A DNA stretch of 64,000 bases. Source: an uncultured Gemmatimonadaceae bacterium. GTDB lineage: Bacteria > Gemmatimonadota > Gemmatimonadetes > Gemmatimonadales > Gemmatimonadaceae. A program made the position numbers and the translations under genes. The stretch is taken from positions 64,001-128,000 of the forward strand of contig CAWFQK010000004.1 in assembly GCA_963817955.1 (NCBI GenBank). The letters are read 5' to 3'. The notes under the pieces were generated by a model. That model saw only the letters and a list, made by a program, of their open reading frames with translations, had not been told where the DNA came from and searched no databases. Positions 1-64,000 of this stretch are shown one piece after another (position 1 is the stretch's first letter; each line of letters opens with the position of its first letter).

Positions 1-143
1 TGGAAGTGCGGGACTCGAATGCACGAGCGCGCCGGTTGTACGGATCGCGCGAGTTCGAGGAGATAGGACGACGGCGGGGTTACTATCGGCTGCCCGTCGA
101 GGATGCCATCGTGCTGCGGCGCACGCTGAAGCAGGATGTGTGA
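1..143 (+). CDS. rimI: Ribosomal protein S18 N-acetyltransferase (GNAT), 3' end only
   Basis: Own translation from nt 3: [38 protein letters not shown]...*, matching the RimI C-terminal pattern EVRxSNxxAxxLY...RxxYY...EDA. Confidence 0.85.
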
Positions 144-262
144 AGTGGATTGTGAAGTGTGCAACAGAAATCGTTGATGTGCGGGAATTTGCTTGCGCAT
201 TGACACGGACTGGATCATACCGTGAGCGGCGAGGCAATCGACACTCTCGCCAGGAGGAAACA

Positions 263-760
263 GTGAGCCGTAGTTTGAATAAGGTCACTTTGATCGGGAA
301 TCTGGGTAACGACCCCGAAGTGCGTTCGACGACTGGTGGCAACCGCGTCGCCACGTTTTCGCTCGCGACCAGCCGGTCCTGGAACGATGCGTCGGGATCG
401 AAGCAAGAGAAGACGGAGTGGCATCGCTGCGTCGTCTGGAACACGAAAAGCTCGCAACTCGCCGACATCGTCGAGCGGTACGTCAAGAAGGGCGACAAAC
501 TCTACGTCGAGGGCCGGATTGAGTATCGCCAGTGGCAGGACAAGGATGGCCAAACGCGGTACAGCACCGAGATCAACGTGCGTGAGTTGATCATGCTCGG
601 TGGCGGCAAGGGTGGCGGCGGAGACTTCGAAGGAAGTGAAAGCGGGGTGCGTCGCGCGCCGGCGGCAGCGTCAAAGGCCAAGGCTCCGACGACCGGTAGC
701 GAGGACTTCGAGGATTTCCCCAACGCGCTGAACGACGGGGATGACGATCTGCCTTTTTAG
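263..760 (+). CDS. ssb: Single-stranded DNA-binding protein
   Basis: SLNKVTLIGNLGNDPE, KTEWHR, acidic tail DDDLPF; AGGAGG at 252-257 before GTG 263. Confidence 0.97.
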   Translation: MSRSLNKVTLIGNLGNDPEVRSTTGGNRVATFSLATSRSWNDASGSKQEKTEWHRCVVWNTKSSQLADIVERYVKKGDKLYVEGRIEYRQWQDKDGQTRYSTEINVRELIMLGGGKGGGGDFEGSESGVRRAPAAASKAKAPTTGSEDFEDFPNALNDGDDDLPF

Positions 761-787
761 GGTTTAGGGTTGATTGTTTAGCGAAGG

Positions 788-824
788 AAACGCGGCGGCC
801 GGGCGATGCCCGGCCGCCGCGTTT
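788..824 (+). terminator. Intrinsic terminator-like hairpin after ssb
   Basis: Perfect 17-bp inverted repeat AAACGCGGCGGCCGGGC-gat-GCCCGGCCGCCGCGTTT. Confidence 0.8.
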
Positions 825-1005
825 GCGAATCGATGCTACGTGTGTCGTGGATCACCAAAGCGCCTCGCGACGCGCGGGACGCCCACCCGCTGCATCTTCC
901 CTCCGCCCCCTCCCTCGTTTCCCCGGCCTCCTCTGAATCGTCCACCGTCGAGACCGTCGCCGTCGGCCGTCGCCTGTGAATTCACGAATTTCGGGAGTGC
1001 ATGCT

Positions 1006-2115
1006 ATGCTCGTGCGGGCTGTCCGCAGCCGGCAACGTGGACGGCTGATCCGCGTCGTCGCACTTACGATCCTCGCCATTGCCGCGCTCTCTGCTCGACC
1101 TGTCTTCGCGCAGGAGCCGGTGAAACCGATGCCGAAGACGCATACGGTGAAGCGCGGCGATACGCTCTGGGACATTGCCAAGTTGTACCTCGGCGATGCG
1201 TTCCTCTGGCCGGAAATCTACCGGCTCAACAGCGGCATCATCGAAGATCCGCACTGGATCTATCCGGGTGAGTTGCTCAAACTGCCGGGTGAGCGAGCGA
1301 AGGTCATCGCTGTCACGCCACCTCCTCCCAGCGTCCAACCGTCCGCGCCAGCGCAGGTCCTCGTCGCCCCGCCACGAGTGGACAGCGCACCGCCCGCTCC
1401 GCCTCCGCCGGGCAACACGGTGCGAGTAGGGGAGTTTGCCGCCGCGCCGTGGGTCGATCAGCGTGGAGGGCCGCGGCTGTCGGGCTACATCATGCAATCG
1501 GCTGACATACCAGGGATCGCGTCGGTCGATCGGTCGCGCATGCAATTGTACGATCGCATCCTTGTATCGCCGCCGGCCGGCGCCGTGGTGCCGGAGCGCG
1601 AGCGCTTCCTCGTGTACCGTCTGGGACCCCTCATCGAGGACTTTGGGCAAATCGTCATTCCCACGGGGATTGTCGAGATCACTCAGGCGCCGGGGAAGGG
1701 GGAGGCTGCCTCCGCTCGTGTCGTCAAGATCTTCAGCGAGATACTGCAGGGGCAGCGGCTCATTCGTTATGACACGAACGCCGCGATTGCGCTTGGCCGT
1801 CCTACTCCGGTGACGAATGGCCGCACGGGCAAGGTCCGCTGGATCTACAACGAGCCAGTGCTGACCAGCTTGCAGAGCTATCTCGTGCTCGATTTGTCGC
1901 GTGGAACTGGCGTAAACACGGGCGATCAGATCGAGCTCTATCAACCGCGCCAGAACCCGACCGACGGGCGCGAACTCGCCATCCCAGAGGTATCGATCGG
2001 GCGTGCGCAGGTACTTCGCGTCACACCGTTCGGCGCAACCGCGATCGTGACCAGCCAGGAGCAGCCGAAGATCGAGCAAGGCACTGCGGCACGTGTTGCG
2101 GCAAAGATGCCGTAA
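1006..2115 (+). CDS. Exported LysM peptidoglycan-binding protein, TsaP-like
   Basis: Signal peptide; LysM HTVKRGDTLWDIA..LWPEIY..N..IEDPHWIYPG; Pro-rich linker; beta-rich C-terminal domain; start uncertain (GGGAG before ATG 1006). Confidence 0.8.
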   Translation: MLVRAVRSRQRGRLIRVVALTILAIAALSARPVFAQEPVKPMPKTHTVKRGDTLWDIAKLYLGDAFLWPEIYRLNSGIIEDPHWIYPGELLKLPGERAKVIAVTPPPPSVQPSAPAQVLVAPPRVDSAPPAPPPPGNTVRVGEFAAAPWVDQRGGPRLSGYIMQSADIPGIASVDRSRMQLYDRILVSPPAGAVVPERERFLVYRLGPLIEDFGQIVIPTGIVEITQAPGKGEAASARVVKIFSEILQGQRLIRYDTNAAIALGRPTPVTNGRTGKVRWIYNEPVLTSLQSYLVLDLSRGTGVNTGDQIELYQPRQNPTDGRELAIPEVSIGRAQVLRVTPFGATAIVTSQEQPKIEQGTAARVAAKMP

Positions 2116-2149
2116 CTTGTGATCCGACACTAGATTTTGGCTAGCGCCA

Positions 2150-2956
2150 ATGATCGCGATCGCCCACCTCGCCGCCATCTTCTGCTACCTCGGCGCCGCA
2201 GCTCTTGCTGCGGTGCCGTTTGCTCGTCCGGTGCGTGCGCCGGTTGCTGGCGTCATCGGCATGCTCGGGGCAGGCGTCGTCGCGCACATCGCGGCGCTAC
2301 TCCTCTTCGCCCTTCGGGCGAGTGCACTGCCGCTGACCGGTCTCGGTCCGTCCCTGTCGTTCGCCGGGCTGGTGCTGGCGATGACCTTGCTCGTCGTGGA
2401 GGTGCTCGCTCGCGACGTGAGTCTCACCGTAGTAGCCGCGCCGTTCGCCGTGGTGCCGACGATCGTTGCGAGCATCATCGGTCTCACGCCAGGACGATCG
2501 GCTGAGGGCGTTCGCGGCGTCTGGCTATTCGCGCACATCGCATTGAGCTTCGTTGGTATCGCTGCTTTCGCCACCGCCGCTGCCGCCGGCACAATGTATC
2601 TGCTGCAGCGGCGGGAACTGAAGTCGCACCGATTTGGCACGTTGTTCCGGTTCTTCCCGCCGCTCGCCACCCTCGATCGCATGAATCATTTCGCGGCAAT
2701 CGTGGGATGGTTGGCGCTCACGCTCGGTGTCGTCCTCGCGTCTGCATATTCGGTCGCCTATCACGAACTGAACCTGCCGCAGCTCGTGTGGGGTACTGGC
2801 GCCTGGGTTGCCGTCACGGGCATTGCCATGGGACGCATGACGCGCGGTTGGCAGGCACAGCGCGCCGCGAAGTATTCAAGCGCGGCGTTCGTCCTGGTGC
2901 TCGTCCTCTATGTCGCGTTCCGTGTCGCTGGACCAGCGGCGGGACAGTTCCTGTGA
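2150..2956 (+). CDS. Cytochrome c assembly family membrane protein (CcsA/HemX-like)
   Basis: About 8 TM segments; HIALS..G, MYLLQRRELK, PPLATLDRMN; directly upstream of hemA. Confidence 0.85.
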   Translation: MIAIAHLAAIFCYLGAAALAAVPFARPVRAPVAGVIGMLGAGVVAHIAALLLFALRASALPLTGLGPSLSFAGLVLAMTLLVVEVLARDVSLTVVAAPFAVVPTIVASIIGLTPGRSAEGVRGVWLFAHIALSFVGIAAFATAAAAGTMYLLQRRELKSHRFGTLFRFFPPLATLDRMNHFAAIVGWLALTLGVVLASAYSVAYHELNLPQLVWGTGAWVAVTGIAMGRMTRGWQAQRAAKYSSAAFVLVLVLYVAFRVAGPAAGQFL

Positions 2957-2984
2957 GCGCGTGGGTTGCGGCAGGGGTGGCGAT

Positions 2985-4280
2985 ATGGCGCTGACCCTCG
3001 TTGGGATCAACCATCGGGGCGCTCCGCTCGACATACGGGAGCGCATTGCGTATGCGCCAAGTGACGTCGGCCCGGCGCTGGAGGCCCTGCGCGAGAACGC
3101 CGGAATGCGCGAAGCGGTCCTGATCTCCACGTGCAATCGGACGGAGATCTATCTCGTCGAATCGGATACCGATGCCGCGCCGGCGGTGTGGGCCGCGTTG
3201 TCGGAACGGATCGGTGGCGAAGCGTCGGAGTACGGATACGTCCGCCGCGATCGGGAGGCAGTCACGCATCTCTTCCGTGTTGCCAGCGGCCTCGATTCCA
3301 TGGTGCTGGGAGAGGCGCAGATTCACGGCCAGGTGCGCGATGCGTGGGAGAAGTGCCGCGTGCACTCGGGACCGGTGCTCAACCGCCTCTTTCAGACATC
3401 GCTCTTGGTGGCCGGCCGTGTGCGCAATGAAACGTCGATTGCGCGTGGCGCCGCCTCGGTGAGCTCGGCGGCCGTGCAGCTCTCGCGACAGATCTTCGGC
3501 TCGCTGGCGAACAAGCGCGCCATGGTGCTCGGGGCTGGCGCCATGGCCGAACTCGCACTGGAGTGCCTGGGCGATCAGGGGGTGCGCACGTCCATCGTTG
3601 CCAACCGCACGTATGAACATGCCACGAATCTGGCCGACCGGTACGGCGCCTTGGCCATGCATTACGACGAGTGCTGGACGGCGCTTGCCGACGTCGATGT
3701 GCTGGTGTGCTCGACTGCCGCGCCGCATGCGGTGGTGTTCGCCGATCACATTCGGCCCGCGCTCGCGGCGCGCGGCGACCGCCCGCTCTGCATTCTCGAC
3801 ATTGCGATGCCCCGCGACGTCGATCCCGCCGTGGGCGATCTCGCGAACGTGTTCCTCTACAATCTGGACGATTTGCAGGCAGTGGTCTCGGCCAATCTCG
3901 AGCGCCGGCGCGCCGAGTTGCCGACAGCCGAGCAGCTCATCGCCTCAGAGGTGGGACGGTTCTGGGATTGGGTGGCCGGGCTCGCCGCCGTGCCCGTGCT
4001 GACCGAGATGCGTGCTCGCATGGAGTCGGTGCGGACGCGCGAGCTGGCGGATGCGCTTCGACGGCTCGAGCATTTGCCACCGGCCGAACGCGCCGTGGTC
4101 GAGGAACTCTCTAGAACACTCATGAACAAATTCTTGCACGAACCGACGGTCCGTTTGCGTGCCGCCGCGGCCAACGGCCGCGGCCTCGGGGTGGTCGATA
4201 CCGTCCGCTACCTGTTTGGGCTCGAGCGCAAAACGAAAGCGCCGGAAGAGCAGCCCGCTCGCGCTGGAGGCGAGAGATGA
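2985..4280 (+). CDS. hemA: Glutamyl-tRNA reductase
   Basis: GINHR, STCNRTEIY, HLFRVASGLDSMVLGEAQI, GAGAMA, DIAMPRD. Confidence 0.97.
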   Translation: MALTLVGINHRGAPLDIRERIAYAPSDVGPALEALRENAGMREAVLISTCNRTEIYLVESDTDAAPAVWAALSERIGGEASEYGYVRRDREAVTHLFRVASGLDSMVLGEAQIHGQVRDAWEKCRVHSGPVLNRLFQTSLLVAGRVRNETSIARGAASVSSAAVQLSRQIFGSLANKRAMVLGAGAMAELALECLGDQGVRTSIVANRTYEHATNLADRYGALAMHYDECWTALADVDVLVCSTAAPHAVVFADHIRPALAARGDRPLCILDIAMPRDVDPAVGDLANVFLYNLDDLQAVVSANLERRRAELPTAEQLIASEVGRFWDWVAGLAAVPVLTEMRARMESVRTRELADALRRLEHLPPAERAVVEELSRTLMNKFLHEPTVRLRAAAANGRGLGVVDTVRYLFGLERKTKAPEEQPARAGGER

Positions 4281-5248
4281 CGCGACGTGTGCTGATCACG
4301 GGCGGCGCCGGCTTCATTGGATCACACGTCGCGGAGCGCTTTCTCTCCGATGGATGGGCCGTTGAGATGGTTGACGATCTGTCGACCGGGAGCCGACGGA
4401 ACGTTCCCGATGGCGCAGTCCTGCACGTGGCCGACGTGCGCTCGGCCGACGCGGCCCGTCTCGTACAGGGCGGCGCGTTCGACGTCCTGATTCATCTCGC
4501 CGCGCAGATGGACGTGCGCCGGAGCGTGGCGGAGCCGGTATTCGACGCCAGCGTGAACATCATTGGCGCGTTGAACGTGCTGGAGGCCGTGCGTCGCAGC
4601 GATCACGCCGCGCGGCCACGCGTCGTGTTCTCGTCTACCGGCGGCGTCATTTATGGTGATCTCGCGACGCCGCCGAATCGCGAGACCACGCCAAAGGAAC
4701 CGGACTCGCCGTACGCCATCGCCAAGCTGTCCACCGAGCTGTATCTCGCCTACTACGCCCGGGTCCACGGTCTCGACACGGTGAGCGTGCGCTTCGGGAA
4801 TGTGTATGGGCCTCGCCAGGATCCGCACGGTGAGGCCGGCGTCGTCGCGATTTTTTGCGGCCGAATAGTCGACGGCCGCCCACTGACGGTTTTTGGTGAC
4901 GGCGCGCAGACCCGCGATTACGTGCACGTGACCGATGTCGCGGAGGCTACGTACCTCGCCGCGACGGCACCGATCCCGCCAGCGAATTGCGTGGACGAGC
5001 GGGCGTTCAACATCGGGACCGGGATCGGCACGCCGGTGCTCGCCTTGGCCGAAACACTCATCGCCGCGGCGGGCTCGTCGACAGCGATTGAGTTTGCGCC
5101 AAAGAGAGCGGGCGAGCAACAGCATTCTTTTCTGTCGATCGACAAGGCTCGCGCCGTGCTCGGATGGTCGCCGCGCATCTCGCTCGCCGACGGTCTGGCG
5201 GATACGTACCGATGGTTTGCCAAACGCGCGGCGTCGGTTCCAGCCTGA
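4277..5248 (+). CDS. NAD-dependent epimerase/dehydratase (UDP-glucose 4-epimerase-like)
   Basis: ITGGAGFIGSH, YAIAK, RFGNVYGPRQDPHGEAGVV, GDGAQTRDYVHV. Confidence 0.9.
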   Translation: MTRRVLITGGAGFIGSHVAERFLSDGWAVEMVDDLSTGSRRNVPDGAVLHVADVRSADAARLVQGGAFDVLIHLAAQMDVRRSVAEPVFDASVNIIGALNVLEAVRRSDHAARPRVVFSSTGGVIYGDLATPPNRETTPKEPDSPYAIAKLSTELYLAYYARVHGLDTVSVRFGNVYGPRQDPHGEAGVVAIFCGRIVDGRPLTVFGDGAQTRDYVHVTDVAEATYLAATAPIPPANCVDERAFNIGTGIGTPVLALAETLIAAAGSSTAIEFAPKRAGEQQHSFLSIDKARAVLGWSPRISLADGLADTYRWFAKRAASVPA

Positions 5249-5285
5249 TGTCCCCTCCACTTCTCACATTGTGATCTTCGTTCCC

Positions 5286-6023
5286 ATGCTGCTGCAGGCG
5301 TCCCACGGAGCTGTGCCATCGAGTCCGCTCGAACTGATCACGAACGCCACGACCATGACGCAGGTCGTATTGGTATTCCTGGCGGCATTGTCGCTGTTGA
5401 GTTGGGGGATCATGTTCGGGGTCTGGCACTCGCTCTCAAAGGCGATTGGCGCCGCGGAGAAGTTCGCGCGCGATTTCGAGCGGTCCTCCCAGCTGGACGA
5501 CGCGGGAGCGCTCGCCAAGCGGGCGCCGCCGGGCGCGCTGCCGCGCCTCTTTCTGCGCGCCATGCATTTTGTGTCCGATGTACGCGTCGCCAGCCAGCAA
5601 CTGCGCGAACGGGCCGGCGAGGAGCGTGACGCGCTAGCCTCGGCGACGTTGACCGGCTCGCAGATCGAAACGCTCCATCTGGTGCTGGACTCCGAAGCCT
5701 CGGACGAACGCGATCGCATTGGACGCTTTCTGCCCTGGCTGGCGACGATCGGGTCGGCCAGTCCGCTGATCGGGTTGTTCGGAACGGTGCTCGGCATCAT
5801 CGACGCATTCCTCGGCATTGCGTCGAAAGGCTCGGGCAATCTCTCGGCCGTGGCACCGGGCGTGGCCGAGGCGCTGATCGCGACGGCGGCAGCCCTGGCG
5901 GTCGCGATTCCGGCGACGTTCGGCTACAACATCTTCGCCAGCCGGCTGAACCGTTTTGACGGCCGCATGGAAAGCTTCAACACGGCGGTGATCGCGCTGC
6001 TCGTGCGCGCAGGACGCATCTGA
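5286..6023 (+). CDS. tolQ: TolQ (MotA/TolQ/ExbB family)
   Basis: LATIGSASPLIGLFGTVLGI, VAPGVAEALIATA; first gene of the tol-pal cluster. Confidence 0.9.
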   Translation: MLLQASHGAVPSSPLELITNATTMTQVVLVFLAALSLLSWGIMFGVWHSLSKAIGAAEKFARDFERSSQLDDAGALAKRAPPGALPRLFLRAMHFVSDVRVASQQLRERAGEERDALASATLTGSQIETLHLVLDSEASDERDRIGRFLPWLATIGSASPLIGLFGTVLGIIDAFLGIASKGSGNLSAVAPGVAEALIATAAALAVAIPATFGYNIFASRLNRFDGRMESFNTAVIALLVRAGRI

Positions 6024-6024
6024 C

Positions 6025-6438
6025 ATGGCGCGCCGCCGCCGTCGCGAACGCTTCGTGCTCAACGCCGACGTCAACGTCGTGAGCCTGATCGACGTCATGC
6101 TCCTGCTGCTGGTTATCTTCATGATCACCGCGCCAATGATGCAGGGCGGCGTGGACCTGTCGCTGCCGAAAACCGAGGCCAAACCACTGGAGTCGAAGGA
6201 TGGCCTGACGATCACGGTGAATCGGACCGGACAGATCGTCGTGGACGATGCGCCGCTCACCCTCGGCGAATTTCGCGTCGCGGTGAAGAGCTTGGCGGCG
6301 AACCGATCGCGCAATGGCGTGTATCTCCGTGCAGACCAGAACGTCAGCTACGGTGTGATCGCGCAGCTGCTGGCGATCCTGAATGCGGCTGGCATCAACA
6401 ACGTCGGGCTCGTCACCGAGCCGGAGGAGTTTCGATAG
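6025..6438 (+). CDS. tolR: TolR (ExbD/TolR family)
   Basis: NVVSLIDVMLLLLVIFMITAPM; LRADQNVSYG. Confidence 0.9.
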   Translation: MARRRRRERFVLNADVNVVSLIDVMLLLLVIFMITAPMMQGGVDLSLPKTEAKPLESKDGLTITVNRTGQIVVDDAPLTLGEFRVAVKSLAANRSRNGVYLRADQNVSYGVIAQLLAILNAAGINNVGLVTEPEEFR

Positions 6439-6439
6439 C

Positions 6440-7192
6440 GTGTCCGCGGCACCGGCACCGAGACTGACCGCTGGACTGTTCGCGTCGGTGCTCCTGCACG
6501 GAGCGGTGATCGCGGCGTTCCTCACACTACGTCCCGCCGCGCCGCTGCCTTCGCCCCCGATGTACCGCGTGCAACTCATCGCGGCACCGGCGGGCGAGCG
6601 CGCCATTGGCGTCGTTCGAGATCAGCCGTCCGTGGCGTCGCCCGCGGCGCCGTTACCCGCAGTGCCGTCGCCCGCGGCACCGTCGCCCCCAGTACCGTCG
6701 CCGCCGGTCGCCAAAATTGCCCCGAAGACTAAGCCGGCAGCAATGAAGAAGAACAAGGCTGCGCCGGCCCCGAAGACCGTCACGCCGATGCCGAAAGCAA
6801 CGAGCGGCGACAAGGCGAAAGCCAACGCACCTACCGCTGGTGGCGGTCCCACGGGCGGTAAGGGCGCCGACGTCGCGAACATCGACACGCCCGGCATCGA
6901 GTTCCCGTATCCGGGTTACATCAACAACATCACCCGGCAGATCCTGCTGCAGTTTCGCGCGCATCCGACGCGCTTCGTCCTGACGGCGGAGGTGCGCTTC
7001 ATGATTCGGCGGGACGGCTCTGTCGACGGCATCAACATGGTGACGTCATCGGGCAAATTTACATTCGATCAACAAGCGCTCGGCGCGGTGGAATCCGTGG
7101 CCAACGCACACCTCTTCGGACCGCTTCCTCCTGGCTTCCGTGAGGACATCTTGCCGGTGACCTTTCGCTTCACTCCTTCGCTTCTCCGATGA
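6440..7192 (+). CDS. TolA/TonB-family protein
   Basis: N-terminal TM with SVLLH, Pro/Ala/Lys-rich linker, TonB-C-like domain (F.IRRDG, SSG..FD..AL.AV); between tolR and tolB. Confidence 0.8.
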   Translation: MSAAPAPRLTAGLFASVLLHGAVIAAFLTLRPAAPLPSPPMYRVQLIAAPAGERAIGVVRDQPSVASPAAPLPAVPSPAAPSPPVPSPPVAKIAPKTKPAAMKKNKAAPAPKTVTPMPKATSGDKAKANAPTAGGGPTGGKGADVANIDTPGIEFPYPGYINNITRQILLQFRAHPTRFVLTAEVRFMIRRDGSVDGINMVTSSGKFTFDQQALGAVESVANAHLFGPLPPGFREDILPVTFRFTPSLLR

Positions 7193-8508
7193 CGCGCCTT
7201 TCTCGAGCCGTTTGGTCCGTTTTCGCCACGGCATTCCTGATTCCCGTCGTCGCGCGCGGCCAGGACACCACGTTCCGCGGCATCACGATCAACGGCGTGT
7301 ACGATCCGTTGCGCGACAAGGTTGGGATCATTGTGCTGCCCGTCGCCGGTGCGTTCGGCGATTCCGTGCGGGCGCTCGTGCAGCGCGATCTCGACTATAG
7401 CGATCGTTTCACGGTCCTGCAGCTCGACACCACCGACCCGAACGTGCAGAAGGCGCCGGGCTCCGCGGCGGGGCTCAATTATCGGCTGTTCGCGCGCCTC
7501 GCTGCCTCAGCGGTGGTGCAGATCACGCCCGTCATCTCTGGGCTGCACGTCGCGCTGCACGACGTCGCGCGCGGACAAGTGACGAACGTCGCCGAGTTCG
7601 CATTGCCGTCGTCCGGGCTGAGTCGCGACTGGCGCCTGGCGGTGCACCGTGCGTCGGACGAGATCGAGCGGTGGATCACCGGCCAGCCAGGCATTGCCTC
7701 CACGCGCATCGCGTACTTGCGCGGTCAGTCTGTTCGCATCGTGGACAGCGACGGCGCGGACGAGATTACCGTGCCGACCGACGAGAACGGATTCAGCCCA
7801 GCGTGGAGTCCGAACGGCTCAATGCTCGTATACAATACGTTTGGCGGTGTCGGCTCGCGGTTGGTGCTGATCGATCTGGCCACCGGGCGCTCGCGCACGC
7901 TGGCGACGGCTCCGCGTAACACGCAATACATCACGCCGGAGTTCATGCCGGACGGCAACACCATCGTGTTCTCGCGCTCGGGCGAGAACGGCTCCGACAT
8001 CTACTCCATTGGCATCGGCGGCGGAGATGCCCCGCGGCGGCTGACGGTAGGCCAGGGTACGGAGAACACGAATCCGACGCCCAGCCCCGACGGGCGTCGA
8101 ATTGTCTTTGTGTCCGGCCGCGAAGGACACCCGGAGTTGTATATTATGAACGCCGATGGCACCGGCATCGACAAGCTGACGAACTACGACTTCAGCGAGA
8201 GGACTTACCGGTCGGACCCTGACTGGTCGCCAGATGGACGGTTCGTGGCGTACCAGGAGCGCATCAAAGATTCAATGCAGATCATGACGATCCGTGCGGG
8301 GGGTGGCACGCCGAAGCTGTTGACGAGCGAGGGGCAGAACGAGCAGCCCGCTTGGTCGCCGGACTCCCGGCACCTCATCTTCACTTCGTCGCGCACCGGC
8401 GTGCGGCAGTTGTGGGTGCTCGACACGGAATCGGGCCGGATGCGGCAGGTGACGAAGTCGGCCGGGGCGCGGCTGGCGTCGTGGTCGTCGCGGTTGGTTG
8501 GGCAGTGA
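7189..8508 (+). CDS. tolB: TolB beta-propeller protein
   Basis: Signal peptide, TolB N-domain (DLDYSDRF), repeated PD40 motifs (P.WSPDG). Confidence 0.92.
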   Translation: MTRLSRAVWSVFATAFLIPVVARGQDTTFRGITINGVYDPLRDKVGIIVLPVAGAFGDSVRALVQRDLDYSDRFTVLQLDTTDPNVQKAPGSAAGLNYRLFARLAASAVVQITPVISGLHVALHDVARGQVTNVAEFALPSSGLSRDWRLAVHRASDEIERWITGQPGIASTRIAYLRGQSVRIVDSDGADEITVPTDENGFSPAWSPNGSMLVYNTFGGVGSRLVLIDLATGRSRTLATAPRNTQYITPEFMPDGNTIVFSRSGENGSDIYSIGIGGGDAPRRLTVGQGTENTNPTPSPDGRRIVFVSGREGHPELYIMNADGTGIDKLTNYDFSERTYRSDPDWSPDGRFVAYQERIKDSMQIMTIRAGGGTPKLLTSEGQNEQPAWSPDSRHLIFTSSRTGVRQLWVLDTESGRMRQVTKSAGARLASWSSRLVGQ

Positions 8509-8566
8509 TAAGGACCTTCTCTCTATATATCACTCATCTCGTTCCGTTACTCCGAGGAGATTCAGA

Positions 8567-9202
8567 ATGAAGCAGACCCGGCGCATTGCAGTGCTGACGA
8601 TGGCTCTGGTGTCCGTAGCGGCCCTCGACGCGTGCCACAAGACGCCGGCTCCGGTGCCGGCGCCCGCTCCTGTCGTGGCAAGTCCGAATGCCGATAGTGC
8701 GCGCCGTTCCCAGGAAGACGCAGCCCGCCGTGCCGCGGCCGCGGCTGCCGCCGCATCGGCTGCCGCCGCCCACCGCACCGATTCCATTGCCGCCGCGGAC
8801 GCCGCGGCTCGCGACGCTGCCGCGGCAGCCGCGAATATGCGTGCGACGTTGGCCGCCGTGGTGCATTTCGACTTCGACAAGTCGGATCTTCGGCCGGAAG
8901 ACCGCTCCATTCTCGACGCCAAGGTGCCGATTCTCCAGGCTAACCCCGGCGTGATGCTGCGCGTTGCCGGCAACACCGACGAGCGTGGCTCAGACGAGTA
9001 CAACCTCGCGCTCGGCCAGCGCCGCGCCGCGGCGGTGAAGCAGTACCTCGTGGAGCACGGAATTGATGCATCGCGCATCGAGACCATCAGCTATGGAGAG
9101 GAGCGGCCGGTGGCTCAAGGATCAGATGAAGCCGCCTGGGCGCAAAACCGGCGGGCGGAGTTCGAGATCACGGCCGGCGGGCAGACGCTCCGTCGCCCAT
9201 GA
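8567..9202 (+). CDS. pal: Peptidoglycan-associated lipoprotein
   Basis: Lipobox LDAC, VHFDFDKS, DERGSDEYNLALGQRRA, SYGEERP, NRRAE; GAGGAG upstream. Confidence 0.95.
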   Translation: MKQTRRIAVLTMALVSVAALDACHKTPAPVPAPAPVVASPNADSARRSQEDAARRAAAAAAAASAAAAHRTDSIAAADAAARDAAAAAANMRATLAAVVHFDFDKSDLRPEDRSILDAKVPILQANPGVMLRVAGNTDERGSDEYNLALGQRRAAAVKQYLVEHGIDASRIETISYGEERPVAQGSDEAAWAQNRRAEFEITAGGQTLRRP

Positions 9203-10011
9203 GACGCTGGACCTCATTTGCGCCGATCGCGCTGCTTGCGACCGGCGGATGCTTGGCGTCGAAGAGTGACATTCGGCTGATCCAGGACGAGTTGCGCGCC
9301 ACACGCGCGCAACTCGCTTTGGATGACACGTCCATGCTGCGCGCCAACGAGTCACGTCGGTCGCAGATTGCGCAGCTCTCGGCTTCGATCGACCGAATGA
9401 ATGATTCCCTGCGCGTCGCGGCCGCGCGTTTGGCGTCATTTCAGGCGGCGACGACCGGCGAATTCGACGCGATGGGCAAGCAGATGGTGCGGGTTCAAGC
9501 GTTGCTCGACCAATCGACGCGCAACCTGCAGAATGCACAGGCTCAACTCGAGGCACTAAAAGAGCAGGGTGGTGTCCCGTCGGAGCCGGCAGCCGCTGCT
9601 CCGTCGTCCGACACGGCGCGATTGGCGCCATCCGGCCCGGGCCCTTCCACGCTCTTTCTGAGCGCGAAGGACCAGCTCGACACCCGGGCGTACGGCCTGG
9701 CGCGTGCGGGCTTCGAGCGATTGCTCAGCACCTATCCGACATCGGAGCAGGCGCCGCGGGCGCAGTTGTACATCGGCGAAGCGTATAAGGCCGAAGGGAA
9801 CACGGCCGCGGCAGACTCTGTATATCTGCTCGTTGCGAGCAAGTATCCGCGGAGTTCGGCAGCAGCCACTGGCCTGTATCGCCACGGCAAGACGCTGTGG
9901 GATGCGAACAAGAAGGGCGATGCGCGTCCGTATCTGAATCGTGTCATTCGCGAGTTTCCGAACTCCGACGAAGCTCGGCTGGCAAAGGATTTGTTGGGCG
10001 GAAGAGAGTAG
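9199..10011 (+). CDS. cpoB: Tol-Pal TPR lipoprotein CpoB/YbgF
   Basis: Lipobox-like TGGC, coiled coil, TPR C-terminus (FERLLSTYPTS, VIREFPNS); follows pal. Confidence 0.8.
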   Translation: MRRWTSFAPIALLATGGCLASKSDIRLIQDELRATRAQLALDDTSMLRANESRRSQIAQLSASIDRMNDSLRVAAARLASFQAATTGEFDAMGKQMVRVQALLDQSTRNLQNAQAQLEALKEQGGVPSEPAAAAPSSDTARLAPSGPGPSTLFLSAKDQLDTRAYGLARAGFERLLSTYPTSEQAPRAQLYIGEAYKAEGNTAAADSVYLLVASKYPRSSAAATGLYRHGKTLWDANKKGDARPYLNRVIREFPNSDEARLAKDLLGGRE

Positions 10012-10026
10012 AGCGTCGGAGCTCGA

Positions 10027-10092
10027 ATGCCGATTCAGAAGTCCCCTTTAGCAGGAACGCCGTTCCTCGATCACCTCGAGGAACGGCGGTGA
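10027..10092 (+). pseudogene. 21-codon remnant resembling the TatC N-terminus
   Basis: MPIQKSPLAGTPFLDHLEERR*; 25/26 nt identical to tatC 22896-22921; TGA overlaps the lptD ATG. Confidence 0.6.
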
Positions 10093-13082
10093 TGCATTAT
10101 CGACTTGCTCGCCGGGACATGACGCAGTGGCTGGTTGCGACGGGATTCGCCTTGGCGATCGGGAGCAGGGGATCGGCGCAGGTGATCCCGCGGTTGCCGA
10201 CGGGACGCCAGGCGCCGGCTGTACCGCGTGACACAACGAAGGATTCCACGCGTCTGAAGTGGCCAGTTCCGGATTCGGTGACGCAGGCGCTGATGAGCAA
10301 GCCTGGGTACTCGATCACGCGCTATCAGGGCGACACGGCTTTCTTTGACGCCGAGCACCGCGCGCTCGACCTGCTGGCATCGAAAACTCGGCGGGCGGCG
10401 GTCGATCGCGATTCGCAAATCGTCGTCAGCGATAGCGGTATTTATTACACGGAGGCGACCCGGCACATCACCACCGGGGGACACTACGTGCTCAGCAGCC
10501 CAGGGTCCGGGCAGGCCGACATCACGGGTCTTGGCCGCGTTGATTACAGTCTGGCCGCACGGACGGCGCGCATCACGCGTGCGCGTCTTCCAGTCAATCA
10601 GGGCGAGATGTGGTACCTCGACGTCGATCTTGCTTCAGTGGTGCAGGACTCGACGGGCGGCCAGGCCAAAGCGACGGCCTACGTGAAGGGCGGCTCACTC
10701 ACCAGCTGCAGCGACTCGATTCCTGACTACCATTTCGAGTACAAGGAAGCAAAGCGGACCGGGAATACGCTGGTTGCGCGGCCGGCCGTGCTGTACATCA
10801 GGGACGTGCCGGTCATGTGGCTGCCATTCATCTTCAGCGATGCCCACAGCGGCCGGCACAGCGGCATCCTGGCCCCGCAATTCGGCATTGGCGATATCGT
10901 CCGCAATAGTCCCACGTATCGTCGGAATGTCGAACATGTTGGCTACTACTGGGCGCTGAACGACTATATGGATGCCAGCACCTGGCTCGATTGGCGCAGC
11001 TCAGCGGGCGCGACGCAGGGCGATCCGGGATGGCTGCGCTACAACGGTGATTGGGATTACCGCTGGCTCGATCGCTTTTTGAGCGGCCGGATCGGCGCCA
11101 ACTATACGCAGCAGCGTGACGGGTTGACGAACCTGGCGTTGAGTTGGTCGCACCAGCAGGACTTCTCGCACGACAGCCACCTCACGACGAATTTCAACTA
11201 CGTCACCAGTACCACGCTGCAGCACCAGAACACGTTCAATCCCTATTCGGCCCTGGCAACGATCTCGTCGCAAGCGAACTATCAGACGAAGCTCGGGCCC
11301 GCGTCGCTCTCGCTCGGCGCGACGCAGAAGCAGTATCCCTCACGCCAGCAGGTGGACCGCACGTTTCCAACGGTCCAACTGACGTCCACGGCCATCGGCA
11401 TTGGCCAGTGGCTGTCGTGGACACCGTCCTTCAGCTTCAGCCGCAGTGACGTGCTGCACATGGATCAGCCGGGACCGGGCGCATTCCTGTTCTCCGTGGA
11501 TCCTACGACGGGGCTTCGTGACAGCACGCTGTCGAAGACGCGCGGGTCCTCGCAGGATGCGATCACGTTCGACACGCCGCTCCAGATATTCGGCTACACG
11601 CTGCGGAATTCGTTCCGCGTGAACCAGCAGCGGTATGACTATGCGCAGCTAACCGATATCTACGACGTGGAAACAGGGGCAATCACCCAGCGAGTGTTTG
11701 CCGCGACGTACCGCACTGACGTCGACTGGACGCCCGACTTCCAGCTCCCCGCGATCGCACGCAACAAATTCAATCTCACACCGAGCTTGAGCTTTCAGAA
11801 TGTCGATCCAGGCTCGTTCTGGGTCGCGACGGAGCGGAGCAACGGCCAGTACGTGCACCAAAGCAAGCGATTTACCGCCGGCCTGGCGGCATCGCCGACG
11901 CTGTTCGGATTCTTCCCGGGGTTCGGGCCGTTCGCGCGCATTCGCCATTCGATCACGCCATCGTTTGGCTATTCGTATGCGCCGAAGACCGACGTCAGCG
12001 ACGAGTACTTGTCGGCCATCGGCGGAACGCGAAAAGGCTACGTCGGCAATCTGCGGCAGAACGCGCTGACTCTTGGGCTGACGCAGAACTTCGAGGCGAA
12101 ATTGCGGGCGCGGGCCGGGGCCGACACGGGAGCCAATGCTCGCAGCGAGACGATTCGCCTGCTCAGCATCAATATGACGTCGCTCACATACGATTTCGAG
12201 CGCGCGGCCAACGCGCGGCTCACGCAAGGGCGCGCGGGGTGGGCCGGACTCACGTCGGAGACGTGGGGTTACTCCGTGAGCTCCGAACTGCTGCCGGGCT
12301 TCGACTTCTCGAGCAATTATTCGCTCTTTCAGGGCAATCCTATCAGCGATACGGCCAAGTTCAAGCCGTTCCTGACGAGCGTATCGGCCTCGTTCAACAT
12401 CAGCCAGCACGAGAACCCTCTCACGGTCCTGTCGCGCCTGTTCGGTCGCGCGGTGCCGCAGGCGCAGGTCTCGCCGACGCCGAGCACGGAAACGGTCCGT
12501 CCGCAGACGGACGCCGGTGAGGTCGCAGCGCTAGCCGCGCAACCCGTCGCCGGCAGCGCGCGTAGCGGCGACAGGTTCCTTCTGCCATCGTCTACGGGAT
12601 GGCGCGCGTCGTTCACGTTCAGCCGTTCGAGCCCCCGTCCGCCCGTTGGCCCCAACGTGATCGAGTATGACCCGACGATCCGCTGCCAGCAGATTGCCGC
12701 CGGCAATCCGTTCCTGCTCGATGCCTGCCTTGCGAACGTACGCGCACAGCCGACGATCGATACGCCGATCACATCGCCGACCGGCGGCAGTCCGGTGTAC
12801 CATATTCCACCCACGACTTCGCTGAATGGCAACATCAATTTCAGCCTCACGCCAAGTTGGACGGCATCGTGGCAGACGACGTACGACTTTGAGCGGCGTC
12901 AGTTTGCCAGCCACATCGTGTCGTTGCAGCGGGAGTTGCACGATTGGCGTGCGATTTTTGGATTCACGCAATCACCTAACGGCAACTTTGCATTCAACTT
13001 CCGCATCGCGCTGAAGGCGGAGCCGGATCTCAAGTTCGATTACAACCGTGCCACCGTGCGATCGGGCGTGGCACCGTTCTAA
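10092..13082 (+). CDS. lptD: Putative LPS assembly outer-membrane protein, LptD-like
   Basis: LTSCSDSIPDYHF, ARPAVLYIRDVPVMWLPF, RHSGIL.P, YYWALNDYMD, C-terminal WQTTYDF..LQRELHDW; ends in Phe; start approximate. Confidence 0.8.
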   Translation: MHYRLARRDMTQWLVATGFALAIGSRGSAQVIPRLPTGRQAPAVPRDTTKDSTRLKWPVPDSVTQALMSKPGYSITRYQGDTAFFDAEHRALDLLASKTRRAAVDRDSQIVVSDSGIYYTEATRHITTGGHYVLSSPGSGQADITGLGRVDYSLAARTARITRARLPVNQGEMWYLDVDLASVVQDSTGGQAKATAYVKGGSLTSCSDSIPDYHFEYKEAKRTGNTLVARPAVLYIRDVPVMWLPFIFSDAHSGRHSGILAPQFGIGDIVRNSPTYRRNVEHVGYYWALNDYMDASTWLDWRSSAGATQGDPGWLRYNGDWDYRWLDRFLSGRIGANYTQQRDGLTNLALSWSHQQDFSHDSHLTTNFNYVTSTTLQHQNTFNPYSALATISSQANYQTKLGPASLSLGATQKQYPSRQQVDRTFPTVQLTSTAIGIGQWLSWTPSFSFSRSDVLHMDQPGPGAFLFSVDPTTGLRDSTLSKTRGSSQDAITFDTPLQIFGYTLRNSFRVNQQRYDYAQLTDIYDVETGAITQRVFAATYRTDVDWTPDFQLPAIARNKFNLTPSLSFQNVDPGSFWVATERSNGQYVHQSKRFTAGLAASPTLFGFFPGFGPFARIRHSITPSFGYSYAPKTDVSDEYLSAIGGTRKGYVGNLRQNALTLGLTQNFEAKLRARAGADTGANARSETIRLLSINMTSLTYDFERAANARLTQGRAGWAGLTSETWGYSVSSELLPGFDFSSNYSLFQGNPISDTAKFKPFLTSVSASFNISQHENPLTVLSRLFGRAVPQAQVSPTPSTETVRPQTDAGEVAALAAQPVAGSARSGDRFLLPSSTGWRASFTFSRSSPRPPVGPNVIEYDPTIRCQQIAAGNPFLLDACLANVRAQPTIDTPITSPTGGSPVYHIPPTTSLNGNINFSLTPSWTASWQTTYDFERRQFASHIVSLQRELHDWRAIFGFTQSPNGNFAFNFRIALKAEPDLKFDYNRATVRSGVAPF

Positions 13083-13101
13083 CGACCTTCGCGAAGGTTC
13101 G

Positions 13102-13177
13102 GTGACACGGGATTGGGACACGGGACACGGGTGTGGGACACTCACAACGCACAACTCGCAACTGGAAACTCCAAACT
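13102..13177. repeat. Degenerate heptamer tandem repeats
   Basis: GGGACAC-type units at 13102/13115/13122/13135, then CACAACG, CACAACT, CGCAACT, GGAAACT, CCAAACT at exact 7-nt spacing 13143-13177. Confidence 0.65.
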
Positions 13178-13357
13178 CGCCGACCGGTGGGCCGACCGCG
13201 ACGGAGCCGCCAGCGACATCCAGCCTGCGGTGCGCCTGGAAGGTGGTCCGGGAGCAGCCGGTCAACGACCCGGAGCCCCATCCCCGCCGCGCAGCCCGAC
13301 GAAAGTGGCCTATCACGCGCTCCTTGAATAACGGGCGTGGCGGGTCGAACTTTCGCC

Positions 13358-14882
13358 ATGCTCAAACAAGTCATCATCGACGGAAATTCCCTCACGCTGG
13401 AGCAGGTAGCGGCGGTGGCGCGCGAGCGCACGCCGGTTTCACTTGCTCCGCAGGCGCGTCTTCGCATCGGCATCACGCGTGCAGTGGTCGAAGACCTGGT
13501 CAGAAACCGGGCGGTGGCCTATGGCGTGACCACCGGATTCGGCAAGCTCTCGGAAATAGCGATCCCGCCTGACCGGCTCGCCGAACTGCAGGTGAACCTG
13601 GTGCGTAGCCACGCCGCGGGCGTCGGCGCGCTGCTGCCGGAACGAGAGGTGCGCGCCATGATGCTGCTGCGCGCCAACGTGATCAGCAAGGGCCACTCGG
13701 GCGCGCGCGCCGATCTAGCCGAGTTGCTCATCGGTATGCTGAACGCCGGGCTGTATCCGCCAGTGCCGGAACAGGGTAGCGTTGGTGCGAGCGGAGACCT
13801 GGCGCCGTTGGCGCATCTCGCACTGTCGTTGATCGGTGAAGGCATCCTGAATTGCGGTGACCAGAGCGGCCCGGCCGCTGAGATGCTTCGCGGTGCCGGC
13901 CTCGCGCCGCTGATACTCGCGTCAAAGGAAGGACTGACGCTGATCAATGGAACGCAGGCGCATACGGCGATCGGCGCGCTGGCGCTTGTCGATGCGCACC
14001 GGCTCTGGCGCGTGGCGCACGTTGCCGGAGCCATGTCCCTCGAGGCGCTTCTCGGCACCCCGGTGGCGTTCGACGCGCGCATTCAGGACGTGCGCGGACA
14101 GATCGGGCAGGCCGCTTCGGCCGCGCTACCTCCGCGAGCTACTGGCCGACAGCGAAATCCGCGAGTCGCATCGGACGAACGACCCGCGCGTGCAAGACGC
14201 CTACGCGCTGCGCTGTATGCCACAGGTTCACGGTCCCGTCCTCGACGCGATCGAATTCGCCGCCGGCGTGATCGGGCGTGAGTTGAACGCGGCGACCGAC
14301 AATCCGCTCGTGTTCGAGAGCGGGGATCTGCTGAGCGGCGGCAATTTCCACGGCCAGTCGGTGGCCATGGCGCTCGATTTTCTCGCCATCGCGCTCACCA
14401 ACCTCGCCACGATCTCCGAGCGGCGCATCGACCGGTTGGTGCACCCGGATCTCAATCAGGGGCTCCCGCCGTTCCTCACGCGAGACGCTGGCGTGAATTC
14501 CGGATTCATGATGGCGCAGGTGACCGCGGCTTCCATCACGAGCGAATGCAAGGTGCTCGCGCATCCGGCGAGCGTGGACACCATTCCGACCGATGGCAAC
14601 AAGGAGGACGTGGTGCCGATGGCGATGGCGGCTGCCTGGAAGCTGCGCCGCGTGGTCAGCAACGTGCGGTATGTCCTGGCCATCGAGTTGATGTGCGCCG
14701 CGCAGGGTCTCGATTTCCGTGCACCACTCCGGTCGGGTCGCGGTGTGATGCATGCCCACGCGGCCGTACGCCGTCGCGTCGCGCCACTCGAGAACGATCG
14801 CGTGCTCTCGGGCGATATCGAAGCGCTCGCCCTCGCGATCCAGAATGATGAAATCATTTCACGCATGACGGCCGACGTATGA
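13358..14882 (+). CDS. hutH: Histidine ammonia-lyase (one +1 frameshift near 14129)
   Basis: [22 protein letters not shown] (MIO ASG), [15 protein letters not shown]; split over two ORF-track frames. Confidence 0.93.
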
Positions 14883-16577
14883 ATGCCTCATCACTGACCG
14901 AAAGCGCTCCGCCCGCCTTGCATGGCGCGCGGGTGGTTCGCGCACCGCGGGGAACGCAGATCTCCTGCAAGGGATGGCAGCAGGAAGGGGCGCTGCGCAT
15001 GCTGATGAACAATCTCGATCCCGACGTCGCGGAGCGGCCGGATGATCTCGTCGTCTACGGCGGCACGGGCCGCGCGGCGCGCAGTTGGGAGGCGTTCGAT
15101 GCCATCGTCGCGTCGTTGCGCCGACTCGAGAACGATGAAACGCTGTTGATTCAGAGCGGCAAACCCGTGGGTGTCTTTCGCACGCACTCGTCGGCGCCGC
15201 GGGTGCTGTTGGCGAACAGCAACCTCGTGGGACGTTGGGCGAACGTGGGATTACTTTCGCGAGCTCGAGCGCGCTGGCCTGATCATGTATGGCCAAATGA
15301 CGGCGGGTTCCTGGATCTACATCGGTTCGCAAGGCATTCTCCAAGGCACGTACGAGACGTTCGGCGCCGTCGCGCGACGTCACTTCGGCGCCAGCCTCGC
15401 AGGCCGGTTCGTACTGACCGCCGGGCTTGGTGGAATGGGTGGTGCGCAGCCGCTGGCGGCGACGATGAATGGCGCCGCCATACTCGGCATCGATGTCGAT
15501 GAAGCGCGTATCGACAAGCGTCTCGAGACAGGCTACTGCGACCGGAAGACGCACGATCTGGATGAGGCGCTCGCCTGGATTCGCGAAGCAACCGACGCCA
15601 AGCGCGCACTATCTGTCGGTCTCGTTGGGAACGCGGCTGACGTACTACCGGAGTTGGTGCGGCGCGGCGTCACGCCGGATGTACTCACTGACCAGACGAG
15701 CGCCCACGATATGCTGAACGGATACGTGCCGAACGGGCTATCGCTCACCGACGCGGTGTCGCTCCGCCACCGTGATCCGGCGGACTACGTACGCCGGGCC
15801 GACGCGGCCATCGTCGCGCACGTGCAAGCGATGCTCGCCATGCAGCAGCGCGGTGCGATCGCGTTCGACTACGGGAACAACATTCGCACCGTGGCCCTCG
15901 ATCACGGCGTGACGAACGCCTTCGACATTCCGGGCTTCGTCCCGGAGTACGTTCGACCGCTGTTCTGTGAAGGGAAGGGCCCGTTTCGCTGGGTGGCGCT
16001 GTCTGGTGACCCCAAGGATCTGGCGCGCACGGACGACCTCGTGCTGGAGCTCTTCCCGCACGACGAGCACCTCCGCCGTTGGATCACCCTCGCGCGTGAG
16101 CGCGTTCACTTCCAGGGCTTGCCGGCCCGTATTTGCTGGCTCGGTCAGGGCGACCGGGCGCGCTTCGGTGTCGCACTGAACGACCTGGTGGCGAGCGGAG
16201 AGTTGAGCGCGCCGATCGTCATCGGCCGCGATCACCTCGACACGGGGAGCGTCGCGTCGCCCTTCCGTGAAACGGAAGCGATGCGTGACGGCAGCGACGC
16301 CATCGCCGACTGGCCGATCCTCAACGCGCTGCTCAATACCGCGAGCGGCGCTTCGTGGGTTTCGTTTCACCACGGCGGCGGCGTCGGCATTGGCAACTCG
16401 CTGCACGCTGGACAGGTGATCGTCGCCGACGGCACCCCGGAGATGCGCGTCCGCCTCCAACGCGTGCTCACCAACGATCCTGGCATTGGAGTAGCTCGCC
16501 ACGCCGACGCGGGCTATGATATCGCCCTGGAGACGGCAAAGGCCCACGGCATCCAATTGCCCATGAAGCAGGGCTGA
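14879..16577 (+). CDS. hutU: Urocanate hydratase (one +1 frameshift near 15243)
   Basis: [50 protein letters not shown]. Confidence 0.95.
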
Positions 16578-16578
16578 G

Positions 16579-17550
16579 TTGTTATCCGCCCGTTTCTCGC
16601 CGTGGGACGTCATTCCGTTCTTCCGCAAGTACGTCTGGCTCACTATGACCCGACGGCCTCTGCTCGTGCACTTCGAGGTGACGCTTCGGTGTAACGCGCG
16701 TTGCGGCTTTTGCGACTACTGGAAGACGGATCCTGCCGCGCGCGCCGCGGAGCTGAAGAGCTACGCCGAGGCAGCACGCTACTTCAATCCCATGCTCGTC
16801 ACCTTCACGGGCGGCGAGCCGACGCTGCGCGGCGATCTCGAAGACATCGTCGCTGAAGTCGATCGCGCGATCTCGCGCAAGTTCATCACGCTGATCACGC
16901 ACGGCGCCATGCTCTCGGCCGATCGCGCACGGGCGTTGTGGGATGCGGGAGTCAATCAATTCAACATCTCGCTCGACTATCTGGACGAGCGACACGATGC
17001 CGCGCGCGGAATGCCCGGGCTGACCGCGCGTCTCTTCGCGGCCATTCCGGCCATGCGCGCGCGCGGCATCGACAACATCCGCTTCAATTCCGTCATCAAG
17101 AACGACAACCTCGATCAGATCCTGCCGATCGTGCACCGGGCGCAGGAGCTCGGCGTCGGCGTGAACTTCAGCGTCTATACAGATTTGAAGAACGGCAACC
17201 GCCGCTACCTGCTCGGCGAGGATCAACAGATCCAACTCGAAGCGGTCATCGGAGCGCTGCTCGCGTACAAGCGCCGGCGCCGTGGCGTGATCACCAATTC
17301 GGACCATTACCTGGAACGCATTCCGCGATACATTCGCGGTCAGTTGAGCGAGCCCTGCCGATCGGGGATTCGCACCATTCACCTTGATCCCGCTGGCCAG
17401 GTGAAGCGTTGCCCCGACCTGCCCACCGATTTCCACTGGCGTGACTTCCGGAAATACGAGCCCATGAACTGCAATGCGTGTTACTATGCGTGCCGTGGAG
17501 AAGCCCAGGCGCCGCTGAACCTGTCGCGCATGCGCGACATCATGGCATGA
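16579..17550 (+). CDS. Radical SAM protein with C-terminal SPASM/Twitch-like cysteines
   Basis: CNARCGFC (CxxxCxxC), TGGEP, ISLD, PCRSG...RCPD...CNACYYAC. Confidence 0.9.
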   Translation: MLSARFSPWDVIPFFRKYVWLTMTRRPLLVHFEVTLRCNARCGFCDYWKTDPAARAAELKSYAEAARYFNPMLVTFTGGEPTLRGDLEDIVAEVDRAISRKFITLITHGAMLSADRARALWDAGVNQFNISLDYLDERHDAARGMPGLTARLFAAIPAMRARGIDNIRFNSVIKNDNLDQILPIVHRAQELGVGVNFSVYTDLKNGNRRYLLGEDQQIQLEAVIGALLAYKRRRRGVITNSDHYLERIPRYIRGQLSEPCRSGIRTIHLDPAGQVKRCPDLPTDFHWRDFRKYEPMNCNACYYACRGEAQAPLNLSRMRDIMA

Positions 17551-18833
17551 GTGCGAACGTGGAGCGCCTCTTGTTCGTCAATGCGTCGCAGGTGGTGACG
17601 TGCGACGGGCCACCGCGTGCACGGCGCGGGACCGAGATGAACGACGCCGTGGTGCGCACGGGCGTCGCCGTGGCCGTCGAGGGACAGCGCGTGGCAGGGG
17701 TGGGCGACCTGGCTGCGCTCCGTGCCGCATTCGCCGATGCCCGCGAGATCGATTGCCGGCGCGGCGTCCTGATGCCGGGACTCGTGGATTCGCACACCCA
17801 CGGCATCTTCGGTCGTCCGCGCTACGATGAACAGGAGATGCGCGCGGCCGGACTTGATTACATGGAGATCGCGCGTCGCGGCGGCGGAATTCATTCGTCG
17901 GTGCGCGACTTGCGCACGTGTTCGGAAGACGAGCTGTTTGCGCTGGCGCTGATCCGCCTCCGCCGGCTCGCATCCTTTGGCACAACGACGGTCGAAGTGA
18001 AGTCCGGCTACGGCCTCAGCCTCGACGATGAGCTCAAGACGCTGCGGGTCATCGCGCGGCTCGCGCGCGAGTTGCCGATGCGCATCGTTCCTACTTTCCT
18101 GGGCGCGCACGAGATTCCGCTCGAGCACCGAGGCAGCGCCGCGAGCCGGCAGCAGTACGTCGATCTGCTCGTCAACGAGATGATTCCCGCCGTGGCGGCG
18201 CAGCGCCTCGCACGCTTCGCCGACGTGTTTTGCGAGACCGGCGTCTACACGGTGGAGGAGAGCCGCGCCATCTTGACTACTGCGCGGGCGAACGGGTTGC
18301 TGCTCAAGCTGCACGCCGACGAGCTCACGTCGTCTGGCGGCGCGGAGCTCGCAGCGTCACTGGGAGCGACCTCCGCCGATCATCTGGCGGCGATTTCAGA
18401 TACCGGCATTTCCGCGCTCGGAGCCGGGGGGACGACCGTAGCGACGCTGCTGCCCGGCACCATGCTCTTTCTCGGCAAGTCCCGGCATGCACCAGCACGC
18501 CGCCTGATTGAAGCCGGGGTTCCAGTCGCTCTGGCCACGGATTTCAATCCGGGGACGTCGCCGACACCGAACCTGCCGCTCGTGCTCACGCTCGGCGTCA
18601 GCCAGCTCCGCTTGTCTGTGGCGGAAACTGTGATTGCGGCAACCGTCAACGGGGCAGCCGCCTTGGCGCTTTCCGGCGAAATCGGTCAGATCGCTCCCGG
18701 CTTTTTCGCGGATCTCGCGCTTTTCGACATCGCCGACGTCCGAGAGCTGCCGTACTGGTACGGCGATAATCGCTGCCTGGCCACGTACGTGAGGGGCAAA
18801 CCTTGTTACACGAGTGACTTAGGGCTAACTTAA
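17547..18833 (+). CDS. hutI: Imidazolonepropionase
   Basis: PGLVDSHTH, YMEIARRGGGI, EVKSGYGL, LHADEL, ATDFNPGTSP. Confidence 0.96.
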   Translation: MSANVERLLFVNASQVVTCDGPPRARRGTEMNDAVVRTGVAVAVEGQRVAGVGDLAALRAAFADAREIDCRRGVLMPGLVDSHTHGIFGRPRYDEQEMRAAGLDYMEIARRGGGIHSSVRDLRTCSEDELFALALIRLRRLASFGTTTVEVKSGYGLSLDDELKTLRVIARLARELPMRIVPTFLGAHEIPLEHRGSAASRQQYVDLLVNEMIPAVAAQRLARFADVFCETGVYTVEESRAILTTARANGLLLKLHADELTSSGGAELAASLGATSADHLAAISDTGISALGAGGTTVATLLPGTMLFLGKSRHAPARRLIEAGVPVALATDFNPGTSPTPNLPLVLTLGVSQLRLSVAETVIAATVNGAAALALSGEIGQIAPGFFADLALFDIADVRELPYWYGDNRCLATYVRGKPCYTSDLGLT

Positions 18834-18894
18834 CCCTCCCACTTTCCCGGGTCGGGCGGCGCTGTTTTTCCGTCCGGTTTCCCGTCAGGCGCTG

Positions 18895-21270
18895 ATGTCC
18901 AACGTCGCAAAGCTGAAGAAGCAGGCCGCCGAGTTCGAGCTCAAGAAGCAGCCCGAAAAGGCGATTGCTATCTACGTCAAGCTTCTCGAATCGTTCGACG
19001 AGCACGCCGACGAGCTCGACGTGGGACTGTTCAACCGCGTCGGCGACCTGATGTTGCGTCAGGGCAATGTCGCCGATGCCGTCGACTACTACGAGCGGGC
19101 CGTCGATCGCTACGCCGATACCGGCTTCGTGAACAATGCCATCGCGCTGTGCAACAAGATCCTCCGGCATTCGCCAGGGCGCGCGACGGTGTACTACACG
19201 CTCGGAAAGATCAGCGCGCAAAAAGGCTTCAAGATTGACGCGAAGGTCAACTTCCTCGAGTACGCCGACCGTATGCAGAAGGCCGGCAAAGTCGACGAAG
19301 CGTTCCGCGCATTGAAGGAGTTTGCCGATCTCTGCCCCGATCAGCACGAAATCCGTCTCATGCTCGCGGATCAGCTGACGAAGGCCGGCCGCATGGGCGA
19401 AGCGGTCGATCAGCTCCAAACGCTCTACGAGCGATACGATTCCGAGGGGCGCCTCGGGGAGGCGGCGGCGACGGCGGAACGCATGTGGGCCATCGATCCG
19501 TCAGCGGAGCCGCGCTCGTCGGCCGGCGGCACGCACAAGGCGCACGGCGGTGACCTGGTGTTCCTCGATCTCGATGAGGGACCGGCGCCATCGCAGCCGC
19601 ATCCGCAAGCAGTGATTCCGGCGGAGCCGGAGTTGCCGCCAGTGGCCGCGCCGCTCTCAGATGTCACCCGCATTGGCGACGACGTCATCGGCATCGAGAA
19701 GACGCCGTCATCGTCGCTCCTCGGGCTCGAGACAACCCGCCTGACACCGGACGATGCGACCATTGCGACGCCCACCGCGGGATCGCTCCTCGACATCGAG
19801 CCGTCGTCGGGCGCTGATTTTGATTTCGTTGTCCCGCCGGTCGAGGAGAAACCGTCACGCGAGACACCGCCCGAGCGGGGAACGCTGGATCTTGATCTCG
19901 CGTCATTGACGCTCGCCGGTCCGAGCACGCCGGCGAGCTCGCCGACGTACGCGCGCCCAACGCCGGGCACGGTACACGCTGCACTCGACGGTTTGCCGTT
20001 GATGGACCTCGACGTTTCGCCAGCCCCTGAGCTGCCGGCACCCCGTGTGTCGAGTCCGTTCGAGGAGATCGTGTTTGCAGAGGGCCTCGAGCTCATCGAG
20101 GGGATCTCCGATGCGACGACTGGCCCCGAGTTGCTCGATCTGAACGCGGAGAGCTTGACGCTCGACGACGACGAGGCACTGGTCATTCCGACTCCGTCGA
20201 TGTCACGGCGATCGACCATGGTCGCCGTGCACTCGGTGGAGATTCTCAAGGCGAGCGTGGAAGGCGAGCCGGAGAACTGGAGCCTCCGTCGTGAACTCGC
20301 CGAAGTGATGCTCGACGCGGGCGATCGCGATGGCGGCTTGCGCGAGCTCGAAGGAGCGATGGTCGGCGCGGAACGCTGCGGCGATCTCGGTCTCGCGTCC
20401 TCAATAGCGGAGGAGATCGCACGGCTCGAGCCGGAAGCGGTAAAGCACCATCAGAAGCGCGTCGAGTATGCGTTTCGCATCAACGACCACTCTCGGCTCA
20501 TCGAGGCCTACCTCGCGCTCGCCGACGCACTGTTGCGTTCCGATCAGGCCGACAAGGCGTGTACCGTCTATCAGCGAGTGCTGGATCTCGCGCCAGACGA
20601 TTTGCGTGCGCGTGCGGCCCTGGACACGATCGTTCTGGCGGCGCCGGAGTCCCCGCCGCCGCGCCCGACGGGCGTCGGCGCGCGCCGCGCATCTACCGCG
20701 CAAGCGCCGATCGCCGAACCGCCGATTCCCGAGCCGTCAAATGGTAGTTTCATTAACCTCGGTGACTGGTTGCGGGACGACCGAGGCCCGTTGGACACCC
20801 GCATGGTGGTCGCCGAGCAGGAGCCATCGGGCGACGAAGATGCGGACTTCGCCGACATGCTGCGGAAGTTCAAGCAGGGCGTCGCTGAAAACGTCGATGC
20901 GCAGGACTACCAGAGCCATTACGATCTGGCGATTGCCTACAAGGAGATGGGCCTGCTCGACGAGGCCATCGCGCAGTTTCAGAAGGCGCTCGGCAGTCCC
21001 TCGAATCATCTGCCGACGTACGAGGCGCTCGGCCAGTGCTTCCTCGACAAGGGCAAGTTCACGCTCGCGTCGTCGATCCTGGGCCGCGCGTTGAACGAGC
21101 CCGCGAGCGAGGACCAGCTCATCGGTGTGCTGTATCTCCTCGGCCGTGCGGCCGAGGCGCAGGGTCATCCCGACGAGGCGCTCGGTTATTATCAACGCGT
21201 CTTCGTCCTCGACATCCAGTTCCGTGACGTTGCGGAACGCCTCAACGAAGTGGAGCGGACTGCCCGATGA
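18895..21270 (+). CDS. Large multi-TPR protein with acidic linkers (SgmX-like architecture)
   Basis: Three TPR clusters; C-terminal HYDLAIAYKEMGLLDEAIAQFQ. Confidence 0.8.
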   Translation: MSNVAKLKKQAAEFELKKQPEKAIAIYVKLLESFDEHADELDVGLFNRVGDLMLRQGNVADAVDYYERAVDRYADTGFVNNAIALCNKILRHSPGRATVYYTLGKISAQKGFKIDAKVNFLEYADRMQKAGKVDEAFRALKEFADLCPDQHEIRLMLADQLTKAGRMGEAVDQLQTLYERYDSEGRLGEAAATAERMWAIDPSAEPRSSAGGTHKAHGGDLVFLDLDEGPAPSQPHPQAVIPAEPELPPVAAPLSDVTRIGDDVIGIEKTPSSSLLGLETTRLTPDDATIATPTAGSLLDIEPSSGADFDFVVPPVEEKPSRETPPERGTLDLDLASLTLAGPSTPASSPTYARPTPGTVHAALDGLPLMDLDVSPAPELPAPRVSSPFEEIVFAEGLELIEGISDATTGPELLDLNAESLTLDDDEALVIPTPSMSRRSTMVAVHSVEILKASVEGEPENWSLRRELAEVMLDAGDRDGGLRELEGAMVGAERCGDLGLASSIAEEIARLEPEAVKHHQKRVEYAFRINDHSRLIEAYLALADALLRSDQADKACTVYQRVLDLAPDDLRARAALDTIVLAAPESPPPRPTGVGARRASTAQAPIAEPPIPEPSNGSFINLGDWLRDDRGPLDTRMVVAEQEPSGDEDADFADMLRKFKQGVAENVDAQDYQSHYDLAIAYKEMGLLDEAIAQFQKALGSPSNHLPTYEALGQCFLDKGKFTLASSILGRALNEPASEDQLIGVLYLLGRAAEAQGHPDEALGYYQRVFVLDIQFRDVAERLNEVERTAR

Positions 21271-22274
21271 ATGCTGTGATCGCGCGCACGCGAGCACCTG
21301 CGACCAGCGCGCTGCGAGATATTCAGGCGCCCGTGCGCGAGCGGCTGGAAGAAGTCGTTGGCGAGATGCAGCGCGTCGTCACTGACGACCTGCCGCTCAT
21401 CCAGGCCGTCAGTGGACATCTGCTCCAGATGCGGGGCAAGATGTTCAGACCGACGCTTACGCTGTTGTCGAGCGCGGCGCTCGGCCGGCCGGAGCCGCGG
21501 GCGATCACGCTCGCCGCGACGATCGAGTTGATGCACCTCGCGACCCTGGTGCACGACGATTCTGTGGATCACTCGGTCCTCCGGCGCGGATTACCGACCG
21601 TGAACTCGTTGTTCAGCCACCAGGTGTCGGTCATCATGGGTGACTTCCTGTACACGCGCGCCTTGAAGGCGCTCGTGGGCATGGGCGACCTACCGATCAT
21701 GCAGATCGTATCCGGTGTGGCGAACGAGCTCACCATTGGCGAGATGCGACAGTTGGGTGCGGTCGACTCGCTGTCGTTTCCGGAAGAGGAGTACTATCAC
21801 CTCATTCGCGCCAAGACCGCGTCACTGATATCCGGTGCATGCGAGAGCGGGGCATTGTGTGGCGCGCCGGAGTTCCGCGGGGCGCTCAAGCAATACGGCG
21901 ATCTTCTTGGCATGGCGTTCCAGATCGCCGATGACATCCTGGACTACACGGCGGACCAGGCCGTAACTGGCAAGCCGAGCGGTCTCGACCTCCGGGAGCA
22001 CAAGGTCACCCTGCCTCTCATTGCCGCTCTGCGACGGGTCTCCGCGGCGGGCCGCGGGCGCATTGACGAACTGTTCGCGACGGAGTCGCCGTCCGATGAC
22101 CTCTTTGCCGACGTGATGGGCATCGTCACGGAGGCAGGGGGCATTGACTATGCGCGCCAGCGGGGCGACCAGTTCGCGAATGACGCTGATCAGGCCTTGC
22201 GTGTCCTTCCAGAGAGTCCGGTCCGGTCGGCCCTGGCCGACTCAATCGCTTACGTCATGGATCGGCGGTCCTAA
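21267..22274 (+). CDS. Polyprenyl diphosphate synthase (IspB-like)
   Basis: GKMFRP, LVHDDSVD..LRRG, FQIADDILD, GK..GLDLREHKVTLP. Confidence 0.93.
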   Translation: MNAVIARTRAPATSALRDIQAPVRERLEEVVGEMQRVVTDDLPLIQAVSGHLLQMRGKMFRPTLTLLSSAALGRPEPRAITLAATIELMHLATLVHDDSVDHSVLRRGLPTVNSLFSHQVSVIMGDFLYTRALKALVGMGDLPIMQIVSGVANELTIGEMRQLGAVDSLSFPEEEYYHLIRAKTASLISGACESGALCGAPEFRGALKQYGDLLGMAFQIADDILDYTADQAVTGKPSGLDLREHKVTLPLIAALRRVSAAGRGRIDELFATESPSDDLFADVMGIVTEAGGIDYARQRGDQFANDADQALRVLPESPVRSALADSIAYVMDRRS

Positions 22275-22555
22275 TGGCACCTCGTGGTTCATCCAGACAC
22301 CGGCCGGGGTTTCATGCTCTGGTCCTGGCTATTGGCTTTGTCGTGGGCGGCGTCATGCAACTGGCGGCGCGGAATCTGTTCCCCGCCGGCGCTGCGAAAC
22401 AGTTCCTCACCGCCGGCGTCACGCCATCACTGGGGCCAGTGTACGTCGATCTGGTGTTGATCAAGTTTGCTTTAGGGCCCGTCGCGCTGGATGTCTCGCT
22501 ACTGAGTCTGGTTGGTGTCTTGGTCGCGTACCTCATCGCGCGCTCGCTTTTCTGA
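22274..22555 (+). CDS. Small membrane protein (DUF4321-like)
   Basis: Two hydrophobic segments, GP..VDL..I.F motif; TAATG overlap with upstream gene. Confidence 0.7.
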   Translation: MAPRGSSRHRPGFHALVLAIGFVVGGVMQLAARNLFPAGAAKQFLTAGVTPSLGPVYVDLVLIKFALGPVALDVSLLSLVGVLVAYLIARSLF

Positions 22556-22860
22556 TGCGCTTCGCGACGCGTCGGTGTGAAGCATCCACCGGATGAGGCG
22601 GTAGGGAACGACGATCGGTGACATGGTGTAGCGTCGAGGTTCTGGTAGGCGACGCCAAATTGTAGAACACTCAACGTCTCGTCATGCGGTATTTCAAAGG
22701 CTGCTCAGGCCGCGGTCTTGGTCCCGCTGAGCCATCCGTAGCTATATCTTACGGGTGGCGGCGTCACGAAGCCCAATTCGCCGCGAGCGGACGCAGGCGT
22801 GGCCTCGAATCTCAACGCAGTGGCGCGTCGTAGGTGGCGGCGTGCCCCCGGAACCACTAG

Positions 22861-23655
22861 ATGGCACCTGAGCAAAAGGAACACTTGAGCGAGATGCCGT
22901 TCCTCGATCATCTCGAGGAACTTCGCTGGCGTATTCTGAAGAGCCTGCTGGCGATCGCGATCGCGTTCGCGTTCACGTTTTGGCTCTGCACGGCGTCTGG
23001 CGTGGACATTATCGGGATTGCCATTCAGCCGATTCAGCCGTATCTCCACGGGAAGAAACTCGTTATCATGGGTCCCGTCGAGAAATTCACGCTGCTCCTC
23101 CAAGCCGCCGGTGCCCTGGCATTGGTTATTGCCAGCCCCGTGGTGGGCTATCAGATCTGGGCCTTCCTCATGCCCGCGCTCACGACGAAGGAGCGGAGGG
23201 TGGTCATACCGGTTCTGATTGGTGCCGCGGCACTCTTCGCGGCGGGCATCGCGATGTCGGTGTTCATCTTTGTGCCGGTGACCATGGGCCTGATGGACAG
23301 GCTTCCAGGGGCATCACTCGATGTCATGCTCGTGGCGTCACAGTATTTCGGTTTTCTCTTCGCCGTATCGCTTGCGTTCGGCGCGATGTTCGAGCTCCCG
23401 ATTGCCATCCTCGCTCTGACGGCGCTCGGCCTCGTCACACCACAATTCCTGACCAAGTACCGGCGCCATGCGATCGTCGCCACGCTCGTCGTGTGCGAGA
23501 TCGTCACGCCGGGTGACTTCATCATCTCGACGTTGATGCTGTGGATTCCCGTCTATGCGTTGTACGAGCTCAGCATCATCGTCTCGCGGTTCGTCTATCG
23601 CGCGCGGATGAAGCGGGCGCTGCAGGACGAGAACGCAGGGGCGATTGCGGTGTGA
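22861..23655 (+). CDS. tatC: Twin-arginine translocase subunit TatC
   Basis: MPFLDHLEELRWRI, YQIWAFLMPAL..KER, FELP, TPGD, LYELSI. Confidence 0.96.
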   Translation: MAPEQKEHLSEMPFLDHLEELRWRILKSLLAIAIAFAFTFWLCTASGVDIIGIAIQPIQPYLHGKKLVIMGPVEKFTLLLQAAGALALVIASPVVGYQIWAFLMPALTTKERRVVIPVLIGAAALFAAGIAMSVFIFVPVTMGLMDRLPGASLDVMLVASQYFGFLFAVSLAFGAMFELPIAILALTALGLVTPQFLTKYRRHAIVATLVVCEIVTPGDFIISTLMLWIPVYALYELSIIVSRFVYRARMKRALQDENAGAIAV

Positions 23656-23855
23656 TGGGCAGGTAGCTTGCAGTGTGATGGCCGGTTATCAGGGGCTGAC
23701 AGGTGCGCCGGACATTTGTGCTGATCCGGCTCTAACGATAGATTTTGGTGTTATCAAGTTGGGACCGGGATCCTTCGCGCTCGGTGTGTCGATGCTGAGT
23801 TTCGCAGGGTCATGGTTGGCTAACCGATTATGCAGTCGCTTTTCAAGGAGATGGT

Positions 23856-24128
23856 ATGCCAGTGCTAGAAGCCTCGATCTTCGGTCCGATGGAAATCGGC
23901 CTCCTCATGGTGGTCGTGTTGCTGCTCTTTGGAGCCAAGCGAATCCCCGAAATCGCTGGTTCCTTCGGCAAGGGCATCAAGGAATTCAAGAGAAACATGG
24001 ATGACGTGCAGAAATCAATTGAAGCGCCGTTGAATTCGACGTCGACTCGGTCGGCGCTGCCGCCCTCGGACGTGGCCTCGATTCGCGAGGAAAGCGAGTC
24101 CACTCGGGAGCCGAAGCGATTGCTGTAG
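23856..24128 (+). CDS. tatA: Twin-arginine translocase subunit TatA
   Basis: LLLFGAKRIPEIAGSFGKGIKEFK. Confidence 0.95.
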   Translation: MPVLEASIFGPMEIGLLMVVVLLLFGAKRIPEIAGSFGKGIKEFKRNMDDVQKSIEAPLNSTSTRSALPPSDVASIREESESTREPKRLL

Positions 24129-24146
24129 GTCAGCATGGCCGCTCAG

Positions 24147-24191
24147 ACGAACGAAAGGGCGGGCCATCGAGTGGCCCGCCCTTTCGTTCGT
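24147..24191. terminator. Bidirectional terminator between convergent tatA and ppiD-like gene
   Basis: Perfect 20-bp stem ACGAACGAAAGGGCGGGCCA-tcgag-TGGCCCGCCCTTTCGTTCGT. Confidence 0.85.
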
Positions 24192-24210
24192 TGCGTGCCG
24201 GCGCGCGCGC

Positions 24211-26040
24211 TTACGTTTCCGTGCGTCGTGCTGCGGCGTTGATCTGCGTGCGGCGGTCGTCCACCTTCGCGGCCTTCCGCATGTCGTTCAGGAACATCTG
24301 GATCTTCTGCTGGCGGAGCTGCTGCAGACGCGTCGCCCTCTGCGCATCCTTCTGCGCCGCCCATGCCGAACTGTCCGACACCACGCGCTTGTCTACGCGG
24401 AGCACATACACGGCATCGTCGGTCTTCACTGGCTCGCTGACCGCGCCGGTCGGCAGTCCGAACGCCGCACCAATCGCCTCGTTGAACTGACCAATGCCCG
24501 GCACAACGGACGAGCGCGCGAACATCTGAGTCTGCTCGACTTTCTTGTTGGCCTGCTGCGCCGCAGCCTCGAGCGTACTGGTCGCCGCCATCGACGCAAG
24601 CTGCTTTGCTTGCGGCATCAGCTTGTCGAGTTGACGCTGCATTGCTATATGGGCTCGTACCTGCTCCTTCACGTTCTCGAACTTTGGCTCGCCGCCTTCA
24701 CGCAGCGTGTCGAGTCGGGCGAGATAGTAGCCGTTGTCGTCATCGTATAGGTCGCTGGTCTCGCCAGGCTTCGCCCCGCCGAACGCCCAGGCGCTCACAC
24801 TCGGAATCACGACGCCGTTCACCATAGCCGGCTCGCCTTCCGATACCTGGACCTTCGAGATCGTCAGGCCGAGCTTCTTGGCCGCGCTATCGAGTTTGCT
24901 GCCTTGCTCGCTCGCGGCCGCCATACGCGACAGCTGATCGGCTTCCTTGTCGATCCGCGTCGCGGTCGAATCGCTCGCCTGGATGCGCACCAAGATGTGG
25001 TGGAGCGACAGCGTGTCGCCCTTCTTGCTATCCACTCTAATGAGGTGAAATCCGAACGGTGTCAGGACGGGCTGTGACACTTCGCCCACCGGCAGTGCGT
25101 ACGCAGCCTTCTCGAACTCGGAGACGAAGCGGCCCTTGCCGCCCTTGCCGAGTTCGCCGCCGTTCCTTCCAGACACCGTGTCAGCCGACTCGCGCTTTGC
25201 GACATCCTCGAACTTCGCGCCCTTCACGATCTCGTCGCGAAGCTTGAGAGCGTGGTCACGCGCTGCCGCGGTATCCGCCGCCGTGGTCACGCGAGGAATC
25301 GTGACGAGCGACAGGACGGCCCGGCCCGAGCCTTGAAAATCCGCCTTGTGCTGATCGAAGTACGTCTTCAGGTCGGCATCGGAAATCGCGTTCGCGGCCG
25401 CCGCATCGAGTGTCGGAGTGAACGAGACGTAGCTGACCTGCGCACTATCGTGCTGGTCGCGCCAGGCGCGCCACAACTCCGCGTCGGTGACGTACACGCC
25501 CGACGCGATCTGGTCGAACAGCTTCTCTCGCGGAATCTCGGTGCGATAGTAGTTCTCCAGCGATACGAGCAGACCGCCCTGACGCGCCTGCGGGCTCGCC
25601 AGGAGCCGCTGGTACTTGTCGGGGTCGAAGCGCCCTTCCGTCTGAAGCTCTGGGGCCTGCGTGATCCACGGCGGCGGTGCGTATTGCGCGAATTCGCGCA
25701 CCTCGTCGTCCGTCACGACGATGTTGCGACGACGGTACTCGCCCTGCAGCAGGATGTTCGATACCATCTGATCGAAAACACTGTTCTCGATCCGGCGCGT
25801 ATCGTCCAGGGTTAGACTGCGCCCCTCCCGTTGCTGTGCCGCCTGGATCTCCTGCTGGACTTGGGCGGTGAATTGCTGGTAAGGGATATCTTGACCGTTG
25901 ACGACTGCCACCGCGGTGGTTGCCGTGACGGGGTTGCGGCCCATGAGGCCGGAGGTTTCATAGAGGAGGAAACCTCCGACGAATACCACGGCGACGAGCA
26001 CCCAGATGTACTTGGCCAAGCCCCGCATCTGTTGCAGCAC
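24211..26040 (-). CDS. PpiD/SurA-like membrane-anchored peptidylprolyl isomerase
   Basis: GTG start (MLQQMR), TM, VAVVNGQDI (SurA_N), parvulin FEDVAKRESAD..GGELG...EFEKAAY...TPFGFHLI. Confidence 0.88.
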   Translation of the reverse strand: MLQQMRGLAKYIWVLVAVVFVGGFLLYETSGLMGRNPVTATTAVAVVNGQDIPYQQFTAQVQQEIQAAQQREGRSLTLDDTRRIENSVFDQMVSNILLQGEYRRRNIVVTDDEVREFAQYAPPPWITQAPELQTEGRFDPDKYQRLLASPQARQGGLLVSLENYYRTEIPREKLFDQIASGVYVTDAELWRAWRDQHDSAQVSYVSFTPTLDAAAANAISDADLKTYFDQHKADFQGSGRAVLSLVTIPRVTTAADTAAARDHALKLRDEIVKGAKFEDVAKRESADTVSGRNGGELGKGGKGRFVSEFEKAAYALPVGEVSQPVLTPFGFHLIRVDSKKGDTLSLHHILVRIQASDSTATRIDKEADQLSRMAAASEQGSKLDSAAKKLGLTISKVQVSEGEPAMVNGVVIPSVSAWAFGGAKPGETSDLYDDDNGYYLARLDTLREGGEPKFENVKEQVRAHIAMQRQLDKLMPQAKQLASMAATSTLEAAAQQANKKVEQTQMFARSSVVPGIGQFNEAIGAAFGLPTGAVSEPVKTDDAVYVLRVDKRVVSDSSAWAAQKDAQRATRLQQLRQQKIQMFLNDMRKAAKVDDRRTQINAAARRTET

Positions 26041-26145
26041 GGGATGAAACTCCGTAGCGCTGGAGGGAAGGAATAAACCGACGAGCCAAGCTGGAGAAGT
26101 TAGGACCCGACATGGGCTAAAATCAAGTGATGGTGTGACTTCTGA

Positions 26146-26175
26146 TTGACTGTTCGCGTCAGCGCGGTGTATTAT
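26146..26175 (+). promoter_or_regulatory. Sigma70-type promoter for the TPR-aroQ operon
   Basis: TTGACT-18nt-TATTAT. Confidence 0.55.
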
Positions 26176-26234
26176 CCGCTTTCGTCCCGGTCCCGGGCTT
26201 CGGCCCTCATTCGCGATCCGCATCGAGGGCAACA

Positions 26235-28058
26235 ATGGCCAGTTCCGCGCGCATCGACGAGCTACGAAAAAAATTCGACGAGAACCCGCGGCGGTACTTC
26301 GCTCCCCTCGCCAACGAGTACCGCAAGGCCGGCGATCTCGAGCAGGCGATCTTCATTTGTCAGGAGTACCTGCCCCAGCAGCCGGGCCACATGAGCGGCC
26401 ACATCGTCTATGGTCAGGCCCTCTATGAAATGGGTCGCCACGACGAGGCCCGCGCGGTCTTCGAGACTGCCTTATCGCTCGATCCAGAGAATCTGATCGC
26501 TCTCCGGCACCTCGGTGACATTGCCCGCGAGTCTGGCGACACAGACAGCGCCCGCGTCTGGTATCAGCGTGTGCTCGAAGCTGATCCGCGCAATGAGGAG
26601 ATCGCTCAGATCATGATCTCGCTGCTCGCCTCTCCGGTCGAGCGTGCCTCGGCGGGCGATGCGGGTTTGCATGTCGAAAAATCCGAGGAATCCGAGATAC
26701 CCGCCGAGCCGAGCGTTTCGACGTCGAGCGGGCTGGCCGGCCCAGACTTCGAAGCCGTATCAGACTTCGATGCTCTATCAAATCTCGAAGCCGTATCAGA
26801 CTCCGAAGTCTTTCTAGACTCAGAAGCCGTACCGGTTTCGGACGGTGACGTCACCGAAGAGGACGCGTTGCCGATCGTGGCCTCAGCATCGGCTGCCCCT
26901 GAGGTCGATGACGGTCTCCTCGACTTCGGCGATTTCAGCATCGGCGGCCTCGGTGTTCCAGTGTCGGCCGGCGAGTCGGATGACGTGTTGGAACAGCCGT
27001 CAGCCGCCGACGCCGGCATCGACACGGCCAGCGAAGAAGAGCCGTTCGAGGCCGATCCGTTTGCAATCGCAGGCGCATCCTTACTGGGCGAGCCCGAGTC
27101 TCCGGACATGACGGAACCGCTGGCCAACACGGAGCCGCCTGTCGTCGAGTTCGCGACGGACCTTACCCTCGGATTAGCGGACGACTCGGCAACGGTCTCC
27201 AATGAGCCACCGCAGGACGCGCAGATCGACGGACTGGAAACCTTCGAGTCCGGATTCCCCACAGAGGAAGAGACCGTACCCGCATCGGCATTCGTTACGG
27301 AGACGATGGCTCAGCTCTACCTGGAGCAGGGGCATCTCGAGTCTGCAGTGGACATCTACCGTCAGCTCGTGGAGCAGCGTCCGGAGGATGCGCATCTCAG
27401 CGAGCGCCTGCGCACTCTCACAGAACAAGCGCACGGCGCGCCTGCGTCTGCTGCTGCCGGAGACAGCGTTCCCGAGGAGCCGGCGAGCGCCGGCGGACCG
27501 ACCATTCGCGAGTTCCTGAGTGAATTGGTCGCGCGCCGGCCCCTCAGCGTCGAGACACCCCTGCAAGTCGCGGACAGTGAGATGAGCGAAGGCTCGGTTG
27601 CGGCGGACACCCTGCTCACCGACATGCAGGTGGCGGTCGAGCTGGATACGGAACGCACGGCCGAGCCAGGATCCAGTCGTCCATCACCGTCGCCCTCGAG
27701 CGACACGGTGAGCGGGTCGATCGATGTCTTGTTCTCAGGCGCCGAGCGGTCAGTTTCAGATACACCGGCCGCAAGCACATTCGCCGAGGCGTTCGGGCCG
27801 AAGGACGCTGAAACGGAACCGTTGCAGGGGGTGCCGGCGCATCGGGCATCGAGCGAGTTGTCGCTCGACCATGTCTTCAAGGGCAACAAGCCGCCCAAGT
27901 CGGACGAGGATCCTGATGGCTTCTCGTTCGACCAGTTCTTCTCCGAAGATGCGACGGATTCCTCGAGGCCCGGTTCGGAAGGCGGCACGCAGGCGCAGGA
28001 ACCGACGGATGACATCGCGCAGTTCCACGCGTGGCTCAACGGACTCAAGAAAACGTGA
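26235..28058 (+). CDS. TPR protein with long acidic low-complexity linkers
   Basis: N-terminal TPRs (FAPLANEYRK), internal TETMAQLYLEQGH, C-terminal FHAWLNGLKK. Confidence 0.8.
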   Translation: MASSARIDELRKKFDENPRRYFAPLANEYRKAGDLEQAIFICQEYLPQQPGHMSGHIVYGQALYEMGRHDEARAVFETALSLDPENLIALRHLGDIARESGDTDSARVWYQRVLEADPRNEEIAQIMISLLASPVERASAGDAGLHVEKSEESEIPAEPSVSTSSGLAGPDFEAVSDFDALSNLEAVSDSEVFLDSEAVPVSDGDVTEEDALPIVASASAAPEVDDGLLDFGDFSIGGLGVPVSAGESDDVLEQPSAADAGIDTASEEEPFEADPFAIAGASLLGEPESPDMTEPLANTEPPVVEFATDLTLGLADDSATVSNEPPQDAQIDGLETFESGFPTEEETVPASAFVTETMAQLYLEQGHLESAVDIYRQLVEQRPEDAHLSERLRTLTEQAHGAPASAAAGDSVPEEPASAGGPTIREFLSELVARRPLSVETPLQVADSEMSEGSVAADTLLTDMQVAVELDTERTAEPGSSRPSPSPSSDTVSGSIDVLFSGAERSVSDTPAASTFAEAFGPKDAETEPLQGVPAHRASSELSLDHVFKGNKPPKSDEDPDGFSFDQFFSEDATDSSRPGSEGGTQAQEPTDDIAQFHAWLNGLKKT

Positions 28059-28495
28059 AGATTGCCATTCTGAATGGCCCCAATCTCAATTTGTTGGGAA
28101 CGCGCGAACCTGCACTCTACGGCCGCGAGACACTCGCGGATATCGAGGAGTCGCTGCGCTCCGTCGGCCGAGAGCTCGGCGCGGATCTGCAGTTTGCGCA
28201 ACACAATGGGGAAGGTGAGATCATCGACGCCATCCACGCGCTGCGCGGAGACGTGGACGGCATCGTGATCAACGCTGGCGCCTATACGCACAGCAGTCTG
28301 GCCATCCGCGACGCCCTGTCCGCCGTTGCGGTACCGTTCGTCGAGGTGCATCTCACGAACGTGTACGCGCGCGAAGCGGAGCGCCGGCATTCGATGCTTG
28401 CCCCCGCTGCCGTGGGTACGGTGTGCGGGCTGGGAGCGTATGGTTACGAGCTCGCGTTGCGCGGGTTGACTCGCACACTCACTGCCCGTGTCTGA
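28055..28495 (+). CDS. aroQ: Type II 3-dehydroquinate dehydratase
   Basis: LNGPNLNLLGTREPALYG, INAGAYTHSS, EVHLTNVYARE. Confidence 0.96.
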   Translation: MKIAILNGPNLNLLGTREPALYGRETLADIEESLRSVGRELGADLQFAQHNGEGEIIDAIHALRGDVDGIVINAGAYTHSSLAIRDALSAVAVPFVEVHLTNVYAREAERRHSMLAPAAVGTVCGLGAYGYELALRGLTRTLTARV

Positions 28496-29576
28496 TCCGC
28501 GTTCGCTCCGCCTGGCGTCGCTCGCCGAGTCGCTCACCGCCGCGCACCTCGACGGGTTGCTCATTACCAGCCTGCCCAATATCCGGTATCTCACGGGATT
28601 CTCCGGCTCGAGCGCGCTGCTGTTCGTGAGCGGACGCGATGTCCTGTTCATCACCGATTTCCGCTACCAGACGCAGGTCGTCGATGAGCTCGGCGATATC
28701 GCGCGCGTGAGCATCGAGGCGCAGAGCCTGTGGACCGGCTTGTGGCAGCGGTTGGTGCAGCTCGGGCATCTGGAGGTGATAGGATTCGAGTCCGGTCATC
28801 TGCTGCATCGTGATTTTCAGCGGCTGCTCGAGGCGGGCGCGCGCTGGCAATGGCGTCCGACCGTCGATATCGTGGAGGCGTTGCGCGAGCGGAAGGATGC
28901 CGGCGAGCTGTCCCTCATCGAGGCGGCAAACGGCATCGCGGTGCGCGCGCTCGAACGCACGCTGACGCAGGTACGCGTTGGCATGTCCGAACTCGAAGTG
29001 GCGGGTGTGTTGGAGAAAGCGTTGCGCGACGAAGGAAGCGAGGGTTTTCCATTTCCTTCGATCGTAGCGTCCGGCCCCCGGTCGGCGCTGCCGCACGCGC
29101 GCTCGTCGGCGCGGCGGATCGAACGCGATGATTTTCTCCTGCTCGATTTTGGTGCTGAAACGGCGGGATATTGCGCAGACGTGACGCGTACGGTGGTCGT
29201 TGGGCGTGCCCAAGCGGAGCAGCGCGAGGTGTATGAGGTCGTGCGGCAAGCGAATGCAAATGCAGCCCATGGGGTGCGGGCTGGTATGAGCGGACGGGAT
29301 GCCGATGCCATCGCACGCGACTACATTGAGCACCGCGGGTTCGGAGACCTGTTTGGCCACAGCCTTGGCCACGGCCTCGGGTTGGAGGTGCATGAAGCGC
29401 CGCGGTTGGCGCGCACGGCCGACGCTGCACTCGTTGAAGGCGCGGTGGTGACAATCGAGCCGGGAATTTATCGACCGGGATGGGGTGGGGTACGCATCGA
29501 GGACGACGTTTTCCTCGGTCCAGATGGCCCGAAAATCCTCACGAGTTTCACACGCGAGCTGATCGAACTCGCGTGA
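28488..29576 (+). CDS. Xaa-Pro aminopeptidase (M24 family)
   Basis: YLTGFSGS, SALPH, LDFGA..GYCADVTRT, HSLGHGLGLEVHE, TIEPGIY..GGVRIEDD. Confidence 0.93.
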   Translation: MSDPRSLRLASLAESLTAAHLDGLLITSLPNIRYLTGFSGSSALLFVSGRDVLFITDFRYQTQVVDELGDIARVSIEAQSLWTGLWQRLVQLGHLEVIGFESGHLLHRDFQRLLEAGARWQWRPTVDIVEALRERKDAGELSLIEAANGIAVRALERTLTQVRVGMSELEVAGVLEKALRDEGSEGFPFPSIVASGPRSALPHARSSARRIERDDFLLLDFGAETAGYCADVTRTVVVGRAQAEQREVYEVVRQANANAAHGVRAGMSGRDADAIARDYIEHRGFGDLFGHSLGHGLGLEVHEAPRLARTADAALVEGAVVTIEPGIYRPGWGGVRIEDDVFLGPDGPKILTSFTRELIELA

Positions 29577-29605
29577 GCCGGTCCGGTGCGACCCTTTAGA
29601 GGCCT

Positions 29606-30109
29606 ATGATCGACTTACGATACGTGAAGAAGCTCATTGAGATCATCGACGACTCCACGGTCGACTCAATTGAGATGACGTCGGACAAGGGGATCAAGAT
29701 CCGCATCTCCAAGAGTCCGCAGCAGCGCGGCGCGGTCCAGGTGGCGGCGCCGATGCCGTCGATGATTGCGTCACCGGCGCCGGTCGGACGGCTGTCTCCC
29801 GCCGGCGGGATACTGGCGGTCACCGATGACGAAGGGGCGCCGGCGGCCGAGGCGCCGAAGTCGTCCGCCTTGGAGGTGAAGTCGCCGATGGTCGGCACCT
29901 TCTATAAGTCGCCGGAACCCGGTGCCAAGGCCTACGTGTCGGTGGGCGATCGCGTGACGAAAGGCCAGATCGTCTGCATCATCGAGGCAATGAAGATCAT
30001 GAACGAGATCGAGTCCGAATACGCGGGCGTCGTGCGCGAGGTGCTGGTGCAGGACGCACAGCCAGTGGAGTACGGCCAAGTCTTGTTCAGGATCGATCCC
30101 AATGGCTAA
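29606..30109 (+). CDS. accB: Acetyl-CoA carboxylase biotin carboxyl carrier protein
   Basis: [25 protein letters not shown]. Confidence 0.96.
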
Positions 30110-31281
30110 TCCCCCTGCGGCGGCGGGCGAGCCGACGCCGTCCGTACCGGGTCCCTCCGGCGGCGTCAACTTCAAGTCCGTGCTTCAGGAGATGATCCAC
30201 CGCAATGGTTCGGATCTTCACCTCAAGGTCGGGCGTCCACCGACGATTCGTGTCGACGGTGAACTGGAGCCGCTCGCGCATGCGCCGCTACGTCCCGAAG
30301 ATCTGAAAGTGTTGGCCGAGCAGCTCATGACGCCGCGCCAGGTGAAGCAATTCGCTGACGAGAAGGAGTGTGACTTTGCCATTGGCGTGCCGGGGATTGG
30401 CCGTTTCCGGGTGAACGTCTATCAACAGCGCGGGTCGCTCTGCTATGCCCTGCGCGCCATTCCCTACCAGGCGCGCACGATCAGCGAACTCAACCTGCCG
30501 ACCGTGCTCGAGGAGATCGCGATGAAGCCGCGCGGATTGGTCCTCGTCACCGGGAGTAACGGGCTCGGGCAAATCGACGGCGCTCGCGGCGATGATTGCA
30601 GCATCATCAACGAGAAGCGTCGGGCCAACGTGATCACGATCGAGGACCCGATCGAGTTTCTGCATCGCGACATCAACTGCCACATCAACCAACGCGAAGT
30701 CGGTACCGACACGGCCACGTTCGGTCAGGCGCTCCGTCGCGTGCTCCGTCAGGATCCGGACGTCATCCTCATCGGCGAGATCCGCGATCTCGAGACGCTC
30801 GATACCGCGCTCAAGGCGGCGGATACCGGCCACCTCGTGTTCTCGACTCTGCACACCACGGACGCCACGCAGACGATCAACCGCGTGCTGTCCTTCTATC
30901 CGCCCCATCAGCAGGCCGAAGTCCGGTTCTCGCTCGCGAGCGCGCTCCAGGCCGTCGTGTCGTTGCGGCTCGTTCCGCGCTCGGACAAGGCGGGCCGCAT
31001 TCCGGCCTGCGAAGTGCTCATCAACACCGCTGCGGTGCGCGACAACATCCGCGACATGGAGAAGATGCTGGACATTCCCGACCTGATTCGCAGAGGGACC
31101 GTGCAATACGGGATGCAGAGCTTCGACCAGTCGCTCATGAACATTTTTCCCGCGGCGTCATCTCATACGAGAGCGCGGTGTTCTATGCGACGAGCCCCGC
31201 GAGTTCGCGTTGCGGGTGCAGGGTGTGGCGGGCACGAGCGATACGTCCTGGTCGGGGTTCGAAGGCGATTCAAGAGTGTAA
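30102..31281 (+). CDS. PilT/PilU-family type IV pilus retraction ATPase (several indels)
   Basis: [53 protein letters not shown]; Walker A TGSGKST readable only in +1 frame; reconstructed C-terminus ends at TAA 31279-31281 overlapping the accC ATG. Confidence 0.88.
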
Positions 31282-32638
31282 TGTTCAAGAAAGTATTAAT
31301 CGCAAATCGCGGGGAAATCGCGCTGCGTGTCATTCGCGCCTGCCGCGAGCTCGGCGTCCAGACGGTCGCCGTGTATTCGGAAGCGGATCGCGAATCCCTG
31401 CACGTCCGCTTCGCGGACGACGACGTGTGCATCGGCCCGGCGCCGGCGCGCGAATCCTATCTCAACATTCCGCGGTTCATCGCCGCCGCCGAGATCACTG
31501 GCGCCGACGCCATTCATCCGGGCTACGGCTTTCTCGCCGAAAACGCCGAGTTCGCGGATATTTGCGCGGCGTCGGCGATCGCGTTCATCGGCCCCACCGG
31601 CGACCAGATTCGGGTGATGGGAGACAAGGCGGCGGCGCGGAAGGCGATGATCGCGGTCGGCGTGCCGGTGGTTCCCGGAACGCCGGGCGGCGTCGACGAC
31701 GTCGACGAAGCCCTCGAATTCGCCAAGACGATCGGCTTTCCCGTCATCATCAAGGCCGCCGCCGGCGGCGGGGGAAAGGGCATGCGCGTCGCCAAGGATG
31801 CCGATGATTTCGCGCGCTCTTTTCAGCTCGCGCGCTCCGAGGCCCTGTCGGCGTTCGGCAACGGCGAGGTGTACGTCGAGAAATACCTGGCGCGGCCGCG
31901 ACACATCGAATTCCAAATCCTCGGGGACAAGTTCGGTCACGTCATCCATCTCGGCGAACGCGACTGTTCGGTGCAGCGCCGTCACCAGAAGCTGATCGAG
32001 GAGGCGCCCAGTCCCGCCGTCACGCCGGATCTGCGTCTCCGCATGGGGAACGACGCCGTCGCCGGCGCCAAGGCCATCGATTACGTCGGCGCCGGGACGA
32101 TCGAGATGCTCCTCGACGAAGATGGGTCGTTACTTCTTCATGGAGATGAACACGCGGATCCAGGTCGAGCATCCCGTCACCGAGATGCTCACGGGAGTCG
32201 ATCTCGTGAAAGAGCAGATCCGCGTCGCCGCAGGCGAGCCGCTCAGCATCACTGAGATGCCGGCGCTCCGCGGCCACGTCATCGAAGTGCGCGTCAACGC
32301 GGAGGATCCGGCGCGCAATTTCCAGCCGTCGCCCGGAAAGATTCTGGCCTTCCATCCGCCGGGCGGCCCGGGTGTGCGGCTCGATACGCACGTCTACGAC
32401 GGGCTACACCGTGCCGCCGTATTACGATTCGTTGCTGGCCAAGCTCATCTGTCAGGGGCGCGATCGGGCCGAGGCCATCGCGCGGATGCACGTGGCGCTC
32501 GACGGGTTTATCATCGAAGGCGTGACGACGACCATTCCATTTCTCGCCCGCGTGATGCAGAATCCGCGTTTCGTCGCCGGAGAGGTCGATACGAAGTTCC
32601 TGGAACGCGAGACCGAGTTGCTCAAGGAGCCAGCCTAA
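31281..32638 (+). CDS. accC: Biotin carboxylase (+1 frameshifts near 32130 and 32401)
   Basis: [68 protein letters not shown] across three frames. Confidence 0.95.
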
Positions 32639-33385
32639 GTGAGCGTCGACGTCGTCTTCGGCGGGACTGCCCTCGGGCCGTCCGACGGCTCTGGCCGAGT
32701 CGTGGTGGTGATCGACGTGCTCCGCGCGTCTTCATCCATCGCGACGGCGCTTGCCAACGGCGCGCGTGCGGTGATTCCGCTCGATAGTTCAGAGGATGTC
32801 GTCAACTGTGCCAAGGGATTCGAGCGAAGGGACGTGCGTCTCGCTGGCGAGCGGCGTATGCTGGCCATCCCTGGCTTCGACCTCGGCAACTCGCCGCGCG
32901 AATACACGCGCGAGGCCGTCGAGGGCAAGACCGTCATCATGACCACGACAAACGGCACGCCCGCGATCGCCAACACCCAAGGGGCTCGTGACGTGGTGAT
33001 CGCCTCGTACGTCAACTTCACGGCGGTGCTCACGATGCTGCGCACTGCGGTGCGCGGCAATACCGACATCACCATCGTATGTGCCGGTCGCGACCGGCAG
33101 TTTTCACTCGAGGATGCCGGCTGTGCGGGACGGTTCGTGTACAATCTCTCGAAACGCTCGTCCAACATCCGTGTGAACGACGCAGCGCAAGCGTGCGTGC
33201 TGATCGACCGCAAGTACGGCGATCAGGTCCTTCGCCTGTTCGAGGCGTCAGAGCACGGCCGAGCGTTGAGCGAGGCGGGATTCGGCGATGATCTCGCTGC
33301 ATGTGCCGCCGTGGATTCCTACCCAGTCATTCCGCTCTACCAGGATCGACAGATCACCAAGCTCGGACCAGACCGGGAGCGGTAA
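32639..33385 (+). CDS. comB: 2-phosphosulfolactate phosphatase family protein
   Basis: [38 protein letters not shown]. Confidence 0.9.
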
Positions 33386-33389
33386 CCCC

Positions 33390-35765
33390 GTGGGCAGTTC
33401 CAACCTGAAGCGCGAAATCCTCGGGATCGCGCTGTTGCTGTTCGCGGTCTTCATGGCTGCCGCGTTCGTCATGCTCGGCGCGGCGCAATTGCGCGCGGGG
33501 GTGAGCGTGGAGGCGAGCGTCGGGATCGTCGGCCGCATTCTGGCGAATCCCCTGGTGCTGTTCTTTGGCTGGCCGGCCGCGGCACTCATCCCACTCGTGC
33601 CAGCGGTGCATGCGCTGCGTCTGTTCGGCCGTCTCGAATCGCAGACCGACCGCTCGTGGATGATCTTCTTTGCCGGCATGGTCGTTTTGCTGCCGGTGGC
33701 CATCGGATTGACGATTGCGCCACCGGCCCCCGGATTGCCGAGCGGAGGTGCCGGGTTGTGGGGAGCGCTGATCGGCGGCTGGTGGCAGAGTTGGTTTGGA
33801 TTCTTCGGTGCGTGGGTCGTGGTTGCGCTTGCCGCGTCGGTCCTGATGGCGGCGACGCTGGCGTGGAATCCCATCCGGGCCCTCGTTGGTCATCGTAAGC
33901 GGCGCATGGAAAGCGGCGAGATCGTGTTGGACGACCCGCCGACGGCGGCGGATTTGGCGCCGAAGAAAAGAGGACGGAAGGGAAGGGGCGATAGCGACGG
34001 GGCTCTTTCTGGCGACCTCGCGCTCGCGCTCGAGCCGCCGCCCGAAGAGATGCCGGGAATCGAGTCCGAGTCTGGCCAGGAGAGCGGCGATCACGTCTCG
34101 CAAGGCACCGCTCGCCACGTGAAGAAGAAATCGAAGGCCGACAAGTCAGCGGCACATGATGCGGAAATCGCCGCGGCGATCGAGGCGACCGCGGCCGTCG
34201 ATGTCAGCGGTGAGGAGCTTCCCTCATCCGAACTGCTCACGCCAGTGCCGCCGCGTAACGTCGACGCCAGCAAGCGCGAGCTCGATGCCATGGGCCTGAA
34301 ACTCATGGATGCGCTGCGCACCTTTCGTGTCGAGGGTGAGTTGGTCGGTCGTACGACAGGTCCCGTCGTCACGCAGTTCGAAATCGAGCCGGCGCCGGGG
34401 GTGAAGGTTCGCCAGATCGCGAACCTCTCGAATGACCTCGCACTGGCAATGCGCGCACCGTCGATCCGGATCGTGGCGCCGATCCCGGGCCGCGGCGCCG
34501 TTGGCGTCGAAGTGCCGAATCCGACATCTGAAATCGTGGCATTTCGCGAGTTGATCGAGACCCGCGAGTTTCAGCACGCGCGCGCCGCGCTGCCCATCGT
34601 CCTCGGCAAGGACCTCGAGGGAAAGCCGGTCATCGCCGATCTGGCGAAGATGCCGCACCTGCTCATCGCCGGTGCCACCGGATCGGGTAAATCGGTCTGC
34701 GTGAATACCATCATCACCAGTCTCGTCTTCCGACATACGCCGCGTACGCTGCGTTTTCTGATGGTCGACCCCAAGATGGTCGAGCTCTCGGTGTACAACA
34801 CCTTGCCGCACCTCCGCCACAAGGTCATCACCGACAACCGCGATGCGGCGTCGGTGCTCAAGTGGGCGGTGATGGAGATGCAGGACCGTTACGAATTGCT
34901 TGCCGCGAACGGCTGCCGCAACATCCAGGATTTCAACAAACGCGTGCAGGACGGCGCCCAGCTGCAGCTCCCAAAGCGTCCAAACGTCGCGTTCGAGAAC
35001 ACCACCTACACGGGTAGCATCCTGCCATACATCGTCGTGGTGATCGACGAGATGGCAGACCTGATGATGACCGTGCAGAGCGAGGTGGAAACGCCGATCG
35101 CCATGCTTGCGCAAAAGGCGCGTGCCATCGGCATTCATCTCTTGCTCGCCACGCAACGCCCGAGCGTGAACGTCATCACGGGCCTGATCAAGGCGAATTT
35201 CCCGAGTCGCATCGCCTTCCGCGTCGCGTCCCAAGTGGACAGCCGCACGATCATCGACGGCGCGGGCGCGGAAATGTTGCTCGGCAACGGTGACATGCTG
35301 TTCATTCCGCCGGGGAAATCCGAGCCATCGCGCCTTCAAGGAGCGTTCCTGTCGAGCGAAGATACCGAACGACTCATGATCTGGTACCAGGGCGTGCGTG
35401 ACGCCAAACGCGCCGCGCTGGCCGCGCAGGGTCTCATGCTCGAGGAGTCGAACGACGGCGAGCCGGACATTCTCGAAACCGTGCGCACGAAGGAAGCGCT
35501 CGAGGCCGGGCAGTCTGACGCGGACGACCACGACGCGGCGGATCGCGACAAACTGTTCCGCGAAGCGGCAGAAGTGGTGGTGCAGAATCAGCAGGGTTCT
35601 ACGTCGCTCCTTCAGCGGCGGCTCAAGGTCGGCTACGGCCGCGCAGCACGGATCATCGACCAGCTGCACGCCGCAGGCGTGCTTGGGCCACCCGACGGAT
35701 CCAAGCCGCGCGACGTGCTCGTCGGGCTCGATCAACTGGACTATATCTGTGGCCCACATTCGTAG
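33390..35765 (+). CDS. ftsK: DNA translocase FtsK
   Basis: 4TM N-domain, MPHLLIAGATGSGKS, DPKMVEL, ATQRPSV, gamma domain STSLLQRRLKVGYGRAARIID. Confidence 0.97.
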   Translation: MGSSNLKREILGIALLLFAVFMAAAFVMLGAAQLRAGVSVEASVGIVGRILANPLVLFFGWPAAALIPLVPAVHALRLFGRLESQTDRSWMIFFAGMVVLLPVAIGLTIAPPAPGLPSGGAGLWGALIGGWWQSWFGFFGAWVVVALAASVLMAATLAWNPIRALVGHRKRRMESGEIVLDDPPTAADLAPKKRGRKGRGDSDGALSGDLALALEPPPEEMPGIESESGQESGDHVSQGTARHVKKKSKADKSAAHDAEIAAAIEATAAVDVSGEELPSSELLTPVPPRNVDASKRELDAMGLKLMDALRTFRVEGELVGRTTGPVVTQFEIEPAPGVKVRQIANLSNDLALAMRAPSIRIVAPIPGRGAVGVEVPNPTSEIVAFRELIETREFQHARAALPIVLGKDLEGKPVIADLAKMPHLLIAGATGSGKSVCVNTIITSLVFRHTPRTLRFLMVDPKMVELSVYNTLPHLRHKVITDNRDAASVLKWAVMEMQDRYELLAANGCRNIQDFNKRVQDGAQLQLPKRPNVAFENTTYTGSILPYIVVVIDEMADLMMTVQSEVETPIAMLAQKARAIGIHLLLATQRPSVNVITGLIKANFPSRIAFRVASQVDSRTIIDGAGAEMLLGNGDMLFIPPGKSEPSRLQGAFLSSEDTERLMIWYQGVRDAKRAALAAQGLMLEESNDGEPDILETVRTKEALEAGQSDADDHDAADRDKLFREAAEVVVQNQQGSTSLLQRRLKVGYGRAARIIDQLHAAGVLGPPDGSKPRDVLVGLDQLDYICGPHS

Positions 35766-36513
35766 CGCGGCGCCGCTCGTCGTGCTTCTGCTCGTCGTCG
35801 CTGGCTTCGCCGGCGCGCAGAATGCTCCCGTTGATTCGTCAGCGCGGCATCTTCGCGTGGATGCCACCGCGCTCCGATCGGGAGAATTCGTCTATCAGAC
35901 GACGCTCGAACGTGACGCCGGCACAACGGTGCTGGGGACGCGCACCATCAGTGTGTCGCAGACATCGTACGTTGGGACGCCCGCGTGGCTGCTGCTTGAA
36001 ACGCGGGCGGGCGACGGCATTCCTGCCGCCGATTCACTGTTCACGACACTCGGCGGCCTGCGCCCGCTGCACTGGAGCTCCACGCTCGGGCGCGCGCGTC
36101 TGGTGGCCGAGTTCCGCGGCGACACGGTGTTCGGCGGCACGAGTGCGCCGCCGGGACGTCGATCCATCGTGTCAGTGCTACCGCCCGATGTCATCGTGAG
36201 TGCGGCGATGCTCGAGAGCGTCCTGCGGCTTCTGCGGTTGCAGCCTGCCTTCGAAGATTCGACGACCACACTCTCCATCACGCTGAGCGGCAACGCAGTG
36301 CTGCCAGCGCGACTCGCGGTCATCGGCGAGGACCGTGTACGCGTGCCAGCCGGAACGTTCGACTGCTGGGTCGTCTCCGTCCACGCCGGCGACACCGCCC
36401 GCGGACTGTACTGGGTGACGAAGAATGATCCGATCCTGGTCCGCACTGCGTTGGACGTGCCGGTGTTGAACGGCGCGCAACTCGTGACGTCATTGACGCG
36501 CATCGCGCGTTAG
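35749..36513 (+). CDS. Exported hypothetical protein (DUF3108-like C-terminus)
   Basis: Signal peptide; E.V.VPAGTFDCW motif; overlaps ftsK end. Confidence 0.7.
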   Translation: MAHIRSAAPLVVLLLVVAGFAGAQNAPVDSSARHLRVDATALRSGEFVYQTTLERDAGTTVLGTRTISVSQTSYVGTPAWLLLETRAGDGIPAADSLFTTLGGLRPLHWSSTLGRARLVAEFRGDTVFGGTSAPPGRRSIVSVLPPDVIVSAAMLESVLRLLRLQPAFEDSTTTLSITLSGNAVLPARLAVIGEDRVRVPAGTFDCWVVSVHAGDTARGLYWVTKNDPILVRTALDVPVLNGAQLVTSLTRIAR

Positions 36514-36597
36514 GCGCTCCACTCCTTCGAAATCGATGGTGACTACGCGGGCTCCTTTGGTGGCAGAGCCCGCCGCCACCGCGCCTACGTTGGCCCC

Positions 36598-36972
36598 ATG
36601 TCAGCGGCCAGGCAGGCATTTGGCGAACTGGGAGAGCGGATCGCAGAGCGGTGGCTCCAGCGACAGGGATGGCGCGTCATTCAACGCCGGTTCCGGAATG
36701 GGCACCGCGATATCGATCTGGTCGTGGAGCGAGATGGTACGGTAGCGTTCGTCGAGGTCAAGGCACGGCGAGGTCGACAGTTCGGCGATCCAGTGGAGGC
36801 GGTTAACTGGCGTAAGCAGAAGGAGTTAGTGCGTTCTGCATCCGTCTGGATCGATCGGCATGGCCGTCCGTCCGACTCGTATCGTTTCGACGTGGTCGGG
36901 GTGCTCGTCGAAAGGGGTCGCGTACGAGTTCGGCACGTGCCCGACGCATTCTCACTTTCACGCTCGGCTTGA
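36598..36972 (+). CDS. yraN: YraN family putative endonuclease
   Basis: GELGERIA..WL, DIDLV, FVEVKAR, EAVNWRKQ, RFDVV. Confidence 0.92.
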   Translation: MSAARQAFGELGERIAERWLQRQGWRVIQRRFRNGHRDIDLVVERDGTVAFVEVKARRGRQFGDPVEAVNWRKQKELVRSASVWIDRHGRPSDSYRFDVVGVLVERGRVRVRHVPDAFSLSRSA

Positions 36973-36997
36973 ATCAGCCCGTCGATCTTCGTATTTT
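36969..36997 (+). promoter_or_regulatory. Putative sigma70 promoter of recA
   Basis: TTGAAT-17nt-TATTTT. Confidence 0.5.
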
Positions 36998-37084
36998 ATT
37001 CGGGTATCGAATTGGCCGATTTCCCGGTACGATTACGCTGCACGGCCAGAGCGGACTACAACTAACCGAGAGGATGAGTGAGAA

Positions 37085-38128
37085 ATGGCTGTGTCTACAT
37101 TGCAGGAGGACAAAAAGAAAGCGCTGAATCTGGCCATCGCGCAGATCGAAAAGAGTTGCGGTAAGGGCTCGATCATGCGGCTTGGAGCGGATCAGAAGGT
37201 CCGTGTCGAAGCGATTTCGACCGGAGCGATCAATCTCGACGCGGCGATTGGGGTAGGTGGGATTCCGCGTGGTCGCGTCACTGAGATCTATGGTCCGGAA
37301 TCGAGCGGAAAGACGACGCTCTGCTTGCATGTCGTCGCGAACGCGCAGAAGGCTGGCGGGATCGCGGCGTACATCGACGCAGAGCACGCGCTGGACACGG
37401 ATTACGCGAGAAAGCTGGGTGTCGATGTCGAAGCGTTGCTGATCTCGCAGCCAGACACCGGCGAACAGGCGCTCGAGATTTGTGAGATCCTGGTTCGTTC
37501 CGGAGCGGTGGACGTGGTCGTCATTGATTCGGTCGCGGCGCTCGTGCCCAAGGCCGAGATCGAGGGTGACATGGGTGACTCGCACATGGGCCTGCAGGCG
37601 CGGCTCATGAGCCAGGCGCTGCGGAAGTTGACGGGCGGTATTGCGCGGTCCAATACGTCGGTAGTGTTCATCAACCAATTGCGTGAAAAGATCGGCGTCA
37701 TGTTCGGCAACCCCGAGACGACGACTGGTGGCAAGGCCCTCAAGTTCTATGCGTCGGTTCGTCTCGACATCCGCCGCATTGGACCGGTGAAGGACAAGGA
37801 AGACGTGGTCGGTTCGCATGTTCGCGTCAAGGTGGTCAAGAACAAGGTTGCAGCGCCGTTCAAGCAGGCCGAGTTCGACATCATGTACGCGGAAGGCATC
37901 AGCCACGCGAGTCTGGTGCTCGATATCGCTGCCGAGGCGGGGATCATCGATAAGTCGGGCGCGTGGTACAGCTACAATGGTCAGAAGATCGGGCAGGGTC
38001 GTGAAAACGCGAAAATGTATCTCAAGGATAGTCCGGCGATGATGGCCGAAGTCGAAGAGAAGGTGAAGACCCTGCTCGGCGTAGGACCGCGGGATATCGT
38101 GGCCGACGCCGAGGTGACGGAAGAGTAG
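37085..38128 (+). CDS. recA: Recombinase A
   Basis: [41 protein letters not shown]. Confidence 0.99.
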
Positions 38129-38278
38129 GGCACTGCTCTTCCGCCGCCGGTCGATCGGGCCGGGGAGAAGTAGTCTTGCGACGATGGGACCCGGAAACTC
38201 CCTTCGGAACAGGCTGCGACTCCCCGGCTCTTTCATTCCCGTACTGAGCGCCGCGAATAGCGGATCGAGGCACCTGCC

Positions 38279-38947
38279 GTGATGATCACCTCGATTCTTC
38301 CCAACATCCGCAAGCCGGGGCGGTTCGTGATCGAGGCGGACGGCCGCGAACTCGCCACACTCTCCATTGAGGCGATCGAGCGGTTGCGCCTGGGAACGGG
38401 CTCCGTGCTCGACGAGCGGCTCCAGCTCGAGATCGCGCGTGAATCTGGTGTGCTCGAGACCTATGACCGGGCTCTCAACATGCTGGCGGTGCGGGCGCGA
38501 TCCGCTGCCGAGTTGCGCCGGTTGCTCGTCCGCAAAGGCGAGCCTGTGGATCGCGTCGATGCTGCGATCGAGCGGCTTCGTGCGATTGGTTTCATTGACG
38601 ACGCGAGTTTTGCCCGCCAGTTCACACGGTCCAAGGCGCTCGGCGCCGGCCTGTCGCGCCGCAGACTGCAGCAGGAGTTGAGTAAGCGTGGCGTGATGCG
38701 CGAGATATCGGACGCGGCAATCGAACAGGTGTTCGTCGAAGAAGGCGTCGACGAGGAAGTGTCGATCGAGCGCGTGGCGCGCAAGAAGCTCCACATGCTT
38801 GAACAAGTGGATGCACCGACGCGGCGGCGGCGATTGTACTCGTTCCTCGCCCGGCGCGGCTACGATGCCGACGATATTTCGCGCGTGCTGCGGGTGGTGC
38901 TTCGTGATGGTGACGAAGACGCCGCCGACTCGCGTTTCGACGACTGA
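38279..38947 (+). CDS. recX: Regulatory protein RecX
   Basis: ALNMLAVRARSAAEL, GFIDDASFA, ELSKRGV, FLARRGY; follows recA. Confidence 0.92.
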   Translation: MMITSILPNIRKPGRFVIEADGRELATLSIEAIERLRLGTGSVLDERLQLEIARESGVLETYDRALNMLAVRARSAAELRRLLVRKGEPVDRVDAAIERLRAIGFIDDASFARQFTRSKALGAGLSRRRLQQELSKRGVMREISDAAIEQVFVEEGVDEEVSIERVARKKLHMLEQVDAPTRRRRLYSFLARRGYDADDISRVLRVVLRDGDEDAADSRFDD

Positions 38948-38988
38948 CGTGGCTCCCTGCCTGGGCGATGAGCCGGTATATTGACGAT

Positions 38989-41778
38989 ATGCTCGCCTCC
39001 GAAATTCGCTCCCGTTTCCTGCAGTATTTTGCCCGTCACGGGCACGCCATCCGCCCCAGTTCCTCGCTGGTCCCTGCGGACGATCCGACGTTGTTGTTCA
39101 CCAACGCGGGCATGGTGCAGTTCAAGAAAGTCTTCCTCGGTATGGAGGACCCGCCAGACGGGACGCGGCGCGCCACGACATCACAGAAGTGCGTTCGCGC
39201 CGGCGGCAAGCACAACGACCTCGAACAGGTTGGGCACACGGCTCGGCATCATACGTTCTTCGAGATGCTGGGCAATTTTTCATTCGGCGACTACTTCAAG
39301 CGCGACGCGATCACGTTTGCGTGGGAGTTCGTCACGAAGGAGCTCGGAGTCGATCCATCGTCGCTCCGCGTGACGGTGCACCATTCCGACGACGAAGCGC
39401 GCGGCCTCTGGAAGGAGATCGCCGGCCTGCCCGATTCGCGCATCTATGGGCTCGGCGACAAAGACAACTTCTGGCAGATGGCGGACACGGGCCCGTGCGG
39501 CCCCTGCTCCGAGATCTACATTGACTTGGCGCGCATTGCGCGCGACTGGACATTTCCCACCAGCGCGGTGGGTGAATGGACAGAAGTCGATCGAGAAGAC
39601 TTCTCTGTCGACGCATTCGTCGAAGGATCGGAGGCCGGTCGATTCCTCGAGTTCTGGAACCTTGTGTTCATGCAATACGACCGCCAGGCGGACGGCACCA
39701 TGAATCCGCTGCCGAGGCCGTCGGTTGACACAGGAGCGGGCCTCGAACGCATTGCCGCATTCATGCAGGGCGTGACAACGAACTATCATGCCGACCTGTT
39801 CGCGCCGCTGCTGTCGGCCGTCGAGAACGCGGTCGGCATCGACTACTGGGGCCGCGAGAGCAACGACGTGCGTGTCGGCGTGAAGGTCCGGGGCGGCAGG
39901 AGCGGATTGCAGGTGCTGTCGAACCCTGTCGATCCAGCATCCTTCCGCGTGCTCGCGGACCACGCGCGCGCCGTGGCGTTCCTGCTCGCCGACGGTGTCT
40001 TTCCGTCAAACGAAGGCCGCGGCTACGTCTTACGCCGTATCTTGCGCCGCGCCGTGCGGCATGCGTGGCTGCTGGGCCGCAAGGAACCGACGCTCGTTGC
40101 CGTCGTGCAGGCGGTCATCGACTCGATGTCGGATGTCTACCCCGAGCTGCGACAGCGCGCGCAGCACATTCTCAACACGACGCGTGTCGAGGAGCAGGGG
40201 TTCCTCGACACGATCGAGGGCGGCTTGTCGCGCTTCGAGCAACTTGCCCCGCTACACCCGGCGGACGGCGGTACCGATATTCGCGGCACCATCAGCGGCG
40301 AGGATGCCTTCCGCCTCTATGACACGTTCGGCTTTCCGATCGATCTGACCGAGCTGATGGCGCGGGAGCGCGGTTACGTGGTGGACATCGCGGGCTTCGA
40401 GGCGTCGCTCGATGCACAGCGTCGCCGTTCTCAGGACGAGCGCAAGTCGAAGCGTCTGAGTGTGACCGTGGATGCGCTTGAGGATCTGACGGATTGGTCG
40501 CTTCCGCCGCAGGCCTCGGCCATCGAGTCGTCGTTCGTCGGCTACGAGACCGTCGAGATCGACACGCAGGTGACGGCCGTCAAGCATCTGCCGGATGGCC
40601 GGGTCGCGATCATGTTGCGGGAGTCCCCGTTTTATGCCGAGTCCGGTGGACAAGTCTCGGATCACGGTGAAATTCTCGGCAACGGTTGGCGTGTGGACGT
40701 AGACGACGTCCGCAAGATCGACGGCCGACCGGCAGCCATCGGCTCAATCGAAGGCGCATTTCACTTCGGGCACGCCAGGGCGCGCGTGCCAAGCGATCGC
40801 CGCCGGGACACGGAACGCAATCACACGGCGACGCACCTGCTGCAGGCTGCCATGCGCCAGGTGCTGGGGGAGAGCGTCCATCAGGCGGGTTCGCTCGTCG
40901 CGCCGGACCGATTGCGCTTTGACTTTACTCATCATGGTGCTGTCAACGCGGAGGGCCTCGCCGAAATCGAGGCGATCGTCAACCGCGAGATCTGGCGTGG
41001 CGCGGCGGTGACCACCCGCGAAATGGCGTACAACGATGCGCGGGCGCTGGGAGCCATGGCGCTGTTCGGCGAGAAGTATGGCGACGTCGTCCGCGTCGTG
41101 AGCATTCCTGAGTTCTCCATGGAGCTCTGCGGCGGCACGCACGTGGGCAACACGGCGGACATCGGCCTGTTCAAGATCGTTGCTGAAACCGGTGTCGCGG
41201 CGGGCGTGCGTCGTATCGAGGCAGTCACGGGACCGGGTGCCTACGAGCTGATGCGCAGCTCGGAGCGAACGCTGCGTCGCGTGGCCGAGTTGCTCAAAGT
41301 GCCGGCTGAGAGCGTCGAGCGCCGCGTGGTCGGGCTCCTCGACGAACGGCGTGTGATCGAGCGGCGACTGGATGAAGCGATGCGCGGCGGTGGCGGTCAG
41401 CTCCAGACATTGCTGCAGCAGGCGGAACGAATCGGCAATGCCGAGTCGAGACTCGTTGCCTCCGTCGTGCGCGCCGGAGACGTCAAGGAGCTGCAGGCGC
41501 TCGGCGACGCTGTCCGGGAGCAGCTCGGGAGCGGGGTCGGGGTCCTCGCCGCGAGCTTCGAGGACGGCAAGAATTCGTTGCTCGTCGTCGTAACGGACGA
41601 TCTCCGGGATCGCGGCGTGCGCGCTGATCTGCTGATCAAGGATCTCGCGGCGGCCGCGGGCGGGCGGGGCGGCGGCAAGCCGCACATGGCGCAGGCGGGC
41701 ATCCCCGATGCATCGCGCTTTCCGGCCGCATTGGCGCGCGCTCCGGAACTGGTGCGCACTGCGCTCGGCCAATCGTGA
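38989..41778 (+). CDS. alaS: Alanine--tRNA ligase
   Basis: LLFTNAGMVQFK, HHTFFEMLGNFSFGDYFK, NHTATHLL, ELCGGTH, GGRGGGK. Confidence 0.99.
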   Translation: MLASEIRSRFLQYFARHGHAIRPSSSLVPADDPTLLFTNAGMVQFKKVFLGMEDPPDGTRRATTSQKCVRAGGKHNDLEQVGHTARHHTFFEMLGNFSFGDYFKRDAITFAWEFVTKELGVDPSSLRVTVHHSDDEARGLWKEIAGLPDSRIYGLGDKDNFWQMADTGPCGPCSEIYIDLARIARDWTFPTSAVGEWTEVDREDFSVDAFVEGSEAGRFLEFWNLVFMQYDRQADGTMNPLPRPSVDTGAGLERIAAFMQGVTTNYHADLFAPLLSAVENAVGIDYWGRESNDVRVGVKVRGGRSGLQVLSNPVDPASFRVLADHARAVAFLLADGVFPSNEGRGYVLRRILRRAVRHAWLLGRKEPTLVAVVQAVIDSMSDVYPELRQRAQHILNTTRVEEQGFLDTIEGGLSRFEQLAPLHPADGGTDIRGTISGEDAFRLYDTFGFPIDLTELMARERGYVVDIAGFEASLDAQRRRSQDERKSKRLSVTVDALEDLTDWSLPPQASAIESSFVGYETVEIDTQVTAVKHLPDGRVAIMLRESPFYAESGGQVSDHGEILGNGWRVDVDDVRKIDGRPAAIGSIEGAFHFGHARARVPSDRRRDTERNHTATHLLQAAMRQVLGESVHQAGSLVAPDRLRFDFTHHGAVNAEGLAEIEAIVNREIWRGAAVTTREMAYNDARALGAMALFGEKYGDVVRVVSIPEFSMELCGGTHVGNTADIGLFKIVAETGVAAGVRRIEAVTGPGAYELMRSSERTLRRVAELLKVPAESVERRVVGLLDERRVIERRLDEAMRGGGGQLQTLLQQAERIGNAESRLVASVVRAGDVKELQALGDAVREQLGSGVGVLAASFEDGKNSLLVVVTDDLRDRGVRADLLIKDLAAAAGGRGGGKPHMAQAGIPDASRFPAALARAPELVRTALGQS

Positions 41779-42086
41779 CGTTGGGGGAGTGGCTCGACGA
41801 ACGGACGCCGGCACCGCCGCCGAGATTGGCGGCTCGCATTGGCGCGGTGCTCGGCGATCGCGTGACGCGTGATTCCAATCAGGCGCCAGTGTTGTTCGTA
41901 GACGCTGCCGAGGAACTGCTGCGCGATCTCCTCGCGCGGCCGTCGGCCGGGCGGGCATCAGCGCTCGACCTCCTGACCGTCGATGCCCTCGTGACGTATG
42001 CGTTCGAGGCGGCCAGCGACGCCCCCGAGACGGTCAGCGACCTGTCCACGCTGGCGATGACTCGATTGGCGCTGGGCAGTTCCTGA
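41775..42086 (+). CDS. Hypothetical protein
   Basis: GTGA overlap with alaS; ALDLLTVDALVTYAFEAA. Confidence 0.7.
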   Translation: MTLGEWLDERTPAPPPRLAARIGAVLGDRVTRDSNQAPVLFVDAAEELLRDLLARPSAGRASALDLLTVDALVTYAFEAASDAPETVSDLSTLAMTRLALGSS

Positions 42087-42106
42087 CCTGGAAGCTGAGA
42101 CTAACC

Positions 42107-42685
42107 ATGGTGAGCACGAACACACGCGAGCACTTCACCGCCGGATTGCGCGATCTTGCTGAACTGGCGGTGAAGGTGAGCCGCGAACTCGGTCCCGATC
42201 TCGACCGGGCGCTGGAGCTCGTGAGTGAGACGGTTGCTGCGGGCGGCACATTGTTCTTCTGCGGGAACGGTGGCAGCGCGGCCGATGCGCAGCACATGGC
42301 CACCGAATACGTCGTCCGGTACATGCGGAACCGCCGAGCGTATCCGGCCGTTGCGCTCACAACCGACACGTCGCTGATCACTGCAGCCGGCAATGACATC
42401 GGCTTCGATCTGATCTTTTCGCGTCAAGTCGAGGCACTCGCCAGGCCGGGGGACCTGCTGGTGATTCATTCCACCAGCGGCAACTCGCCCAACGTGCTCA
42501 AGGCAGCGGAAGCCGCGTTGGCAAAGGGAGTACGCGTTCTGGCCTTCAGCGCACGCGACGGCGGCGCGCTGCGCGCGCTTGCCACCCATTCGGTGGTGGT
42601 TCCCACGGTGCGAACCGACCGGGCGCAGGAACTACACCTCTGCATAGAACATCTCATCTGCGATTTCGTGGAGCGTTCGTTATGA
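42107..42685 (+). CDS. gmhA: D-sedoheptulose 7-phosphate isomerase
   Basis: FCGNGGSAADAQH, TAAGND, STSGNSPNV, QELH...H. Confidence 0.93.
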   Translation: MVSTNTREHFTAGLRDLAELAVKVSRELGPDLDRALELVSETVAAGGTLFFCGNGGSAADAQHMATEYVVRYMRNRRAYPAVALTTDTSLITAAGNDIGFDLIFSRQVEALARPGDLLVIHSTSGNSPNVLKAAEAALAKGVRVLAFSARDGGALRALATHSVVVPTVRTDRAQELHLCIEHLICDFVERSL

Positions 42686-43437
42686 TCGGCTTGAAAGGAA
42701 AGCGGGTGTTAGTGACTGGTGGGTCGCGTGGTATTGGCGCGGCCACCGCGCGACTGTTCGCCGAGCATGGCGTGCACGTGGCCATCGGCTACCGGAGTCG
42801 GCGCGACACCGCCGAGGCGCTTGTCACCGCTCTGCAAGGACTCGGCGTGACGGCGACGGCGCTCGCGTCGGACATCTCAACGCCCGATGGCGCGCAGCAA
42901 CTCGTCGACCATGCTGTCTCGGCGCTCGGGGGGCTGGACTTCTTCGTCGGCAATGCGGGCATCTGGCCCTGCGACGAGGTGGCGCTTCACGCCATGACCG
43001 ACGAGCAGTGGCGTCGCACGATGGCGGAGAATGTCGATTCGGTGTTCTACACGACGCGCGCCGTGATCCGTGCGATCGGCGATGGCGGTCGTATCGTCCT
43101 CGTCTCGAGCACCGCTGGTCAGCGTGGCGAAGCGTTCCACGCCGACTATGCGGCCTCGAAGGGCGCGATGATCTCCTTGGTGAAGTCATTGGCGCCAGAG
43201 CTTGGCAAGCGAGAGATCACCGTGAACAGCGTCGCGCCGGGATGGGTGGACACGGAAATGTGCGAGCAGCCGTTTGCCGACGGCGGCCGCGATCGCATCT
43301 CGGCCGCCATTCCTATCGGACGAATCGCCGCGCCACGGGACATCGCCGGCCCGATCGTGTTCCTCTGCTCTCAGCTCGCCCGCCACATCACGGGAGAAAT
43401 CGTGAATGTGAACGGCGGTAGCGTGCTCTGCGGATGA
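42682..43437 (+). CDS. Short-chain dehydrogenase/reductase (FabG-like)
   Basis: TGGSRGIG, NAG, YAASK, VAPGWVDT. Confidence 0.92.
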   Translation: MIGLKGKRVLVTGGSRGIGAATARLFAEHGVHVAIGYRSRRDTAEALVTALQGLGVTATALASDISTPDGAQQLVDHAVSALGGLDFFVGNAGIWPCDEVALHAMTDEQWRRTMAENVDSVFYTTRAVIRAIGDGGRIVLVSSTAGQRGEAFHADYAASKGAMISLVKSLAPELGKREITVNSVAPGWVDTEMCEQPFADGGRDRISAAIPIGRIAAPRDIAGPIVFLCSQLARHITGEIVNVNGGSVLCG

Positions 43438-44405
43438 TAGTCCTTCTGTTTACCGGCGGCACCATCTCCATGCGTCACGATCCTGTGGCGGGCGGTGCCG
43501 TGCCGACGCTCCGCGGGCGCGACATCGTCGCGCTCGCGCCGGGCATAGAGGGCATTGCCGAGCTGGAAGTGGATGACTGGGGGGCGTATCCGGGACCGCA
43601 CATGACCGTGGAGCGCATGTGGGCGCTCCGGAATCGGATCGTTGAGCATTTGGCGCGACCGGGAGTGAAGGGGGTCGTCGTCACCCATGGCACTGACGCC
43701 CTCGAGGAGTCGGCGTACCTCGTCGCGCGCACCGTGGATGACCAGAAGCCCGTGGTGTTCACCGGCGCCATGCGAACTTCGAGTGATCTCGGCTGGGACG
43801 GTCCGGGCAACCTCGAGGCGTCGGTCCGCGTGGCGGCTAGCGCCGCGGCGCGCGGCTGCGGCGTCGTGGTGGTGATGGCAGATCGCATTCTTGCGGCACT
43901 GGACGTGACCAAGGCTCACACCCACCGGCTGGAAGCATTTGACAGCCCAGGGCTCGGGCCGCTCGGGGTGATCGATGACGGGCATGTCATCTTCCGTCGC
44001 GCATTACCGGCGCCCGTGTCGGTTCTCACGCCAGCCTCGCCCGTCGTGCCCGTGGACATCGTCTACGCTTATGCAGGCGCTGATTCGCGCTTGCTCGATG
44101 CCGCTCGCGTCGACGGCCGCGGGGTGGTGATAGCGGCGATGGGGCGGGGGAATGTGCCGCCGGCGATGGTCGACGGCATCAATCGCTGGATCGCCGAAGA
44201 CAAGCCGGTCGTGATTACCTCCCGTGCCATGCGGGGTCGGGTGGGCTGGACGTACGGATATCCCGGGGGCGGGCGGCGCTTGGCCGAATCGGGGGCGATC
44301 TTCGCCGGTGCGCGCCGGCCGCAGCAGGCGAGAATCGACGTGATGTTGGCGCTCGGGGCGGGTATGGGGCTCGCGGAGATTCGCGAGTTACTCGAGCGGA
44401 TCTGA
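43434..44405 (+). CDS. L-asparaginase (class 1, bacterial-type)
   Basis: TGGTISM, THGTDALEE, TGAMR, DGPGNL. Confidence 0.92.
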   Translation: MIVLLFTGGTISMRHDPVAGGAVPTLRGRDIVALAPGIEGIAELEVDDWGAYPGPHMTVERMWALRNRIVEHLARPGVKGVVVTHGTDALEESAYLVARTVDDQKPVVFTGAMRTSSDLGWDGPGNLEASVRVAASAAARGCGVVVVMADRILAALDVTKAHTHRLEAFDSPGLGPLGVIDDGHVIFRRALPAPVSVLTPASPVVPVDIVYAYAGADSRLLDAARVDGRGVVIAAMGRGNVPPAMVDGINRWIAEDKPVVITSRAMRGRVGWTYGYPGGGRRLAESGAIFAGARRPQQARIDVMLALGAGMGLAEIRELLERI

Positions 44406-44915
44406 CGGCGCGATCGCCACGATGTGCACGGGTTCCCAACGCTCAAAGCACTGCCAGTCATATTCACGCGCGGCTCTAATTTGATCGGGGAAGCCGAAGC
44501 AGTCGGTCCACCCTTCCTGTTCGGCCCGCCACCGACAGTTCCACGCGAATTCAAAGACGTGCGCCTCGGTTCCCGTTTCGAGACGCACCGTTCCGACGAA
44601 ATCGGAACAGCCCGATCGGCCATTCAGCGATACGTGCTCGATCCGCAGATGAGATTCGGCGGTCAGCACGTGCATGAGGAGTCGCTTCACCTTGATTGTT
44701 GGAGCACATCCTTCAATGCGGATGTGCTCGGCGTCGCCGTTCGTCCAAAAGGTTCGGACGGAAGACTTGAAGGATTCCGCGGCTCGCGACTGCGCGAGTA
44801 CTCGCTTCAGTTCGGCCAAACCTGCCCTCGGGAGATGTCGCGAAGTTAGGTCGCAAACGACTGTCGCAATATCATGGCGCCAGGCCGCAAGTTGCAGTGG
44901 CTGAGCGTCTTTCAC
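44388..44915 (-). CDS. Cys/Trp-rich hypothetical protein
   Basis: Fills the gap between asparaginase and cca; protein-like composition; GCSDFVG, WNCRWRA, FGFPDQIRAA. Confidence 0.7.
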   Translation of the reverse strand: MKDAQPLQLAAWRHDIATVVCDLTSRHLPRAGLAELKRVLAQSRAAESFKSSVRTFWTNGDAEHIRIEGCAPTIKVKRLLMHVLTAESHLRIEHVSLNGRSGCSDFVGTVRLETGTEAHVFEFAWNCRWRAEQEGWTDCFGFPDQIRAAREYDWQCFERWEPVHIVAIAPSDPLE

Positions 44916-44974
44916 CGGCGCGAGGAACCCTGCTATTGTCTACCCTTCGCTCACCTGCACCAAGGAACCACCGG

Positions 44975-46303
44975 ATGATCCGCCTGCATCCACCCGCCAC
45001 GGTGCTCGAGATTGCCGATGCGCTAGAACGTACCGGGCACGAGGCGTGGTGCGTCGGCGGCGCGATCCGTGATGCGCTGCTGGGCCATCCTCATTCGGAC
45101 TGGGATCTGGCGACCTCGGCCACTCCCGCGCAAATGAGAGAGTTGTTCGGAGCGAGGCGGACGATTCCCGTTGGCATAGAGTTCGGTACGGTCGGCGTAC
45201 TCGACCGCGAGGGCGTGATGCACGAAGTCACGACATTTCGACGAGATGTACGAACAGACGGACGACATGCTGAGGTCGAGTTCGGTGCCTCGCTGGATGA
45301 GGACCTTGCCCGTCGCGACTTCACAATCAACGCGATAGCCTACTCACCCCGGCATGGAGAGATTCGAGATCCGTTTCAGGGGCAGCTTGACTTGAGGCGG
45401 AAGCTGGTGCGCGCGGTCGGAGACCCCGACGCCCGGATGCGCGAGGATCGCCTGCGGGCGCTACGCGCCATTCGGTTCGCGGCGCGGTTCGGCTTCACCA
45501 TCGAGGAAGCGACATATCGTGCCATTGCAGACAGTGCACCGCACCTCGGCCGGTTGTCGCCAGAGCGCGTGAAGCAGGAACTGGACAAGACGATGGAACA
45601 AGTGCGCTGTCCAAGTGGCGCGCTGCTGCTCTGGCGCGACACCGGTGCGTTCGCCTCGCTCATCCCGGCGCTCAACGATCTGCCTCGTGGCGCGCTCGAT
45701 GTACCCGATTACCTCGCCATTCCCGGACCCGCTACGCGGCCAGCGAGACGTTCACTGCGCGTTGCTGGTTTGCTGCTCGGGCTCAGTGGCCGAGAGACCG
45801 CGGATGTACTGACGAAGCTTCGCAGCTCCAAACAGGAGTTGCACATGGTCACAACGCTCATTGATCGCTGGCACACGCTTGGTGCAACAATGGGTGTGGC
45901 GGTTCGCGACGCGGCGATCACCGATGGCGAGATTCGTACATGGGTAGCCGCCATTGGCCGGCTGCAGATCGGCGCGTTCATGCGGCTCGCGTCGGCGGCG
46001 TGGAACGCCGCGCGGGCCACTGGGCAGCCGGCGCCACCGTCGGCGGGGGTGCGAGTCCTCTATCGCCGGATGCTGCGCAGCGCGTTCCGCGATGCGATCG
46101 ATCTCGGATCGTTGGCCGTTGACGGCGATGATCTTCGACGGGCGGGTATACCGCCGGGTCCAAGCCTCGGTAAGATTCTCCAGGCGCTCCTCGCGGCGGT
46201 GATCGAGGAGCCGTCACGAAACACGACGGACTGGCTGTTGCAAGACGCACGGCGGCAGCACGACCAGCTGCAGCGTGACCGTGGGCAGGGTGGACGATCG
46301 TAG
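44975..46303 (+). CDS. cca: CCA-adding tRNA nucleotidyltransferase
   Basis: VGGAIRDALLG, DWD, EVTTFR, DLARRDFTINA, EDRLRALRAIRF, SPERV. Confidence 0.9.
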   Translation: MIRLHPPATVLEIADALERTGHEAWCVGGAIRDALLGHPHSDWDLATSATPAQMRELFGARRTIPVGIEFGTVGVLDREGVMHEVTTFRRDVRTDGRHAEVEFGASLDEDLARRDFTINAIAYSPRHGEIRDPFQGQLDLRRKLVRAVGDPDARMREDRLRALRAIRFAARFGFTIEEATYRAIADSAPHLGRLSPERVKQELDKTMEQVRCPSGALLLWRDTGAFASLIPALNDLPRGALDVPDYLAIPGPATRPARRSLRVAGLLLGLSGRETADVLTKLRSSKQELHMVTTLIDRWHTLGATMGVAVRDAAITDGEIRTWVAAIGRLQIGAFMRLASAAWNAARATGQPAPPSAGVRVLYRRMLRSAFRDAIDLGSLAVDGDDLRRAGIPPGPSLGKILQALLAAVIEEPSRNTTDWLLQDARRQHDQLQRDRGQGGRS

Positions 46304-46314
46304 AGTGGAGCGAC

Positions 46315-46842
46315 ATGTTCTTTCGAGGGCGGCAACCCGAGGCGTCGATCTGGCGTCGGTTCCGAGTCAGTGCCGATGGCTTCACGTTCGCGCAGCAAGG
46401 CGATCTGTACACGGCGCACGTTGTCGCGAACGCGGAGCGTGTCGTCGATCTGTTCTACAGTCTGACGGATCAGCTGCCGCCGGCAGTGGATATCGCGATC
46501 GATGACTTGCGTAGTGGGCGATCGTGGCAAGCCGAATCGGTTGCGCTGCCAGACCTGCGGGAAGCGCTTGCTCGTCTCAAGATACTGCTGGCGCGCTATG
46601 GCGGCGTTGAGTTCTCGGCATACACGGCGGATGATCAACTGACGCTCAATCCGTATCTCGAGCTGTTCATTTACGCGCGGACGGATCGCTGGCTGTATCT
46701 CCTCGAGGGGAAAGGGCTCGAGGAACAGCCGCGCGTGCATAGCAAGAGCTGGAGGACCAATCGCCAGCACTTCCCGGCGGCGCCTGATCTCGTCAATGCC
46801 GTCACGGCGGCGGCGGAGCGGCTGGGGCTTCAGCCCGCGTGA
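46315..46842 (+). CDS. Hypothetical protein
   Basis: GGAG RBS, coupled to next gene; no recognisable family. Confidence 0.75.
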   Translation: MFFRGRQPEASIWRRFRVSADGFTFAQQGDLYTAHVVANAERVVDLFYSLTDQLPPAVDIAIDDLRSGRSWQAESVALPDLREALARLKILLARYGGVEFSAYTADDQLTLNPYLELFIYARTDRWLYLLEGKGLEEQPRVHSKSWRTNRQHFPAAPDLVNAVTAAAERLGLQPA

Positions 46843-47555
46843 CGCGGCCTGAACTGCTGTACGCGTTGGCCGCCGCCGCCGCCAACATACTCGGTGCGCT
46901 CGCAGTCACATCCCACGCGCGGTGGAGCCTGCGCGCGCTCGACGCCATGTTGTCACTCGCCGCGGGGTTTTTGATTTCGGTCTCGCTGGTGGATCTCTTT
47001 CCGGAGTGCATTCGCGCTACCGGCGCGGTTGCGCCGGCGGTGGTGTTGCTCGCGTACGTGCTGGTGCACCTGACGCAGCACACGATCGGTCGCCACTTCC
47101 ACTTTGGCGAGGAGACTCATTCTGTTTCCGAGCTCGTGAGCGTCTCGGCTCTCGTGGGGTTGCTCATGCACACGTTCGTCGATGGCGTCGCCGTGGCGAG
47201 CGGACTGCGCGTCAGCACGGGTCTCGGGGCCTTGGTATTCGTTGCCGTGCTCCTGCACAAATTTCCCGAAGGGTTGGCAATCTCCAGCCTTTTTCTCGCG
47301 GCTGGTGCATCGCGAGCCACGGCGATCCTAGCGGCCGCAGCACTCGGCGCCACCACGGTGGCCGGAGTGTTGCTCACGGATTCCTGGGGGGTGCTGCGAA
47401 CGTATGGTCTGGCGGTATCCGCTGGTGTGACGCTGTACGTTGGCGCGTCGAACCTCGTGCCGGAGTTTCAGGATCGCCCGGGCCTCCGTATTCCCCTGAG
47501 TTTCGTCGCGGGGTGCGCGTTGTACTTCGCGGCGCGCAGCCTCGCCGTGGGCTGA
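46839..47555 (+). CDS. ZIP family metal transporter
   Basis: HFHFGEETH loop, HTFVDG, HKFPEG, NLVPE. Confidence 0.92.
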   Translation: MTRPELLYALAAAAANILGALAVTSHARWSLRALDAMLSLAAGFLISVSLVDLFPECIRATGAVAPAVVLLAYVLVHLTQHTIGRHFHFGEETHSVSELVSVSALVGLLMHTFVDGVAVASGLRVSTGLGALVFVAVLLHKFPEGLAISSLFLAAGASRATAILAAAALGATTVAGVLLTDSWGVLRTYGLAVSAGVTLYVGASNLVPEFQDRPGLRIPLSFVAGCALYFAARSLAVG

Positions 47556-47572
47556 GCGCGGACGGTCGAGTC

Positions 47573-48952
47573 ATGGCGGAACATAAGAAACGGGGCAGCG
47601 CGGGTTCAGGCGACGAGGCGTACACGGAGCGTGGCACGGGCTCGTTGTTCGCGCCCAGCATGCCACAGCCGCTCGCGGCGCGCGTGCGTCCGCGTACGCT
47701 CGACGAGATCGTCGGTCAGCGGCACTTGCTCGCGCCTGGCAAGCCGTTGCGGGAGGCGATCGAGAAAGGCACCGTTGGCTCGATGATCTTCTGGGGTCCC
47801 CCCGGCACCGGCAAGACGACGATTGCACGGGTCATTGCGCAGTACACCGATCGCGAGTTCGTTCCGTTTTCCGCCGTCACCGAAGGCGTGCCGCGCGTGC
47901 GCGAGATCGTGGCTGAAGCCGAAGGGCGTCGCCGACTTGGGCGCGGCACCATCCTGTTCGCCGATGAGATTCACCGGTTCAACAAGGCGCAACAGGACGC
48001 GTTTCTGCCGCACGTGGAAGCGGGCACCATCACACTGATCGGCGCCACCACGGAGAACCCATCGTTCGAGATCAACGGCGCGCTGCTGTCGCGTGTGCGC
48101 GTCTTCGTGCTACAAGCGCTCGCCGCCGACGACATCCGCGCGTTGATCGATCGCGCATTGAGTGATGCCGAGCGCGGTCTGGGGGATTGGGGACTCGACG
48201 TGGACGAAGACGCCATGGCCCTGTTGACGGTCGAGGCGGACGGCGACGCCCGACGCGCGCTCACGGTGTTCGAGGCTGCCGCGGAGCATGTGGGGCGTGC
48301 CGGGCGGATCTCCGTAGAGGTGATGCGCGACGCATTGCAGCTTCGCTTCGCCAGGTATGACAAGGGTGGCGAAGAGACGTACAACATGCTCAGTGCGTTT
48401 CACAAGAGTCTCCGAGGGAGTGACCCACAGGCGGCGCTGTACTGGATGGGACGTATGATCGAAGGCGGCGCCGATCCGATGATCATGTTTCGGCGTGCGA
48501 TCGCGATGGCGGCGGAAGACATCGGCCTCGCCGATCCGGAGGCGCTCAAGCTCGCGGTGGCGGCGCGCGATGCCTATCACATGCTCGGCCCGCCGGAGGG
48601 CTACCTGCCGCTGGCGCAGATGATCGTGTATCTCGCAACGGCGCCCAAGTCGAATAGTTCGAAAGTTGCGTTGCATGCCGCGCTGGACGCCGCGCGGCAG
48701 TATCCAGCCGAAGGGGTTCCACTGCACATCAGGAACGCCCCGACGGCGCTGATGAAGGAACTGGGGTATCACTCGGGGTATCAATACGCGCACGACGCAC
48801 CTGAGGCGTACATTCCGCAGGAGTACCTGCCGGAGCCGTTGCGTGGGGTGCGATTCTATGAACCCGGAGGGTTCGGGTTCGAGAAGGAGATCGCCAAGCG
48901 GTTGGCCTGGTGGGAGGAGCTTCGCCGGCGGGCAAACGAGAGCTCGGGGTAG
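47573..48952 (+). CDS. rarA: Replication-associated recombination protein A
   Basis: PLAARVRP, WGPPGTGKTT, DEIHRFNKAQQD, ATTENPSF, SAFHKSLRGSD, EDIGLAD. Confidence 0.96.
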   Translation: MAEHKKRGSAGSGDEAYTERGTGSLFAPSMPQPLAARVRPRTLDEIVGQRHLLAPGKPLREAIEKGTVGSMIFWGPPGTGKTTIARVIAQYTDREFVPFSAVTEGVPRVREIVAEAEGRRRLGRGTILFADEIHRFNKAQQDAFLPHVEAGTITLIGATTENPSFEINGALLSRVRVFVLQALAADDIRALIDRALSDAERGLGDWGLDVDEDAMALLTVEADGDARRALTVFEAAAEHVGRAGRISVEVMRDALQLRFARYDKGGEETYNMLSAFHKSLRGSDPQAALYWMGRMIEGGADPMIMFRRAIAMAAEDIGLADPEALKLAVAARDAYHMLGPPEGYLPLAQMIVYLATAPKSNSSKVALHAALDAARQYPAEGVPLHIRNAPTALMKELGYHSGYQYAHDAPEAYIPQEYLPEPLRGVRFYEPGGFGFEKEIAKRLAWWEELRRRANESSG

Positions 48953-48979
48953 TTGGGGCACTCACATGGAGAGGGCAGG

Positions 48980-49456
48980 ATGAGAAGAGTTGCACTAGTC
49001 GTGGCGGTCTCGGCGGCGATGGCCGGCGGCGCGTGTTCAGCCATCGGACGGGCGGCGTTTCAACAGCCGGTCGTGAGCTTGCGCGATGTGCGGATTCGGG
49101 GCCTCGGCCTGACGGGCGGCAGCTTGGACGTGATTCTGAGCGTCTACAATCCGAATCACTACCGGCTCGACGCCACTCGACTCACCTATCGAGTGAATTT
49201 GGCGGGCGACAGCGTCACGGTGGCGACGGGAGCGCTCGACAGCCGGTTCACCGTACAGGACAATGACTCGACGACCGTTTCGATTCCGGTCAGCTTCACC
49301 TATGCAGGGATCGGCGCGGCCGGGCAAAGCATCATCAACACGGGTGCGGTCAACTATCACGTGGTGGGCGACGTGACGGTCGGCTCTCCCGTGGGTAACT
49401 TCACGGTGCCCTATTCATCCACAGGTCGTTTCACGACGACCGGCATCCGTCGTTAA
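48980..49456 (+). CDS. LEA type 2 / WHy domain lipoprotein
   Basis: Lipobox-like GGAC, L.VYNPN motif. Confidence 0.85.
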   Translation: MRRVALVVAVSAAMAGGACSAIGRAAFQQPVVSLRDVRIRGLGLTGGSLDVILSVYNPNHYRLDATRLTYRVNLAGDSVTVATGALDSRFTVQDNDSTTVSIPVSFTYAGIGAAGQSIINTGAVNYHVVGDVTVGSPVGNFTVPYSSTGRFTTTGIRR

Positions 49457-49480
49457 GCGTTCGTTGACGAGGAGTCTCAG

Positions 49481-50794
49481 ATAAGCCGCGATTATATCGA
49501 CGTCACGCCGCCGGTCGAGCGGGCGCTCCTCGTGGGTGCGCCGCTCAAGCGACCCGGCGCCCGTCGCGTGACCGACGACCATCTCCGCGAGCTGGCCGAG
49601 CTGGCTGATACGGCCGGCGCGGTGGTGATCGGCGAGATGATTCAGCAGATCGACCGCCCGCATCCCGGGACCTATCTCGGTAAGGGAAAGATCGACGAGC
49701 TTCGCCAACGTGTCGTCGACACCGGCGCGACGCTTGTCATTTTCGATGACGAGCTGTCGCCGAGTCAGGGCAAGAACATCGAGGACGCGATCGGCACGCG
49801 TGTCATGGATCGAGCCGAACTCATTCTCGACATCTTCGCGACGCGCGCGCGTACGAGTGAGGCCAAGGTGCAGGTTGAGCTCGCGCAACTCGAGTACATG
49901 CTGCCTCGCCTCACCCGCATGTGGACGCACCTCGAGAAGTTCCGCGGCGGTATCGGCGTGCGCGGACCAGGGGAAACCCAGCTCGAGACGGACCGGCGGC
50001 TGATCGGCCACCGGATCAAGGTGCTGCGCCAGCGACTCCAGGATGTGCAACAAAGCCGGGCCGTCCAGCGCCAGTCGCGCCAATTGGAGTTCAGGGCGTC
50101 GCTCGTCGGCTACACGAACACCGGCAAGTCGTCGATCCTGCGCGCACTGTCGGGGCAGGAGGTGTTCGTCGAAGATCGACTCTTCGCGACGCTCGATCCG
50201 TTGACGCGAGACGTCGATCTGGGGGACCGGGCACACGTGCTGATCACCGATACGGTGGGCTTCATCCGAAAACTGCCCCACCACCTGGTCGCGTCCTTTC
50301 GCGCGACGCTCGAGGAGACACGGGACGCGGATCTCCTCCTCCACGTGATCGACGCCAGCGCCCCGACCTGGGAAGAGCAGCGGCTCGTCGTCGAACAGGT
50401 GCTCGACGATCTCGGGGTGAACGACCGTCCGAAACTGCTTGTGTTCAACAAGATCGACCTCCTTGGCCACGACGCCTTGCTCGCGTTGCAGGAACGCATC
50501 TGCGCGCTCGTGCCCTCGGCGGTGTTCGTGTCGGCAACGGCCGAAGGGGGCCTCGAACCTCTCCGGCGCGCGCTCGCGGCGGCCATGCGGCAGCGCCGTC
50601 CCCTCACGCGCATCAGCATGTCGCCGTCAGACGGAAGGCTGCTCGCTGAGATCCATCGCGACGGCGAAGTGATCGAGCAGCACATGGAAGGCGACTGCCT
50701 CGTCGTCGAGGCCCGGGTCGATGACGCACTCGCCGGCCGCCTGAGGCGTGCCGGCGCCGAAGTAACCAGCAACGGAAAAGCCCCGCGCGAATGA
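49481..50794 (+). CDS. hflX: GTPase HflX (probable ATA start)
   Basis: ELAELADTAG, ILDIFA.RA, QVELAQLEY, RGPGETQLETDRR, GYTNTGKS, DTVGFI, NKID. Confidence 0.95.
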   Translation: MSRDYIDVTPPVERALLVGAPLKRPGARRVTDDHLRELAELADTAGAVVIGEMIQQIDRPHPGTYLGKGKIDELRQRVVDTGATLVIFDDELSPSQGKNIEDAIGTRVMDRAELILDIFATRARTSEAKVQVELAQLEYMLPRLTRMWTHLEKFRGGIGVRGPGETQLETDRRLIGHRIKVLRQRLQDVQQSRAVQRQSRQLEFRASLVGYTNTGKSSILRALSGQEVFVEDRLFATLDPLTRDVDLGDRAHVLITDTVGFIRKLPHHLVASFRATLEETRDADLLLHVIDASAPTWEEQRLVVEQVLDDLGVNDRPKLLVFNKIDLLGHDALLALQERICALVPSAVFVSATAEGGLEPLRRALAAAMRQRRPLTRISMSPSDGRLLAEIHRDGEVIEQHMEGDCLVVEARVDDALAGRLRRAGAEVTSNGKAPRE

Positions 50795-50880
50795 CCTTCG
50801 CGTCGGACATCTTGGCCCTTGCGCTGACCCCCTGTTTTCGGAATTAATATATAGGACTACGCTCGTCGCACGACGAGCGG

Positions 50881-52020
50881 GTGCCGAGAAGCAATCGATC
50901 GCTACCCACAGGGGATGCGAGCGTGGCGAGAAGGGATCGGTCGGCGTGCAGAGGGGATGTCCGCGTGTTCAGGTGGGATCCCCGCCTGCTCAAGGGAATC
51001 CCTCGCGGTCGAGACCGAATTGACGCGTGTGCAGCTGGAATCCCTCGCGGTCGAGACCGAATGAGCGCCGATCGAGCAGGGACTCCGGCGCATCCAGCTC
51101 GCACCAGCCGCTGTTCAGGGCGGAGTCATTCCGGTCAAGAGGGAACACCCCGGTGTCGAGCCCGAATGCCGCTCGCGCTACACCGGACCGTCTCGCGCCA
51201 ACATGCCTCTCCCGCGCATCCACGCCCATCTCATGCGCTTCCACCGACAATCCTCGCCCCGTTCGCTGAGACACTGTGACGTCCACCTGAGATTGTGTCT
51301 CGGTCAGGTCGGAGTCTTTCCGGTTGAGATGGAACCCACGCGCGTCGAGGGGTGACTCGTCCGTGGTGAGATGGCACGGCGCCGGTGCAAGCACGAACCC
51401 CTCGCGTGCAAGCACGAACGCCTCGCGGTCAAGCACGAACCCCTCGCAATCAACATCGGACTCGCGGCCGTGCAGGAGGATTAGCGATTCATCTAGCTCG
51501 TATGCCGGCATGCTCACCACCAACTGCACGCCGTGCCGGAGGGATCGACCGGCGTCACGCGGGGAGTCGTCGCCGTCAACATCAGACTCTCGGGCGTCAA
51601 CGTCAGACTCTCGGCCGTTGAGACCTCTCTCGCGCGATGTCACGAGGGACTCATCCGTGTCGACGTGGAATAGATCCGTGTCAACGTGGAATGGGTCCGC
51701 GTCCACAGGCAATGGCTCGGCGTGCACGACCCAGTCGCTCGCGTTCAGCTGGGATGGCTGACGTAACAGCAGGAATGGCTGACGCAGCCGATCGAACCGT
51801 CTCGTGTGCAGGCGCCACGCCCGATCGTGAAGCTCGCAGGCAATCGTCTCGAGGACGGACTCCCCGCGTGACAGGCAAGACCACCGCTTCTCACGCAGAC
51901 ACCCACCGGTCGGAACGAGGCTCCGACTCTTCCGAACACGAGTCTGTCGGTTCCGACGACCATTCCGTCACTCCCGACGACCATTCCGTCGCGTCCGACG
52001 GCAATCGCGACACGTCTCAC
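50881..52020. repeat. Degenerate 21-bp tandem array (~50 units)
   Basis: Exact 26-bp repeat at 50995/51037 (42 apart); AAGCACGAAC at 51389/51410/51431; ATGGCTGACG at 51755/51776; CCGACGACCATTCCGTC at 51953/51974; heptad periodicity in the ORF-track translations. Confidence 0.8.
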
Positions 52021-52106
52021 GCCGGTTGCTCGCTTTCTACTCCGGCGCGTCCGGCGCTCGCCGTGGTGCAGTTCTTTTTCAGCGCCCTCATGGCCACCTG
52101 AAGGCC

Positions 52107-52613
52107 ATACGAAATACCGTGAAGGCAGTACCTTGGCGACGCTCTGCCGCAGCGCAGATTTTGTCGCGGCACGCCCCGTCTCGTTCGCCGCACCGAACGG
52201 CTCGACGATGCTACGGAAGGCATCGCAGCCGCCGCGAAGATTCGGCTCAAGGCAGTCCCGGACTTGAGCTCGCTGACGACGCCGCGGGATAATGTGTCGA
52301 TGGAGCGGTTGCTCGCTTCGGCGGCCGCGATTGCCGAAGCGCCCGGTGGCACGAGGCTGTGCTGATCGACGGCGGTCTGCCGACCAATCTTATCGCGCAG
52401 CTCGATTCGCAACTCCTGCCGCTCATCGGCACCGACCAGGCTTTGCTCGCCGCTTGGCAGGCCGCCAAGCGCATCCAGCGCAAACCCGCCATCAAGATCG
52501 GGTCTACGACTGCGACGACGCCGTCGCTGGTCATCATCCCACCGTTCCCCACATCACCCGTTACCACACCGCCGGTAACTCCTCCGCCGGCGAGTGAAGT
52601 GCTGGCCGCGTAG
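52107..52613 (+). pseudogene. Decayed gene for an uncharacterised helical protein with a Pro/Thr tail
   Basis: Protein-like blocks in shifting frames: EGSTLATLCR; IAAAAKIRLKAVPDLSSLTTPRDNVSMERLLASAAAIAEA; HEAVLIDGGLPTNLIAQL...DQALLAAWQAAKRIQRKP. Confidence 0.6.
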
Positions 52614-52646
52614 TCCGTAACACCACGAGGTCACAACCCGCAGCAG

Positions 52647-52680
52647 ACGCGAACGGCCGCCCGAGGGCGGCCGTTCGCGT
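52647..52680. terminator. Hairpin between the accessory ORF and convergent tRNAs
   Basis: Perfect inverted repeat ACGCGAACGGCCGCCC-ga-GGGCGGCCGTTCGCGT. Confidence 0.8.
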
Positions 52681-52693
52681 TCCTCCCCAACGA

Positions 52694-52767
52694 TGGTCAC
52701 GCACGGACTCGAACCGTGGACCTCTGCTGTGTGAAAGCAGCGCTCTAACCAGCTGAGCTACGCGACC
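52694..52767 (-). tRNA. tRNA-Val(CAC), CCA not encoded
   Basis: GGTCGCG TAGCTCAGCTGGTTAGAGC G CTGCT-TTCACAC-AGCAG AGGTC CACGG TTCGAGT CCGTG CGTGACC A. Confidence 0.96.
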
Positions 52768-52847
52768 GAGCTTTGAAAAATAGATCACCGGGCTACGTGA
52801 AGGTAGGTGTGGGTGTTTGCCCTGGGCCTGGCCTTCTCGTCCATTAA

Positions 52848-52921
52848 TGGTCCCGGTGGGACTTGAACCCACGACCTGGCGATTATGAGTCGCTCGCTCT
52901 AACCAACTGAGCTACGGGACC
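52848..52921 (-). tRNA. tRNA with CAT anticodon, probably tRNA-Ile2 (lysidine); CCA not encoded
   Basis: GGTCCCG TAGCTCAGTTGGTTAGAGC ..GCGA-CTCATAA-TCGC.. GGTTCAAGTCC; paired 1:72 and no GGG/CCC anticodon stem, so not initiator; anticodon arm like E. coli ileX. Confidence 0.9.
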
Positions 52922-52968
52922 GCTCTTCGTAGTTAGGTGACGACAGCCCGCCGCGCAAGCGTCTGCGA

Positions 52969-53982
52969 TCAGGCCGGCGTGCCGTCCAGCGCGGTCGCCA
53001 TGAACGCGTCGAATGCGTCGATGACTTCGTCCGGCGTGACGGTAGCGGCGCCCAGCTTGCCCACTTCAACGCCCGCCGCGTAGTTGGCGATGATCGCCGA
53101 CTCGGTAGGCGAGCCGCCGGCGGCGAGGGTCAAGGCCAGATACGCCGTCACCGTATCACCTGCTCCGACAACATCATACACCTCGCGCGCCACCGTCGGC
53201 ACGCGTTTGATCTGTCCTCCCGCCGACATCAGGACCATGCCGCGCTCGCCGAGGGTGAGCAGCAAATGATCCACTCCAAGCCGCGCGAGGGTCGTGGGCA
53301 GGGCGGCAGGGTGCTCCAGGTCGACGTCCGCTCCAAGGGCAGCCTCCAGTTCCCGGCGGTTGGGCTTGAAGATCGTGGCACCTCGGTAGAGAAAGAAGTT
53401 GCGGTACTTGGGATCTACGACGATTGGAATCCCGCGATCCCGCGCGATCTGCATCGCTGTTTCGATGACGCGCGGCACCAAGATGCCTTTGTTGTAGTCC
53501 TCGAGAATGAGGGCGTCGGCGGCCGAAACGGCCGTGCGCACGACGGCGAGCAGACGTTCCACATCGTCACCCTCGAGGTCGACGTCTTCTTCCTCGTCGA
53601 CGCGCACCACCTGTTGGGACCGGGCAACGATACGCGTCTTCGTCGTCGTGGGGCGATCGACCGCCACCAGAGATTCCAGGCTGGCGCCGATATCGCGCAG
53701 CATGGCGGAAAGCTGGCGACCGCCAGCATCGTCGCCGATCGCTGCGATCAGGTCGCATGCGGCTCCCACGGCGCGGACGTTCTGCGCCACGTTGCCAGCG
53801 CCTCCGAGCGCATACCGCCGCTCGCGCACGCGGACGACCGGAACCGGGGCTTCCGGCGATATACGGTCGATGTCGCCCCGGAGATATACGTCAAGCATGG
53901 CATCGCCGACAACGGCGACGCGGCGATCTGAGGCGGCGTGGAGCAGGGCCACCAGGCGGTCACGTGAGAGGGAACGGGGCAT
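52969..53982 (-). CDS. rfaE1: D-glycero-D-manno-heptose 7-phosphate kinase (RfaE/HldE domain I only)
   Basis: GDAMLDVY..G...RISPEAPVPV, GGAGNVA, TTTKTR, DYNKG, VDPK, YDVVGAGDTV. Confidence 0.93.
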   Translation of the reverse strand: MPRSLSRDRLVALLHAASDRRVAVVGDAMLDVYLRGDIDRISPEAPVPVVRVRERRYALGGAGNVAQNVRAVGAACDLIAAIGDDAGGRQLSAMLRDIGASLESLVAVDRPTTTKTRIVARSQQVVRVDEEEDVDLEGDDVERLLAVVRTAVSAADALILEDYNKGILVPRVIETAMQIARDRGIPIVVDPKYRNFFLYRGATIFKPNRRELEAALGADVDLEHPAALPTTLARLGVDHLLLTLGERGMVLMSAGGQIKRVPTVAREVYDVVGAGDTVTAYLALTLAAGGSPTESAIIANYAAGVEVGKLGAATVTPDEVIDAFDAFMATALDGTPA

Positions 53983-54103
53983 GGCGGCACAAGCTAGCGG
54001 CTGCCGCGATACGGGGTCAACGGAAAACTGGTTTCTGGGCACAGGCCTTGCGCCTTCCGGGCTCGACCGTCGCATCCCCGGCGAGACTCCCGACCACACA
54101 CGC

Positions 54104-54919
54104 TTGCCCGAAATCCTCACACGGCTCAACGACGCGGCAAAGGCGAAAGTCCGGACCGTTCAGGAGTATTTCGTCCTCGCCGGCAAATCGCTGCGGTTCA
54201 TCTTTGCGCGCCCGTTCTACGCCCAGGACGTGGTGCAGCAAATGGATGAGATCGGCGTCAAATCGCTCGGCATCGTGGTGCTGACGGGACTCTTCACCGG
54301 CATGGTGCTGGCGCTGCAATCGTCGGTGCAGCTCAAGACTTTCGGCGCCACGATGTACATCGGCAACCTCGTCTCCGCCTCGATGATCCGCGAGCTCGGA
54401 CCGGTGCTCGCTGGTCTGATGGTGGCCGGGCGCGTCGGGTCGGGCATTGCCGCACAGCTCGGGTCGATGCGAGTCACCGAGCAGATCGATGCGCTCAACA
54501 CCCTGGGCACCGACCCGATCAAGAAGCTCGTCACGCCGCGGCTACTCGCCGCGCTGATCATGGTTCCGATGCTGACGATCATCAACGATTTCGTCGGGAT
54601 CATCGGTGGCAACATCATCGCGTCGGCGGTCGTCGGTCTGCCCACGTCGCAATACTGGCGTACGGTGTGGACGCAAATCGCATCGGACGGCTTCACCCTG
54701 CGCTATTTCCCGAACGATTTCATACAGGGACTGTCGAAACCGCTGGTGTTCGGCGCGATCATCGCGATCACCGGCTGCTATTTCGGGCTCGGCACCACCG
54801 GCGGGACCGAAGGGGTGGGGCAAAGCACAACCCGAACGGTGGTGACGTCGAGCATTCTCATTCTCATCGTCGACTACTTCATCACCCAGCTCTTGCTCTC
54901 GGTGCTCGCGTATGGCTGA
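54104..54919 (+). CDS. mlaE: MlaE family ABC transporter permease
   Basis: IRELGPVLAGLMVAGRVGSGIAAQLGSMRVTEQIDAL, GGTEGVG; TTG start approximate. Confidence 0.92.
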   Translation: MPEILTRLNDAAKAKVRTVQEYFVLAGKSLRFIFARPFYAQDVVQQMDEIGVKSLGIVVLTGLFTGMVLALQSSVQLKTFGATMYIGNLVSASMIRELGPVLAGLMVAGRVGSGIAAQLGSMRVTEQIDALNTLGTDPIKKLVTPRLLAALIMVPMLTIINDFVGIIGGNIIASAVVGLPTSQYWRTVWTQIASDGFTLRYFPNDFIQGLSKPLVFGAIIAITGCYFGLGTTGGTEGVGQSTTRTVVTSSILILIVDYFITQLLLSVLAYG

Positions 54920-55817
54920 CGACCTGGCGGACAGCGATCGGCGCGAGGGCGACCGCCGCGGCGGAACAGAAGCGGTCAATGGGCGCACGACGGCATCGGT
55001 GCGCAAAGCGATTCGCACGGAACTCGACAAGGACGCGTCGGCGATGCACGGTCGCGCCGCGAGCCGCGAGCGTGGGCCGAACGCGCCGCCGGTGGTCGAG
55101 TTGAAAGACATCTCGTTGGCCTTCGACGTTCCCATTCTCGAGGACATTTCGCTCTCGGTGGGAGAAGGCGAGACGATCGCGATCGTCGGCGAATCGGGGA
55201 CGGGTAAGTCGACGATTCTCAAGCTGATTCTGCGTCTGCTCGTGCCAGACCGCGGGCTCGTGCTGGTCGACGGCGAGGACATCACCAACCTGACGTTCGA
55301 AGAGGCGCTGCGCGTGCGGCAGAAGATGGGAATGGTCTTTCAAGGTGCAGCCCTGTTCGACTCGATGACGGTGTTCGAGAACGTGGCCTATCCGGTGCGG
55401 GAGCACACCGACCTCGGCGAGGAGGAAATCGAGCGCCGGGTGCGTGAGAAGCTGGAATTCGTGGATCTGGAACCCGATCGCGTCATGGACCAGATGCCTT
55501 CAGAGCTCTCAGGCGGCATGCGCAAACGCGTTGGCATTGCGCGGGGAATTGCGAACAATCCTGAAATCATGCTCTACGATGAGCCAACGTCGGGCCTGGA
55601 TCCGTTGACGACCGGAACGATCACCCGGCTGATCACCAAGCTCCAGCGCGAGCTGGGCGTCACCAGCATCGTCGTCTCGCACGACATTCGCTCCGTCTTT
55701 CGCATGGCCAGCAAGGTCGCGCTGCTCTATGACCACCACATCACGTTCTTCGGCACACCGGAAGAAATGACGGGCGCCGACAATACGTACATCCGCGATT
55801 TCCTGGGCGGGATGTAA
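54912..55817 (+). CDS. mlaF: MlaF/Mkl family ABC ATPase
   Basis: GESGTGKS, FQGAALFDSMTV, LSGGMRKRV, YDEPTSGLDP. Confidence 0.92.
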   Translation: MADDLADSDRREGDRRGGTEAVNGRTTASVRKAIRTELDKDASAMHGRAASRERGPNAPPVVELKDISLAFDVPILEDISLSVGEGETIAIVGESGTGKSTILKLILRLLVPDRGLVLVDGEDITNLTFEEALRVRQKMGMVFQGAALFDSMTVFENVAYPVREHTDLGEEEIERRVREKLEFVDLEPDRVMDQMPSELSGGMRKRVGIARGIANNPEIMLYDEPTSGLDPLTTGTITRLITKLQRELGVTSIVVSHDIRSVFRMASKVALLYDHHITFFGTPEEMTGADNTYIRDFLGGM

Positions 55818-55819
55818 TC

Positions 55820-56806
55820 ATGAAACGCTCCTCGTTCATCACGTGGGATCAGCTCAAGGTGGGCGCGGTCATCCTCGCCGCGCTCGCGGTGCTCGCGGTC
55901 GCGATCTACAAGCTCGGTCAGGCGGCCAATCTGTTTTCCCGCCGGTACGAGCTGCTCGCCTACCTCCCGAACGCCAATGGACTCACTGCCGGCGGCACCG
56001 TGTTCATTGCCGGACAATTCGCCGGAACCATCAAGTCCATCGAGTTCATGCCTGTCGATTATGACACGACGCGCAACCTGCGCGTCCGGATGGCCATCGA
56101 TGAGTCGCTGCAGCCGCAAATCCGCCGCGACTCGAAGGCGAAGGTGCGCACACTCGGGTTGCTCGGCGACAAGGTCATCGACATTTCGGTGGGTACGCCG
56201 CGCTACGCCATGCTGAAGAATGATGACACCGTCCCGGTTGCGCCGTCGCTCGACTACGACGCCGTTCTGGCGCAAGCGGCGGGCGCCGTCAATGACATGG
56301 TCGGTCTCACGCACGACCTGCGGCAGATCACCGGCGGCATTACCAGGGGCGAAGGTACCATCGGGCAATTGGTGACGAACCGCGCGCTCTACGATCAGCT
56401 GCTGGGCACCATGGGCCGCGCCAACACGATGATGGCGCAGTTCCAGAATCCGAACGGGACGTTCGCGCACCTGCTGGACGATCCCACGCTGTACAACCGA
56501 TTCGTCTCGGTGCTGACGTCCGCTGACTCCCTTGTACTAGCTCTCAACAACAAGAATGGTACGTTGGGCAAGTTGCTCCGGGACGATACGTTGTACACGC
56601 ACATCGTGAATATGGCAGCCGCGGGGGACTCGCTCATGCGGATGCTGACCAACGGCCAGGGGCTCGCCGGCCGCCTGCTGAACGACCCGACTCTCTACGA
56701 CCGGCTGAACAAGCTGACGACCGATCTCGGGACGATTCTCGACGATGTGCGAAAGGATCCGCACCGGTATTTGCGCGGAATGATCTGCGTGTTGAACTGC
56801 AAGTAG
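55820..56806 (+). CDS. mlaD: MlaD/MCE family protein with helical repeats
   Basis: TM, MCE domain (NGL..G..V..AG, TLGLLGDKVIDI), four G.G....L...LY repeats. Confidence 0.9.
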   Translation: MKRSSFITWDQLKVGAVILAALAVLAVAIYKLGQAANLFSRRYELLAYLPNANGLTAGGTVFIAGQFAGTIKSIEFMPVDYDTTRNLRVRMAIDESLQPQIRRDSKAKVRTLGLLGDKVIDISVGTPRYAMLKNDDTVPVAPSLDYDAVLAQAAGAVNDMVGLTHDLRQITGGITRGEGTIGQLVTNRALYDQLLGTMGRANTMMAQFQNPNGTFAHLLDDPTLYNRFVSVLTSADSLVLALNNKNGTLGKLLRDDTLYTHIVNMAAAGDSLMRMLTNGQGLAGRLLNDPTLYDRLNKLTTDLGTILDDVRKDPHRYLRGMICVLNCK

Positions 56807-56816
56807 CCGCTATGCA

Positions 56817-56845
56817 TTGACGGGTCTGGCGCGCCGGCGTACACT
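56817..56845 (+). promoter_or_regulatory. Sigma70 promoter, likely leaderless
   Basis: TTGACG-17nt-TACACT, ATG 8 nt downstream, no SD. Confidence 0.7.
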
Positions 56846-56853
56846 CCCGCGCC

Positions 56854-57750
56854 ATGCCTGCCTCTCTCGTATTGTGTCTGGCGCTGATCGGCATCTCGTT
56901 CGCCGGACCGCTCGTCCGCCTCTCGCACGCTCATCCACTGGCGATCGCGATCTGGCGGCTCGGGTTCTCTCTCGTCATCATCGTCATCGCGCTGTTGGTC
57001 ACGGGGACGTGGCGGCAGTGGAGGCGCCTCGATCGTACGGGCACGTTCGTCGCCGTTGGCGCTGGCGGCATGCTTGCGCTGCATTTCTGGAGTTGGAATA
57101 CCTCGATCGGTCTGACGACAGTCGCGGCTTCGGTCGTTCTGGTGAACATGCAGCCCGCACTGGTGGCGCTGTTGTCTGCCGGGTGGCTCCGTGAGCCGCC
57201 GAGCCCTGGACAATGGACCGGAATCGGGATTGCCATGCTCGGGGCGCTCGTCGTCGCCCTGCCCGATCTGCTGACATCTCAGGGTGGCGCCACCGGACGC
57301 GCGCTGCTCGGCGACGGCCTGGCGTTGGCCGGAGCGGCCACAGCGGCGTGCTACTTTGTCGCCGGCAGACGGCTTCGTTCGACGCTGGACATTTGGCCGT
57401 ACGTCGCCGTCGTCTACGGTACATGCTTTGTGGTGTTGCTCGTGCTCGCAGCGATCGTGCACGCGCCCGTTCTGCGACAGCCTCCCCGCGAAATGGGGAT
57501 ATTTCTTGCGCTCGCGGTCGGGCCGATGCTGTTCGGACACACGGGGCTGAACTGGGCACTCAAGTATCTGCCCGCCTATGTGGTGAATCTCACACTGCTC
57601 GGTGAGCCCGTCGGCGCGACCATTCTTGCGGCGGTCCTTCCGGGTATTCGCGAGGTGCCGGGCGTTTCGGCGCTGATCGGTGGCGCCCTCATCCTGGCGG
57701 GCATCTACGTCACGGCCCGCCTGGCTCGGCCCGTGGCCGCCTCGGCTTGA
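56854..57750 (+). CDS. DMT/EamA family transporter
   Basis: About 10 TM segments; LALHF..W..S, GDGLAL.GA, GHT.LNWAL, EPVGA. Confidence 0.9.
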   Translation: MPASLVLCLALIGISFAGPLVRLSHAHPLAIAIWRLGFSLVIIVIALLVTGTWRQWRRLDRTGTFVAVGAGGMLALHFWSWNTSIGLTTVAASVVLVNMQPALVALLSAGWLREPPSPGQWTGIGIAMLGALVVALPDLLTSQGGATGRALLGDGLALAGAATAACYFVAGRRLRSTLDIWPYVAVVYGTCFVVLLVLAAIVHAPVLRQPPREMGIFLALAVGPMLFGHTGLNWALKYLPAYVVNLTLLGEPVGATILAAVLPGIREVPGVSALIGGALILAGIYVTARLARPVAASA

Positions 57751-57857
57751 TCGCCGAGTGCGCTCTCTGCCACGCTCCGATTAGATTTCGTAGCAGTAGT
57801 CAGAATCGATCCGTCGACCTGGCAGCGTCTCACGAATTGCGGACGGCTACCCACCAG

Positions 57858-58847
57858 ATGAAATCGCTCGAGCTCGACGTCGTCGCCACGCGAGGTGCGG
57901 ATATCGAATCCCGGCACCGCGTGCACGCCGCCGTCGTCGGCGCCGACGATACGCTCGTCGGCCGGGCGCATGATGCGCGCCTCGTAAGTTCATGGCGCTC
58001 GTGCGCCAAGCCGTTTCAGGTCATGCCGTTCGTTGAATCAGGTGGCTTCGACCAGCTGCATTGGGGCGACGACGAGCTTGCGTTGTCCTGTGCGTCCCAT
58101 GGCGGTGAGCCGGAGCATGTCGCCCTTGCAGAGCGCATGCTGAACGACATCGGCCTCGAAGAAGGCGATCTCGCCTGCGGCCCGCACGATCCGCTGTCGT
58201 CGCGTGGCATGAAGCTTCTGCGCGAGTCCGGCGCGCGCGTGACGCGGCTGCACAACAACTGCTCCGGCAAGCACGCATCGATGCTCGCGCGCGCGCAAAC
58301 GGCGGGGTGGCACACCTACGGGTATGAGCGCCGAGATCATCCGGTGCAGCGGTGCTGTCTGGAGTCTGTGGCCAAGTGGGCCGGTCTGGCGGATCACGAG
58401 GTGCGCCAGGCGGTGGATGGCTGCGGCGTGGTCGCATTCGCCCTGCCGCTGGAGAACATGGCGCGCGCGTGGTCGCGTCTCGCCCGCGGGGCGCGCGACG
58501 ATAACGAAATTCCCGCGCGGATCGTGCACGCCATCCAGACGCGGCCTTTCCTCATCGGCGGCACTGACCGGTTCGACTCGGTCCTGATCGAGGAGACGGG
58601 CGGGCGCGTGATTGCCAAGATCGGCGCAGAGGGCGTTCATTCCGTTGCGGTGCCGGAGCAGGGAATTGGATTCGCGGTGAAGGTCGACGACGGCGCCCAG
58701 CGAGCGCAGTTCCCGGCGGTCATTCGCATTCTGCAAATATTCGATGCGCTTCCCGCCGCGCTGCCCGTGCGTCTCGAGGAGTTTCTGCACCGGTCGGTGA
58801 GAAACACCCGCGGCGAAGTGGTTGGCGAAATCCGTCTCGCCTCCTGA
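57858..58847 (+). CDS. Asparaginase II family (Rhizobium-type, class 3)
   Basis: RG..IESRH, RSCAKPFQ, CASHGGE, NNCSGKH, DGCG, KIGAEGV. Confidence 0.9.
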   Translation: MKSLELDVVATRGADIESRHRVHAAVVGADDTLVGRAHDARLVSSWRSCAKPFQVMPFVESGGFDQLHWGDDELALSCASHGGEPEHVALAERMLNDIGLEEGDLACGPHDPLSSRGMKLLRESGARVTRLHNNCSGKHASMLARAQTAGWHTYGYERRDHPVQRCCLESVAKWAGLADHEVRQAVDGCGVVAFALPLENMARAWSRLARGARDDNEIPARIVHAIQTRPFLIGGTDRFDSVLIEETGGRVIAKIGAEGVHSVAVPEQGIGFAVKVDDGAQRAQFPAVIRILQIFDALPAALPVRLEEFLHRSVRNTRGEVVGEIRLAS

Positions 58848-58887
58848 CCCAGGCCGGAAATCCCTTGCGCCTACGCGACGCCGAACG

Positions 58888-59520
58888 ATGACGCCGCCCC
58901 TTCGCTCCACCGAGATATTGTCGGTGCTGGACGACGCCACGCGGGCGCTCGTCCGGTTGTCGGCTGTCATTACGTGTGGTTGTGAACAGGAGATTCGTGA
59001 CGCGATTACTCAGGCGCCGCTCGTCATTCCGGGGCTGTGGGTCGAAGAGTTGCTGCTGCAGAGCTATCTGTTCGCCGGCTTCCCGCGGGCGCTCAACGCG
59101 ACGCGCGAATGGCGGCGCGTTCAGCCGGAGCCGTTGTCACCGATCGAGCCGGCCGCGTTGGATCGGTGGCGTGAGAACGGCGTCACGACCTGCTCTGCAG
59201 TGTACGGGTCCATGTACGAGCGGCTGCGCGGGAACATCCGTGCGCTGCACCCACAGCTCGATGACTGGATGATTACCGAAGGCTATGGCAAGGTGCTGTC
59301 TCGCCCTGGCTTGGATCTGGCGCGGCGCGAGCTCTGCATCGTCGCCGCGTGCGCGGCGGCCGCGCAGGACCGTCAGCTGCACTCGCACCTTCACGGCGCG
59401 CTGAATGTCGGCGTCGCCCCCGTAGTGCTCGACGAAGTCATTGCGTCGCTGTCTGGCGTGCTCGGCGATCGTCGCGCCCAATCTGTGCGCCTGTTGTGGG
59501 CGCGAGTCAAAGGAAAGTGA
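58888..59520 (+). CDS. Carboxymuconolactone decarboxylase (AhpD-like) family protein
   Basis: YLFAGFPRALN, YGKVLSRPGLD..RREL, QLHSHLHGALNVG. Confidence 0.85.
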   Translation: MTPPLRSTEILSVLDDATRALVRLSAVITCGCEQEIRDAITQAPLVIPGLWVEELLLQSYLFAGFPRALNATREWRRVQPEPLSPIEPAALDRWRENGVTTCSAVYGSMYERLRGNIRALHPQLDDWMITEGYGKVLSRPGLDLARRELCIVAACAAAAQDRQLHSHLHGALNVGVAPVVLDEVIASLSGVLGDRRAQSVRLLWARVKGK

Positions 59521-59524
59521 CGGC

Positions 59525-60544
59525 ATGTTCATCGATCGCGTAGTAGTGAACGTCAAGGCGGGCGACGGCGGCTCGGGCATGACTTCCTTCCGGCGGGAAA
59601 AGTTCATCCCGTTGGGCGGTCCCGATGGCGGCGACGGGGGGCGCGGCGGCGACGTCATCGTGATCGGCGACAGCAACCTCGCGACGTTGCTGGACTACAC
59701 CTACCGTGACGCGTGGACCGCACCGGCGGGTGAACATGGGTCCGGCAACAACAAGACAGGTCGGTCCGGTTCGGACATCGTCCTGCCGGTCCCGACCGGG
59801 ACAGTGATCAGGGATCTCGAAACATCGGCGCTCGTGGGTGAGGTGCTCGAGGACGGAGACCGGATCGTCGTCGCCAAGGGAGGACGTGGGGGAAAGGGCA
59901 ATTCGTTCTTCGCGACTCCGACGCATCAGGCGCCACGCGAATATCAGCCGGGCGAAGACGGCGAGGCCCGGACGCTCGAGCTCGAGCTCAAGCTGATCGC
60001 CGATGTCGGGCTCGTTGGCCAACCGAATGCCGGGAAGTCCACACTCCTCTCCGTCGTTTCGGCCGCGCGGCCCAAAATTGGCGACTATCCGTTCACGACG
60101 CTGAGCCCGAATCTGGGCGTGGTGCAGCTCAGCGACAATCGCACGTTCGTGGTCGCCGACATCCCAGGTATCATCGAGGGCGCGCACGAGGGCCGCGGGC
60201 TGGGGTTGAAGTTCCTGCGGCACATCGAGCGGACGCGTGTGCTCGCTTTTCTCGTGCCCATCGACGCCATGGACTGGCAGGAGGAATATGATCAGCTTCG
60301 GCGCGAGATCGAGTCCTACTCCACGGAACTGGCGCAGAAGCCACATTGCGTCGTGTTCACGAAAATGGACTTGCTTGGCGATGAGACGCCGCCGCCCGTC
60401 GACGCACCCGATGCGTTTGGCGTGTACGCCATCAGCGCCGCCGGCCGGATCGGATTGGACGCGCTGCTCTCCGCTTGGTGGAGCCGTCTGCTTGATATGA
60501 AGAAGACCGTTGTCCGGCGAACCGAGTCGATCGAGCTCCCCTGA
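59525..60544 (+). CDS. obgE: GTPase Obg/CgtA
   Basis: MFID, FRREKFIP.GGPDGGDGG, GQPNAGKS, YPFTT, DIPG, LRHIER. Confidence 0.97.
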   Translation: MFIDRVVVNVKAGDGGSGMTSFRREKFIPLGGPDGGDGGRGGDVIVIGDSNLATLLDYTYRDAWTAPAGEHGSGNNKTGRSGSDIVLPVPTGTVIRDLETSALVGEVLEDGDRIVVAKGGRGGKGNSFFATPTHQAPREYQPGEDGEARTLELELKLIADVGLVGQPNAGKSTLLSVVSAARPKIGDYPFTTLSPNLGVVQLSDNRTFVVADIPGIIEGAHEGRGLGLKFLRHIERTRVLAFLVPIDAMDWQEEYDQLRREIESYSTELAQKPHCVVFTKMDLLGDETPPPVDAPDAFGVYAISAAGRIGLDALLSAWWSRLLDMKKTVVRRTESIELP

Positions 60545-61568
60545 CGAACGTCGTGCCGCGCTGGCGCTGACGCTCGTTGCCGATGTCGGCAGCGTCACCC
60601 ATCGCCAACTGATTGAGCGGTTTTGTACCGCGTCGCGCGCATTGGATGCTGGATTTGCGCGCCACGTCGTGCGTGAAGCGTACGAGGCCGCCGATGTTCA
60701 GTTACGCGACGGTGACGCGCGCGGCTTGGCGCTCACGACCACGACGGATGCCTCGTATCCGGCCGCGTTGCGCGAGCTGAATGATCCCCCCGCCGTGCTC
60801 TGGTCGCGCGGTGATTGGAACGTGCTGCAGCCGCCGGTGGTGGCGGTCGTCGGGACGCGCCGTTCCACCGGATACGGCCAGCGCGTGACGCGCGAGATCG
60901 TCTCCGCGCTCGCGCGTCGCGGCGCATGCATCGTCAGCGGTATGGCCCTGGGAATCGACGGCGTCGCGCACCGCGCGGCTCTCGACGCCGGCGGCCGCAC
61001 CGTTGCGGTGCTCGGGACAGGCGCCGATGTCGTCTATCCACGGGCCCATGCCGCGTTGCACCGTGAGATCTCAGAACGCGGCCTCGTCTTGTCGGAACTT
61101 CCTCCCGGCGCGCGCTCGGACGGCGGCTCGTTTCCGCGTCGAAATCGCATCATCGCTGGCCTGGCGCAGCTCACGATCGTCGTCGAGGCACCGAGGGACA
61201 GTGGGGCGCTGTTGACGTCAAATCGCGCGCTCGAGCTCGGGCGCGACGTTTCCGCCGTTCCCGGCTTGATCGACTCCCCGCAAAGCGAGGGATCGAACAA
61301 CTTGCTGCGCGAGGGTGCCCACGTCATCACGTCCGTGTCCGACGCGCTCCATCTCGTGGGACTTTCGCCGATCGCGCGGATCACGCCCGATCTCCGGACC
61401 GGCCCGGAGCGAGCGATCTGGCATGCGTTGCACGAGCGCGGCCTCATGCTCGACGAACTCTGTGCCCGATCCGCGCTCCCCGTTGTCGAGTGTCTCACCG
61501 CCGTCACCACGATGGAGATGCGCGGCGTCATCGAGTGCGTGATCACTGGTGAGATCCGTCGCCGGTAA
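60510..61568 (+). CDS. dprA: DNA-processing protein DprA
   Basis: AVVGTR, VSGMALGIDGVAH, FPRRNRIIAGL, VVEA...SGAL.T, C-terminal winged helix; start uncertain. Confidence 0.94.
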   Translation: MSGEPSRSSSPDERRAALALTLVADVGSVTHRQLIERFCTASRALDAGFARHVVREAYEAADVQLRDGDARGLALTTTTDASYPAALRELNDPPAVLWSRGDWNVLQPPVVAVVGTRRSTGYGQRVTREIVSALARRGACIVSGMALGIDGVAHRAALDAGGRTVAVLGTGADVVYPRAHAALHREISERGLVLSELPPGARSDGGSFPRRNRIIAGLAQLTIVVEAPRDSGALLTSNRALELGRDVSAVPGLIDSPQSEGSNNLLREGAHVITSVSDALHLVGLSPIARITPDLRTGPERAIWHALHERGLMLDELCARSALPVVECLTAVTTMEMRGVIECVITGEIRRR

Positions 61569-61592
61569 GTGCGCCGGTCCGTATATTCCGAA

Positions 61593-62714
61593 GTGTTCCC
61601 TCGCCATGTCTACGTTCATGTGCCGTTTTGCGCGCGGCGCTGCTCCTACTGCGACTTCTCGATCGCCGTTCGACGCATCGTGCCTGCAACCGAGTACGTG
61701 GAGGCGCTGCGGCGCGAGCTCGCGTTGCGGTTTCCGCGTGACGGTCCTTGGACTGTGGACACGTTGTACTTCGGCGGCGGGACGCCGTCGCGGCTTGGCG
61801 CCGCCGGCGTCTCGGCGATCATGCGACTCCTTCGCGATCGGCTGACGCTGGCTGACGGAGCGGAAGTCACGCTGGAGGCGAATCCCGAAGACATCACCGA
61901 CGAAACCGTCCGCGCATGGCATGATGTCGGCGTGAACCGCTTATCCATTGGCGCGCAGTCGTTTGATGACCGCGTACTCGCCTGGATGCATCGGACACAC
62001 GATGCGGCGGCGATTGGCCGCGCCGTTGATGTCGCCCGGCGCGGCGGCATCGACAACCTCTCCATTGACCTGATCTTTGCATTGCCGGAGAGCGTGAAAC
62101 GTTCGTGGGCGAACGATGTCGAGCGTGCATTGGCGCTCGATCCGCCGCATCTGTCGCTGTACGGCCTCACGATCGAACCGCATACGCCGTTGGGCCGCTG
62201 GCAAAGTCGTGGCCAGGTGACGGAATCGCCTGAGGAGCGCTACGAGCTGGAGTTCACGGAAGCACACCACGCGCTCACCTCCGGCGGGCTAGAGCACTAC
62301 GAGGTTTCGAACTTTGGCCGGCCGGGTTTTCACGCGCGTCACAATTCCGCCTATTGGGCGGCGGTGCCATATGCCGGCCTGGGCCCCTCAGCCCACGAAT
62401 TCAATGGGACGGGGCGGCGCTGGAACACATCGGCGTACGTGGACTGGTTGCGCCGGCTTGGCTCAGGGCACGATCCGGTGGCCGGCAGCGAGGAGTTGAC
62501 CCGCGGCAACATGACAGCCGAGGCGGTGTACCTTGGGCTGCGCACTACGAAAGGGCTGCGTTTGTCGGGCCCGGAAGTCGCCCGTGTCCAACCGTGGGTC
62601 GAAGCCGGGTGGGCGGTTCTCGATGCATCCGGGCATATGGTGCTCACCCCTTTGGGTTGGCTTCGTCTCGATGCCATCGCCGCCGACTTGACACTTATCC
62701 GAAGTCGTTACTAG
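61593..62714 (+). CDS. hemW: Radical SAM heme chaperone HemW
   Basis: YVHVPFCARRCSYCDF, YFGGGTPS, EANP, YEVSNF, HNSAYW. Confidence 0.94.
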   Translation: MFPRHVYVHVPFCARRCSYCDFSIAVRRIVPATEYVEALRRELALRFPRDGPWTVDTLYFGGGTPSRLGAAGVSAIMRLLRDRLTLADGAEVTLEANPEDITDETVRAWHDVGVNRLSIGAQSFDDRVLAWMHRTHDAAAIGRAVDVARRGGIDNLSIDLIFALPESVKRSWANDVERALALDPPHLSLYGLTIEPHTPLGRWQSRGQVTESPEERYELEFTEAHHALTSGGLEHYEVSNFGRPGFHARHNSAYWAAVPYAGLGPSAHEFNGTGRRWNTSAYVDWLRRLGSGHDPVAGSEELTRGNMTAEAVYLGLRTTKGLRLSGPEVARVQPWVEAGWAVLDASGHMVLTPLGWLRLDAIAADLTLIRSRY

Positions 62715-62717
62715 GTT
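62688..62717 (+). promoter_or_regulatory. Promoter of hrcA, likely leaderless
   Basis: TTGACA-18nt-TAGGTT, ATG 7 nt downstream. Confidence 0.65.
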
Positions 62718-62724
62718 TGAAGTT

Positions 62725-63774
62725 ATGGCATCCGAGGAGCTCAGCAGGCGCGAACGCCGTGTACTCGAGGCGGTGATTCGCAGCTACGTAGAAACTGCCG
62801 AGCCCGCCGGTTCACGGACGCTCTCGCGGCGGTTTGGGCTCGGCGTGTCGCCGGCAACGATCCGCAACACGATGAGTGATCTGGAAGAGAAGGGTTTTCT
62901 CTTCCATCCGCACACATCCGCCGGCCGCATTCCAACCAACAAGGCATACCGGGCGTACGTGGATTCGCTCCTGAGCCTGCCGCCGTTGAAAACCGTTGAG
63001 AGCGATCGTCTGACGGAAGAGATTACCGGTGGACCGTCGATGTCGCCGATCGAGACGATCCTGCGGCGGGCGGCCCAGACACTCGGCGTATTGACGCAGG
63101 AACTTGGCGTTGCGGTGGGACCACGGATCGACGGTTCTGTGCTTCGCCGGCTCGAGCTCGTGCGCGTCAGTAGTGAGCGGTTGCTCATGGTGCTGACGCT
63201 CGACGGCGGGGTCATGCGGACGGTCTTCGTGGAAGTACCTGGCGAGATTGCCGGTACGGCGCTTATGGAAGTCACGACGGTGCTCAACGACCGACTCGCC
63301 GGGCTCACGATCGGACAGATTCGTCACTCATTGGCGGTCCGGCTCCGTGACACAGGCACCGACCGCGGCGCGGCGGAGCTCCTCAATATTTTTCTTCAGG
63401 AGGGCGACCAATTGTTGGACGCAGCACTCCCGTTGTCGGGCGGAGACGTGGTGCTTGGCGCAGCGTCCGTGCTCGCCGAGCAACCTGAGTTCTCTGGCGC
63501 CGACCGGCTGCGCCGACTCCTCGCGCTCACTGAAACGCCACAGGCCTTCGGTGATGCCATTCGCAAGCGCGTGCAAGTTCCTGGCATTTCGATCACGATC
63601 GGTGCGGAGCATGATGACCCGCGCTTCGAAGATTTCACCGTCGTCACCGCTGAATATCACGCCGGCTCATTGGCTGGCGTCATCGGTGTGATCGGTCCGA
63701 CGCGGATGCCCTACGAAAAAGTGATATCGCTCGTCAGCCACACATCGCAGCTGCTGAGCGACCTGCTGGATTAA
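62725..63774 (+). CDS. hrcA: Heat-inducible transcription repressor
   Basis: [40 protein letters not shown]. Confidence 0.97.
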
Positions 63775-63781
63775 TCAAAAC

Positions 63782-64000
63782 ATGGCGGATTTTTACGCAG
63801 TCCTCGCCGTCCCGCGCACGGCGTCGGACGACGAGATCAAGAAGGCCTATCGCAAGCTTGCGATGACGAATCACCCGGACCGCAACAACGGCTCGAAAGA
63901 GGCGGAGGAGCGGTTCAAGGAGATCACCGAGGCGTACGACGTGCTTCGTGATCCGCAGAAGCGCGCGGCGTACGACCGCTACGGCGAGTCGGGACTGCGT
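63782..64000 (+). CDS. dnaJ: Chaperone DnaJ, 5' part (runs off window)
   Basis: Own translation MADFYAVL...[14 protein letters not shown]...[19 protein letters not shown]. Confidence 0.93.

Follow-up and report, generated by a model that had tools for sequence, protein, structure and literature searches.

A 21-nt periodic, non-coding array between hflX and tRNA-Val heads a broken copy of a multiplied gene-array unit in an uncultured Gemmatimonadaceae bacterium

Between hflX and a tRNA-Val gene of an uncultured Gemmatimonadaceae bacterium (GenBank assembly GCA_963817955.1), the DNA repeats itself loosely every 21 nt for more than a kilobase. We asked what this array is, whether it belongs with the reading frame behind it, and how it came to lie there. 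The locus sits in a 64,000-nt stretch of contig CAWFQK010000004.1 (positions 64,001 to 128,000, forward strand), called the window below; coordinates given without a handle are positions in it. Arrays of this general kind are known. Subirana and Messeguer (PMC8161180) describe bacterial tandem repeats of constant size, 20-21 nt, that are non-coding and variable in sequence and that form species-specific families with a short conserved motif per unit. The repeat length equals two turns of DNA, and the authors propose that a protein polymerising on the DNA would demand a constant size. In the part of that paper covered here, neither a partner gene nor a unit of promoter, array, gene and hairpin is named, and empty sites do not figure. 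As it stands there, the constant-length 20-21-nt repeat is a published puzzle without an identified partner, and the unit described below offers a concrete candidate protein family.

The array is real and periodic. Lag autocorrelation over 50881-52020 reached 0.49 at 21 nt, 0.46 at 42, 0.41 at 63 and 0.39 at 84, against 0.20-0.30 at lags up to 90 that are not multiples and 0.270 +/- 0.013 (maximum 0.319) in 500 shuffles. A cyclic 21-state profile traced 51 units across 50881-51952, with a single 1-nt slip at 50992/3, and some three more diverged units extend the array to about 52010, for a total of about 54. An initial annotation made from the letters alone had proposed a 21-nt period of roughly 50 units with a register slip near 50995, and was right on both counts. 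The exact duplications it had picked out (a 26-mer at 50995/51037, a triplet at 51389/51410/51431, pairs at 51755/51776 and 51953/51974) are all present, and nearby units are more alike, as it had said: identity is 0.48 between neighbours and falls to about 0.38-0.42 at distances of four units or more. Its proposed core, GTCSAS...GGA, proved weak, GT(C/T)SAS occurring at 10 of 46 unit junctions. The invariant letters are instead two adenines 7 nt apart, found in 90% and 92% of the 1,042 units that a profile scan recovered from 21 arrays of this subfamily in the same genome. One of these adenines has the lowest substitution rate of the 21 unit positions, 0.009 against a mean of about 0.06. Between copies the array changes length mostly by 21, 42, 84, 1 and 20/40/41/43 nt, and in sister copies 20-nt and 21-nt units alternate, so that the register slips every 41 nt. 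Two copies that lack the gene, C4:1120367 and C4:765601, carry arrays of 67-71 units with this alternation and hence a 41-nt super-period.

The array is also non-coding, because dN/dS lies near 1 in all six frames (0.75-1.05; nine non-overlapping copy pairs, 532 substitutions). Substitutions showed no codon-position bias (0.067/0.052/0.054), and on the dN/dS values coding readings were rejected in every frame. The same measure in three control pairs of intact ORFs from the unit gave 0.34, 0.15 and 0.31; these ORFs are under purifying selection. A structured-RNA reading of the array was likewise tried and rejected: it folds no better than its shuffles on either strand (z 0.31 and 0.40), and an Rfam scan returned nothing at threshold except tRNAs, and no CRISPR family.

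The array in the window forms the leader part of a 1.9-kb unit, here in a broken copy, that consists of a promoter-like head, the array, an ORF and a hairpin. The features between and including the flanking host genes are as follows.

49532-50794, plus strand: hflX, the left-flank host gene, an ORF named from the initial sequence reading and conserved in 18 same-genus genomes
50776-50788, plus strand: left arm of the host's original post-hflX hairpin, its right arm, seen in several relatives, gone
50790-50855, plus strand: left end of the unit and promoter-like head, present in 18 of 21 copies
50860-50879, plus strand: small pre-array hairpin, poorly conserved among copies
50881-52010, plus strand: the array itself, non-coding with a 21-nt period, some 54 units and a 1-nt slip at 50992/3; two invariant adenines
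52034-52108, plus strand: spacer, read from sequence; a hairpin is predicted in it, and a purine-rich word resembling a ribosome-binding site precedes the start position
52109-52613, plus strand: helical-protein pseudogene, 85% identical to the intact copy C2:716949, stop at 52611-52613
52647-52680, no strand assigned: perfect 16-bp closing hairpin, in 12 of 21 copies, a putative terminator without U-tract
52694-52767, minus strand: tRNA-Val(CAC), the right-flank host gene, from the Rfam scan
52848-52921: tRNA-Met, next after tRNA-Val, from the Rfam scan

The head holds TTGCGC (50819-50824) and an AT box, TAATAT (50845-50850), 20 nt apart, and the arrangement TTGCGC-N20-TA is repeated in diverged paralogous units. 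We read the head as a putative promoter; the 20-nt spacing is atypical and not that of a standard sigma-70 promoter, and a promoter scan did not call the head. In the window it is about 81 nt shorter than in three sister copies, through a 5' deletion. The small hairpin reported after the AT box folds cleanly in this copy but is weak or different in others. The spacer hairpin was predicted in 7/7 units folded, a count made without a shuffle control. The hairpin at the end of the unit had been annotated as a terminator; its 16 perfect pairs are followed by no U-tract, and a terminator scan made no call. Similarity between copies stops a few bases past it, at about 52688.

The region 52107-52613 had been taken for one protein ORF and is instead a pseudogene. 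It has ACG at 52109 where intact paralogues have ATG, a deletion of 127 nt near 52218, a 1-nt deletion near 52343 that shifts the frame, and a deletion of 126 nt near 52399; its tail is Pro/Thr-rich. Assembly artefact is an unlikely source of the large deletions because they are common to copies that are 10-20% diverged. In one sequencing run, possibly from the assembly's own sample, a 151-nt record with 21 differing letters runs gap-free across the 127-nt junction, and an identical record spans the 1-nt deletion. The single 1-nt frameshifts in two other copies, C8:39481 and C2:998541, could be sequence errors.

How many such units does the genome hold, and in what state? BLAST of 50801-52700 against the assembly returned near-full-length relatives at about 80% identity, and the profile scan placed 21 arrays of this subfamily in front of an ORF start position. 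Only four of these copies have an intact ORF (252-276 aa); two carry one frameshift, 11 are internally deleted and four break off within the first 50 nt of the ORF or earlier. The 127-nt deletion is common to five copies and the 126-nt deletion to three, at different loci, which shows that deleted versions of the unit were themselves copied once broken. At the 3' side the copies end together, to within a few bases, just past the hairpin. The 5' ends are ragged and merge into other repeats, of which the genome has many (three short motifs give 157-269 matches each), and the flanks of copies are unrelated. There are also 3'-truncated copies, and copies whose flanks are shared well beyond the head.

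We saw by eye no terminal inverted repeats and no target-site duplications, and no end-to-end inverted repeat among eight inverted pairs; since the copies are 10-20% diverged, short target duplications could have decayed. The sole product of intact copies is the helical protein, which has no family match, and a mover acting in trans is conceivable. The genome, which is 94% complete, yielded no Y1 transposase, and its only RVT_1 match (L186:3412-4665, that is C4:731911-733164) is not adjacent to any copy of the unit; its neighbours are an ORF for an IS-like transposase and a helicase gene in fragments. Among other genomes of the genus, 0/30 had this DNA subfamily. The unit has multiplied about 21-fold in one lineage without a transposase of its own, mostly as broken copies. 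Beside several deletion junctions, in C4:1204286 and C2:123796, 10-25 nt are unusually diverged with the net offset kept, as if by error-prone joining.

The window's copy is an insertion at a site that is empty in relatives. Both flanks are present in 18 same-genus genomes; the distance from hflX to tRNA-Val is 5-258 nt in 17 of them and 1,219 nt in the other, compared with 1,899 nt here. The 1,219-nt gap holds an unrelated gene and no 21-nt period; it is a different 1.2-kb insertion (L023, G012:C24) with a 380-aa ORF that has a signal-peptide-like start. Insertion of the whole unit is recent. The stop codon of hflX (50792-50794) falls inside the first bases of the insert, overlapping a word common to the 5' flank of four other copies, and the right arm of the host hairpin that lies across the hflX stop is gone; both arms are kept in the relatives' loci L013, L014, L021 and L026-L028. 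At a second copy, C4:1406753 (locus C4:1405900-1408400), relatives have about 5-9 kb between the same flanking genes and this genome has 2.4 kb holding the unit. The missing middle, which in relatives contains other genes, has no orthologue-level match in this genome for 3/3 relatives tested. No empty site could be compared at a third copy, C2:716949, so target-DNA loss is seen at two sites. The unit apparently replaces host DNA where it lands; the deletion may precede or follow the insertion.

The intact protein belongs to a wide family without a name. A profile of seven paralogues drew in 4,255 clusters (50% identity) at E<=0.001, and the family matched in 49/201 genomes of the phylum and 19/31 of the genus; metagenomes searched with the intact protein yielded a single, distant locus. 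Distant homologues carry database names that indicate Gemmatimonadaceae. The nearest Atlas clusters are unnamed and come mostly from Acidobacteriota, Gemmatimonadota and Bacteroidota. Searches of Pfam, NCBIfam, PHROG, PADLOC and PDB sequences gave no match at cut-off. An Atlas lead to DUF6261 (PF19775; score 0.87, the family being on 32% of that cluster) is absent among the best 25 of 46 families listed for 129 members. The structure model (pLDDT 97) predicts a helical bundle of elongated shape that repeats itself once internally, at an offset of about 104 residues. No Foldseek match in PDB or BFVD reached E<=0.001, and a VIA-align search returned middling, generic helical bundles (best Z 9.3, rmsd 3.8, 176 aligned); these fold searches showed no resemblance to a known DNA-binding fold. 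The protein is basic: the median net charge of the core is +10 across 129 members, and control segments (n = 818) have a median of -1, with 4% of them at +10 or above. No conserved set of catalytic-looking residues appears in the family.

If array and gene form one unit, they should be found together elsewhere. Among 29 family loci of other genomes, a 21-nt array lies upstream in 20 of the 28 with enough upstream DNA and downstream in 0 of the 25 with enough downstream DNA, and random windows have one in 9/300; the genomes are kin, and the count is not a formal test. The remaining 8/28 upstream loci fall below the array threshold. In this genome, four paralogues at about 30% identity have their own arrays, unrelated in sequence, behind the same type of head. 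The array thus travels with the gene family: its consensus is wholly different between subfamilies, and the period stays 21 across subfamilies and genera. Of the two options in the initial annotation, a non-coding array paired with the downstream protein is the one supported: the dN/dS near 1, the 20/41-nt register changes in sister copies and the family co-occurrence all speak for it. The annotation had missed that the downstream gene is broken in the window, that the whole unit is a recent insertion with 21 copies in this genome, and that broken copies were copied in turn.

The coupling has exceptions. Several intact family genes show little upstream periodicity, C2:11439 and C1:441587 have no upstream array of their own, and many arrays persist without a gene. 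In the subfamily of C5:177932 (minus strand), the gene and its end hairpin come first and the 21-nt array follows them, and the orphans C1:191501, C2:412851 and C4:1152401 of that subfamily retain at most gene tail, hairpin and array. Tandem arrangements occur too: at C1:440973-442472 two family paralogues follow one array, the second being more diverged, and at G300:C25 two family genes 1.6 kb apart each have their own array.

Our data are consistent with a model, to which we give a probability of about 0.45, in which the intact protein polymerises on its own two-turn array and controls the promoter, and copies spread by recombinational patching and not by a transposase. The helical protein would coat its array with one repeat per two DNA turns, and the polymer would control the unit's own promoter-like head; a polymer of this kind would hold the period fixed while the sequence of each subfamily drifts. 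Copies, dead or alive, would be copied into breaks with loss of target DNA, a route that would need no intact gene in cis. DNA is a better candidate target than RNA, because in the C5:177932 subfamily the array stands beyond the end hairpin and because the array folds no better than shuffles. What we infer here is binding of the protein to the array, a double-stranded DNA target, promoter function of the head, and spread by copying into breaks with loss of the target.

A simpler account, unlikely in our view although the strongest of the alternatives, makes both partners neutral passengers: an old array built by slippage would sit beside a useful gene whose role has nothing to do with it, and ectopic recombination would copy the two passively. 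Physical linkage alone accounts for the co-occurrence of gene and array, and related genomes are not independent. The genome is rich in dispersed repeats into which copies of the unit often merge, substitutions in the array look neutral overall, and arrays without genes and genes without arrays both exist. However, drift should not preserve a period of 21 across subfamilies and genera whose sequences have turned over, nor would it be expected to leave one adenine at 0.009 against the mean of about 0.06. The array on the other side of the gene in the C5:177932 subfamily also argues against a passive neighbour.

The lengths of the ORF deletions suggested a different picture. Net deletions in this subfamily measure 127, 126, 315, 273, 272, 127 and 249 nt. 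With the 272- and 273-nt deletions merged (they share a junction) and indels in the low-complexity tail excluded, 5/6 fall within 1 nt of a multiple of 21, a tolerance set post hoc; 249 is the miss, and p is 0.0004-0.001 for a chance of 0.146-0.19 per deletion. There is no 21-nt periodicity inside the ORF itself. These lengths would fit a self-packaging element, in which the whole unit, as RNA or single-stranded DNA, would be wrapped by the protein into a filament of 21-nt repeat that the array nucleates. Copying on the filament would skip whole turns, as in defective-interfering genomes, giving a bacterial 'rule of 21'. The 3' ends that are uniform just past the hairpin, the ragged 5' ends, the proliferation of dead copies and the basic protein all agree with this. 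The analogy, for this reading only, is the paramyxovirus 'rule of six', where in the account consulted (PMC8708338) a polymer of basic protein sets a fixed nucleotide phase. In contrast to the paramyxovirus nucleocapsid as described there, our protein has no structural match to viral proteins and the unit holds no polymerase.

The pattern did not extend beyond the subfamily. For a held-out set we took deletions from the 5' flank of the window's copy, from a second subfamily and from further genomes, several of them measured against distant or decayed parents. Of these, 1/7 fit (167 nt); 404, 81, 196, 224, 249 and 136 were off, which is chance level (p 0.67-0.77). Both sets combined give 6/13 (p 0.007-0.024). 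Some junctions have microhomology or homeology, and 315 nt is the offset of the protein's internal repeat; either may explain part of the discovery set. We therefore keep the 21n+/-1 pattern as a lead only. The unit also holds no copying enzyme, the one RVT_1 match is not beside a copy, and the 3'-truncated copies and the flanks shared far past the head also count against it. We thus regard self-packaging as distinctly unlikely, and doubt to the same degree its wider form, a selfish element with no enzyme and only a coat, in which a nucleoprotein track governs copying and defective copies parasitise the few intact ones.

An improbable further alternative is that the array is a long transcribed 5' leader, bound as RNA for translational self-repression or for transcript stability. 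Its position, mostly between the promoter-like head and the hairpin that adjoins the start codon, would suit a leader, as would a basic protein. The folding at shuffle level, the lack of an Rfam family at threshold other than tRNAs, the array past the end hairpin in one subfamily and a period matching two turns of DNA all point away from it.

The initial annotation had offered a fossil heptad-repeat gene as its second option and had stated that no frame spans the array. The latter was nearly wrong, because a minus-strand frame is open for 325 codons (50993-51967), and that frame holds 15 stop codons across copies where 42-68 are expected, a count from related copies that are not independent; the frame shows no selection at the protein level (dN/dS 1.05). 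A fossil or cryptic heptad-repeat protein, whether antisense or as an N-terminal extension like the heptad-like ones of a few database proteins, is thus very improbable and unsupported, since repeated 20-nt units break the frame in sister copies, the database extensions are mutually unrelated, and a fixed base in codon position 1 or 3 does not look like protein coding.

The preferred reading, in which the protein would polymerise on its own array, can be set against known systems. Plasmid iteron/Rep and centromere/binding-protein cassettes place phased repeats of about two turns beside the gene of the presumed binder, often autoregulated. Unlike these, our unit is chromosomal and has about 54 degenerate units where they have a few near-identical ones. 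Its protein has no match to a Rep, ParB or ribbon-helix-helix family at cut-off; an unlisted family is possible. No record in plasmid and phage collections matched the unit. Insertion sequences, MITEs and REP/BIME mosaics leave many dispersed, mostly defective intergenic copies that often abut other repeats. Like insertion sequences and MITEs, the unit occupies a site that is empty in relatives (17/18 same-genus genomes) and most of its copies are defective; unlike them, it has no inverted repeats or target duplication that we saw, its 5' ends are ragged, and target DNA is apparently lost. No transposase was seen in the unit, and one acting in trans is conceivable. It also differs from retroelements (group II intron, retron, DGR) in having no reverse transcriptase linked to its copies, and from CRISPR arrays in that its degenerate 21-mers stand head to tail without repeat-spacer alternation.

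The closest likeness is to the repeats of PMC8161180, as far as that paper was covered: a period of 20-21 nt, non-coding, with subfamily-specific sequence and, here, two invariant adenines. In contrast to the repeats described there, this array is physically coupled to a specific protein family, and the unit spreads. A literature search, with subscription papers mostly outside its coverage, found no description of this gene-array unit; the supplements of PMC8161180 or its authors' earlier cross-bacterial survey could list such arrays. This gene-plus-array unit without an enzyme is apparently undescribed; 1.9 kb long, it has expanded about 21-fold in a single lineage, and most of the copies are broken. 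The one in the window is dead, and it is valuable because it documents the spread and the ways in which copies fail. Since one genome holds several cognate gene-array pairs that differ in sequence, swaps between them can probe specificity and spacing. The window has other tandem repeats as well, of heptamer, 18-nt and 15-nt types, at 13104-13180, 26743-26831 and 6632-6702; the heptamer type is abundant across the genome.
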